DNA of 32,000 nt from Trichodesmium erythraeum IMS101 (GTDB lineage Bacteria; Cyanobacteriota; Cyanobacteriia; Cyanobacteriales; Microcoleaceae). The translations under genes were made by a program, and so were the position numbers. Within the stretch, counting starts at the first letter, position 1, and every line of letters starts with the position of its first letter. The notes under the pieces are model-generated. The model searched no databases. It had not been told where the DNA came from and was given only the letters and a program-made list of their open reading frames with translations. The stretch is taken from assembly GCF_000014265.1 (NCBI RefSeq), contig NC_008312.1, positions 3,540,001 through 3,572,000 of the forward strand, in the 5' to 3' direction. Shown piece by piece: positions 1 through 32,000 of this stretch.

Positions 1-1312
1 CTATTGCATATTGATCTTCCCCCAAAATAAAAATTCCACTTATTATGTCTTTAACTAAATTATCACCACCCAAAGAAACTGCAAAACTAATAATTCCTAA
101 ACCAACTAATATGATAATTATAGAAATATTTAATTGGTAAAATATCAAAAGTATACAAATAAAAACCAATATAAAAATTACCATTCCTTGCAATGTATGG
201 GAAAAAGTAATTGCTCTTGATACTGTTCTCTGAATATAAGATTCCATATCTAGTATATGAAAACTATTAATGGTAAACGAGTTGATTACAACTGGACTAA
301 TTTTAATTATTAAGTAAGTACCGATGATTATAGTTAATACTGTGGCGTAAGAAAGTAATAAAATTTGTAGCCAACGACTATAAGGAAAATTTCCTAAAAT
401 CCAGCTAATACTATACAGCCATAGAATTATTTTAGTTACTTGCAATAAACTTCTAAAAAAAGAATTTTTATATTGCTTTTGTTCCCAGATTAACTGTTGT
501 TTTTGTCCAATGTTTAATTCTGGTTTGACTGAAGTTAATTGTTGCTGATTTCTCAACTCATCTATTTGTGTATAAGAAAATTTTAAACCTTCTATTAACT
601 TTTGGAGTTTTTGATATTTCTCGAAGCAGTATTTTTGCCAAGTTGATATGAGAAAGCTCAACAGTATCAAAGTTAATATTATTCCTGTAGAAATTAAAGT
701 TTGCCTGAATAAATAGTCTGGTTGTCGCTCTCTCTGTGCCCTAATTAAAGCATCTCTCATAAAACCAATAATCTGATTAGCTAAATCTTGTCTAGATATG
801 CCATGAATCTGAGCATCTAAATCTGTAATAGCAATTAATTCTTGATTTTTTAGTTCTTCTGCATCAGAAGCAAATACTAAAGTCTGGTTTTCCAGGATTT
901 CAAGAGTTAATTTTAAAGTATCTGCATCAAAGCAATTTTTAATCGTTTGTATAAGATTATTTTCATACAGTCTGACTCGAATATTTAGAGGAGATGTATT
1001 GCTATTTCCTTGAATTTCTTGCCCTGCTATTGCTGCGACTTTTAATATTTCTCTACCGTCTATTTTGATAGGTTTATAAACTATGTTGCTCCGAGGTGTT
1101 AATAAGTTAAAAGGGGCGATATTTTCAATATTACTATTTTGTGTTTTTTCTGAATTATTAACTAATGCTAAGTTACTTTTGTTAATGGTAAGAATGAAGA
1201 TTGACAGACTCAACACTATTACAGTTATAATTTTTGATATTTTATAGCAATTGTAGAATAAATTTTTTTTGATAAGCAGGAGGTTTAATAAAATAAGTTT
1301 AAAAATTTGCAT
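1..1312 (-). CDS. MscS-family mechanosensitive channel, N-terminal part; the gene runs off the left edge of the window
   Basis: Absent from the ORF track because the frame is open at position 1. Manual reverse-strand translation from ATG (complement of 1310-1312) is uninterrupted down to position 2. It reads MQIFKLILLNLLLIKKNLFY..., contains several hydrophobic helices, and ends ...LVGLGIISFAVSLGGDNLVKDIISGIFILGEDQYAI. That end matches the conserved MscS pore-helix/beta-domain junction (..L.KD..SG..IL.E.....GD). Confidence 0.7.
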   Translation of the reverse strand, partial: MQIFKLILLNLLLIKKNLFYNCYKISKIITVIVLSLSIFILTINKSNLALVNNSEKTQNSNIENIAPFNLLTPRSNIVYKPIKIDGREILKVAAIAGQEIQGNSNTSPLNIRVRLYENNLIQTIKNCFDADTLKLTLEILENQTLVFASDAEELKNQELIAITDLDAQIHGISRQDLANQIIGFMRDALIRAQRERQPDYLFRQTLISTGIILTLILLSFLISTWQKYCFEKYQKLQKLIEGLKFSYTQIDELRNQQQLTSVKPELNIGQKQQLIWEQKQYKNSFFRSLLQVTKIILWLYSISWILGNFPYSRWLQILLLSYATVLTIIIGTYLIIKISPVVINSFTINSFHILDMESYIQRTVSRAITFSHTLQGMVIFILVFICILLIFYQLNISIIIILVGLGIISFAVSLGGDNLVKDIISGIFILGEDQYAI

Positions 1313-1330
1313 AAGCTATTAGATATACAT

Positions 1331-1433
1331 AGGACTTACAAAAAAAACTGGCTGGCTCGACCAAATTTTCCATAAGTGCGAAAAACAATGATCGGGGCAA
1401 TAAACCTGGTTTCTTATTAGGTATGTAAGTCTT
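1331..1433. repeat. Short element bounded by inverted repeats (MITE-like)
   Basis: AGGACTTACA at 1331-1340 pairs with TGTAAGTCTT at 1424-1433 (reverse complement AAGACTTACA, 9/10 match). The same arm consensus A(A/G)GACTTAC(A/G) bounds the element at 3662-3750. The motif TAAGTCYTGATAA recurs at 1427-1439 and 3902-3914. Confidence 0.4.
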
Positions 1434-2137
1434 GATAAAATTAGTCTACTGATTGATTTCTATCCGGAAGTAGAAGTATCCGGACAGAAGTCTTAGTGTT
1501 TTACTAATTAGTTAATGAGATAAGTAGCTAGGTAAAATTTAAGGTAAAATAGAAGGTAGTGTCATATATATAGTAAGAAGTTAATTAAATCATTAACTTA
1601 TGATATAATTGTCCTAAATATTACTTGATAATTTGTTGAAAAATAAAATTTTGTTTCTTGGACGATATAGCGGCCAAACTTGCAACAGCTATATCACTTC
1701 CTGATAATTTTATTACTACATCTGCAGGACGGGAAAATAGAAAATATTCCTCATATTAATTTGAGTATTCAGCTATTAGTTTCATTGTCTTTAAAGGATA
1801 AATTAGTATCCTCATAATTTTAAAAAATTCAAAGTACTAGTAATACTAAGTTTGAAAAAGAATGCACTTCACTAGGTGTCTTTTAATAAAAATAGCTGAA
1901 AAAGATCATATCTAATTAATTTGAGATAGTTATATCTATCATTTCTCCTTTGGTTTTAATATTTTCTCCTTCTTCCTTTTTCTTTCGGATGTAGAGACAT
2001 TGTATCTAACACCTCTACTATATTTAATAAACATTGATCACACTTGGTCTAAAAGCCTAGTTGAAAATATAATTAATAATAATTAGCAAAAAATGATACA
2101 GTAGGAAAATAATTATTAAAATTTTGCCGAAAGTAAA

Positions 2138-3433
2138 ATGGTTACAGAAGTTTCTTTGATTGAAATAGCTAAAACCACCCGCCAAGCAGCACAAAAATCA
2201 GCAGTGTTATCCACAGAAGCCAAAAATCAAGCTATTGAAGCAGTTGCCCAGGCATTAGAAAAAGCTACACCAAAAATTATTACAGCAAACCAACTTGACT
2301 GTCGAATAGCTGAAACTGATGGAATTGCCAAACCCCTATACAATAGATTGAAAATGGATGAGGCTAAACTCAACAGTGCGATCGAAGGTTTACGTAACGT
2401 TGCTACTCTTAGGGATCCTATAGGTGTAGTACAAATACATCGAGAACTCGATGCAGGATTAATTCTCAAGCGTATTACTTGTCCCCTGGGTGTTATTGGT
2501 GTCGTGTTTGAAGCCCGCCCAGATGCTGTAATTCAAATTTCAGCTTTGGCAATTAAATCAGGAAATGGCGTCATTCTTAAAGGGGGTAAAGAAGCAACTA
2601 ATTCATGTCTTGAGTTAGTGACAGCAATTCGCCAAGGTTTATCTACAACTTCTGTTAACCCTGATGGGGTACAGTTATTAACTACCCGGGAAGAAACTCT
2701 GGAGTTATTGAAGTTAGATGAATATGTGGATTTAATTATTCCCAGAGGTTCTAATTCCTTTGTGAAATTTGTTCAAGAAAATACCCAAATTCCAGTTTTA
2801 GGTCATGCTGAAGGAATTTGTCATGTCTATGTAGATAAATTTGCAGATATTCAAAAAGCAGTAAAAATTACTATTGATGCCAAAACTCAATATCCTGCTG
2901 CTTGTAATGCTGCCGAAACTTTGTTGGTACATACTGATGTTGCTGCCAAGTTTCTCTCAGAAGTTTTCCCAGAACTAGAAAAACGTCAGGTTGAGTTACG
3001 GGGTGATAGAGCTACTCAGCAAATTTTATCATCAGTTAAGGAAGCGACAGATCTAGACTGGGCAACAGAATACAGTGATCTAGTTTTATCAGTTAAAGTA
3101 GTAGATAGTTTAGACTCAGCGATCGCTCATATCAATAATTATGGTTCCGGACACACAGATGCTATCATAACTGAGGATGGAAAAGCTGCGGAGATATTCC
3201 TCGCACAAATAGGTTCTGCTGGGGTATTCCATAACTGCTCAACTAGATTTTCTGACGGTTTCCGTTATGGTTTTGGCGCTGAAGTCGGAATTAGTACACA
3301 GAAAATGCCACCAAGAGGTCCAGTAGGTTTAGAAGGATTAGTCACTTATAAATATCAAATTGTTGGTGATGGTCATATTGCTGCCACTTATTCTGGTGAA
3401 AATGCTAAACCATTTACTCACCAAGATTTTTGA
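2138..3433 (+). CDS. proA: Gamma-glutamyl phosphate reductase (proline biosynthesis)
   Basis: 431-aa ORF with the aldehyde-dehydrogenase-type ProA motifs [38 protein letters not shown] and [36 protein letters not shown]. Confidence 0.95.
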
Positions 3434-3522
3434 CGCAGAAATAAAGGCCTTGGTCAATTTAGCTATGATTTTCCTGCTTAGGGGTTAAGGAGCATTGACT
3501 TAATCAAAGAATAACTATATAA

Positions 3523-3550
3523 GTAGAGACGTTGCATACAACGTCGGTAC
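3523..3550. repeat. GTAGAGAC-type palindromic hairpin repeat
   Basis: GTAGAGACGTTGCATACAACGTCGGTAC has a perfect 7-bp stem GACGTTG/CAACGTC (3528-3534 and 3539-3545) with a 4-nt loop. It sits about 90 nt downstream of the proA stop. A degenerate copy with GTAGAG...CTCTAC ends lies at 1991-2018. A further fragment (CAACGTCTCTC) lies at about 7795-7806. Confidence 0.4.
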
Positions 3551-3661
3551 AAATTAGTTCCTTCTTAATTGAAACTTGTACATCATTTGTCCAAAATATG
3601 CTGTATAATCAGGTTTATTACCCTGACTATTTTTGTTCAAACCAAGAAATTTCACATTATT

Positions 3662-3750
3662 AAGACTTACGCAGAGACTGCTTATATAGCGTTCAAAACT
3701 ATAACGTTATAGTTTTTAGACTCTATATATAGTACCTTGGCGTAAGTCCT
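3662..3750. repeat. Short element bounded by inverted repeats (MITE-like)
   Basis: AAGACTTACGC at 3662-3672 pairs with GCGTAAGTCCT at 3740-3750 (reverse complement AGGACTTACGC, 10/11 match). The interior is non-coding and has its own internal palindrome (AACTATAACGTTATAGTT). Confidence 0.45.
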
Positions 3751-3773
3751 AATTATAACCTGACCACTGCATA

Positions 3774-3902
3774 ATATCATGTCCGGATAATCAGTGATCA
3801 AAAAACTTTATCCCTTCCAACCTTTTCTTCCCTTCTGCCTTCTGCCTTCTGCATAAGTACCCTCCTTTCTCCAAAGTGTAACTATTCAACTGGACATGAT
3901 AT
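3774..3902. repeat. Segment bounded by inverted repeats, enclosing a heptamer array
   Basis: ATATCATGTCCGG at 3774-3786 pairs with CTGGACATGATAT at 3890-3902 (12/13 complementary). The interior carries the CCTTCTG x3 array. Confidence 0.35.
3831..3851. repeat. Tandem heptanucleotide repeat (CCTTCTG) x3, of the STRR type
   Basis: Three perfect contiguous copies, read directly from the sequence. Short tandem heptamer arrays are a known feature of filamentous cyanobacterial genomes. Confidence 0.7.
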
Positions 3903-3972
3903 AAGTCCTGATAATTTTGTTTCTTGTGTGGGTAATTAATGTTAAGTTCAAAACTTGATGGTAGATTTATGT

Positions 3973-4801
3973 ATGATGTATATCCAACAAGAGCAAGAAA
4001 AAACTTATGAAGAAAAAAGCTTTTTGCTTCTAGAAAGTCTTCTGTCTCAAAAATAGGTTGCAGCGATCGCCGCTAAATTATCAAGTACCTCTTGGAAAGA
4101 AATCCCAGGGACAGTTTTGGAAGAAGATGGCAAGACATTACGAGCAATTCATGAAGTTCCAAGCAAAATGGGTGTATTAGAAAAGATTTCTCAACACCCT
4201 AAACTTGTTGAACCTGCAATGCAAATTCTGGGAAGTCAGGTCTACGTCCATCAATTAAAAATTAACTTCAAAGCTGCCTTCACAGAGAAAGTTTGGCCTT
4301 GGCATCAAGATTTTATTTTTTGGCATAAAGGAAGACGGAATGCCAGAACCAAGAGCAGTAAATGTTGCTATCTTTCTAGAAGAAGTCAACCAATTTAATG
4401 GGCCACTTTGTCTAATCCCTGGCTCCCATAAAGAAGGAATAATTAGCTCTCTAAATCAGATTGAAAGAGATTGGGCATCTATAGAAAATGATGAATGGAC
4501 TTTGAATTTTCAGGCAAACCTCAAATACACAACCTCTGAAAAAATCGTGAGTAACCTCGTCGAAAAATATGGAATAGAAGCTCCCAAAGGTGTGGCGGGT
4601 TCTGTGCTATTTTTTCATCCCAATATTGTTCATGGTTCGACAAATAATATCTCTCCAATTTCAAGAAAAATGGCTATTATCACCTATAATAGCCTTGAAA
4701 ATATTCCGGTTTCTGTGGAAAATCCCCGTCCCGATTTCATAGTAGGTCGAAACTATGCAGCAATCAAGCCTTTGGCATATCAAGTCCTAAACAATATTTG
4801 A
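3973..4801 (+). pseudogene. Phytanoyl-CoA dioxygenase (PhyH)/ectoine-hydroxylase-like Fe(II)/2-oxoglutarate dioxygenase, disrupted by one in-frame stop and one +1 frameshift
   Basis: Reading from ATG 3973 gives MMYIQQEQEKTYEEKSFLLLESLLSQK, then TAG (4054-4056), then VAAIAAKLSSTSWKEIPGTVLEEDGKTLRAIHEV...VWPWHQDFIFWHK in the same frame as ORF 4117-4398. One extra base near 4327-4331 (CATAAAGGAAGA) moves the homology into the frame of ORF 4340-4801: EDGMPEPRAVNVAIFLEEVNQFNGPLCLIPGSHKEG...FFHPNIVHGSTNN. The HxD...H facial triad and the WHxDFxxWHxEDGMP signature span the shift. The length is 829 nt, i.e. 276 codons plus 1 nt. Confidence 0.8.
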
Positions 4802-4887
4802 CCAAACAATTAAAGCAGAGATAGAATTTAAACCTATTTTTTAGTTCTGTTTTGTGTATATCCTACTAACACAGAGGAATATCTACT

Positions 4888-5535
4888 ATGACTAATTGGG
4901 GCAATAAATTTAAAACTAAAGATATAGATCCTGAAAACCTTATAGATCACTATAATCAATATGCTGAAGAATTTGATGAACATGTGAAACATGAATTGTG
5001 TGGTAATGGAGAAAATATTCCTGTTGTAGTGACAGCAGAACTATTTGCAGAAACTGTTCCCTACCAAGAGTTGATGAAAATATTAGACATGGGAGCAGGT
5101 ACAGGGGAACAAGGAGAACAACTGACTAAACTGGGTTACAAAAATGTAGAACTTACTGCTTTTGATCCCTCTGAAGGAATGTTAAATATCGCCAAAAAGC
5201 GAAATATTTATTCAGAGTTTATCCAAGGTTATTTACCTGATTCTGGTTTGGCTTCTGATTGTTTTGATGCTATTATTTGCGTAGGGACTTTTACTCCAGC
5301 ACACGCTCCTGCCGAATCTCTCCACGAGCTGGTTAGGATTACAAAGAAGGGAGGCTATATTGTTTATAGTATTCGGAAGCACTTTTATGAAGATATAAAT
5401 AGTCGCTTTCAAGCCGTAGAAGAAGAACTAACACAAGCTAAAAAGTGGAAAATGATTGCTAAAAGAGAAGATGAATATCTACCTCTTGAGAAAATCAAAG
5501 CCTATTACTTTTGTTTTCAAGTGTCTGGAGATTGA
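4888..5535 (+). CDS. Class I SAM-dependent methyltransferase
   Basis: 215-aa intact ORF with motif I ILDMGAGTGEQG, the acidic post-I residue in AFDPSEGM, and motif II DAIICVG. Confidence 0.8.
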   Translation: MTNWGNKFKTKDIDPENLIDHYNQYAEEFDEHVKHELCGNGENIPVVVTAELFAETVPYQELMKILDMGAGTGEQGEQLTKLGYKNVELTAFDPSEGMLNIAKKRNIYSEFIQGYLPDSGLASDCFDAIICVGTFTPAHAPAESLHELVRITKKGGYIVYSIRKHFYEDINSRFQAVEEELTQAKKWKMIAKREDEYLPLEKIKAYYFCFQVSGD

Positions 5536-5585
5536 AATCTCGGTTTGAAAGCAAAAGTCTTTTCAAAAAGAAAACTAAGAAGAAT

Positions 5586-6372
5586 ATGGTACAGAGCAAA
5601 CATATTGCTATGTGGACAGCTCCGAGAAGCCGTTCTACTCTGATTGCTAGAACCTTTGAACAGTTAGATGAGTGCTGGCTGATTGATGAGCCTTTTTACC
5701 CACCATACGCTTTAAAAAACGATTTTGGCGAACCTGAGAGAAAAGCAGTTTTAGAACTGTTTGATACCAACTATCAAAATGTGATTAAAAAGATAACAGG
5801 AAAACTGCCGAAGGATAAATCCTTTTCTTTTCAGAAGCAGATGTCAAAGCACGCTTTACCAGAATTTGGATTTAGAATGGTTGCCAAAATTGCATAACTT
5901 TTTTTTGATTAGAAATCCTAAAGAAGTAATTCTTTCTTATCAAAAAATATTACATAAAATTTTCGGGAAAGAGAGAAAAGTCAATCAGCACGATGTAGGA
6001 ATTCACTATCTTTACAAACTATTTAAAGAAGTTGAAGAAATATTAGGAGAACCACCTCTTGTTATTGACTCTACTGATTTAATTAAAAATCCTGCATCTG
6101 GTCTAAAGGTATTGTGTGACAATCACCTAGGGGTGACATTTTTTCCAAAAATGTTAAGTTGGGAATTGAACTTAAAAAATTCAAATCTACTCTACACCGG
6201 AGACCTATTGCCTTATGCAAAATTCTGGTATTCACAGGTGAGTAATTCTCAAGGATTTATGCCCTATAAAGAGAAAGAAGTGGAATTTCCAGATAAACTT
6301 CTTCCTCTTCTAGAAGACTGTTTAGTCTTATACCAAGAAATGTATCAACATTGTACGTTATTCAATAATTAA
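5586..6372 (+). pseudogene. Sulfotransferase-family protein, disrupted by a +1 frameshift
   Basis: The likely start is ATG 5586 (MVQSKHIAMWTAPRSRSTLIARTFEQL; PRSRST is a 5'-PSB-like phosphosulfate-binding loop). The frame of ORF 5511-5897 runs through ...QMSKHALPEF. The homology then continues in the frame of ORF 5866-6372 (DLEWLPKLHNFFLIRNPKEVILSY...). One extra base lies at about 5865-5869 (TTTGG). The length is 787 nt, i.e. 262 codons plus 1 nt. Confidence 0.7.
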
Positions 6373-6568
6373 TACTAATAAAAAATGAAAAATTTATTTG
6401 AGATGCAACAGTAGTAGTTGGATAAAATATCTGTTTTGGTTGTGAAAGCATCCTTAACTGTAGCTGTAACTGCTTAATCTTTAACAGTCATAAACTCTAA
6501 CTTAAAAATTGTTCTAATTTTTTAGAACAAATCTGCCACTCCTCACTTCCAGATTTTTTCTATATTTT

Positions 6569-7588
6569 TCAAAGCATTAAAGGTTTAAATCCATGCTTAA
6601 CAGATAACTTTCCAATCAATTCCATTTTTTCTACAGTAATTAAATTCCGTCCCCAAGAAAAATTAGTATATAGCTTTTCAAATTCCAGTAGCATTGACTC
6701 TGCAAAACAAGCAAATAACTGACGACCTGGTACTTCCATATTGACAATTTTCATAATTTTCCAGTCAATATCAAGAGAATGTTCTACAATTCCACCATTG
6801 AGAACATAGATTCCTTCTTGCTGAACCTTAGTAGCCATGTTTTTAGGATAACCCCCATCAATCAATAAACAGGGTTTCTTTAAAACATTCGGGTTAATTT
6901 CTAAAGCTTCCGGTATACTAGCTACCCAAACTATAATATCAGCCATAGGTAAAGCTGAATTTAATTCTAATATTTTGCCTCGCTTTAATTCCTTTTGCAG
7001 AGCATTAAGCCTCTCTTGTTTACGAGCTATCAACAACAACTCTTCTACTTCTGTCTTAGTATTCAACCAGCGACATACTGCGCTACCAATATCACCAGTT
7101 GCTCCACATACTGCCACTGTTGCTTTTGATAAATCAATTCCTAACTTTTGTGCCCCTTGTTCCACTTGCTGACAGACAATATAAGCAGTGTGAGTATTGC
7201 CAGTAGTAAAACGTTTAAATTCCAATGTAATGTTCCGAATTTGCTTAAACTTCTGCAAATTAAAATTCTCAAAAACAATTGATGAAAACCCACCCAAAGC
7301 AGTTATATCAATACCATGCTTCTGAGCATGGGCCATAGCATTCATTATCTTACGAGTAGCTGCTTTAATTCTGCTAGAGGCTAGCATTTCTGGGAGAAAA
7401 CAAGATTCTACATACTTGCCTTCAATTTTCTGACCCGTAATACTTGTTACTTTGATTGTATCGACTATTTGAGGAGGAGCACTACACCAGAAGTCAAGAC
7501 CTTGATCTGCATATTCTGGATATCCTAAATCTCTTGCTACAGATTGGGCGTGTTCTAAGTTAGTTAGATGACCAATTAGACCAAACAT
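6569..7588 (-). CDS. aar: Long-chain acyl-[acyl-carrier-protein] reductase (alkane biosynthesis)
   Basis: 339 aa, collinear with the characterised cyanobacterial AAR. Matching segments include [42 protein letters not shown], the Rossmann motif [23 protein letters not shown] and [13 protein letters not shown]. It lies immediately downstream of ado on the same strand, which is the canonical arrangement. Confidence 0.96.
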
Positions 7589-8048
7589 TAAAATTGTAAG
7601 TTTTGATTATTAGTAAGTTATTGTTGATGGTATGTGGAAATTAGAGTGGAATTTGTGTATCTCAATAAAATTGGAAATTAGCAAGTATCATTTTTACTAT
7701 GAAAAATTTTTTTATTAAATTCTATACCATTAGTCATTATGATACTATTTTGCTAATATTTTTTGACAATTCACAGTAAAAGTTTATCTAGTTACAACGT
7801 CTCTCCCAATGTCTACGAGAAAACCTTATAAAGGCTTTTACTAGTTATCTTCCCTTGTTTATCAATTCAGCAGAGGTAAACACATTGCTTAACTAGATGA
7901 GCGGTAACTTATCAGGCATAAGGCCACTTACTGGCCTCATATACAAGCACCCTTAACTAATTAATTTCTCGAACTTTAGCATAATTAGTAGCTTTGGAAC
8001 CAAAACTATTAATCCCATTCTAATTTCCACATTATTAATTAAAATTAA

Positions 8049-8804
8049 CTATGCAGCAATCAGACCATAAGCTGACATCCGCATAATTTCTCCAGTAGTA
8101 AAACCAATATTGTTTAGAGCTTCACCATAAGCAATCATAAAATCCTCAATTAATGCTTCTTTTTCCATCTCCAAAGTCTTAGCATCTTTCTCTACCTGGT
8201 TTAGCATTTTCCATACTAGAGGCAAGTTTTGGCGATTTGCTTTTTGTAGCTCTTGTTTAGAGTCTTCAAAATATTCTTTTAGCCATACTTCACCAAAGTT
8301 GAGGTGACTATATTCATCTTTGACCACACTTTCAGTAATTTTACGAGCAAAGGGGTCAGCCACAGGTATATAAATATTGTATGCTGCGATCGCGAAGCAT
8401 TCAATAATTAGAGATTGAATTAACAAACAAGTTACCACATTCCCTGTAGCTGCTGCTGTTTGGAAATTTTCATGAAGTGGCTCAAAGAACTTTTTGGCAA
8501 ACTCCATATCAGGTGTCACATGAAGATTCCGACCGCAAGCTTCAAAGCCTTTTTTGTGACGATTTTCCATTTTTGATAGCTTAATCAGCTCATCCTTTTC
8601 ATCTGGAAGCATTTCGGCAAGTTTAATATAATTTTTATAAGCTTCTTGCTCTCCTTCAATTACTATTGCATTGATTCGGCTATAGGCATCTTTGTAAGTT
8701 TCAGTTTCAAAGTTTATTTGATCTCCTTCACTTTGAGACTTCACTTTTTCTAGTTTAGTTTCACTTTGAGAATCCATAGTAGGAATTATTTCAAGCTTTG
8801 GCAT
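8049..8804 (-). CDS. ado: Aldehyde-deformylating oxygenase (alkane biosynthesis)
   Basis: Di-iron ferritin-like protein with [57 protein letters not shown] and [11 protein letters not shown] place the start at ATG 8804 (MPKLE, as in the MPQLE start of characterised ADOs). A GGAG lies about 9 nt upstream. The 8837 start in the ORF track adds 11 residues with no support. Confidence 0.95.
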
Positions 8805-9170
8805 GTTAGTTATCTCCTCATCACAAAATAGCTTCAACAGGGTAAAGAAAAATACTTTATTAATCTTAACTTAGCTTATAGTTTACTGTACTTACTTTCT
8901 GGAATAATTGGCTAATATAGCTGTGATTTATCTCTTTCTTGGGCCTAGTTTTTCTGACAACCTCCATTTCTATCAATTTGAGTTTTTGTTTTAGTAAAAA
9001 TACTTAATAATGGAATTATATATCAATCTATTGACATTTTTTTAATTATCAAACAGTTAAGCTTTAGTTTTATTAGTAATTAGCACTTTTAGCATATCTT
9101 CTTTTTTTGTCCATTTTATAAGATATATCCTCATTTAGCACATAATGGCCAATCATTACCATCCTGAACT

Positions 9171-11342
9171 TTAGTTATTGTCAGTAAATTTTGGTGTAGA
9201 TACCAAAGGTTTATCTCTCTCATCCGTTAAAATCCTTGATTTTTCTGCCCTCGACTCCTGATATGGGTCTGAAGGTAGAGTCCGATCTTCTACAGGCTCA
9301 GAAAGGTTAAGCCAACTTTGCCAAATACTAATTTGACTCTGAGCTGAATTATAAGCTAGAGTACTCGTCGGAATTTTCCTAGCAATTGAGATGGCTCGTG
9401 GCACATCTTGCTTCACAACCTCCATAGCAATTAACAATATTTGTTGACTCCATTGATTAATCAATTGAGAAGCTTCTAATTGCCTAGAACTAGAAGTTGG
9501 TACTTGTTGTGCTAAACCAATTGCTGTAACATAAGCATCTGTTGTTGCTGTTTGCGCTACTTGACGAGCACTTTCTAATTTAATTTTGGTATCTTGTTGA
9601 GCTTGCCACTGTTGAATTTTAGCTCTGGCTTGATTATAGAGGATTCTACCTGATTTGATTTCTTGAGCTTTGGTAATTGCCTGTTCTATCTTACCTGAAG
9701 ACGCTAGAAGTTCTGCTTGAGCAATAATTGGTTGGTCTTGAAAACGTTCAACTTGTTCTGTCCACCTATTAATTTGACTTTGAGCTTCCTGATATAGAGT
9801 TCTACCTCTACCAATTTGACTGGCTTCAGAAATTGCTGCTTGTAGAGAACTCATATCACCAAAGCTTGCTAATTTTTTGGCTTTCTCCAAAAAAGGCTGA
9901 TCCTCTTGTCTCTGTAGTTCTTTACTCCAAGCTTTTATCAAAGTAGTTGCTTCTTTTCCACGAGGGTTATAGGGAGAAATAGTCTGAACTTTAGCGATCG
10001 CTGCTTTAAAATCACTAATTCCTCTAGGTAAGGCTAGTTTTTTTCCTTCTTCAATAATAGTCACATCTGCTATTTCTTGTTCCCAAAGACTAATTAACTC
10101 TTGAGCTTTGCTGTAAAAAGGTCGTTCAGCCTTAAGTCTTTTTACTTGAGCAATAGCATCTTTATATCCTGCTATTGTAGATAAATTAGCTGGGGAATGG
10201 GCACGAGCTAAAACTTCTATATCTTCTACTAATTCCAGTAAGGCATCATTTTTGGGAACCTTATTGACATCTTCAAGTGCCTCTTGCCAATTTCCTGCGT
10301 TTAATTTGACTAAAGCTATATCTATTACTTTTTTTCCCAAATTTACTATTAACTTTTTAGCTTTCTGATAGAGATAGCTATTTTCTTCAATTTCTTGAGC
10401 TTGTTTAATCCCATTAGTCAGATTATTTAGTCCACCTGCTTCTCCAAGTTCTCGTACTTCTTCTAATTTAGCACCCTCTTTACGAGTTTTTTTAATATCA
10501 TTAATTAATTTCTGATATTTTTTTGTTCCCCAGTGAACATTTGGCACTGATAATAAACGAGAAGCTTCTATTGAAGCTTGATGCCATTCTTCTTCACGCA
10601 AATATTCTTGAGTCTGCTGGTAATTTCCTTCCGCTTGATTCCAAGTTTTTTGCCACTCTTGAATCTGTTGTTCTACCAGTGAGTAAGCTGGCACTTTCTG
10701 GGGGACTCTTTCAGCAATGGTAATAGCTTCTTCTAATTTTCCATCTTGAAAAGCTAAATCTCCCAAGGACAATATTTTTTTTGACCACATTTCAATATAA
10801 CTATCTACTTGTGGACGCATTGGATGCTCATTGGATAAAACATCTACTAAATCAATTGCTTTAAGCAAACTATCAAGAGTTGGAGAAGTCGCTAACAACT
10901 GGGCACAATAAAGACGTTTACTAGCAGATGCAGTACGCCAGTAAGTTGACTCACAATCTTCATTATAGGGTAACTTCAATAAAGCTGAGATAGCTGTTAT
11001 GCTAGCTCCAGTCGGAACTATCACCAGTAGTAGTATCAATAAAGGCCCATAGATAGACCCTAGATTGTTTGTAGATTTCCCTTTTTTTGACTCAGTTTTT
11101 TTGATTTGGGAAACTGATTTTTTTTGTTGATTGGAGTATTTTGCAGGAGATTTGTAAGTCTTGATCTGACTACCATTTGCTCTAATTTCCTGCAGCCTTT
11201 CTTGCCGGTTTTTCCGAGGTTCAGACAATTGCCATTGAGTTTCGTCTCTTGGCTTCATCTGTGATAGTATCCGGCCTTGGCCTATAGTTTTGTGCTTTTC
11301 ATTCATATATGCTTTATCCTGAGCAGCAAGCAATGAATACAT
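9171..11342 (-). CDS. Membrane-anchored alpha-helical repeat protein, function unknown
   Basis: 723 aa. It has a basic, low-complexity N-terminus, one TM helix (GPLLILLLVIVPTGASITAISALL), and then at least eight copies of a roughly 55-60 aa unit. Each unit ends in an (A/E)xxxIxxWxxx motif: YIEMWSKKI, QIQEWQKTW, ELISLWEQEI, TLIKAWSKEL, SQINRWTEQV, AKIQQWQAQQ, QLINQWSQQI, SQISIWQSWL. The motif is usually preceded by AIxxAxxI....LYxxA. Confidence 0.6.
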   Translation of the reverse strand: MYSLLAAQDKAYMNEKHKTIGQGRILSQMKPRDETQWQLSEPRKNRQERLQEIRANGSQIKTYKSPAKYSNQQKKSVSQIKKTESKKGKSTNNLGSIYGPLLILLLVIVPTGASITAISALLKLPYNEDCESTYWRTASASKRLYCAQLLATSPTLDSLLKAIDLVDVLSNEHPMRPQVDSYIEMWSKKILSLGDLAFQDGKLEEAITIAERVPQKVPAYSLVEQQIQEWQKTWNQAEGNYQQTQEYLREEEWHQASIEASRLLSVPNVHWGTKKYQKLINDIKKTRKEGAKLEEVRELGEAGGLNNLTNGIKQAQEIEENSYLYQKAKKLIVNLGKKVIDIALVKLNAGNWQEALEDVNKVPKNDALLELVEDIEVLARAHSPANLSTIAGYKDAIAQVKRLKAERPFYSKAQELISLWEQEIADVTIIEEGKKLALPRGISDFKAAIAKVQTISPYNPRGKEATTLIKAWSKELQRQEDQPFLEKAKKLASFGDMSSLQAAISEASQIGRGRTLYQEAQSQINRWTEQVERFQDQPIIAQAELLASSGKIEQAITKAQEIKSGRILYNQARAKIQQWQAQQDTKIKLESARQVAQTATTDAYVTAIGLAQQVPTSSSRQLEASQLINQWSQQILLIAMEVVKQDVPRAISIARKIPTSTLAYNSAQSQISIWQSWLNLSEPVEDRTLPSDPYQESRAEKSRILTDERDKPLVSTPKFTDNN

Positions 11343-12159
11343 TAACGTCTCATTACTTTCCGGTTGATTTAGCCTACAAACAAGCTTTCATCTAAATTCA
11401 AATTAAATTAATTTAATTATATGCGGTTCTTAGATATACACTACTTTTGGTCAATATGCAACCTTAATATGTTATGATAAATCTTAATGTCTATTCATAA
11501 TACAGAAATTAAATCTATTTTTATGAATACTCAAAATTTATTTCTCAAAAAGTTGCTTCAAGACCCACATTATTTTTTCTATAGGAAGTATAGTGTAACC
11601 ACACAGCTAATTTTATGGGTGAGATTTTCCAGCTAATTTATTTCTAAGAATTGTTAAACTCTTTAATTTAAACTAGAACTCACCCCTACTATTAGGACAT
11701 TTTAGATACCTAACTCCAATAGTCTTGAAAAACCAATCAATCTAGAAGTAAAATCTGACTTTACTGAATAAATGAGAGTTTACTGAACAAATATTAAAGC
11801 ACCTGAATTATTCTTAGAATAGACTTCTCCTTTTTTCTAATTATTATAATTAATTTAACTACAATTTTCAATAATTAAACAATACTCAAGATCAGGTTTT
11901 TATGCAAATCAAATATAAAATTAGATAAAAAACATCTTTAAAAAAGAAGAAGACGCGTTATTTTTTCTATTAATTTTCTTACCATATTTTAATAGATTTA
12001 ATTATGCAATATAGATAATATTATCATTAGCGCAGGTTGCATATATGATTAATTTATTTCATTGATTTTTTTTATGTGCTTTATTTATTATAATTTTGTT
12101 GTTTTTTTTATCTTCATTTTTCTTTTTTTTCATCCTTCGTTTTGATAATCATATATAAA

Positions 12160-12516
12160 TTAATTTGATGTATGGGCTTCAGCACCTATTCTTTGTCTAA
12201 GATGAACCAAATTTGAGGGGTCGAAATTTGGTTAATTACTATAGAACTCAATGGCTATAAAACATTGTCAATACAATCAGTTTTCTCCCCAAAAAAGTTT
12301 TACAGCTTCTTTATGACTAAACTCTAAATCTTCTTTAATAATTAACGCCCCTAATGCCATTCTAAAATTTAACTCAGGCACTCCTATTTATATAGAGAAA
12401 TTGATCGCATATTCATCGACCAAGTCCTGTGAAGCAATTAAACTAGCTATCACTACCCAAGGATTACCTAGAAAATGCTGGCCATTAAATGGCAGCTCAA
12501 AATTTTCTGGTGCCAT
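12160..12516 (-). mobile_element. Degenerate relic of an IS5/IS4-type transposase gene (N-terminal InsH/DUF772-like region only)
   Basis: A single minus-strand frame from ATG (12514-12516) reads MAPENFELPFNGQHFLGNPWVVIASLIASQDLVDEYAINFSI*IGVPELNFRMALGALIIKEDLEFSHKEAVKLFWGEN*LY*QCFIAIEFYSN*PNFDPSNLVHLRQRIGAEAHTSN*. This follows the transposase N-terminal pattern (...Y...GRPxxxxRxMLGxLILKxxxxLSDExxV....ENPYxQYF....xDPSxLxxxRxRIGxE) but has at least four in-frame stops. No DDE domain follows. Confidence 0.55.
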
Positions 12517-13176
12517 GTCACACTGGCCTACTATTCTGTATGTAGAGCATAAATTATAGATAGCTTATACTTGATACATTTTAGCTAAAAATAGGGTATA
12601 ATATCTGATGTAAAATACCTTAAATCCTTACTATATCAGTTTTTTAGATTTAATCAGCCAGCCGTAATTAAAATGCTCATCAGGGTCGCCATAAAGCATA
12701 ATACCAGAAGTTGACTCATATGCTGTTTTCTAAAGTCTAATTTTATAGATAATCCTAGACAAATATCTACAGTAGAGAATGTTTAGTGGGCTGATCAACT
12801 AAAATTTTGCTAGAAGACTCATTGCTAAATACCTTTTACAGCTTAAATTTTAGATATCAATATGCACCACATTACACAATGGAACTATTTTAGCAATGTT
12901 ATTCTAATAAATTGCCCAATAGTTTTTTAATATTAACATTTGATAAGGATACTAAAATCCTCTGGTTCAAGCATCAATAATGGAGTTGACTTGTACTGGG
13001 CTGTTTACTACTTCCTAATATATATTTCATAAAAATCCAAGAGGAAATATCACATCCAGTAATTGAGTGGCATATTAACCAACTTTTCCAGTAGGGCGGT
13101 GGAAATATAATTCAAAAATCACTTTCACCTCGCTGATGGGAGGCATATTTAGAGATGTCTAGATATTTAGAAGGTA

Positions 13177-14112
13177 TTAATGAGATGACCTACGTAATTG
13201 TCCAAGAGGAACTTCTGTAGAAGGTTGTTGTAAGTCTTGAATAATTTGTGTGAGCTCTTTTGGACTTGCTTGATACAATTGTGAACAAAATTCACAGGTT
13301 ACCTCGGCACCCTTATCTTCTTCAATCATATTTTGTAGTTCGTCTACACCAAACATTCTTAAAGCCCGCAATACTTTTTCCATAGAACAGTCACATTTAA
13401 AACGAACTATTTGAGCTTCGGGTAATATATTTAAGCCCATATCTCCCAAAAGTTCTTGGAAAATTTCTGGTAATGTCTTGCCTGAGTGCAGTAAAGAAGT
13501 AAATCCTGATAGAGAAGCTATACGAGATTCTAAGACTTGAACTAATTCTTCATCTATAGCTACTTTGGGCATAACCTGCAACAAAATTCCTCCTGCCGTC
13601 TGTACTCCTTCTTTATCGACGAATACTCCTAGCACTAAAGCTGATGGCGTTTGTTCTGATTTTGCTAAATAATGGGTAATGTCATCTCCAATTTCTCCAG
13701 ATACTAATTCTACCGTACCGGAGTATGGATAACCATAGCCGATATCTCTTACTATATATAAGTAGCCTTGATTGCCTACTGCTTTTCCTATATCATGTTT
13801 GCCAATTTTATTTGGTAATAGCTCAATGGTAGGATTATTAACATAACCTCGTACAGTTCCATCTAGGCCAGCATCAACTAGTACCTCTCCTAATGGACCA
13901 TTGCCCTGGACCCTAATGTTAACTCTTGATTCTGGAGTTTTCATACTAGAGGCTAATAATAGTCCGGCTGCCATTGTTCGGCCAAGAACTACAGAGGCTA
14001 CCCAAGAAAGCTTATGTCGTTGTCTTGCTTCTTCGGTTAAGCGAGTGGTAATTACACCAACAGCACGAATGCCGCCTTCTGCTGCCATAGCTCTAATTAG
14101 TTGATCTGCCAT
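13177..14112 (-). CDS. hslO: Redox-regulated chaperone Hsp33
   Basis: 311 aa. It starts MADQLIRAMAAEGGIRAVGVITT and carries the C-terminal zinc centre CDCS...CEFC (FKCDCSMEKV...VTCEFCSQLY). Confidence 0.92.
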   Translation of the reverse strand: MADQLIRAMAAEGGIRAVGVITTRLTEEARQRHKLSWVASVVLGRTMAAGLLLASSMKTPESRVNIRVQGNGPLGEVLVDAGLDGTVRGYVNNPTIELLPNKIGKHDIGKAVGNQGYLYIVRDIGYGYPYSGTVELVSGEIGDDITHYLAKSEQTPSALVLGVFVDKEGVQTAGGILLQVMPKVAIDEELVQVLESRIASLSGFTSLLHSGKTLPEIFQELLGDMGLNILPEAQIVRFKCDCSMEKVLRALRMFGVDELQNMIEEDKGAEVTCEFCSQLYQASPKELTQIIQDLQQPSTEVPLGQLRRSSH

Positions 14113-14367
14113 TGGAGAAATCCTTACATTGCCTAATAATTATGACTTCTTTATCATAACCCTGTTGGAATACTACAGGTAAAATTTGTCTGGGATACAG
14201 CAGATTTTAAGTATATGAATTACAAGGTTTAAGAAGATATCGCTCGAGCAAGCGACTTTTAAATAAAAAGTTTCGTATCCCGGGCATGTTGTCTACTATA
14301 GCTGTACCCCACCCTTAGAGTTATCTGCTGTAAATTGATATCTACTGTTACTAGTTACTAGATTATT

Positions 14368-14751
14368 ATGTTAGGTACTTTTCAAAAAAGCCATCTCAGG
14401 ATTGAGATAGAAGCTGCCGAAGCTACCATAAGAGATAGTTTGTTACGTCCATCTCAGTTACAAACATGGTTATGGCCTCAGAATTTTTCTCCTGGACTAC
14501 CAGAACAATTATCTGAAGGTGTAAAGTTTCAAACTTCGGTTGGCCTAATAGAAATTAAGCATTATGTTGATGTAGTAGGGCCTAATTGTTTGAGATTACT
14601 CCTTAGTCAAAGCATTGATGGATTTCATGAGTGGTACTGGGGAGATGGTTGGATACAGTCTCGTCTAGAAGGAATATCTATGTTTCCTATAAATTTGGGT
14701 CAAACTTTTAGTTTGCTTCGTTTGCGAGAGTTTTTGTCTGGAAAAGAATAA
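14368..14751 (+). CDS. Hypothetical protein
   Basis: 127-aa ORF, divergent from hslO, with coding-like Trp-rich composition (WLWPQNF, HEWYWGDGWIQ). I recognise no family. Confidence 0.5.
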   Translation: MLGTFQKSHLRIEIEAAEATIRDSLLRPSQLQTWLWPQNFSPGLPEQLSEGVKFQTSVGLIEIKHYVDVVGPNCLRLLLSQSIDGFHEWYWGDGWIQSRLEGISMFPINLGQTFSLLRLREFLSGKE

Positions 14752-15158
14752 GTGGTTAGGTTTTAGGTTATCACAAATGAAAAATAACTAAATTTCCCAA
14801 GTCCTTTGGAAATTATCAGCAGTTTTTTACTCATTATATCTCTCCACAAATACCAATTTGGGAACGGGAACATAACGGCGGGAGAATCTTTAAAAAAAAA
14901 GTCTATTATTAATCATTAATTTGAATACTATGACTTTAAGTATTTCCTTGCCGGAATGTTCTGCAAAAAATTAGATGTTTAATTCAAAACTATTGGTTAT
15001 AGCTGTAAAGTATTTCAATTTTTAAGCAGATAGCTTCAAGGGTGAGGTATAGTTTTATCTAGCAATATACTTGCGCTACAAAGGTTTGATAATTCTAATT
15101 TTATAGATCAATAGGTAGCAAATTCGTGGAGATGGAAATAGGAGATTTGTGTAAAATT

Positions 15159-15497
15159 TTAGTCTCCTAATTTGTCTGGAAAATTAGGATAGGTACTATG
15201 ATCATTTATATTAACTATGCGACTTTCATCATTTGTTGCTGTTAGGTTTTCATAAACTCCTTGATCTCGTTTTACTAATTTACTAAATCCGTGGCTTTTT
15301 AGATCACTAATTCCCATTTCTATTATTACTCTAGGGGCACTGATCATACGTTTCACAGGAGTGTCTTCTGAAGTTTCACCGACATCACATCTAGCTAACT
15401 TACATAGCTGACCCCAAGTTGTGACATTTTCATTTATGCTGTGCCAAACTTCTAGTTTTTGGTTATTACTTGGACAGAAATAATCATATACAGGCAT
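15159..15497 (-). CDS. FmdB-family zinc-ribbon-like protein
   Basis: The N-terminus MPVYDYFCPSNNQKLEVWHSI...QLCKLARCDVGE...VKRMISAP follows the FmdB pattern MPxYxYxC....E......C..C......R.xSAP. However, the first CxxC is reduced to a single Cys. Confidence 0.5.
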   Translation of the reverse strand: MPVYDYFCPSNNQKLEVWHSINENVTTWGQLCKLARCDVGETSEDTPVKRMISAPRVIIEMGISDLKSHGFSKLVKRDQGVYENLTATNDESRIVNINDHSTYPNFPDKLGD

Positions 15498-16070
15498 AGT
15501 TATAGCTTCTATATTAACAGTTTAATTTTTAATTATTAAGTAACAGTTAACTTTTTAATTGTAAATGATACTCTATTATAGTAGAAATTATTTATAAAAG
15601 TTGTAAACAAAGAAAAATCTAAATAAATTACTTTTTTTACTATTTACTAATAAATTTAAGTTGTAAGATTACAGTTATTATCCATATTATTGGATGGCAT
15701 ATATAACGTTTTTAAATAATATCTAAAAAAAATCTGGTTATTCTGGTTATTTAAGAAAAAACAGTAAAAATTCTGATAAATATTCTTGCCTGTTGCTTAT
15801 TACATTTTGACTAAAAGCAGCCAGTATTTGACACAACTAAAATTAATTTTCTATAAACATAATATTCTCTTATTTGTTTTTAAGATTAACCAGGAATATT
15901 TATTGAGTTGAAATTTTATTTTTATAAGTTTTTCAGAGTTATATACAACTGATAAAAATTTGATTCTATTCTCATCCATAATTGATAACTTAAAGTATCT
16001 TTAAAGTTAATATATATCATATAATATATCATATAAATATATCTGAAATAATTTTAGGGAGAATTGATTA

Positions 16071-16703
16071 ATGAGCGATTTTAAAGTAAGGCCACAAAGT
16101 GATTTAACTACCATTCAAATGTTAGAAAGATACAACTTACAGGATGAAAAAAACCTAAAAAGTTGGGCTCAATTACATAATATTGATAGTAGTCTGGGTT
16201 ACTATAGCCCAGATGAAGTTGATTTAATAGATCATGTACACCATCATATTTACAATCTTGGCATGAGCATTATTGAATATCAAACTTTTATAGAACATCG
16301 TCAAATTAAGTCACAAAAATCTGTCCAAGAATACAAAAATAATCTGATAGATAATGGTCAATATAATAATTATACCAATGATGGAGTAAATGATACTTTA
16401 GAACAAGTTAATAATGAAGGTTATGCAGCAATAGAAATGTTGAAAGATCAGTATTCGGAAGCAATTGATGTAATGGGAGAAAGAATTGCTGATCATTTTA
16501 TAGATGAATTAGATTTATCTGTAATGCGACATCTAGTTAAAAAAGTAAAAGCACGTCAAAAACTTAATGGTAAAGTTTCATCAAATCGTTTTATGAAAAC
16601 AATTAAAGCTGTTTTACAACCTCAAAATGGTAATTTTCTTATTCCTGAAGATGATGAGGATGAGTCTAGTATAGAAGTAGAACAAAATCATCGACTTGAT
16701 TAA
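16071..16703 (+). CDS. Hypothetical acidic protein, possibly with a divergent MerR-like N-terminal HTH
   Basis: 210-aa ORF. The N-terminal segment TTIQMLERYNL...YYSPDEVDLIDHVHHHIYNLGMSIIEY loosely follows the MerR pattern (..R.YS..DV..L..I..L...G.S..EI). The C-terminus is acidic (EDDEDESSIEVE). The family call is weak. Confidence 0.4.
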   Translation: MSDFKVRPQSDLTTIQMLERYNLQDEKNLKSWAQLHNIDSSLGYYSPDEVDLIDHVHHHIYNLGMSIIEYQTFIEHRQIKSQKSVQEYKNNLIDNGQYNNYTNDGVNDTLEQVNNEGYAAIEMLKDQYSEAIDVMGERIADHFIDELDLSVMRHLVKKVKARQKLNGKVSSNRFMKTIKAVLQPQNGNFLIPEDDEDESSIEVEQNHRLD

Positions 16704-17172
16704 TTAATTTGTATATCGCTAATGTTTGTTAATCACAGAAAATAAATTTTTGACAATTGTTTTTGTTGGGTAATATCAGTACTTGGGCAAAAAAAAATTA
16801 AAAATAGCATCAAACACTGACAGAGTAAATGTTTTATATTTAATTAACCTGTTTCCTGATATATCTAGCTAAGTTTGAGTTATTTTTATAAATAGATGCC
16901 TAATAGCTGATTATTTACGTTACCTGAAAAAAAGTAACTGCTTGGCATTTTTACCCTTGAAAAATGTCAACGTACTAATTGAATATCTTGTTCAAGATAA
17001 TTATACTTAAAGAGAGGTTGTTTTAAGTACATATTAAAAACTATTTGTTACTTATTTTGTTTGACTAATTATTATGTTTTTCACTTTTATATTTTCTAGT
17101 GATTTCTAAACTTCAGTAGCTAAATAGTTAAATTTTTTCGCGTTTACTATACAACGATAAACTACAAAAAAA

Positions 17173-17646
17173 ATGATTAAATCTTGGGTAATAATTGGCA
17201 GTGTTACTTTCTTAATACCATTTAGTAGTAATTTCTTTATTCGTTCTAGTGATGTTCAATGGTTTAGACGTTTACAAAGACCAAGTTGGTTAACTTTTGA
17301 AAGATTAATACCCTTAATTTGGACGACGATTTTTATTTGTGGCGGTTGGTCTGCATATATTATTTGGGAACAAGAACCAGGAACTCAAAAAACTTGGTTA
17401 TTGATGGCACTATATTTATTATTAGAAATAGTGACAATAGCTTACACACCTGTTATGTTTAGGACACAAAATTTGCAGGTAGGAACAATTATTGGGGGAA
17501 CTGGTTTTGTATTAAGTATAATCCTAATTTTGAGTATCTGGCAAATTAATAGTTGGGCAATAATTTTATTATTACCCTATATATTTTGGAGTCCTATTGG
17601 TACTTATACTACTTGGGAAATGAGTAATATTAATTCTGAGAGTTAG
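17173..17646 (+). CDS. tspO: TspO/MBR-family tryptophan-rich sensory protein
   Basis: 157 aa with five predicted TM helices. WFRRLQRPSWLTF...LIWTTIFICGGWSAYIIW matches the TspO signature (W...L.KP.W.P....PVWT.LY...G.A...W). Confidence 0.65.
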   Translation: MIKSWVIIGSVTFLIPFSSNFFIRSSDVQWFRRLQRPSWLTFERLIPLIWTTIFICGGWSAYIIWEQEPGTQKTWLLMALYLLLEIVTIAYTPVMFRTQNLQVGTIIGGTGFVLSIILILSIWQINSWAIILLLPYIFWSPIGTYTTWEMSNINSES

Positions 17647-17803
17647 TAATATTGACCAACCTACAGTATTAATATTACTCAAATTAATTAACTAGCTATC
17701 AGCTTTAGAGGTAGAGGTTTAAATCTCATTCTTACACATCAAAAAAAATGAACTCAATACTTAAATTTTGAAGGCTAATTTTTTTTGATTTAGAGATATT
17801 TTT

Positions 17804-19585
17804 ATGGAAAAAATTGATTATATAATTGTTACAATTTATCTGTTATTTATAGTAATCTTTGGATTTTTTATACAAAGAAAAGCATCGACAGGAATAGAGT
17901 CTTACTTTCTCGGAAATCGTAATCTTCCTTGGTGGATTTTGGGTGCTTCTGGTATGGCTTCTAATACTGATTTAGCTGGTACTATGCTATTAACTTCTTT
18001 AGTCTATTCTCTGGGAACTAAGGGCTTTTTTATTGAAATTCGGGGTGGAGTTGTATTAATTATGGCGTTCCTAATGACGTTTATGGGAAAGTGGAATCGT
18101 CGGGCTCAAGTAATGACTATTGCAGAATGGATGGAGTTACGTTTTGGTAAGAATAGGGAAGGAAATATAGCCAGAATTATTAGTGCGGTTGCTAATATTA
18201 TTTTTGCTATTGGTACCATGAGTTATTTTGCTCTTGGAGGAGGAAAATTTTTAGGAGGATTTTTAGGTATTGATGATAGAGTTGCTGGAATATTGCTGAT
18301 TTTATTGGCTCTTATCTATACAGCTGTAAGTGGATTTTATGGGGTTGTTTTGACAGATGTTTTCCAGGGAATTTTGATTTTTGTTGCAATTATATATATC
18401 TGTTTTCTGGCTTTTCAAATAGTAAACTTACCAGAGAATTTTGTGGTTTCAATTCCAGGTACGGAACAATTACAAGAATTGAGTTTGAGAGAATGGAGCA
18501 GTCTTTTTCCACCAATTAAAATTGACTTACCAGGAGATTATAGTATTTTTAATTTGTTTGGTGGCGTGATGTTATTTTATGTTTTTAAAGTATTTCTAGA
18601 AGGCGGTGCTGGAGGAGGTGGTTATATGATTCAACGTTACTTCGCTGCTAAGAATGATCGGGAAGCTGGTTTACTTTCTTTATTCTGGATTTTTTTACTA
18701 TCTTTTCGCTGGCCTTTGGTTACATCTTTGGCAATATTAGGAATAGATTATGGTTTGAAAAATCAGATAATTTCTGACCCAGAATTAGTCTTGCCTACTG
18801 TAATTTCTGAATATATTCCAGCGGGAGTTAAAGGTTTATTGGTTGCCTGTTTTATTGCTGCTGCAATGTCAACTTTTGATTCGATAATTAATGCTAGTGC
18901 TGCCTATTGGGTAAAGGATATTTATCAAGCTTATATTAAACCTGAAGCTAATAATCAACAATTGGTTAATCAAGGTCGTTTAGCTTCGGTTGTTATTGTT
19001 AGTTTGGGATTAATTTTTAGTTTTAATATTACGAATATTAATGATATTTGGGGATGGTTAACTTTAGGGTTAGGAACTGGGTTGTTTATTCCTTTAGTAT
19101 TGAGATGGTATTGGTGGCGATTTAATGGTTATGGATTTGCCATTGGTACTGGTGCAGGTTTAGTTGGAGCTATTTTGACAAAAGCAGTTATTTTACCTTT
19201 TTTGAATCTGCCTCAACTTCAAGAATATATTCTGTTTTTAGTTCCAAGTATTTGTTCTTTTTTAGGATGTATTTTAGGAACATTGTTAACTCCATCAACT
19301 AATTTGGAAGTGATTGATAATTTTTATCGGGTAACTCGACCTTTTGGTTTTTGGGGAGTAGTTAGTAAGAATTTACCAACCAATATTCAAGCAAAAATTA
19401 AAAGAGAAAATCGACGAGATATTCTGGCAACATTTATTGCAATTCCTTGGCAGTTGGTTTTATTTTTAATGGGAATAATTTTAATGATGAAACAGTGGGA
19501 TAGTTTTGGTATTTTATTATTAATGTTTATTTTGTTGTCGATAGGATTATATTTTACTTGGTTTAAGCATCTAGAAAAAATATAG
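17804..19585 (+). CDS. Sodium:solute symporter (SSF) family transporter
   Basis: 593-aa polytopic membrane protein. It has an SSF-like N-terminal layout (FLGNRNLPWWILGASGMASNTDLAG) and roughly 13 hydrophobic segments. The substrate cannot be determined from the sequence. Confidence 0.7.
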   Translation: MEKIDYIIVTIYLLFIVIFGFFIQRKASTGIESYFLGNRNLPWWILGASGMASNTDLAGTMLLTSLVYSLGTKGFFIEIRGGVVLIMAFLMTFMGKWNRRAQVMTIAEWMELRFGKNREGNIARIISAVANIIFAIGTMSYFALGGGKFLGGFLGIDDRVAGILLILLALIYTAVSGFYGVVLTDVFQGILIFVAIIYICFLAFQIVNLPENFVVSIPGTEQLQELSLREWSSLFPPIKIDLPGDYSIFNLFGGVMLFYVFKVFLEGGAGGGGYMIQRYFAAKNDREAGLLSLFWIFLLSFRWPLVTSLAILGIDYGLKNQIISDPELVLPTVISEYIPAGVKGLLVACFIAAAMSTFDSIINASAAYWVKDIYQAYIKPEANNQQLVNQGRLASVVIVSLGLIFSFNITNINDIWGWLTLGLGTGLFIPLVLRWYWWRFNGYGFAIGTGAGLVGAILTKAVILPFLNLPQLQEYILFLVPSICSFLGCILGTLLTPSTNLEVIDNFYRVTRPFGFWGVVSKNLPTNIQAKIKRENRRDILATFIAIPWQLVLFLMGIILMMKQWDSFGILLLMFILLSIGLYFTWFKHLEKI

Positions 19586-20193
19586 AAATCAAAAATAATT
19601 TTTTGAGAATAATTAAATAGGGTTTGTCGAAAAAAAAACTGAAAGTATTTACAAATGAAGCTTTAGCTTTTTTTGTCTGAAAAAGATACAAGCTTTTTGC
19701 TATTATCAGCCTAAAATTATCAATTTTTAAGTTATGAAGAGCAGAAAAATTGAGGTAAAATAATTATGACTACATCCTCTGTAATGTCTATTTATTCTAA
19801 TTATTTGCTGACTACATTCACCCATAAAACTTATTCAGTAAGCTCTAAATTTTCTTGCTCTCTAAACATTCGTTTTTTAATTTAATTTTTTTTTATTTTA
19901 TAGGTATTCTTTAGTAAATTTTAACAATGCTAAAAATATTTAGGTAATTACTCAAATTAGTAAACACTATATGGTTTTATTAGAAAATTTATGAAAAAAA
20001 ACTATAGGGGTTTGGTTATATAAATCCCATTTTATAAATTTCATTTTAACTTTAGTTTAGAGGCAAAACTCTCTTTTCTAAAATGTTGCAACCTATCCTA
20101 GGAAGTATATATACCGTTTCTGATGTTAATGAAGTATAGTTATTTTTCTTTTTTTTTCTATTCTTATTTCCGATTAAAAGCAAATTGTAAAAA

Positions 20194-20213
20194 TACTTAA
20201 TACTACTTAATAC
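20194..20213. repeat. Tandem 10-mer (TACTTAATAC) x2 upstream of the 20276 gene
   Basis: Read directly: TACTTAATAC TACTTAATAC followed by TAAT, about 60 nt upstream of the start codon. Confidence 0.6.
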
Positions 20214-20275
20214 TAATTGAGTAGAATTTTCGTTAAGCTGTAAATCAGTCGCTAGATACATTAAGGTAAAAGTCG

Positions 20276-20788
20276 ATGACAATTATTTCTCCAAATCTAA
20301 AATATAATCAACAACGTTGGCAAACAATAGTTTGTTTAACTCTAGGTTTCTGGTTAAGCGCCTGCATAGTTTTAGACCTAGTAATTATGCCAAGTATGTA
20401 TGCTTCTGGGATGATGAATACACCAGATTTTACAGTAGCAGGTTCAGTAATATTTTCTGTATTTAACCGAGTTGAATTACTTTGTGCCAGCTTAGGTTTA
20501 ACAGGTTTATTAGTGTTAAGTACTAAGGCTAGTAATTTTATTAAAAAGAGTAAAACAGCAATTATTTTTTCTATAATATTATTAGGAATAGTTCTAATTG
20601 ATACCTACGGTTTAACTCCTCAAATGACTGCTTTGGGTATTAATCTAAGTTTATTTGAGTCAGTTAAAGAAGTTCCTGTGGCAATGAACCAAATGCACGG
20701 CGGATACTGGTTATTAGAAATAATTAAATTGGTTATTGGTGCTACTTTATTCGGTTGGTGTTACCGACAACCAACAAAGATAGATTAA
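20276..20788 (+). CDS. Small integral membrane protein (about four TM helices), function unknown
   Basis: 170-aa hydrophobic ORF. Its 3' 264 nt are included in the tandem duplication at 20525-21650. Confidence 0.6.
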   Translation: MTIISPNLKYNQQRWQTIVCLTLGFWLSACIVLDLVIMPSMYASGMMNTPDFTVAGSVIFSVFNRVELLCASLGLTGLLVLSTKASNFIKKSKTAIIFSIILLGIVLIDTYGLTPQMTALGINLSLFESVKEVPVAMNQMHGGYWLLEIIKLVIGATLFGWCYRQPTKID

Positions 20789-20827
20789 TAATTATTTTTA
20801 CCGTGCTAGAAAATAGTCAAAAAAATT

Positions 20828-20887
20828 AGGGTGAGTAAATTTTATTTGAGATCTAATTATCTCAATTAGTAAATATTTACTCACCCT
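20828..20887. terminator. Long stem-loop downstream of the membrane-protein gene (terminator-like)
   Basis: AGGGTGAGTAAAT (20828-20840) pairs perfectly with ATTTACTCACCCT (20875-20887). An inner stem TTGAGAT/ATCTCAA lies in the loop. There is no clear T-run after the stem on the + strand. The run AAAAAAA just upstream would give a T-run for a minus-strand transcript. Confidence 0.4.
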
Positions 20888-21087
20888 ATTAGCTTTAACT
20901 AAAAAAAAGAATAGAAAAATAATAGGTAGTTTGTTTTGTGTAATTGTAGAAGTAGATGAAAAACTCTACTACCCCTGTCGCAAAGAAGCAAGATACTCCT
21001 CATTTTTATTCAACAAAATAATATAATAGACTACCTTTAGAATGGACAACTACTAAATAAGCAACGTCGAAAAAATAATGTTTTATA

Positions 21088-21351
21088 AAGGCTAGTAATT
21101 TTATTAAAAAGAGTAAAACAGCAATTATTTTTTCTATAATATTATTAGGAATAGTTCTAATTGATACCTACGGTTTAACTCCTCAAATGACTGCTTTGGG
21201 TATTAATCTAAGTTTATTTGAGTCAGTTAAAGAAGTTCCTGTGGCAATGAACCAAATGCACGGCGGATACTGGTTATTAGAAATAATTAAATTGGTTATT
21301 GGTGCTACTTTATTCGGTTGGTGTTACCGACAACCAACAAAGATAGATTAA
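21088..21351 (+). pseudogene. Duplicated 3' fragment (last 87 codons plus stop) of the 20276 membrane-protein gene
   Basis: Identical to 20525-20788. It has no in-frame start at its 5' end. The duplicated ATG at 21078 reads MFYKG-stop in another frame. Confidence 0.85.
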
Positions 21352-21390
21352 TAATTATTTTTACCGTGCTAGAAAATAGTCAAAAAAATT

Positions 21391-21450
21391 AGGGTGAGTA
21401 AATTTTATTTGAGATCTAATTATCTCAATTAGTAAATATTTACTCACCCT
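21391..21450. terminator. Second copy of the long stem-loop, within duplication copy 2
   Basis: Identical to 20828-20887 at an offset of 563. Confidence 0.4.
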
Positions 21451-21640
21451 ATTAGCTTTAACTAAAAAAAAGAATAGAAAAATAATAGGTAGTTTGTTTT
21501 GTGTAATGGTAGAAGTAGATGAAAAACTCTACTACCCCTGTCGCAAAGAAGCAAGATACTCCTCATTTTCATTCAACAAAATAATATAATAGACTACCTT
21601 TAGAATGGACAACTACTAAATAATCAACGTCGAAAAAATA

Positions 21641-22236
21641 ATGTTTTATAGTAGATTTACCCTAGAAGAAGTTCTGGCAAATTTTAATCTCAACTTGGTC
21701 GAAAAATTGGGTAAATTTAATCAACTACCAGAAGTTTATCCCAGTAAATTTATTCAAGAAGCTTTAGAATATTATTTACCATTAGCAGTAGCGATCGCTT
21801 CGGAAAAAGCTTGTTCAGAATTTATTATTGCGCCGATATTAGCAGAATTAAAAAAATATCTAATAACCAGATAAGTTTATTTTCAGGGATTGAGTTTAAT
21901 GTTAATCCAGATTTAGGATTAAATGTTTTTTGTGACTTTATTATCAGTTTATCAACTCAGCAAATAGTTCTCAAAGCACCAGTAATAACTTTAGTAGAAG
22001 CTAAAAACGATAACCTGAGAAATGGTTTAGCTCAATGTATGGCAGAAATGCTTGCTGCTCAAATTTTTAATCAAAGCAAAGGCAAAGAAATTCCCAAGAT
22101 TTATGGAGTTATTACTACTGGTAATGCTTGGCAATTTATAGAGTTAGAATCTAAAACAATAGTTATAGATTTAGAGGAATATTCTGTTTATAACTTACCG
22201 AATATTTTAGGAATATTAACCAGTTTTGTTTGTTAG
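21641..22236 (+). pseudogene. Conserved cyanobacterial hypothetical protein with a PD-(D/E)xK-like core, split by a frameshift in an A7 run
   Basis: ORF 21641-21874 (...SEKACSEFIIAPILAELKK) and ORF 21811-22236 (ISNNQISLFSGIEFNVNPDLGLNVFCDFIISLS...VITLVEAKNDNLRNGLAQCMAEMLAAQIFN...YGVITTGNAWQFIEL) together form one protein of a family I recall as widespread in cyanobacteria. The D...EAK motif resembles a PD-(D/E)xK nuclease core. The frames switch by -1 at the run AAAAAAA (21850-21856). One additional A would restore a single ORF. Confidence 0.65.
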
Positions 22237-22882
22237 TATTTAAGCATTTAGTATTTCCTTGTTTTTCTTGTGGCATTAGTTTTTCATAAATTTGATTGTT
22301 AATATACTTATTTACTAGTTTTATTTTTGGCTATTGTAAAAATTATGCGAGAGTAATTTATTTAAGCAAATTCACAACATTAGCATAATTATTTTACCTC
22401 AATGAAATTTTTTTCTATATTTGTTAATTATATCTATTTTTGACTACCTACTCATCTATTATCAGACTTAATTAATGCAATTAAAGATGTAGCGTTCATA
22501 AATAATTGGTAAAAAAAAATTAGGGTTTTAGTCTTCCAATGTCATTTTAACTTAGGTTTTAAAACTTAACTCCTATGATCAAATATTATACTAAGTTCAG
22601 TTATCAAAAACATATTTATTTTAATTCCTTTCAAACCCTTATACCTCCTGTTTGCCCTATAAGTACCTTGCCTTCATAAATATTAATTAGTGTCTCAAAT
22701 AGATTTAATATTAGAAACTATTTCAGATTGCTATAGCAGTGTCTATACTATTAATACAGAACTTTCCATTGTTATAAAGTAAAGCTACAGTAGTAAGATG
22801 CTCACACTACATTATTTTCACTATTTACTGTATACATAATTTGCCAGAAATCTGCTGTAAATTTTCTCTCCTATCAAATTTA

Positions 22883-24298
22883 CTAACCGCAAGAATGTAG
22901 AGACAAATGGGAATTTGCTCCTACTTCATTGGATAAAAAATATAGTTTCAGCAAAGGTAAAAGAATAAAATTGTTTTCTTGTTTTTCTATTAGAGAACGT
23001 CGCTGCAAAGATTTAATTATGTTCAATAAATCTGAAAGTGGTATTTGTAAATTATCTAATAAAGTTGAAATAGCCACTGCTTCAGTTTTAGTTGCTAAGT
23101 GAGAGATTATTTGTTTTTCTAACTCTGATAAACGGGCAAACTGCTGATGTAATAATTCTTTGATATCTGCATCTAAAAATAGGGAGTCATATTGAAATAA
23201 TTCTGAGACGCTCCCAGCAAATAAATCATTAATAGTAGTAGCAATTATATTTAACCAAGTCGGGTTGCCTTGATAAAAATTAATTAGTTTTTGCCCTTGA
23301 GCGTCTACTTCTAGATCTTGGTCTTTGAGAATTTTTATAGCTGCTTCCTCATCTAAACCTTTCAGATGTAATGAGCGAACAGATGTATTTTTACCACTGC
23401 TAATTTCTCTAAGTTTTTCTCTACTAATAATTAAGCAACAACTCTGATGAGAGAGTTCGCCAATAAGTTGGAAAAATTGACTGTAGTTTTCATATTCTGG
23501 CAGGTAATGACTTGCTAGTTTCCTACTGCTAAATATTGTTTGGATGTCATCTAGTATTATCAGGCAACGGTGCTTTCTCAAATTTTCTAGAAGATAGGAA
23601 TTTCCTGAAGTTTCAATAGTCAATTTTTGGTTAGAAATAAATTTAATGAGGTTAGTTTGAATTGTTTTAAGAGGTGGGGAGTCTCGCAGACTTTGCCAAA
23701 TTATATAGTCGAACTTATTTTGAATATTTTTGATTAGTTGGAGAGCTAATGCTGTTTTGCCAATACCAATTATTCCATGGAGAATTACTAATTTTTTTTG
23801 TTCTTGGAGAATCCATTTTTTCAGAGTTTTTATTTCCTGATTTCGACCATAGAATTTTTTATAGTCTGGTGCATCTGATAGGTTTATTTTTGGTCGAGGA
23901 ATAGTCTGGCATTTGTTAATATTTGGCTGAGTCAAATTTTCAGGTTTTATAGTTTCTGAAGAAGGGGAAGTTTCCGGGCAAAAATTTATATTTTTAATTC
24001 CTATAAAGTCTTTTTCTATCTTTGGAGATGAAACTATTGAAAACTGCCATCTTTCAAATGTGGTACGTAGATTAGATTTATTTACTTGTTCTCCAAAAGT
24101 ATCTGAAAAAGTTTTCCATAATTCTGAAGCAACATCCCTGACATGACCGTTAGTGCATTGACATTCTTGAGCTATTTCTGAATATTTTTTACCTTGAAAA
24201 ACACCCTTTAATATAGCTTGTTGTAGGTCTTCTAAATGTTTTCCTGTTTTGTTAAAGATGAGATGGTCAGCTAAATTCAATATTTCTTGGATATCCAT
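22883..24298 (-). CDS. STAND-type P-loop NTPase (NB-ARC-like) with an N-terminal HTH-like domain and no C-terminal repeat sensor
   Basis: 471 aa. The N-terminal roughly 85 aa (LEDLQQAILKGVFQGKKYSEIAQECQCTNGHVRDVASELWKTFSDTFGEQVNKSNLRTTFERW) look like the HTH-type module found at the N-terminus of many cyanobacterial NACHT/NB-ARC-WD40 proteins. It has Walker A GIIGIGKTALA, Walker B CLIILDDIQ, an NB-ARC-like GNPTWLNIIA (GxPLAL-type) motif and a C-terminal winged-helix-like segment. No WD40, TPR or other sensor array follows. Confidence 0.75.
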   Translation of the reverse strand: MDIQEILNLADHLIFNKTGKHLEDLQQAILKGVFQGKKYSEIAQECQCTNGHVRDVASELWKTFSDTFGEQVNKSNLRTTFERWQFSIVSSPKIEKDFIGIKNINFCPETSPSSETIKPENLTQPNINKCQTIPRPKINLSDAPDYKKFYGRNQEIKTLKKWILQEQKKLVILHGIIGIGKTALALQLIKNIQNKFDYIIWQSLRDSPPLKTIQTNLIKFISNQKLTIETSGNSYLLENLRKHRCLIILDDIQTIFSSRKLASHYLPEYENYSQFFQLIGELSHQSCCLIISREKLREISSGKNTSVRSLHLKGLDEEAAIKILKDQDLEVDAQGQKLINFYQGNPTWLNIIATTINDLFAGSVSELFQYDSLFLDADIKELLHQQFARLSELEKQIISHLATKTEAVAISTLLDNLQIPLSDLLNIIKSLQRRSLIEKQENNFILLPLLKLYFLSNEVGANSHLSLHSCG

Positions 24299-24499
24299 AG
24301 ATGAGGTTAGGTAAAGGACTTTATATGTATTGTAGTCCTACATTATCCTACACAACAATTTTTTTTACCAAATTTAATGATAAAAGAGACTTTTTTTCAT
24401 CATTAAATTCCCTACTTATGCCGACTATTCCCTACTGACAATAGAAAAAAAATGTGATGCAATAGAAGGATAGTAAAAATTAAGTCACTAGGTTGATTT
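24299..24499. promoter_or_regulatory. Divergent intergenic control region between the STAND gene and the small-protein operon
   Basis: The 201-bp spacer contains four repeat features. (1) A perfect 11-bp inverted repeat, AATTTAATGAT (24371-24381) and ATCATTAAATT (24399-24409). (2) A direct repeat ATTCCCTACT at 24407-24416 and 24427-24436, spaced 20 bp start to start. (3) An inverted repeat AGGACT (24315-24320) and AGTCCT (24334-24339). (4) TCCTACA twice, at about 24336-24352. Promoter elements themselves were not identified with confidence. Confidence 0.35.
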
Positions 24500-25069
24500 A
24501 TGAAAGAAAGGGAATTATCTCGCTTATTAAAAAAACCATTCTATACAGTTATAAAGTATCTACACCAAAAAGATTTACCAAAAGAAGTAAAAAATGCTTT
24601 GAACGATATTTTTAATGTTTTAGAAATTGAACCAGACAATGATATTTCTAACAGACAGGAAGTTTATCAAAGCATTGCCAAATTTCTGCAAAAAAACTTG
24701 CCTCAACCAAGATCTGAACCTTTAAGAATTACCCAATGTTTAAGAATTACCTATAAACTTTGTAGAGAGTTTGACGAACAATTAGTAAAAGAAGGATCAG
24801 AAATTAACCCGACACTTCTCGAAGCCGCAAAAGCATTAATTTTAACTATTAAAGTAAATTATGAACCTAAAGTAAATTATGAACCTGAATTACTCAAAGT
24901 TCAAACTTATAATCGTCAAATAGAAATTTATTACATTAAAGAAAACAAACCAATAGTAACAAGAATAGAACAGGAATTAGATAGAGATAGTTTACCTGAA
25001 GATGTACGTTCAGAGTGGTTACGCGAGGGTGAAAAAAAATTAACTTTTAAACTTTATCCAAAGGAGTAA
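24500..25069 (+). CDS. Small-protein family member 1 (soluble, 189 aa), function unknown
   Basis: First gene of the operon, with no TM helix. The C-terminal segment IVTRIEQELDRDSLPEDVRSEWLREGEKKLTF carries the motif shared with the next two genes. It also contains an in-frame 18-bp tandem duplication (KVNYEP x2). Confidence 0.6.
   Translation: MKERELSRLLKKPFYTVIKYLHQKDLPKEVKNALNDIFNVLEIEPDNDISNRQEVYQSIAKFLQKNLPQPRSEPLRITQCLRITYKLCREFDEQLVKEGSEINPTLLEAAKALILTIKVNYEPKVNYEPELLKVQTYNRQIEIYYIKENKPIVTRIEQELDRDSLPEDVRSEWLREGEKKLTFKLYPKE
24851..24886 (+). repeat. Perfect in-frame 18-bp tandem duplication (AAAGTAAATTATGAACCT x2)
   Basis: Read directly; it encodes KVNYEPKVNYEP inside family member 1. 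Confidence 0.9.
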
Positions 25070-25073
25070 AATT

Positions 25074-25556
25074 ATGCCAATTCCACTATTTATGTGGGCT
25101 ATAGCAGGTGCTTTAGGGGTTTCAGCAACTTTCGCATTAATATTTTGGGATCAAATTTTAGGCTGGGCAGAAGATAGTCTTTTTCCTTGGATTAAAAATA
25201 ATATTCCTTCAATTGAAAGTGCAGTAAGAAAAGCATTTAGTGCTTTAGATAATCAAGCTGTTGATACCCGTAAGATCATTCGCAAAGCCTGGAAAAAGTT
25301 GCGTAAATTTTTGTTAAAGCAAGTAGTAACACTAGAAAGAAAGTCATCAAACAAATGGATAAGAAGAGTTACATCTTGGGTAATTAAAGTTCTCGAGTCT
25401 GGTGAAAAAGTTCCTGTAAAAGTAGAGACAGAAGAGAAAGTTAATTGGGATGAATTACCTGAAGATGTGCGTAAAGAATTTCTCAGCAAAGGAAAAAGTG
25501 AAAGTGAAATTGATGTAACAAAAAATCGCGATGACGAAATGGATATGTCTGCTTAG
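25074..25556 (+). CDS. Small-protein family member 2 (one N-terminal TM helix, 160 aa), function unknown
   Basis: It starts 4 nt after the previous stop, with AAGGAG just upstream. It has the TM helix IPLFMWAIAGALGVSATFALIFW and the C-terminal motif VKVETEEKVNWDELPEDVRKEFLSKGKSE. Confidence 0.65.
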   Translation: MPIPLFMWAIAGALGVSATFALIFWDQILGWAEDSLFPWIKNNIPSIESAVRKAFSALDNQAVDTRKIIRKAWKKLRKFLLKQVVTLERKSSNKWIRRVTSWVIKVLESGEKVPVKVETEEKVNWDELPEDVRKEFLSKGKSESEIDVTKNRDDEMDMSA

Positions 25557-25606
25557 TTAACTAGTATGTTTTGCTCAAAAAAATTAAGTATTTAGGGTAA
25601 AAAAAA

Positions 25607-26053
25607 ATGAATCAAATCAAAATTGACTGGCTTGCCATTTCTATTATTGCAGTTATAGGAGTAGGTATAGGTATCTATTTTTTAACTAAACAAAGTGAAG
25701 CAGAAAATCGCAGGAATATTGATAGCTGGTTTGAGGAAAAATTATCTATATCATTAGCAGAAAAATTAGGCATACCCAGTCAAGAAATATTACAAACTAT
25801 TCGGGGTATAGCAAATCCTAAAATAATTGCTAGGATTAACGAAATAGTTGATTATGCTAGACTAACTTTTACTAAATTATCATCTTTTAATGATATAGAA
25901 ATTCGTCTAAATTTAGATTACAAAAACGGTACATATTTTTCCGTTGCTAGTAGTTGGAAATGGGATGAACTACCAGAAACAATTAGGTCAGAATTTCTCA
26001 GAAGTGGTAGTAATATTGTGACTCGTCCCTGGAATTTTCCCTGGGATAACTAA
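25607..26053 (+). CDS. Small-protein family member 3 (one N-terminal TM helix, 148 aa), function unknown
   Basis: It has the TM helix WLAISIIAVIGVGIGIYFL and the C-terminal motif YFSVASSWKWDELPETIRSEFLRSGSNI. Confidence 0.65.
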   Translation: MNQIKIDWLAISIIAVIGVGIGIYFLTKQSEAENRRNIDSWFEEKLSISLAEKLGIPSQEILQTIRGIANPKIIARINEIVDYARLTFTKLSSFNDIEIRLNLDYKNGTYFSVASSWKWDELPETIRSEFLRSGSNIVTRPWNFPWDN

Positions 26054-26075
26054 TAGATATAGGAGAATAAATATT

Positions 26076-26405
26076 ATGCGTTGGTTAGTCGCAGTAGGTA
26101 TGTTAGTAGCGGCAGCTGTAGGAACATTAATTGTTGTTAAATTATGGGATGATATACGAGAAATAGTTGCTAAATGGTTACGTCAACAAGGTTTGGCAAA
26201 AAGTGATTTAATGGATGCTTGGGTTAAACTAGATTCAATGGTTGGAACTGTGCGTTCTAGAATCTTTATTAAAACTGAAAAAACAGGGAAAACTATCATA
26301 TCAGAAACTGAATATAATATGAGTGAAATAGATGATGAAGATGTTATAAAGGAACTAGAAAAACAAGGATATTATAAGCGCAAAATTATGGATTTACTTG
26401 ACTAA
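26076..26405 (+). CDS. Small-protein family member 4 (one N-terminal TM helix, 109 aa; divergent), function unknown
   Basis: AGGAG lies 8 nt upstream. It has the TM helix WLVAVGMLVAAAVGTLIVVKLW. The C-terminal part IFIKTEKTGKTIISETEYNMSEIDDEDVIKELEKQG aligns by eye with member 2 (VKVETEEKVNWDELPEDVRKEFLSKG), but the motif is weaker. Confidence 0.55.
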   Translation: MRWLVAVGMLVAAAVGTLIVVKLWDDIREIVAKWLRQQGLAKSDLMDAWVKLDSMVGTVRSRIFIKTEKTGKTIISETEYNMSEIDDEDVIKELEKQGYYKRKIMDLLD

Positions 26406-27193
26406 AAATAAATTAATCTGTAGCCAGGAAAAAAATTTAATAGTCTAAACTTTTAACTAACTACTTAATTTTTCAATATTTAGCAAATTATTATAAGGAG
26501 AATTAATTTATGCCTACAGGATGGGAAAGACAAAAAAGTACAAATACAAAAACAGAGGAAATAAAAACTACAAATATTAACAAACCTCCTCAACAAACTC
26601 CCACCAATAATTCCTCTGATAAAACAACTGAAATAAACAGAATGGAAATGTTTATCCCAGAAGAACCTCAGAGAAGTTTAGACGATCTAATAGTTCCCTC
26701 AACCGTCAAAAATAGAATTGATACAGCACTGAATAGAATTAAATATCACGATATTTTATATTACCAATGGAACTTAAAAAGTATTGACCCCAGAGGTAAA
26801 CGTACCGCAATTAATTTATTTGGGTTACCAGGTACAGGTAAAACTTTTTGTGCAGAAGCGATCGCTCACATTTTAAAGAAAAAAATCATCAAAGTTAACT
26901 ACGCAGAAATTGAGTCTAAATATGTAGGTGAAACCCCAAAAAACATTACCGCAGCTTTTAAAAAAGCCCAAGAAACTGACTCAGTTTTATTCTTTGATGA
27001 AGCTGACTCTATCTTAGGAAAAAGATTAACTAATGTCACCCAAAGTTCCGATCATGGAGTTAATGTTAGTCGTTCCGTAATGTTACTTCAACTAGACAAA
27101 TTTGATGGAGTCGTAATTTTTGCCACGAACCTCGCCAAAAACTATGATGGAGCATTTGTCCGTCGCATTTTAGCACACATTGAATTTGAATTA

Positions 27194-28139
27194 TAGCAAT
27201 CGAAGCAAAGGTTAGGACGTTAACTTAACAGCATAATCAACTCTCAATGCGAAAATTTTCTATTGTTCCTTCTGACTTTCTGACTCGATTTTTAATTGGA
27301 AACCAATAATGTTCTATTTCATTTAAGTCAGGAGAATATGGTGGTAAATATTCAAGCTCACAATTCACTGATTCTATTAATTCTCTAACTTTTTGGGATT
27401 TATGAAAACTTGCATTGTCTAATATTACTAATTGTCCTGTTTTTAATTGTGGCAACAATTTTTCTCTCAACCATTTTTCAAAAACTACACGGTTACAAGA
27501 GCCTTCAAATGTTAATGGAGCAACTAATTTTCCTTCACACAAACCACTTACAATACTTACCCTTAGACTTCTTTTTCCTGACTTTAAATCGTAATATCTT
27601 TTTCCCAATTCATTCCATCCATAACCATAATCTTCTCTATTATCCATACCTGATTCATCTATATACACTAGCTGTTCCGGCCTTTTATCGCGAATTTTGG
27701 CCAGAAATTTCTTTCTTTTGTCTTCATCTCTTTCTCTGTAACCGTAAGTTTTTTTTTCTTGTATAACCAATTTTTTTTAAGGCTTTACTTATAGTGCGAT
27801 CGCTTACCTTATCTGGCCATTCATCAGCCATTTCTTTTTGAGTTTTACTGCCATTAATCTGGGCAAATTTTCTGAATTGTTCTAAGTCTGGTATTTTGGG
27901 ATTATATCCTTTTTGATAACCTGTTTTTGCTTTTATATCCCCAGTTTCTCTTCTTCTATGTAACCAAGTATTGATGGTATTACGACTAATCTTAAATATA
28001 GAACTTACTTGAGTTTTACTCATCCCACCATCAATGGCCTTAATAACTTTTTGTCTTAAGTCATAGCTATAAGGAGAAGGCATAATCTTTCCTAGATAAT
28101 TTTTCGAGCATTATGTCCTAATCTTTGCTTCGACTGCTA
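27194..28139 (-). mobile_element. IS630-family (Tc1/mariner superfamily) insertion sequence, 946 bp
   Basis: Imperfect terminal inverted repeats TAGCAATCGAAGCAAAGGTTAGGAC (27194-27218) and the reverse complement of 28115-28139, TAGCAGTCGAAGCAAAGATTAGGAC (23/25 match). The element is flanked by TA at 27192-27193 and 28140-28141, the target duplication expected for IS630. It encodes the transposase listed below. Confidence 0.9.
27237..28083 (-). CDS. IS630-family DDE transposase in two overlapping frames (orfA 27724-28083, orfB 27237-27770)
   Basis: orfA holds the HTH domains (...SRNTINTWLHRRRETGD...). orfB holds the catalytic residues in VYIDESG, ILDNASFHK and LPPYSPDLNEIEHYW. orfB is in the +1 frame relative to orfA. 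The overlap contains an A9 run on the coding strand (T-run 27749-27757). Losing one A gives the fusion ...IGYTRKKTYGYRERDE... Confidence 0.88.
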
Positions 28140-28685
28140 TACCAGACAAAGAATGTCGCATGAAATTATGGGAACATTTACTGCCAAAAGAAATACCAAC
28201 TACAGAAGATATTAATCTAGAATTGTTAGCAAACGAATCTGAAAACCTCGCTGGAGGTGATATTTTAAATGTTGTAATTTCCGCAGCAAGTCGAGCAGTT
28301 ATCAGAGAAGCAAAAGCTCAAAAAGTTTCCCTTTTTGACTTAGCTGAAGAAATAAAATTTGTGCGAGAAGCAAAGACAAAAATTGGTTCTCCTCACCATC
28401 AAACTAACCCACAAAAAGCCAAAGTTAAAGAGACAATAATAAATCCAGATGATTTATCTCCAGAACTTCGCGATCGCTACAATGAAAACATTTCAAAAAT
28501 AGATAAATCTGAGTCAGATTTTAACAACTAAATAATATACATAAATTTTCATTTTAGCATACAAAAATAGGGAAGTTTCATAGAACATCCCTACAAAATT
28601 TTAGTTGTAAAAATATGATTAATTATTATTAATAAAACATCAAATTTAAAATCCCAGAAAATATTACTTAAAACAAAACCTAAAC

Positions 28686-28985
28686 CTAACTATCTTCAGA
28701 CTCCCCTGACTTCTCCTCACCAGACAATAAAAGACGAAGACCCATAAAAGCAAATCCAGTTGCAGCAGTAATTTTTACTATATTTGTTGGTAAAATTTCT
28801 GCCATTCCTTGCCCTACTAAAACTCCTAAAAAACTCGTTAATAATAGAGCAGATGCAGTACCTAAAAATACTGCTTGGGGAAACTTTGAAGACCCACCCA
28901 GAGCGATCGCCGCCAATTGACTTTTATCTCCTAATTCAGATAAGAAAACTGCAATAAAACTTAAACCTAAAAGTTGCCAATCCAT
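28686..28985 (-). CDS. UPF0016/GDT1 (TMEM165, Mnx/PAM71-like) family half-size membrane protein
   Basis: 99 aa with three TM helices and one E-x-G-D-K-(S/T) signature (SELGDKSQLAAIAL). Confidence 0.8.
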   Translation of the reverse strand: MDWQLLGLSFIAVFLSELGDKSQLAAIALGGSSKFPQAVFLGTASALLLTSFLGVLVGQGMAEILPTNIVKITAATGFAFMGLRLLLSGEEKSGESEDS

Positions 28986-29290
28986 AGTTAATTAATAAAC
29001 CAAAAAATTAGAATAAACCAGAAAGAATAAAAAAATTAATCCCATAAAATTTTCACTCATAAATATAGTATATTAAACTAGTAAACTTCATCTCAATCAG
29101 GTACACTAATCTCTAGTAAAATGCCCCTACCACTTACTCCTAAATTTAACTAACTAAAAAAAGAAATTCTACACTTTAACAGCTAAAAACTCATTCTTTT
29201 CTCAACATTAATGCGACCAATAATTTTCTGTAAATACTTATCAGAAATTCCATATTCTTAATCCTGATAACTGAAATAATACATAATTTA

Positions 29291-29752
29291 TTAACCATGA
29301 AAATTTTCATAAAAAACTTCAAATATCAAAGTCAAAGATATTAGCAATAAAATAGCTCCTGCCGACCTTTCTATAGTTTTTGGAGAAAGGTGACTAGCTA
29401 ACCATTGACCTAACAAAACCCCCAATAAACTTGTAATTACTAAGGCACTACCTGCACCTGCAAATACTATCCAAGGAGCTTGAGACTCAGCAGTCATTAG
29501 CAAAGTAGTAAGTTGAGTTTTATCACCAATTTCTGCTAAGAATATTGTCACAAACGTTGAAGCAAATACTGCCCATGCCCCTGCTTTTTGTACCTTTCTT
29601 TCTTCTTCTTCTGATTGAGAATTAGTAGGAATTAAAACTTCTCCCTTTTCTGAACTAACTTCCAAAGGTAACCTCTGAGAAACCTTTTTTTCTTCTAAAT
29701 CTACTTGGTTTTTATCAGTATTTTCGCTAATCTGGAAAAATTTCACTGGCAA
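29291..29752 (-). CDS. UPF0016/GDT1 family half-size membrane protein with an N-terminal hydrophilic extension
   Basis: It carries the signature AEIGDKTQLTTLLM and three TM helices. There is no ATG before the membrane domain, so the start must be TTG (29752) or GTG (29746). The 5' end is therefore uncertain. Confidence 0.75.
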   Translation of the reverse strand: MPVKFFQISENTDKNQVDLEEKKVSQRLPLEVSSEKGEVLIPTNSQSEEEERKVQKAGAWAVFASTFVTIFLAEIGDKTQLTTLLMTAESQAPWIVFAGAGSALVITSLLGVLLGQWLASHLSPKTIERSAGAILLLISLTLIFEVFYENFHG

Positions 29753-29985
29753 CTATAATAAATTACTAAATTACTAAATGTATCTAAATTTTTTCAATCT
29801 TATTTATTGTTTCAAATAATTATCCTCTATCTCAACTACTTAACTATTTATCCATAACAAAACATCTTACCAATAAACTATAATTTATTATGCCTCTTGA
29901 AAATAGAATTTCCCCATATATTGTTTACCTAAATTTCAAAAAAACATATACTAAAAATCAGCAAATTATATCTGTTTACCCTAAA

Positions 29986-30354
29986 TTATCTCTCAAAACC
30001 CGATCTAACACCAACTGCATTATTAAACCGAAGCATTTCTAGACTATACTCACCATACATATCTCCAATATGTTGCTGACAACAGTCAATAGCAAATTCA
30101 TCTAGTTCCTCTGGTTCAACATCGTACATATCCTTAAAAATATCTGCCTGGACTCGACAAAACTTTGGTCTATCAGGGTAAATACGACATTCTCGACTTA
30201 AAGAGTCATAATTAATACACCATCCATCTGCCCCTATTAAACTCATATAATACTCAACCTCCTCTGCAGATAAGTATTCTTCTAGATCTGGGCGCTCCGT
30301 CGGATCTAAGTAACAACAAGCACCACAACTTTTTATACAACGCCAAGTAACCAT
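29986..30354 (-). CDS. YkgJ-family (UPF0153) cysteine-cluster protein
   Basis: 122 aa with the N-terminal CxxCxxCC motif (RCIKSCGACCY) and a second Cys group (WCINYD...CRIYPDRPKFCRV). Confidence 0.75.
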   Translation of the reverse strand: MVTWRCIKSCGACCYLDPTERPDLEEYLSAEEVEYYMSLIGADGWCINYDSLSRECRIYPDRPKFCRVQADIFKDMYDVEPEELDEFAIDCCQQHIGDMYGEYSLEMLRFNNAVGVRSGFER

Positions 30355-30545
30355 TTTTTTTAACTTGAAATTTTCATTTAAAATTCCCCAAAAAATTTTA
30401 GAGGACTGGAACTAACATCCCCTTGACTCTAGCAAAACGAAATATTGAGTTTTGTAAAGTTTATTAAATTAAATAGACAATCCCTTGATAAAATAAAAAA
30501 TAGTTTTTTAGTTCACTATCTATTTTATTAAATTATAGAGGAAAT

Positions 30546-30677
30546 ATGGGGTTTTTAACTGATTTTTTCAGCAACATTAACTTTGAAACCATCGCCCAGT
30601 TAACAATGCTAGCCATGGTTTTGATTGCTGGCCCGGTAGTAATTGTGTTATTAGCACTTCAGGGAGGCGATCTTTAA
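30546..30677 (+). CDS. psb30: Photosystem II reaction centre protein Psb30 (Ycf12)
   Basis: Not in the ORF track because it is only 43 aa. Manual translation gives MGFLTDFFSNINFETIAQLTMLAMVLIAGPVVIVLLALQGGDL, then TAA (30675-30677). It matches the Psb30 pattern ..IAQLT..A....AGP.VI.LLA...GNL. Confidence 0.8.
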   Translation: MGFLTDFFSNINFETIAQLTMLAMVLIAGPVVIVLLALQGGDL

Positions 30678-31078
30678 TCCTTTCCGCCCAGAGCTGATAG
30701 TAGTAGATAGTAGGTTTTAAGTCTTAGGAAGTAGGTAGCAGGTAAACTTTTATCCCCCAGAGCTTGCAGATGTGGTTTAGTTAACTCTGGTTACCTAAAA
30801 GCTAAAACCTACCACCTATCAATTAAAAATTAACAACGGTTTTGTTCCATGAAAGTAGCCATATAGCTGTTGCTAGGCTCGGCCTTTTATATTAGTTTGA
30901 AGGACAAAACCTATCTTCCAGCATCAAACTATACACTACACACCATTTTAGTTATGTAATTTCACCAGCAATTAAAAAATAAGAACTTTAGCAAATTTCA
31001 GGGAAATTAGGACATTATCACTCCTCTCAAATTTCATCTAAGCTAAAAATCTACAAAAAAATTGCCATTCCCCTTAAT

Positions 31079-31098
31079 TACTACTACTACTACTACTA
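31079..31098. repeat. Trinucleotide microsatellite (TAC) x6
   Basis: Read directly: TACTACTACTACTACTACTA, about 85 nt downstream of the response-regulator stop codon. Confidence 0.85.
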
Positions 31099-31183
31099 GC
31101 TCAGAACCGAACTACCTTTATAATTTTGCCATCAATACAGCTTAACTGAATAACCTATAAACCATAAAACCATTCTTCTTTAA

Positions 31184-31870
31184 TTAGCTTAATATTCTAA
31201 ACCAATAACCTTTCCCATAAACAGTATGAATTAATGGCGAGTCCCCAGCCACCTCTATTTTTCTTCGCAATAACCGTACTTGTGCTGCTAAAACATTACT
31301 ACTTGGTTGTCCCCCTTCTCCCCACAAATATTCATAAATTTGTTGGTGAGTTAAAAGTTCCCCGGGATAGTTCATAAAATATCCCAACAGCTTACATTCT
31401 TTTTCAGATAAGAAAATCACTTGCCCGCCACGATAAGCAACCTTATTTTCTATATCTAACTCTAAATTTCCTACCCGTAAATTTTGATCAGCTGTAGATG
31501 TTTCAATAATAACACGGCGACGCAATAAAGCTCGAACCCTTGCTAATAACTCTCGTAACTCAAAAGGCTTAACTAAATAATCATCCGCACCAGCATCTAA
31601 CCCCCTAACACGCTCATCTAATGTATCTTTAGCAGTAAGAAATAAAACAGGGGTATAGTCATGGCGCGATCGCAACCTTTGACAAATCTCCAGCCCTGTC
31701 TTTTGGGGTAACATCCAATCTAAAATCAATAAATCATAGTTACCCTCAACAGCCATTTGAAAACCCGCCTCTCCATGATCAGCAACATCAACATTATAAC
31801 CCTCCCTATTCAAAGCACAACTTAGAGGAGAAGTAAACTCTGGTTCATCATCCACCAAAAGAATCTGCAT
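31184..31870 (-). CDS. OmpR-family two-component response regulator
   Basis: The receiver domain starts at MQILLVDDEP (ATG 31870) and has the phospho-acceptor context LLILDWMLP plus LFLTAKD and KPF. The C-terminal winged-helix DNA-binding domain ends IHTVYGKGYWF. The 31948 start in the ORF track is a TTG that adds 26 hydrophobic residues atypical for this family. Confidence 0.88.
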   Translation of the reverse strand: MQILLVDDEPEFTSPLSCALNREGYNVDVADHGEAGFQMAVEGNYDLLILDWMLPQKTGLEICQRLRSRHDYTPVLFLTAKDTLDERVRGLDAGADDYLVKPFELRELLARVRALLRRRVIIETSTADQNLRVGNLELDIENKVAYRGGQVIFLSEKECKLLGYFMNYPGELLTHQQIYEYLWGEGGQPSSNVLAAQVRLLRRKIEVAGDSPLIHTVYGKGYWFRILS

Positions 31871-32000
31871 TTGATCAATTAAATAACTGTAAATATACCC
31901 AGTACTTACCCAAAAAATAAACTTCCAAACAAAATTTAGTAGCAGCAAAAAACAAAAAATCAGAGCAAAAAACCCCTTTTCTTATTTAGGCACCTAAGTA

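Follow-up and report, generated by a model that had tools for sequence, protein, structure and literature searches.

Parts of the locus analysed here resemble several described systems. In bacterial gasdermin operons, a membrane effector is encoded with CHAT or trypsin-like protease partners, often with a link to STAND proteins. HTH-bearing STAND transcription regulators include the MalT/LAL and AfsR/SARP types. The Iet defence system, reportedly described by Gao and co-workers in 2020, is said to consist of the AAA+ ATPase IetA and the S8 protease IetS. NTPase-centred, chaperone-thresholded conflict systems have been described in multicellular prokaryotes (Kaur, Burroughs, Iyer & Aravind, eLife 2020, PMC7159879; Kaur et al., eLife 2021, PMC8195603). 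In the searched passages of these two papers, the systems are centred on MoxR-type AAA+ proteins with vWA, on GTPases, or on a double FtsH-type ATPase with MoxR-vWA.

The window (the whole stretch of 32,000 nucleotides from Trichodesmium erythraeum IMS101 that was analysed) contains a cassette of four genes for small proteins, S1 to S4, followed by an AAA+ ATPase gene, and a STAND NTPase gene that is read divergently (Table 1). A chromosomal housekeeping region surrounds the window. In RefSeq all parts of the cassette are labelled 'hypothetical' or 'ATP-binding protein', and no published description of the cassette was found in the literature. The gene set, the gene sizes, the spacers within the cassette (4, 50, 22 and 104 nt) and the length of the divergent spacer, as given in an earlier annotation of this DNA (hereafter the first-pass annotation), were all reproduced exactly by ORF calling. 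AGGAG Shine-Dalgarno sites, noted there at three starts, lie 5' of the S2, S4 and AAA+ genes. As called ORFs, the two fragments of the AAA+ gene span 26510-27196 and 28160-28531.

Table 1. Positions of the cassette and its flanking features in the window.
Feature	Position	Strand	Remarks
HTH-NB-ARC STAND NTPase	22883..24298	-	471 aa ORF
Divergent control region, 201 bp	24299..24499		between STAND and S1
S1, soluble	24500..25069	+	189 aa ORF
S2 = Tery_2294	25074..25556	+	160 aa ORF, TM anchor
S3 = Tery_2295	25607..26053	+	148 aa ORF, TM anchor
S4 = Tery_2296	26076..26405	+	109 aa ORF, TM anchor
AAA+ ATPase 5' part = Tery_2297	26510..27193	+	Pfam AAA 3.7e-26
IS630-family element, 946 bp	27194..28139	-	DDE_3, HTH_Tnp_IS630, inverted repeats, empty site
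AAA+ ATPase 3' part (lid + C-terminal tail)	28142..28531	+	AAA_lid_3 7.8e-6

The cassette is probably a new, unnamed bacterial defence or cell-death module that has been broken by a transposon in IMS101, since it recurs in at least four phyla and in most cases has immune-type switch proteins and caspase-like proteases next to it. At a probability of roughly 0.55, judged from sequence comparison, the cassette would be a membrane machine that acts in STAND/caspase-type conflict systems as their effector or adaptor arm and, in Microcoleaceae, is under STAND control. As far as the searched passages describe the systems of Kaur et al., the cassette shares with them an AAA+ chaperone, fast-evolving non-enzymatic components, a common occurrence in filamentous cyanobacteria, and neighbours that include STAND NTPases, CHAT/caspase and trypsin-like proteases and a DUF1822+caspase pair. 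The linked STAND protein bears an HTH_VMAP-M9-type domain, and the partners have one short module in common, which is reminiscent of the 'EAD principle' of the same passages. The ATPase of the cassette differs from those described there: it is of the classical clade, has a single ring and lacks a vWA partner. The four S families do not appear in these passages.

The first-pass annotation had predicted one soluble and three single-TM small proteins, and hydropathy analysis agreed with this: S1 lacks any hydrophobic helix (KD19 at most 0.89), and S2, S3 and S4 have one N-terminal TM helix each (KD19 1.99-2.52). Lys and Arg are far commoner after the TM helix than before it. We therefore infer from this topology signal that S2, S3 and S4 are held in the cytoplasmic membrane by the single helix, that their alpha/beta domains lie on the cytoplasmic side, and that the soluble S1 would join them there. 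S1 is helical in its N-terminal part and also has a beta-hairpin and the common motif 'RDSLPEDVRSEWL' (nt 24968-25021); C88, E90 and D92 are invariant in its family alignment (A4), and its orthologues are known from four phyla. In S2, the N-terminal TM anchor is followed by a Trp-rich juxtamembrane helix, a helical hairpin, a three-strand meander and the motif helix 'WDELPEDVRKEFL' (nt 25422-25490). S3, with orthologues in loci L016 and L017, carries the motif 'WDELPETIRSEFL' (nt 25949-26020; alignment A5). S4, with orthologues in Desulfatirhabdium and Thermoanaerobaculia, combines an S2-like N-terminal part with the degenerate C-terminal motif 'EIDDEDVIKELEKQG' (alignment A6).

The paralogy of the small proteins that had been proposed was borne out in part by the blastp E values among the IMS101 proteins (S1-S2, 8e-7; S2-S3, 4e-6; S2-S4, 0.002) and by hhalign, in which S2 matched S1 with a probability of 95.5% over 50 columns and S3 with 83.6% over 24 columns. 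The relationship is, however, ancient and modular, and the match of S2 to S4 (46%, E 2e-4) is limited to the N-terminal TM-plus-helix part. As judged from their sequences, S1 to S4 are mosaic paralogues, and orthologues of each one exist in other phyla; recent duplication was rejected. The small proteins are less conserved (47-62% identity) than the STAND and AAA+ proteins (83-87%), and thus evolve faster. They fall outside characterised families, with no match of S1-S4 in Pfam, NCBIfam, PADLOC or PHROGs, in profile searches against the PDB, or with Foldseek. The S2 fold has no counterpart in the PDB or BFVD; its AF2 model reached a modest pLDDT of 71, against about 54 for other models and only 40 for that of S1. 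Since natural fusions of S1 with S2 (P0251) and of S2 with S3 (P0172) exist, the S proteins would seem to belong to one complex. Its assembly may proceed via the common C-terminal module, in which beta strands are followed by an 'ELPxDhRxEa' helix.

This module, a strand plus "WDELPxDVRxEF" in S1-S3, is also found in the C-terminal tail of the AAA+ protein ('KVKETIINPDDLSPELRDRYNEN', nt 28421-28489). When S2 was aligned with the AAA+ profile by hhalign, the match fell exactly on this tail (E 1.8e-4), although it is short and its probability is only 48%. A motif HMM built from S1-S3 alone matched all S1-S3 proteins; apart from these, it reached E <0.05 only with the C-terminal tails of AAA+ proteins and with a small number of further proteins linked to cassettes, and no unrelated ORF was found below E 0.3. 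The tail is present in all complete ATPases of the close clade and is missing from the MerR/TipAS-linked paralogues, which themselves occur without S genes. The single-ring, Cdc48-D2-like AAA+ protein may thus dock on the S complex via its own copy of the module and thread or extract S subunits, and ATP hydrolysis would set or reset the assembly state of the complex.

The ATPase has a conserved N-terminal MPxGW peptide and then a disordered linker. Its catalytic motif set is complete, with Walker A GLPGTGKT, pore loop KYVG, Walker B FFDEAD and arginine fingers VRR (alignment A7). The nearest solved structures are the D2 domains of VAT/Cdc48/p97 (about 1e-50), in agreement with the earlier assignment to the classical AAA+ proteins with a disordered N-terminus. 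Walker A/B, the YVG pore loop 1, the second region of homology with arginine fingers and the lid are shared with Cdc48/VAT/p97 D2 and Vps4/Msp1; unlike these, the cassette protein is a single domain with no N-terminal MIT, double-psi barrel or TM segment, and whereas its N-terminus, with the MPxGW peptide, is disordered, its C-terminal tail mimics the proteins encoded with it in the operon. Its best matches were IetA in PADLOC (3e-28) and IteA in NCBIfam (6e-31), and it is of the same general size with the same N-terminal 'LDDLI.P' lead-in. Assignment to the Iet system was nevertheless rejected, because the IteA match reached 108 bits against a cutoff of 510 and the cassette has four small S genes in place of an IetS-type protease gene. 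No named system with the architecture of the cassette was found, as the first-pass annotation had supposed.

The insertion of an IS630 copy in the AAA+ gene was confirmed. The transposase is encoded in two overlapping ORFs (DDE_3, 5.9e-38; HTH_Tnp_IS630, 7.9e-14), and the element has 27-nt inverted repeats and is flanked by a TA target duplication (27192-27193 and 28140-28141). Excision of 948 bp (the element plus one TA) restores an in-frame AAA+ protein of 357 aa that reads '...HIEFELPDKECR...' across the junction. IS-free alleles, a search for which had been proposed, are carried by other Trichodesmium; in that of L098 the sequence flanking exactly this TA on either side aligns with the window. 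The system would thus be disabled in IMS101.

The ATPase is disrupted with all four S genes intact in both IMS101 and GBRTRLIN201. Therefore, the S proteins do not seem to be strongly toxic alone at basal expression. This counts against the conflict-system reading, and it also bears on a toxin-antitoxin or addiction module, in which one or more small TM proteins would be holin-like membrane toxins, the AAA+ protein, perhaps with S1, would neutralise them by extraction or unfolding, and STAND/CHAT neighbours would be incidental. Membrane toxins are commonly small single-TM proteins, the cassette occurs on plasmids and next to IS elements, and on a Lactobacillus plasmid an AbiE TA pair adjoins a related ATPase, which belongs to the TipAS-linked clade and has no S genes. 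However, intact S genes beside a disrupted ATPase gene are hard to square with a role of the ATPase as essential antitoxin. Known TA modules are far simpler than a set of five conserved genes whose orthologues keep their order in several phyla, and in Streptomyces the AAA+ gene shows translational coupling to a CHAT gene. We consider such a module very unlikely.

The order S1-S2-(S3)-S4-AAA+ is kept in at least four phyla (Cyanobacteriota, Desulfobacterota, Acidobacteriota and Actinomycetota), on both chromosomes and plasmids. Ordered cassettes were found in Microcoleaceae, Nostoc, Dolichospermum, a Calothrix-like genome, Desulfatirhabdium, a Thermoanaerobaculia MAG and the Streptomyces plasmid. 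Homologues are thus clustered rather than dispersed: wherever a close homologue of S2 or of the AAA+ protein had sufficient flanking sequence, this order was seen, and among close homologues co-occurrence is complete in both directions. Decay is also frequent, with an AAA+ frameshift in L001, a deletion in L002, an IS605 tnpB within the cassette of L007, and loss of S4 with only fragments of S2 in L006-L011. We count the plasmid copies, IS insertions, frameshift, deletion, lost or fragmented S genes and fast-evolving small proteins as accessory behaviour.

A housekeeping machine for membrane-protein quality control or remodelling, with no conflict role, would account for the pairing of a Cdc48/Vps4-class unfoldase with single-pass anchored small proteins. 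The latter would form a scaffold or polymer that is disassembled by the AAA+ protein, in analogy to FtsH-HflK/C, Msp1 and Vps4-ESCRT-III, and the C-terminal motif could work as a MIM-type docking peptide. M48 (HtpX/Ste24-type) peptidases bear the S module in more distant cassettes, and the location of the window in a housekeeping region would fit as well. On the other hand, the spread is patchy (349 representative S2 clusters at 50% identity in a library of 1.84 billion proteins), plasmid copies exist, cassettes decay, also by IS insertion in a viable strain, and domain searches detected no MIT, Snf7, SPFH or M41 domain. Recurrent STAND, CHAT and trypsin-like neighbours and the TIR and kinase fusions also argue against a housekeeping role, which we regard as unlikely.

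The neighbours include TPR+CHAT (L014), CHAT (L033), CHAT+nSTAND1 (L028), Trypsin_2+STAND (L024, L025) and NACHT (L071) proteins, a divergently read CHAT-STAND protein of 2261 aa (L017), DUF1822+CHAT pairs (L003, L027, L031) and, near a Shedu SduA-domain gene, the coupled CHAT gene of the Streptomyces plasmid (L112). Against the conflict reading, the screened neighbours of some cassettes include neither STAND nor CHAT proteins, for example in Desulfatirhabdium (L015), the Calothrix-like genome (L016) and Nostoc flagelliforme pNFSY04. The S module is fused to TIR_2, TRADD-N-like, Pkinase (with S1, in L037 and L041), Peptidase_M48 and TPR domains; the TRADD-N match is weak (21.8 bits, under the Pfam cutoff of 23.7), and the TIR and TRADD-N-like fusions lie outside AAA+ cassettes. 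The S complex would accordingly be a candidate membrane effector or adaptor arm in immunity or programmed cell death. The arrangement resembles gasdermin operons in that, within accessory regions of filamentous bacteria, a candidate membrane effector is encoded next to CHAT/trypsin-like proteases that are joined to STAND by fusion or linkage. The S proteins are, however, much smaller and pre-anchored, an AAA+ unfoldase is obligatory, and no gasdermin domain or fold was detected in them by domain and fold searches. This comparative context lends backing to the earlier proposal that the small TM proteins may be membrane effectors or unfoldase substrates under STAND control, and the first-pass interpretation is supported overall. 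It is worth noting that filamentous cyanobacteria are rich in STAND and CHAT genes, which we counted against the argument from conflict context.

The STAND protein, probably Tery_2292 as judged from gene order, matched NB-ARC (44.9 bits, cutoff 23.5; 1.1e-11), NACHT (1.4e-8) and Sigma70_r4_2 (0.016), and its residues 391-446 matched the winged helix WH_III-A of PADLOC (2.9e-6). Both Walker motifs, A (GIIGIGKT) and B (LIILDD), are seen in the translation. The protein had been called sensor-less; the domain search indeed found no repeat sensor domain, but its near-identical L098 orthologue has precomputed matches to PF26355 HTH_VMAP-M9 and NB-ARC, and an HTH of this type could itself be either a sensor or a DNA binder. 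The protein resembles MalT/LAL and AfsR/SARP regulators in its HTH-STAND fusion and its divergence from an operon with repeated boxes in the promoter region, the predicted target; it differs in that its HTH is N-terminal and sigma-70 region 4-like, with no TPR sensor.

The earlier view of a six-gene module holds for the five-gene cassette, which is the core unit, but not for the STAND protein, which is a Microcoleaceae-specific partner. Divergent orthologues of 458-472 aa (83-88% identity) occur in Okeania, Dapis and Microcoleaceae, and STAND proteins of >80% identity lie beside the cassette only in closely related Trichodesmium, Okeania, Dapis and Microcoleaceae loci; cassettes of other phyla are without this protein. 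It could thus be an independent single-gene regulator or sensor, inherited vertically in Microcoleaceae and functionally unrelated to the cassette. This seems doubtful to us, since a 37%-identical HTH-NB-ARC STAND lies by the Nostoc FACHB-973 cassette in a different position and convergent, in no fewer than eight additional lineages the place next to the cassette is taken by other STAND or CHAT proteins, and the spacer is far better conserved than the adjoining S1 gene (126 invariant columns among 9 loci of four genera, against an S1 protein identity of only 43-47%).

The repeats noted earlier in the spacer comprise a 15-nt inverted repeat (24371-24409) and two exact direct repeats of TCCCTACT (24409-24416 and 24429-24436), 20 bp apart and unique to the spacer within the window. 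The spacer matched no Rfam family, and no sigma-70-like operon promoter was found in it, which we counted against the preferred reading. Under STAND control of the cassette, the HTH-NB-ARC protein would most likely bind the TCCCTACT repeats, and its oligomerisation would switch on the operon in Trichodesmium and related Microcoleaceae. A third box, CCTACAC, lies near 24347.

An accessory setting had also been proposed. The split 'PD-(D/E)xK-like' gene (21641-22236) cited for it gave no Pfam match, but besides the IS630 element a tandem duplication is present, as a perfect 300-nt direct repeat at 20525-20824 and 21088-21387.

Five co-oriented genes, four encoding small proteins (S1 to S4) and the fifth an AAA+ ATPase, had been described in the first-pass annotation as a candidate uncharacterised module, read divergently from the gene of an HTH-NB-ARC STAND NTPase. 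ORF calling reproduced the six ORFs and their lengths exactly, together with the 4-, 50-, 22- and 104-nt spacers and the 201-bp divergent spacer. The Shine-Dalgarno AGGAG sites upstream of S2, S4 and the ATPase gene, the TM helices (none in S1, one N-terminal helix in each of S2, S3 and S4) and the IS630 element were likewise as stated. The interpretation was supported in substance and can be sharpened: four novel small proteins and a Cdc48-like AAA+ ATPase make up a cassette that has no name as yet and is conserved across phyla. In Trichodesmium erythraeum IMS101, the source of the window, the locus tags Tery_2294 to Tery_2297 cover S2, S3, S4 and the 5' part of the ATPase; their annotations read hypothetical protein or "AAA ATPase, central region". 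A literature search on the locus tags, on DUF1822/CHAT and on the AAA+/STAND/CHAT/TM combination returned no description of the cassette and no mention of the locus tags.

Coordinates of the features discussed (window positions unless a locus is named)
Feature	Position	Strand	Remark
Alkane-pathway-like ORFs	6569-7588 and 8049-8837	-	
DUF4149-like ORF	20276-20788		
Direct repeat, 300 nt	20525-20824 and 21088-21387		perfect; start-to-start 563 nt
Overlapping ORFs with D...EAK motif	21641-21874 and 21811-22236	same	77 and 141 aa
STAND NTPase	22883-24298	-	471 aa
Divergent spacer	24299-24499		201 bp
S1	24500-25069	+	
S2	25074-25556	+	
S3	25607-26053	+	
S4	26076-26405	+	
AAA+ ATPase, 5' part	26510-27193	+	
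IS630-family element	27194-28139		946 bp; splits ATPase gene; 27-nt inverted repeats, TA duplication
IS630 transposase	27237-28083	-	two overlapping ORFs
IS630 transposase, DDE part	27237-27770	-	
IS630 transposase, HTH part	27724-28083	-	
AAA+ ATPase, 3' part	28142-28531	+	
Dynamin-like GTPase genes, L001	10843-12273		Okeania/Microcoleaceae locus
Extra genes, L003	10113-12263		DUF1822+CHAT cassette
Extra genes, L027	11260-12796		DUF1822+CHAT cassette
Extra genes, L031	11204-12967		DUF1822+CHAT cassette
ATPase and small genes, L114	5010-7431		Moraxella osloensis plasmid p2

More than 100 homologous loci were collected from contig look-ups and two collection scans; for the genome scan, an alignment of 22 sequences gave no conserved stretch, and 10 sequences were used instead. 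Family HMMs recovered the order S1-S2-(extra S2)-(S3)-S4-AAA in Okeania, Dapis and other Microcoleaceae, in Nostoc FACHB-973, Dolichospermum and a Calothrix-like genome, and beyond the Cyanobacteria in Desulfatirhabdium butyrativorans and a Thermoanaerobaculia MAG. Every metagenomic ATPase homologue of at least 56% identity with upstream sequence kept this order. The cassette also occurs on a plasmid, pNFSY04 of Nostoc flagelliforme. On a linear plasmid of Streptomyces NBC_00467 the operon is minimal, S1-S2-AAA, and the gene of a 1197-aa CHAT protein starts within an overlap with the ATPase stop codon. It is very probable that the five genes constitute one conserved functional unit. In a library of 1.84 billion proteins, S2 accounts for 349 representative clusters (50% identity); the family is thus genuine and widely distributed, though in a patchy manner. 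None of the S2 homologues has a name or a Pfam domain. In viral contigs and phage genomes, S genes were lacking and the AAA+ relatives were all distant.

The paralogy among the small proteins is ancient and mosaic. S1 and S2 have about 50 C-terminal columns in common (hhalign 95.5%), S2 and S3 a 24-residue "WDELPxxhRSEFL" segment (83.6%), and S2 and S4 the TM-plus-juxtamembrane part (46%). Natural S1-S2 and S2-S3 fusions exist. Searches of S1 to S4 against Pfam, NCBIfam, PADLOC and PHROGs returned only sub-threshold noise, such as EAP30, DHX37_C and DUF3887; the EAP30 match of S1 (E 0.011, under the cutoff) was reproduced by no other search and was rejected. Profiles of S1 and S2 against PDB sequences gave only de novo helical bundles and similar entries at E >1e-4, which were also rejected. 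The AF2 model of S2 (pLDDT 71) comprises a TM helix, a helical hairpin and a meander of three long strands, and the motif forms a short helix; compared with PDB and BFVD by Foldseek, its best matches had E values of 0.013-0.02 and TM scores of about 0.2, which gave no fold assignment. S1, modelled from five close sequences, reached a pLDDT of 40. From the Lys/Arg counts on either side of the TM helix, a cytoplasmic location is predicted for the C-terminal domains of the TM-anchored S proteins.

The ATPase belongs to the classical AAA+ clade. The Walker A motif GLPGTGKT, the Walker B motif FFDEAD, pore loop 1 (KYVG) and the SRH arginine fingers (AFVRR) are invariant in the ATPase alignment, the Pfam AAA domain scores 92.6 bits and is accompanied by AAA_lid_3, and the closest solved relatives are the D2 domains of VAT/Cdc48/p97. 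All catalytic motifs and the YVG pore loop are present. The N-terminus begins with a conserved MPxGW peptide followed by a disordered linker, and a C-terminal tail, "VKETxxxPxxL(S/P)PEhRxxY", is kept across phyla. This tail is the segment that hhalign pairs with the motifs of S2 and S1. When an HMM built from the S1-S3 motif segments alone was searched against 5041 ORFs, four ATPase tails were found at E <1e-3 and eight at E <0.05; the other matches were S1-S3 genes and a few further cassette-linked proteins, and the first unrelated ORF appeared at E 0.33. A motif common to an unfoldase and its operon partners would represent an unusual recognition principle, even if the cassette were not involved in defence.

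Distant ATPase paralogues (about 50% identity) form two groups. The first is accompanied by S-like genes and in many cases by a Peptidase_M48 protein with the S module at its end, that is, the C-terminal strands and motif helix of the small proteins. The second is linked to MerR/TipAS genes and has neither S genes nor the C-terminal tail. At L045, L061, L079, L091 and L113, five loci of this sister clade, the gene of the MerR/TipAS-type regulator is always upstream, and on a Lactobacillus plasmid a sister-clade ATPase adjoins an AbiE toxin-antitoxin pair. On the Moraxella plasmid (L114), a related ATPase has three small genes downstream rather than upstream, the first of which encodes a TM protein of 119 aa that starts like S2/S4, with "FWKDIRE", and contains the motif "DIPEHIR". 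This layout may therefore be a rearranged mini-version of the system in Gammaproteobacteria.

Several known systems combine comparable parts, and the cassette was compared with each. For Iet, the cassette ATPase scored 107.9 bits with the NCBIfam model NF042959 (IteA_antiphage) against a cutoff of 510; the PADLOC match to IetA (3e-28) was put down to general AAA+ similarity, and no protease domain corresponding to the subtilase-type IetS was found in the six proteins or the neighbouring window ORFs scanned. For Vps4-ESCRT-III and CdvC-CdvB, there were no MIT or Snf7 matches, and CdvC scored 97 bits against 650. The FtsH_fam score was 58.6 bits against 600, with no Peptidase_M41 or Band_7 matches for an FtsH-HflK/C assignment. 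For bacterial gasdermins, which are defined by a pore-forming domain, no S protein had a Pfam match, and the S2 model had no Foldseek match in PDB at E <0.01. The MoxR-vWA ternary conflict systems have three parts, namely a MoxR-clade AAA+ ATPase, a vWA co-chaperone and either VMAP or iSTAND (Kaur et al. 2020); the cassette ATPase, in contrast, is of the classical clade, and no vWA domain was found in the cassette. The sole likeness of the locus to these ternary systems is the HTH_VMAP-M9-type domain of its STAND protein. Membership of the Iet, Vps4/ESCRT-III, FtsH/HflKC, MoxR-vWA and gasdermin groups was rejected on their defining features. The nearest conceptual relatives are the NTPase- and chaperone-regulated conflict systems of multicellular prokaryotes (PMC7159879, PMC8195603); the passages searched in these two papers do not describe the cassette.

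The STAND assignment was supported by an NB-ARC score of 44.9 bits (Pfam gathering score 23.5) and a winged helix at residues 391-446 (WH_III-A, 2.9e-6, PADLOC). As the first-pass annotation had claimed, the protein has no repeat sensor: no WD40/TPR/LRR-type family matched within its 471 residues, and its orthologues are of the same length (458-472 aa). The N-terminus shows a weak sigma-70 region 4-like HTH, which is annotated as HTH_VMAP-M9 in a near-identical orthologue. The 201-bp spacer is nearly invariant over four genera (126 invariant columns) and contains two exact TCCCTACT boxes, 20 bp apart, the sole exact copies in the 32-kb window, with a third CCTACAC box further upstream. No Rfam family was found at window positions 22000-29000. 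The spacer conservation, the TCCCTACT boxes, the lack of an Rfam match and the HTH_VMAP-M9 domain would be consistent with transcriptional switching of the divergent promoter in an ATP-dependent way. The same HTH_VMAP-M9 domain might alternatively act as a sensor or adaptor. A sigma-70 consensus scan gave nothing convincing as the operon promoter. A 15-nt inverted repeat in the spacer was rejected as an operator or RNA structure, since the palindrome is not kept in other genera (spacer alignment read by eye).

The STAND orthologue (83-88% identity) stands divergent from the cassette only in the Trichodesmium/Okeania/Dapis/Microcoleaceae group; in Nostoc FACHB-973, a 37%-identical protein of the same architecture is convergent to it. 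In other lineages the position is held by different neighbours: TPR+CHAT, Trypsin_2+STAND, CHAT, CHAT+nSTAND1, NACHT, a 2261-aa CHAT-STAND protein or a DUF1822+caspase pair, the last of which Kaur et al. 2021 (PMC8195603) describe. In Streptomyces it is the operonic CHAT gene, with a Shedu SduA-domain gene nearby. Some cassettes had no STAND or CHAT protein among the neighbours screened. S1 is fused to a Ser/Thr kinase within two cassettes, and S2 modules are fused to TIR_2, a TRADD-N-like domain (weak match), TPR and XRE-HTH, the TIR and TRADD-N-like fusions being stand-alone genes. The cassette most probably belongs to the STAND/caspase-type conflict systems.

Further genes accompany some cassettes. 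The DUF1822+CHAT loci L003, L027 and L031 have two more conserved genes (about 200 and 310 aa) 3' of the ATPase, and L003 a third (about 203 aa); Pfam gave no significant match for any of them, and they are possible extra components of this variant. In the Okeania/Microcoleaceae loci L001, L006, L007 and L009, one or two convergent dynamin-like GTPase genes with DUF697 lie downstream; the Trichodesmium window lacks them and has GDT1-family genes downstream instead.

The claim that an IS630 copy lies inside the ATPase gene was borne out by blastn: in L098, an IS-free Trichodesmium allele, the empty site is exactly at a single TA. Family membership follows from the DDE_3 transposase, the IS630-type HTH, the terminal inverted repeats and the TA target duplication. 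Removal of 948 bp restored a 357-aa ATPase ORF, the junction of which reads HIEFELPDKECR, and IS-free alleles with 92-93% protein identity are present in field Trichodesmium assemblies and strain 21-75. The cassette in IMS101 is inactivated by IS630. A long A/T run lies where the HTH and DDE ORFs of the transposase join, pointing to programmed frameshifting or, alternatively, to a defective copy.

Decay is frequent elsewhere. The ATPase is frameshifted in Okeania KiyG1, the cassette of Okeania SIO2C9 is interrupted by an IS605 tnpB, S4 is absent and S2 reduced to fragments at several Microcoleaceae loci, and in Nostoc FACHB-973 a deletion fused the 3' end of the HTH-NB-ARC STAND gene into the ATPase gene. 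Such decay by IS insertion, frameshift, gene loss and deletion is accessory behaviour. Compared with a Microcoleaceae MAG, the small proteins are 47-62% identical, whereas the flanking STAND and ATPase are 83-87% identical; divergence of the small proteins is therefore much faster, in contrast to the nearly invariant 201-bp spacer.

From the sequences we infer a hetero-oligomeric, membrane-anchored complex of S proteins, on which the unfoldase would dock via its own copy of the partners' module. The complex would then be remodelled in an ATP-driven manner, and transcription of the operon would be controlled by the HTH-STAND protein. Our overall reading of the cassette has a probability of roughly 0.55. 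A more far-reaching proposal, to which we give somewhat less than even odds, is that S1-S4, together with a Cdc48-like ATPase dedicated to them, represent a class of membrane-anchored effector machine that spans phyla and has so far escaped recognition. In filamentous and other bacteria, STAND/caspase-type immune sensors would employ it for membrane damage or signalling, with abortive infection or cell suicide as the outcome, and the unfoldase would find its partners via the module it carries itself. The cassette would then be a candidate component of programmed cell death in Trichodesmium. If this is true, bacterial immunity or cell death would gain four protein families not known before and a further role for a classical AAA+ unfoldase; STAND and CHAT (caspase-like) sensors would also be tied to an output that is membrane-anchored but distinct from gasdermins, which bears on the wiring of apoptosis-like machinery in multicellular bacteria. 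The cassette is compact and directly testable with the IS-free alleles and the four-gene S1-S2-AAA-CHAT operon of the Streptomyces plasmid. Trichodesmium blooms have been reported to collapse by programmed cell death; a STAND-controlled module that varies between strains, disrupted in IMS101 and intact in 21-75 and field MAGs, could therefore be ecologically relevant.

In the comparison of window positions 20000-22858 with L098 positions 1-1873, the alignment begins at 22859 and extends rightwards only. The DNA left of the STAND gene differs between Trichodesmium strains, and the cassette therefore adjoins a variable region. The 300-nt direct repeat is a very recent tandem duplication and overlaps the 3' end of the DUF4149-like ORF. 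The two overlapping ORFs with the D...EAK motif look like one frameshifted gene; neither half matched a Pfam family, and the PD-(D/E)xK label is that of a candidate. Further left, two ORFs resemble, from their translations, acyl-ACP reductase and aldehyde-deformylating oxygenase, which we take to be the cyanobacterial alkane pathway pair and, presumably, ordinary chromosomal context.

What the first reader, a model, noticed from the sequence alone, without database searches (positions are those of the whole stretch)
24992..25999. Shared C-terminal motif W(D)ELPE(D/T)(V/I)R(S/K)E(F/W)L(R/S)xG across adjacent small proteins
Three consecutive genes end with nearly the same peptide, each about 15-25 residues from the C-terminus and each preceded by a strand-like alternating segment:
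- member 1: DRDSLPEDVRSEWLREGEKK (nt 24992-25021)
- member 2: NWDELPEDVRKEFLSKGKSE (nt 25446-25484)
- member 3: KWDELPETIRSEFLRSGSNI (nt 25961-25999)

Member 4 has a weaker version (SEIDDEDVIKELEKQG). Elsewhere the proteins have diverged strongly, so this short segment looks selectively retained. That is what one would expect of a docking or recognition tag, for example for the co-encoded AAA+ ATPase or the STAND protein, or of an oligomerisation element. I do not recognise it as a named motif.
Basis: seen in the sequence. Interest (0 to 1): 0.7.

Follow-up and report, generated by a model that had tools for sequence, protein, structure and literature searches.

The report
Shared motif in AAA+ gene cassette
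Four adjacent unannotated small proteins of Trichodesmium erythraeum, and the tail of the ATP-driven unfolding enzyme encoded after them, share one short conserved helix; together they form an uncharacterised five-gene cassette found in at least five bacterial phyla.

Summary
The W-D-E-L-P-x-D-V-R-x-E-F-L-R-x-G peptide occurs in three consecutive proteins: m1 (24500-25069), m2 (Tery_2294) and m3 (Tery_2295). A degenerate copy sits in m4 (Tery_2296).

Profile-profile comparison shows that the four are paralogues over most of their length (E 1e-12 to 4e-6). The motif is the helix of a roughly 70-residue beta-beta-beta-alpha-beta C-terminal module and is its most conserved part. m2, m3 and m4 carry an N-terminal membrane anchor; m1 is soluble.

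The same strand-plus-helix element ends the downstream AAA+ ATPase, which resembles the D2 domain of Cdc48/p97. In this genome that gene is split by a 946-bp IS630 element.

The cassette (small paralogues followed by the ATPase) recurs in Cyanobacteria, Myxococcota, Desulfobacterota, Thermoanaerobaculia and on a Streptomyces plasmid. It often sits beside STAND, CHAT or WYL genes and transposases. No curated family, solved structure or searchable paper covers the small proteins.

The best reading is an assembly or docking element that ties the membrane-anchored paralogues to the unfoldase, probably within a conflict or defence-type system. The function is inferred, not shown. The STAND protein is an optional neighbour and lacks the motif.

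The parts
24500..25069 (+). m1: 189-aa soluble paralogue. It has an N-terminal helical region and no membrane segment, then the C-terminal beta/alpha module from about nt 24833.
   Evidence: ORF. Maximum KD19 hydropathy is 0.89, below a membrane-helix level. hhalign to m2 gives E=1e-12 over 112 columns. Orthologues are present in the related loci.
24980..25039 (+). m1 motif DRDSLPEDVRSEWLREGEKK
25074..25556 (+). m2 (Tery_2294): 160 aa. It has an N-terminal membrane helix, two long helices, three long strands, the motif helix, a short strand and a terminal helix.
   Evidence: ORF. Identity as Tery_2294. KD19 hydropathy 1.99 at residues 5-23. The AlphaFold2 model has pLDDT 73, with strands at 80-91, 94-106 and 112-124, a helix at 130-139 and a strand at 143-147.
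25443..25502 (+). m2 motif NWDELPEDVRKEFLSKGKSE
25607..26053 (+). m3 (Tery_2295): 148 aa, with an N-terminal membrane helix and the C-terminal module
   Evidence: hhalign to m2 gives E=5e-8 over the full length.
25958..26017 (+). m3 motif KWDELPETIRSEFLRSGSNI
26076..26405 (+). m4 (Tery_2296): 109 aa, with an N-terminal membrane helix and a shortened module
   Evidence: hhalign m2/m4 gives 87% probability, E=3.8e-6.
26322..26369 (+). m4 degenerate motif SEIDDEDVIKELEKQG. The arginine is kept in some orthologues, for example 'IEDPEVRAEL' in the Anaeromyxobacteraceae copy.
26510..27193 (+). AAA+ ATPase, 5' part (residues 1-228)
   Evidence: Pfam AAA 92.6 bits. In-silico excision of the IS restores a 357-aa ORF.
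27194..28139 (-). IS630-family insertion. It has 27-nt inverted repeats and a TA target duplication at 27192-27193 and 28140-28141. Its transposase lies in two overlapping ORFs (27237-27770 and 27724-28083), which I take to be the IS630 frameshift arrangement from general knowledge of the family.
28142..28531 (+). AAA+ ATPase, 3' part: lid domain, linker and C-terminal tail
   Evidence: Pfam AAA_lid_3
28424..28486 (+). AAA+ tail element VKETIINPDDLSPELRDRYNE: a strand plus a motif-like helix
   Evidence: The tail is conserved in the large majority of the 116 full-length sequences among the 120 best orthologues (read by eye; a loose regular expression caught 56). The tail profile against the m1-m3 motif profile gives 93.9% probability, E=1.5e-7. 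In the AlphaFold2 model the helix spans residues 335-356 and pLDDT is above 90 for residues 331-350.
22883..24298 (-). STAND NTPase: an N-terminal helix-turn-helix-like region, an NB-ARC domain and a winged helix, with no repeat domain. It is transcribed divergently. It is an optional, probably regulatory neighbour and not part of the conserved core.
   Evidence: NB-ARC 44.9 bits. It is adjacent in the Okeania, Dapis and Nostoc loci but absent from most others. It has no motif hit.

Best explanation
The peptide is the conserved helix of a small C-terminal beta-beta-beta-alpha-beta module. Four paralogous proteins share it: m1 (soluble) and m2, m3 and m4 (each with one N-terminal membrane helix). 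In shortened strand-plus-helix form it also ends the classical AAA+ unfoldase encoded directly downstream. The five genes form one horizontally spread cassette.

I propose that the module is a hetero-oligomerisation or docking element. Through it the paralogues and the six tails of the ATPase ring would assemble into one membrane-attached complex. The ATPase, which keeps an intact K-Y-V-G pore loop, would then remodel or unfold that complex.

Neighbouring genes (STAND, CHAT, WYL, transposases, plasmid location) suggest a conflict, defence or cell-death system. In this genome the ATPase is knocked out by an IS630 insertion.

Shown: the motif, the paralogy, the membrane segments, the tail element and the conservation of the cassette. 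Inferred: physical co-assembly, remodelling by the ATPase and the biological role.
For: Paralogy and the shared module:
- hhalign E values run from 1e-12 to 3.8e-6 over 100-126 columns.
- The AlphaFold2 model of m2 places the motif as helix 130-139, after three long strands.

The motif is the most conserved part:
- Across about 150 module instances from 50%-identity cluster representatives, L46, P47, V50 and R51 carry 3.3-4.2 bits. Outside the motif nearly every position carries at most 2.9 bits; the exceptions are the low-coverage first column and D71.

The ATPase tail carries the same element:
- The large majority of the 116 full-length sequences among the 120 best orthologues end in '..VKEtiv.P[DE]ELPPD[VA]RxRY' (read by eye).
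- The tail profile against the motif profile gives 93.9% probability (E=1.5e-7), and against m2 89.5% (E=2e-6). All comparisons align in one register.
- A motif HMM places its best hit in the last 45 residues in 84 of 120 orthologues.
- The Anaeromyxobacteraceae tail reads 'DVPEDVREAFEGRG'.
- The tail is modelled with pLDDT above 90.

The cassette is conserved:
- Five of five ATPase-anchored look-ups and all m2-anchored or m3-anchored loci show three to six such small genes directly upstream of the ATPase.

Fusions and duplications of the module:
- P0330 is an m1+m2 fusion, P0274 and P0322 are tandem m3 proteins, and repeated motif units occur in P0211 and at L005 8496-8885.

Joint loss:
- The Streptomyces plasmid copy has an ATPase without the tail, and its m1 and m2 have lost the P and R of the motif.

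The ATPase looks like an active unfoldase:
- Walker A and B, K137-Y138-V139-G140 and R218-R219 are invariant.
- Foldseek matches proteasome Rpt subunits, p97, katanin, Vps4 and FtsH.
- The closest solved sequences are the D2 domains of VAT, Cdc48 and p97.

The module is specific to the cassette:
- Among 2,746 six-frame ORFs from all loci, only cassette genes and ATPase tails hit it.
Against:
- W, L, V, F and L of the motif form a hydrophobic face that could simply pack the helix on its own sheet. Conservation could therefore be structural only.
- The tail similarity is short (about 30 columns). It was not significant with shallow alignments and only half of the tails beat the 99th percentile of shuffled decoys.
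- AAA+ proteins of the katanin/Vps4 group also have a C-terminal helix, which I know from general literature. The tail helix could therefore have an unrelated origin.
- The joint loss rests on a single locus.
- The defence role rests on neighbourhood only. Several loci sit among ordinary genes, and PADLOC has no model for m1-m4.
Confidence: 0.55

Rival explanations
1. Structural relic only. The four proteins are tandem duplicates, and the motif is the helix that packs on the small sheet. It stays conserved because it holds the fold together, not because anything docks on it. The resemblance of the ATPase tail is convergent or reflects a generic C-terminal helix.
For: - Homology covers most of each protein, not only the motif.
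- Conserved W, L, V, F/W and L have the spacing of a buried helical face.
- The m2 model shows the helix directly following the sheet.
- Short 'LPEDIRVEW' strings also occur by chance in unrelated eukaryotic Ig repeats (P0301).
Against: - The near-invariant Pro (146 of 148) and Arg (138 of 148), together with the acidic residues, are not explained by packing alone.
- The tail profile matches in a constant register at E=1.5e-7.
- The tail and the canonical motif are lost together in Streptomyces.
- Motif units are duplicated on their own, without the rest of the protein (L004, L005, P0211, P0345).
Confidence: 0.25
2. Recognition tag for the unfoldase. The helix marks m1-m4 as substrates that the ATPase engages and threads, in the way the C-terminal MIM helices of ESCRT-III subunits are recognised by Vps4. 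The ATPase's own tail copy would act as an autoinhibitory pseudo-substrate.
For: - Several paralogues carry a short C-terminal helix next to a classical AAA+ with an intact pore loop.
- The motif lies 9-17 residues from free C-termini.
- The tail copy is separated from the lid domain by a low-confidence linker (pLDDT 59-72).
Against: - The ATPase has no MIT-like or other N-terminal recognition domain. Residues 1-34 are modelled without structure and carry only a conserved 'MPxxW' peptide.
- The motif is embedded in a folded module and followed by another strand, so it is not a free tail.
- No binding site has been identified.
Confidence: 0.15
3. Docking tag for the neighbouring STAND NTPase. 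The small proteins would be effectors recruited by the STAND protein through the motif.
For: - A STAND gene lies next to the cassette in Trichodesmium, Okeania, Dapis and Nostoc.
- A CHAT-STAND giant protein lies beside it in Thermoanaerobaculia.
- One distant m2 homologue carries a TRADD-N-like adaptor region, with E=1.7e-4, just below the Pfam cut-off.
Against: - The STAND gene is missing from the Rivularia and Pseudanabaena loci over the stretch fetched. It is also missing from the Anaeromyxobacteraceae, Melittangium, Desulfatirhabdium, L018, L019 and both plasmid loci, while the motif persists.
- No STAND or CHAT protein contains the module.
Confidence: 0.05

Closest known systems
ESCRT-III subunits with C-terminal MIM helices recognised by the AAA+ ATPase Vps4/CdvC
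   Same: Several small paralogous proteins that act at a membrane each carry a short conserved C-terminal helix rich in acidic, Leu and Arg residues. They are encoded with a classical-clade AAA+ ATPase. CdvC is the top NCBIfam hit for the ATPase (E=1e-18), and Vps4 is among the Foldseek matches.
   Different: - The small proteins have no Snf7/ESCRT-III fold: they contain a beta-sheet module and give no Pfam hit.
- The ATPase has no MIT domain.
- The motif spacing differs from the MIM1 consensus, which I recall from memory.
- The motif also occurs on the ATPase itself.
- The ATPase scores far below the CdvC cut-off (67 against 650 bits).
Cdc48/p97/VAT D2-type unfoldases with C-terminal tails that dock cofactors
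   Same: These are the closest solved sequences (E=5e-52 to 1e-49). The pore loop and arginine fingers are the same. A flexible linker is followed by a conserved C-terminal element.
   Different: The ATPase here has a single AAA module of about 350 aa, with no N domain and no D1 domain. No solved chain matches the tail sequence beyond profile position about 303.
IetAS anti-phage system (IetA/IteA ATPase plus IetS protease)
   Same: It gives the best PADLOC hit for the ATPase (IetA, E=3e-28) and an NCBIfam IteA hit (E=1.5e-18).
   Different: The score is 67 bits against a cut-off of 510. There is no IetS-like protease. The small paralogues have no PADLOC model.
STAND/CHAT/TRADD-N conflict systems of multicellular bacteria (Kaur et al. 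2020, PMC7159879; Kaur et al. 2021, PMC8195603)
   Same: The lineages are similar (filamentous cyanobacteria, myxobacteria, actinomycetes). The cassette neighbours STAND, CHAT, MoxR-vWA and WYL genes.
   Different: Term searches of the two papers found no cassette of this composition. The regulatory ATPases they describe are MoxR-type, or FtsH with two ATPase domains. No shared adaptor domain links the STAND protein and the small proteins here.
Msp1/ATAD1 and FtsH: AAA+ machines that extract single-pass membrane proteins
   Same: A classical AAA+ is paired with single-pass membrane proteins whose soluble part faces the ATPase. This is an analogy drawn from general knowledge. FtsH appears among the Foldseek matches.
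   Different: The ATPase here has no membrane anchor or protease domain. The substrate relation is untested.

Membership tests
Classical-clade AAA+ ATPase (applies to the downstream ATPase) | AAA domain with Walker A and B, pore-loop-1 aromatic-hydrophobic-Gly, second-region-of-homology arginines and a lid domain | tested here: met
   Pfam AAA scores 92.6 bits against a cut-off of 21.2. AAA_lid_3 scores 25.8 bits, just under its 27.2 cut-off. GPPGTGKT, DEAD, KYVG and RR are invariant in 72 orthologues. Foldseek gives E=5e-17 to proteasome Rpt subunits, p97 and katanin.
ESCRT-III / Vps4 system | Small subunits belong to the Snf7/ESCRT-III helical family | tested here: not met
   There is no Snf7 hit at E<=1. 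The model contains three long strands. Foldseek finds no match to a solved structure.
ESCRT-III / Vps4 system | The ATPase carries an N-terminal MIT domain that binds the C-terminal motif | tested here: not met
   Only AAA and lid domains are detected. Residues 1-34 of the model have no regular structure and pLDDT 43-51.
IetAS defence system | The ATPase reaches the IteA equivalog threshold and an IetS protease is adjacent | tested here: not met
   NCBIfam IteA scores 67 bits against a cut-off of 510. No IetS hit appears among the neighbours scanned.
STAND-centred conflict systems with shared adaptor domains | An adaptor domain (EAD, Death-like or TRADD-N) is shared between the STAND NTPase and the effector proteins | tested here: inconclusive
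   The window STAND protein has only HTH-like, NB-ARC and winged-helix regions. m1-m4 contain no adaptor. One distant m2 homologue (P0302) has a TRADD-like_N region at 21.8 bits against a cut-off of 23.7.
Any curated protein family for m1-m4 | A match above threshold in Pfam, NCBIfam, PADLOC, PHROGs or the PDB | tested here: not met
   Nothing reaches threshold. The best matches are E=0.0012-0.2 to unrelated families. A profile search of PDB sequences gives a best E of 0.27. Foldseek against the PDB and BFVD gives best E values of 0.015 and 0.022.

The most novel reading that the evidence does not exclude
The cassette is a new kind of membrane-acting immune or programmed-cell-death module. In this reading, a Cdc48-like unfoldase is tethered through a shared docking helix to a hetero-oligomer of three membrane-anchored paralogues and one soluble paralogue. 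It holds them in, or releases them from, an inactive state, under the control of STAND, CHAT or WYL sensors. The result would be a non-homologous bacterial counterpart of the ESCRT-III/Vps4 logic.
Probability: 0.25. Interest if true: 0.8.

Novelty: new variant of a known kind. Interest (0 to 1): 0.6.

Why it matters
It defines an unannotated protein family of about 250 clusters at 50% identity. It also defines a conserved operon that pairs this family with a highly conserved, widespread AAA+ clade (6,822 of the 8,000 candidates scored reached E<=1e-60), currently named only 'ATP-binding protein'.

The shared helix gives a concrete handle for testing how this unfoldase finds its partners: the near-invariant L-P-x-x-V-R, plus the ATPase tail.

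If the neighbourhood signal (CHAT, STAND, WYL, plasmids, insertion sequences) reflects function, this is a candidate new defence or cell-death system. It occurs in bloom-forming and multicellular bacteria, including Trichodesmium, whose programmed cell death is ecologically important (my own background knowledge).

Tried and rejected
- Curated libraries: Pfam, NCBIfam, PADLOC and PHROGs scans of m1-m4 gave only sub-threshold noise. One such hit was m1 to EAP30/Vps36 at E=0.011; I do not rely on it.
- Fold and structure searches: Foldseek of the m2 model against the PDB and BFVD found nothing significant. A profile search of PDB sequences with the module found nothing.
- Shallow alignments: first hhalign runs using cyanobacterial sequences only failed to link m4 or the ATPase tail. 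They succeeded only after cross-phylum sequences were added.
- A motif HMM built from m1-m3 does not detect m4's C-terminal copy. The m4 link therefore rests on the full-length m2/m4 profile alignment.
- Mobile-element collections: tblastn of m2 against phages gave no match. Against plasmids it gave two matches.
- Literature: searches for the motif strings, for locus tags Tery_2292-2297 and for descriptive terms found nothing relevant. Term searches of Kaur et al. 2020 and 2021 and of the PSP-system survey found no mention of this cassette.
- A thylakoid-specific or cyanobacteria-specific role is rejected, because the cassette occurs in Myxococcota, Desulfobacterota, Thermoanaerobaculia and Streptomyces.
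- P0301, a eukaryotic Ig-repeat protein, is a false positive caused by the repeated 'LPEDIRVEW' string.
Full report
**1. The observation**

Four consecutive plus-strand ORFs lie at 24500-25069 (m1, 189 aa), 25074-25556 (m2, 160 aa), 25607-26053 (m3, 148 aa) and 26076-26405 (m4, 109 aa). The quoted peptides are present at:
- m1: aa 161-180
- m2: aa 124-143
- m3: aa 118-137
- m4: aa 83-98

These correspond to nt 24980-25039, 25443-25502, 25958-26017 and 26322-26369.

The similarity is significant. Pairwise BLASTP gives E=5e-6 for m2/m3 and E=9e-6 for m1/m2, while m4 is weak. The strict pattern [DE]x[LIVM]Pxx[VIL]Rxx[FWY] occurs only three times in all six frames of the window, and those are the three members.

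The window comes from Trichodesmium erythraeum IMS101. m2, m3 and m4 are Tery_2294, Tery_2295 and Tery_2296, all annotated 'hypothetical protein'.

**2. What the proteins are**

None of m1-m4 matches any Pfam, NCBIfam, PADLOC or PHROGs model above noise.

m2, m3 and m4 each start with a hydrophobic segment of membrane-helix strength (KD19 hydropathy 1.99-2.52). m1 has none (0.89).

An AlphaFold2 model of m2, built from 20 orthologues (pLDDT 73), shows these elements in order:
- the N-terminal helix
- a second long helix
- three long antiparallel strands (80-91, 94-106, 112-124)
- a helix at 130-139, which is the motif
- a short strand (143-147)
- a terminal helix

Foldseek finds no significant relative in the PDB or among viral models. 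A profile search of PDB sequences also finds nothing.

**3. The four proteins are paralogues over most of their length**

With family alignments that include orthologues from other phyla, hhalign gives:

| Pair | Probability | E-value | Columns |
|---|---|---|---|
| m1/m2 | 97.8% | 1e-12 | 112 |
| m1/m3 | 97% | 1e-10 | 122 |
| m2/m3 | 94.8% | 5e-8 | 126 |
| m2/m4 | 87% | 3.8e-6 | 102 |

The m2/m4 alignment places m4 'YNMSEIDDEDVIKELEKQG' on m2 'VNWDEL-PEDVRKEFLSKG'.

So the motif is not an isolated tag on otherwise unrelated proteins. It is the best-kept part of a shared module of about 70 residues. Within the m2 orthologues other positions are equally invariant, such as W25, W31, P38 and W39. 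What is special about the motif is that it is conserved between paralogues.

**4. Conservation across the family**

A profile of the module was searched against 1.84 billion cluster representatives. It found 252 proteins at E<=1e-3, almost all 145-200 aa long with the module at the C-terminus.

In about 150 aligned instances the information content peaks at L46, P47, V50 and R51 (3.3-4.2 bits; P in 146 of 148, R in 138 of 148). These are flanked by W43, D44, an aromatic residue at 54, L55, R56 and G58.

Exceptions are informative:
- P0330 is a single polypeptide joining an m1 and an m2.
- P0274 and P0322 are tandem m3 duplications.
- P0211 and P0345 carry extra motif units, as does an ORF in Dapis (L005 8496-8885).
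- P0302 replaces the membrane helix by a region that scores just below the Pfam cut-off for a TRADD-like N domain.
- P0301 is a eukaryotic Ig-repeat protein and a false positive. It shows that the nine-residue core alone is not unique.

**5. The ATPase and its tail**

The next gene encodes a classical AAA+ ATPase (Pfam AAA, 92.6 bits). It is split into 26510-27193 and 28142-28531 by a 946-bp IS630-family element (27194-28139). The element has 27-nt inverted repeats and a TA target duplication. Removing it in silico restores a 357-aa ORF.

Orthologues are very well conserved, at 51-91% identity to the Trichodesmium-type reference across phyla. Walker A and B, the K-Y-V-G pore loop and the arginine fingers are invariant. 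The model (pLDDT 87) matches proteasome Rpt subunits, p97, katanin, Vps4 and FtsH. The closest solved sequences are the D2 domains of VAT, Cdc48 and p97.

The new point concerns the C-terminal tail:
- The large majority of the 116 full-length sequences among the 120 best orthologues end, after a poorly conserved linker, in '..VKEtiv.P[DE]ELPPD[VA]RxRY' (read by eye; a loose regular expression caught 56).
- In the Anaeromyxobacteraceae copy this reads 'VRVVEERELDPADVPEDVREAFEGRG', which is the canonical motif.
- A profile of 116 tails aligns with the m1-m3 motif profile at 93.9% probability (E=1.5e-7) and with m2 at 89.5% (E=2e-6). All five comparisons share one register.
- An HMM of the m1-m3 motif puts its best hit in the last 45 residues in 84 of 120 ATPases. 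The median score is 2.5 bits and the top score 20.1, against a maximum of 5.2 for 2,560 shuffled decoys.
- AlphaFold2 models residues 331-350 with pLDDT above 90, with the helix spanning 335-356.

The evidence for the tail is good but is based on a short segment.

**6. The cassette elsewhere**

Loci found through m2 show the same order: m1, one to several m2 copies, m3, sometimes m4, then the ATPase. They come from Nostoc, Okeania, a Trichodesmium metagenome-assembled genome, Dapis, Rivularia, Coleofasciculaceae and Pseudanabaena.

The same five-gene order occurs in an Anaeromyxobacteraceae genome (181, 159, 120 and 113 aa, then a 343-aa ATPase).

Five of five contexts chosen through the ATPase alone also carry three to six such small genes directly upstream. 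These are Melittangium, Desulfatirhabdium, Thermoanaerobaculia and two metagenomic contigs.

Reduced versions sit on a Nostoc flagelliforme plasmid and on a Streptomyces plasmid.

Neighbouring genes vary:
- STAND NTPase in Trichodesmium, Okeania, Dapis and Nostoc
- a 2,261-aa CHAT-STAND protein, and a MoxR-vWA pair a few kb downstream, in Thermoanaerobaculia
- CHAT proteases in two other loci
- a WYL regulator in Melittangium
- a VapBC-like pair in Nostoc
- a Shedu gene in Streptomyces
- many transposases

Some loci lie among housekeeping genes, as the window does.

Among 2,746 six-frame ORFs from all loci, the module is found only in cassette genes and ATPase tails. It never occurs in STAND or CHAT proteins.

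**7. Interpretation**

Shown:
- a conserved helix within a shared module in four paralogues
- the same element on the ATPase tail
- three membrane-anchored members and one soluble member
- an ATPase with all features of an active translocating unfoldase
- an operon conserved across at least five phyla, with a patchy, mobile-looking distribution

Inferred:
- the module mediates co-assembly of the paralogues with one another and with the ATPase tails at the membrane
- the ATPase remodels that assembly

Support for co-assembly comes from the fusions and tandem duplications. It also comes from the presence of the element on the enzyme itself, and from the single Streptomyces case in which the tail and the canonical Pro and Arg are lost together.

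The main rival is that the conservation is purely structural. The substrate-tag model (similar to the MIM-MIT pairing of ESCRT-III and Vps4) is possible, but no recognition domain is visible on the ATPase. Docking to the STAND protein is unlikely on distribution grounds.

The defence or cell-death role is suggested only by the neighbourhoods.

**8. Comparison with known systems and novelty**

In logic the cassette resembles ESCRT-III/Vps4, but it fails that system's defining features: there is no Snf7 fold and no MIT domain. The ATPase resembles IetA at a generic level only (67 bits against a cut-off of 510) and has no IetS partner.

Term searches of the conflict-system surveys of Kaur et al. 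and of a PSP-system survey found no mention of it. No searchable paper mentions the motif or the locus tags.

I rate it as a new variant of a known kind: a dedicated AAA+ with its partner proteins, built from a previously undescribed protein family. Interest is moderate to high. In IMS101 itself the system is probably inactive because of the insertion in the ATPase gene.

Noticed in passing
window 27194-28139: An IS630-family element of 946 bp interrupts the AAA+ gene. It has 27-nt inverted repeats at 93% and a TA target duplication. Both halves of the gene are otherwise intact, which suggests a recent insertion.
   Followed up: yes
window 24850-24886: A perfect 18-nt tandem duplication (2.1 copies) inside m1 gives 'KVNYEP KVNYEP' in the first strand of the module. 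The orthologues examined lack it.
   Followed up: partly
window 21811-22236: A small PD-(D/E)xK protein lies beyond the STAND gene. Its PADLOC hit is the 'PD_DExK, CAS-associated' model at E=3.6e-44. The same gene (88% identical) lies near the STAND gene in Dapis (L005 4356-4751).
   Followed up: partly
window 26145-26192 (m4 aa 24-39): The segment next to the m4 membrane helix, 'WDDIREIVAKWLRQQG', also resembles the motif (BLASTP to the m2 motif, E=0.09). By eye it is one of the best-conserved stretches in the eight m4 orthologues collected. Its meaning is unclear.
   Followed up: partly
L004 3980-4872; L005 8496-8885; L002 8481-8675; L006 8461-8610: Okeania and Dapis carry extra truncated m2-like copies that lack the membrane helix. 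One of these ORFs has two motif units. In L002 two ORFs with no similarity to the cassette proteins (148 and 281 aa, 8866-10150; not scanned against any family library) lie between the m2 remnant and m3.
   Followed up: partly
P0284 (1104 aa, metagenomic; member P0351 1203 aa): This large protein has roughly a dozen tandem units, each with two strands followed by 'LP[ED][ED]VRxxWLxxGAT', and a C-terminal hydrophobic anchor. It has no Pfam hit. It may be a repeat form of the same module or a convergent sequence.
   Followed up: partly
L016 6484-11977 (Streptomyces sp. NBC_00467 plasmid): A reduced cassette of m1, m2, a 295-aa ATPase and a 1197-aa CHAT protein. The ATPase lacks the C-terminal tail, and the m1 and m2 motifs have lost the conserved Pro and Arg. 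A Shedu gene lies nearby.
   Followed up: partly
ATPase orthologues (A6), residues 1-7: The extreme N-terminus 'MPxxW(K/E)(K/R)' is nearly invariant (M1 and W5 in at least 90%). It is followed by a disordered linker of about 30 residues. It may be a second docking peptide.
   Followed up: no
L001 11361-13462 (Nostoc sp. FACHB-973): The ATPase ORF runs on into unrelated sequence and overlaps the convergent STAND gene. The database called no genes there, so the ATPase may be frameshifted or decaying.
   Followed up: no
L010 251-2842; L013 13142-13651; L019 10712-11482: Dynamin-like genes lie within a few kb of the cassette in two unrelated loci, and a PspA/IM30 gene in a third. This may be a coincidence or a link to membrane remodelling.
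   Followed up: no
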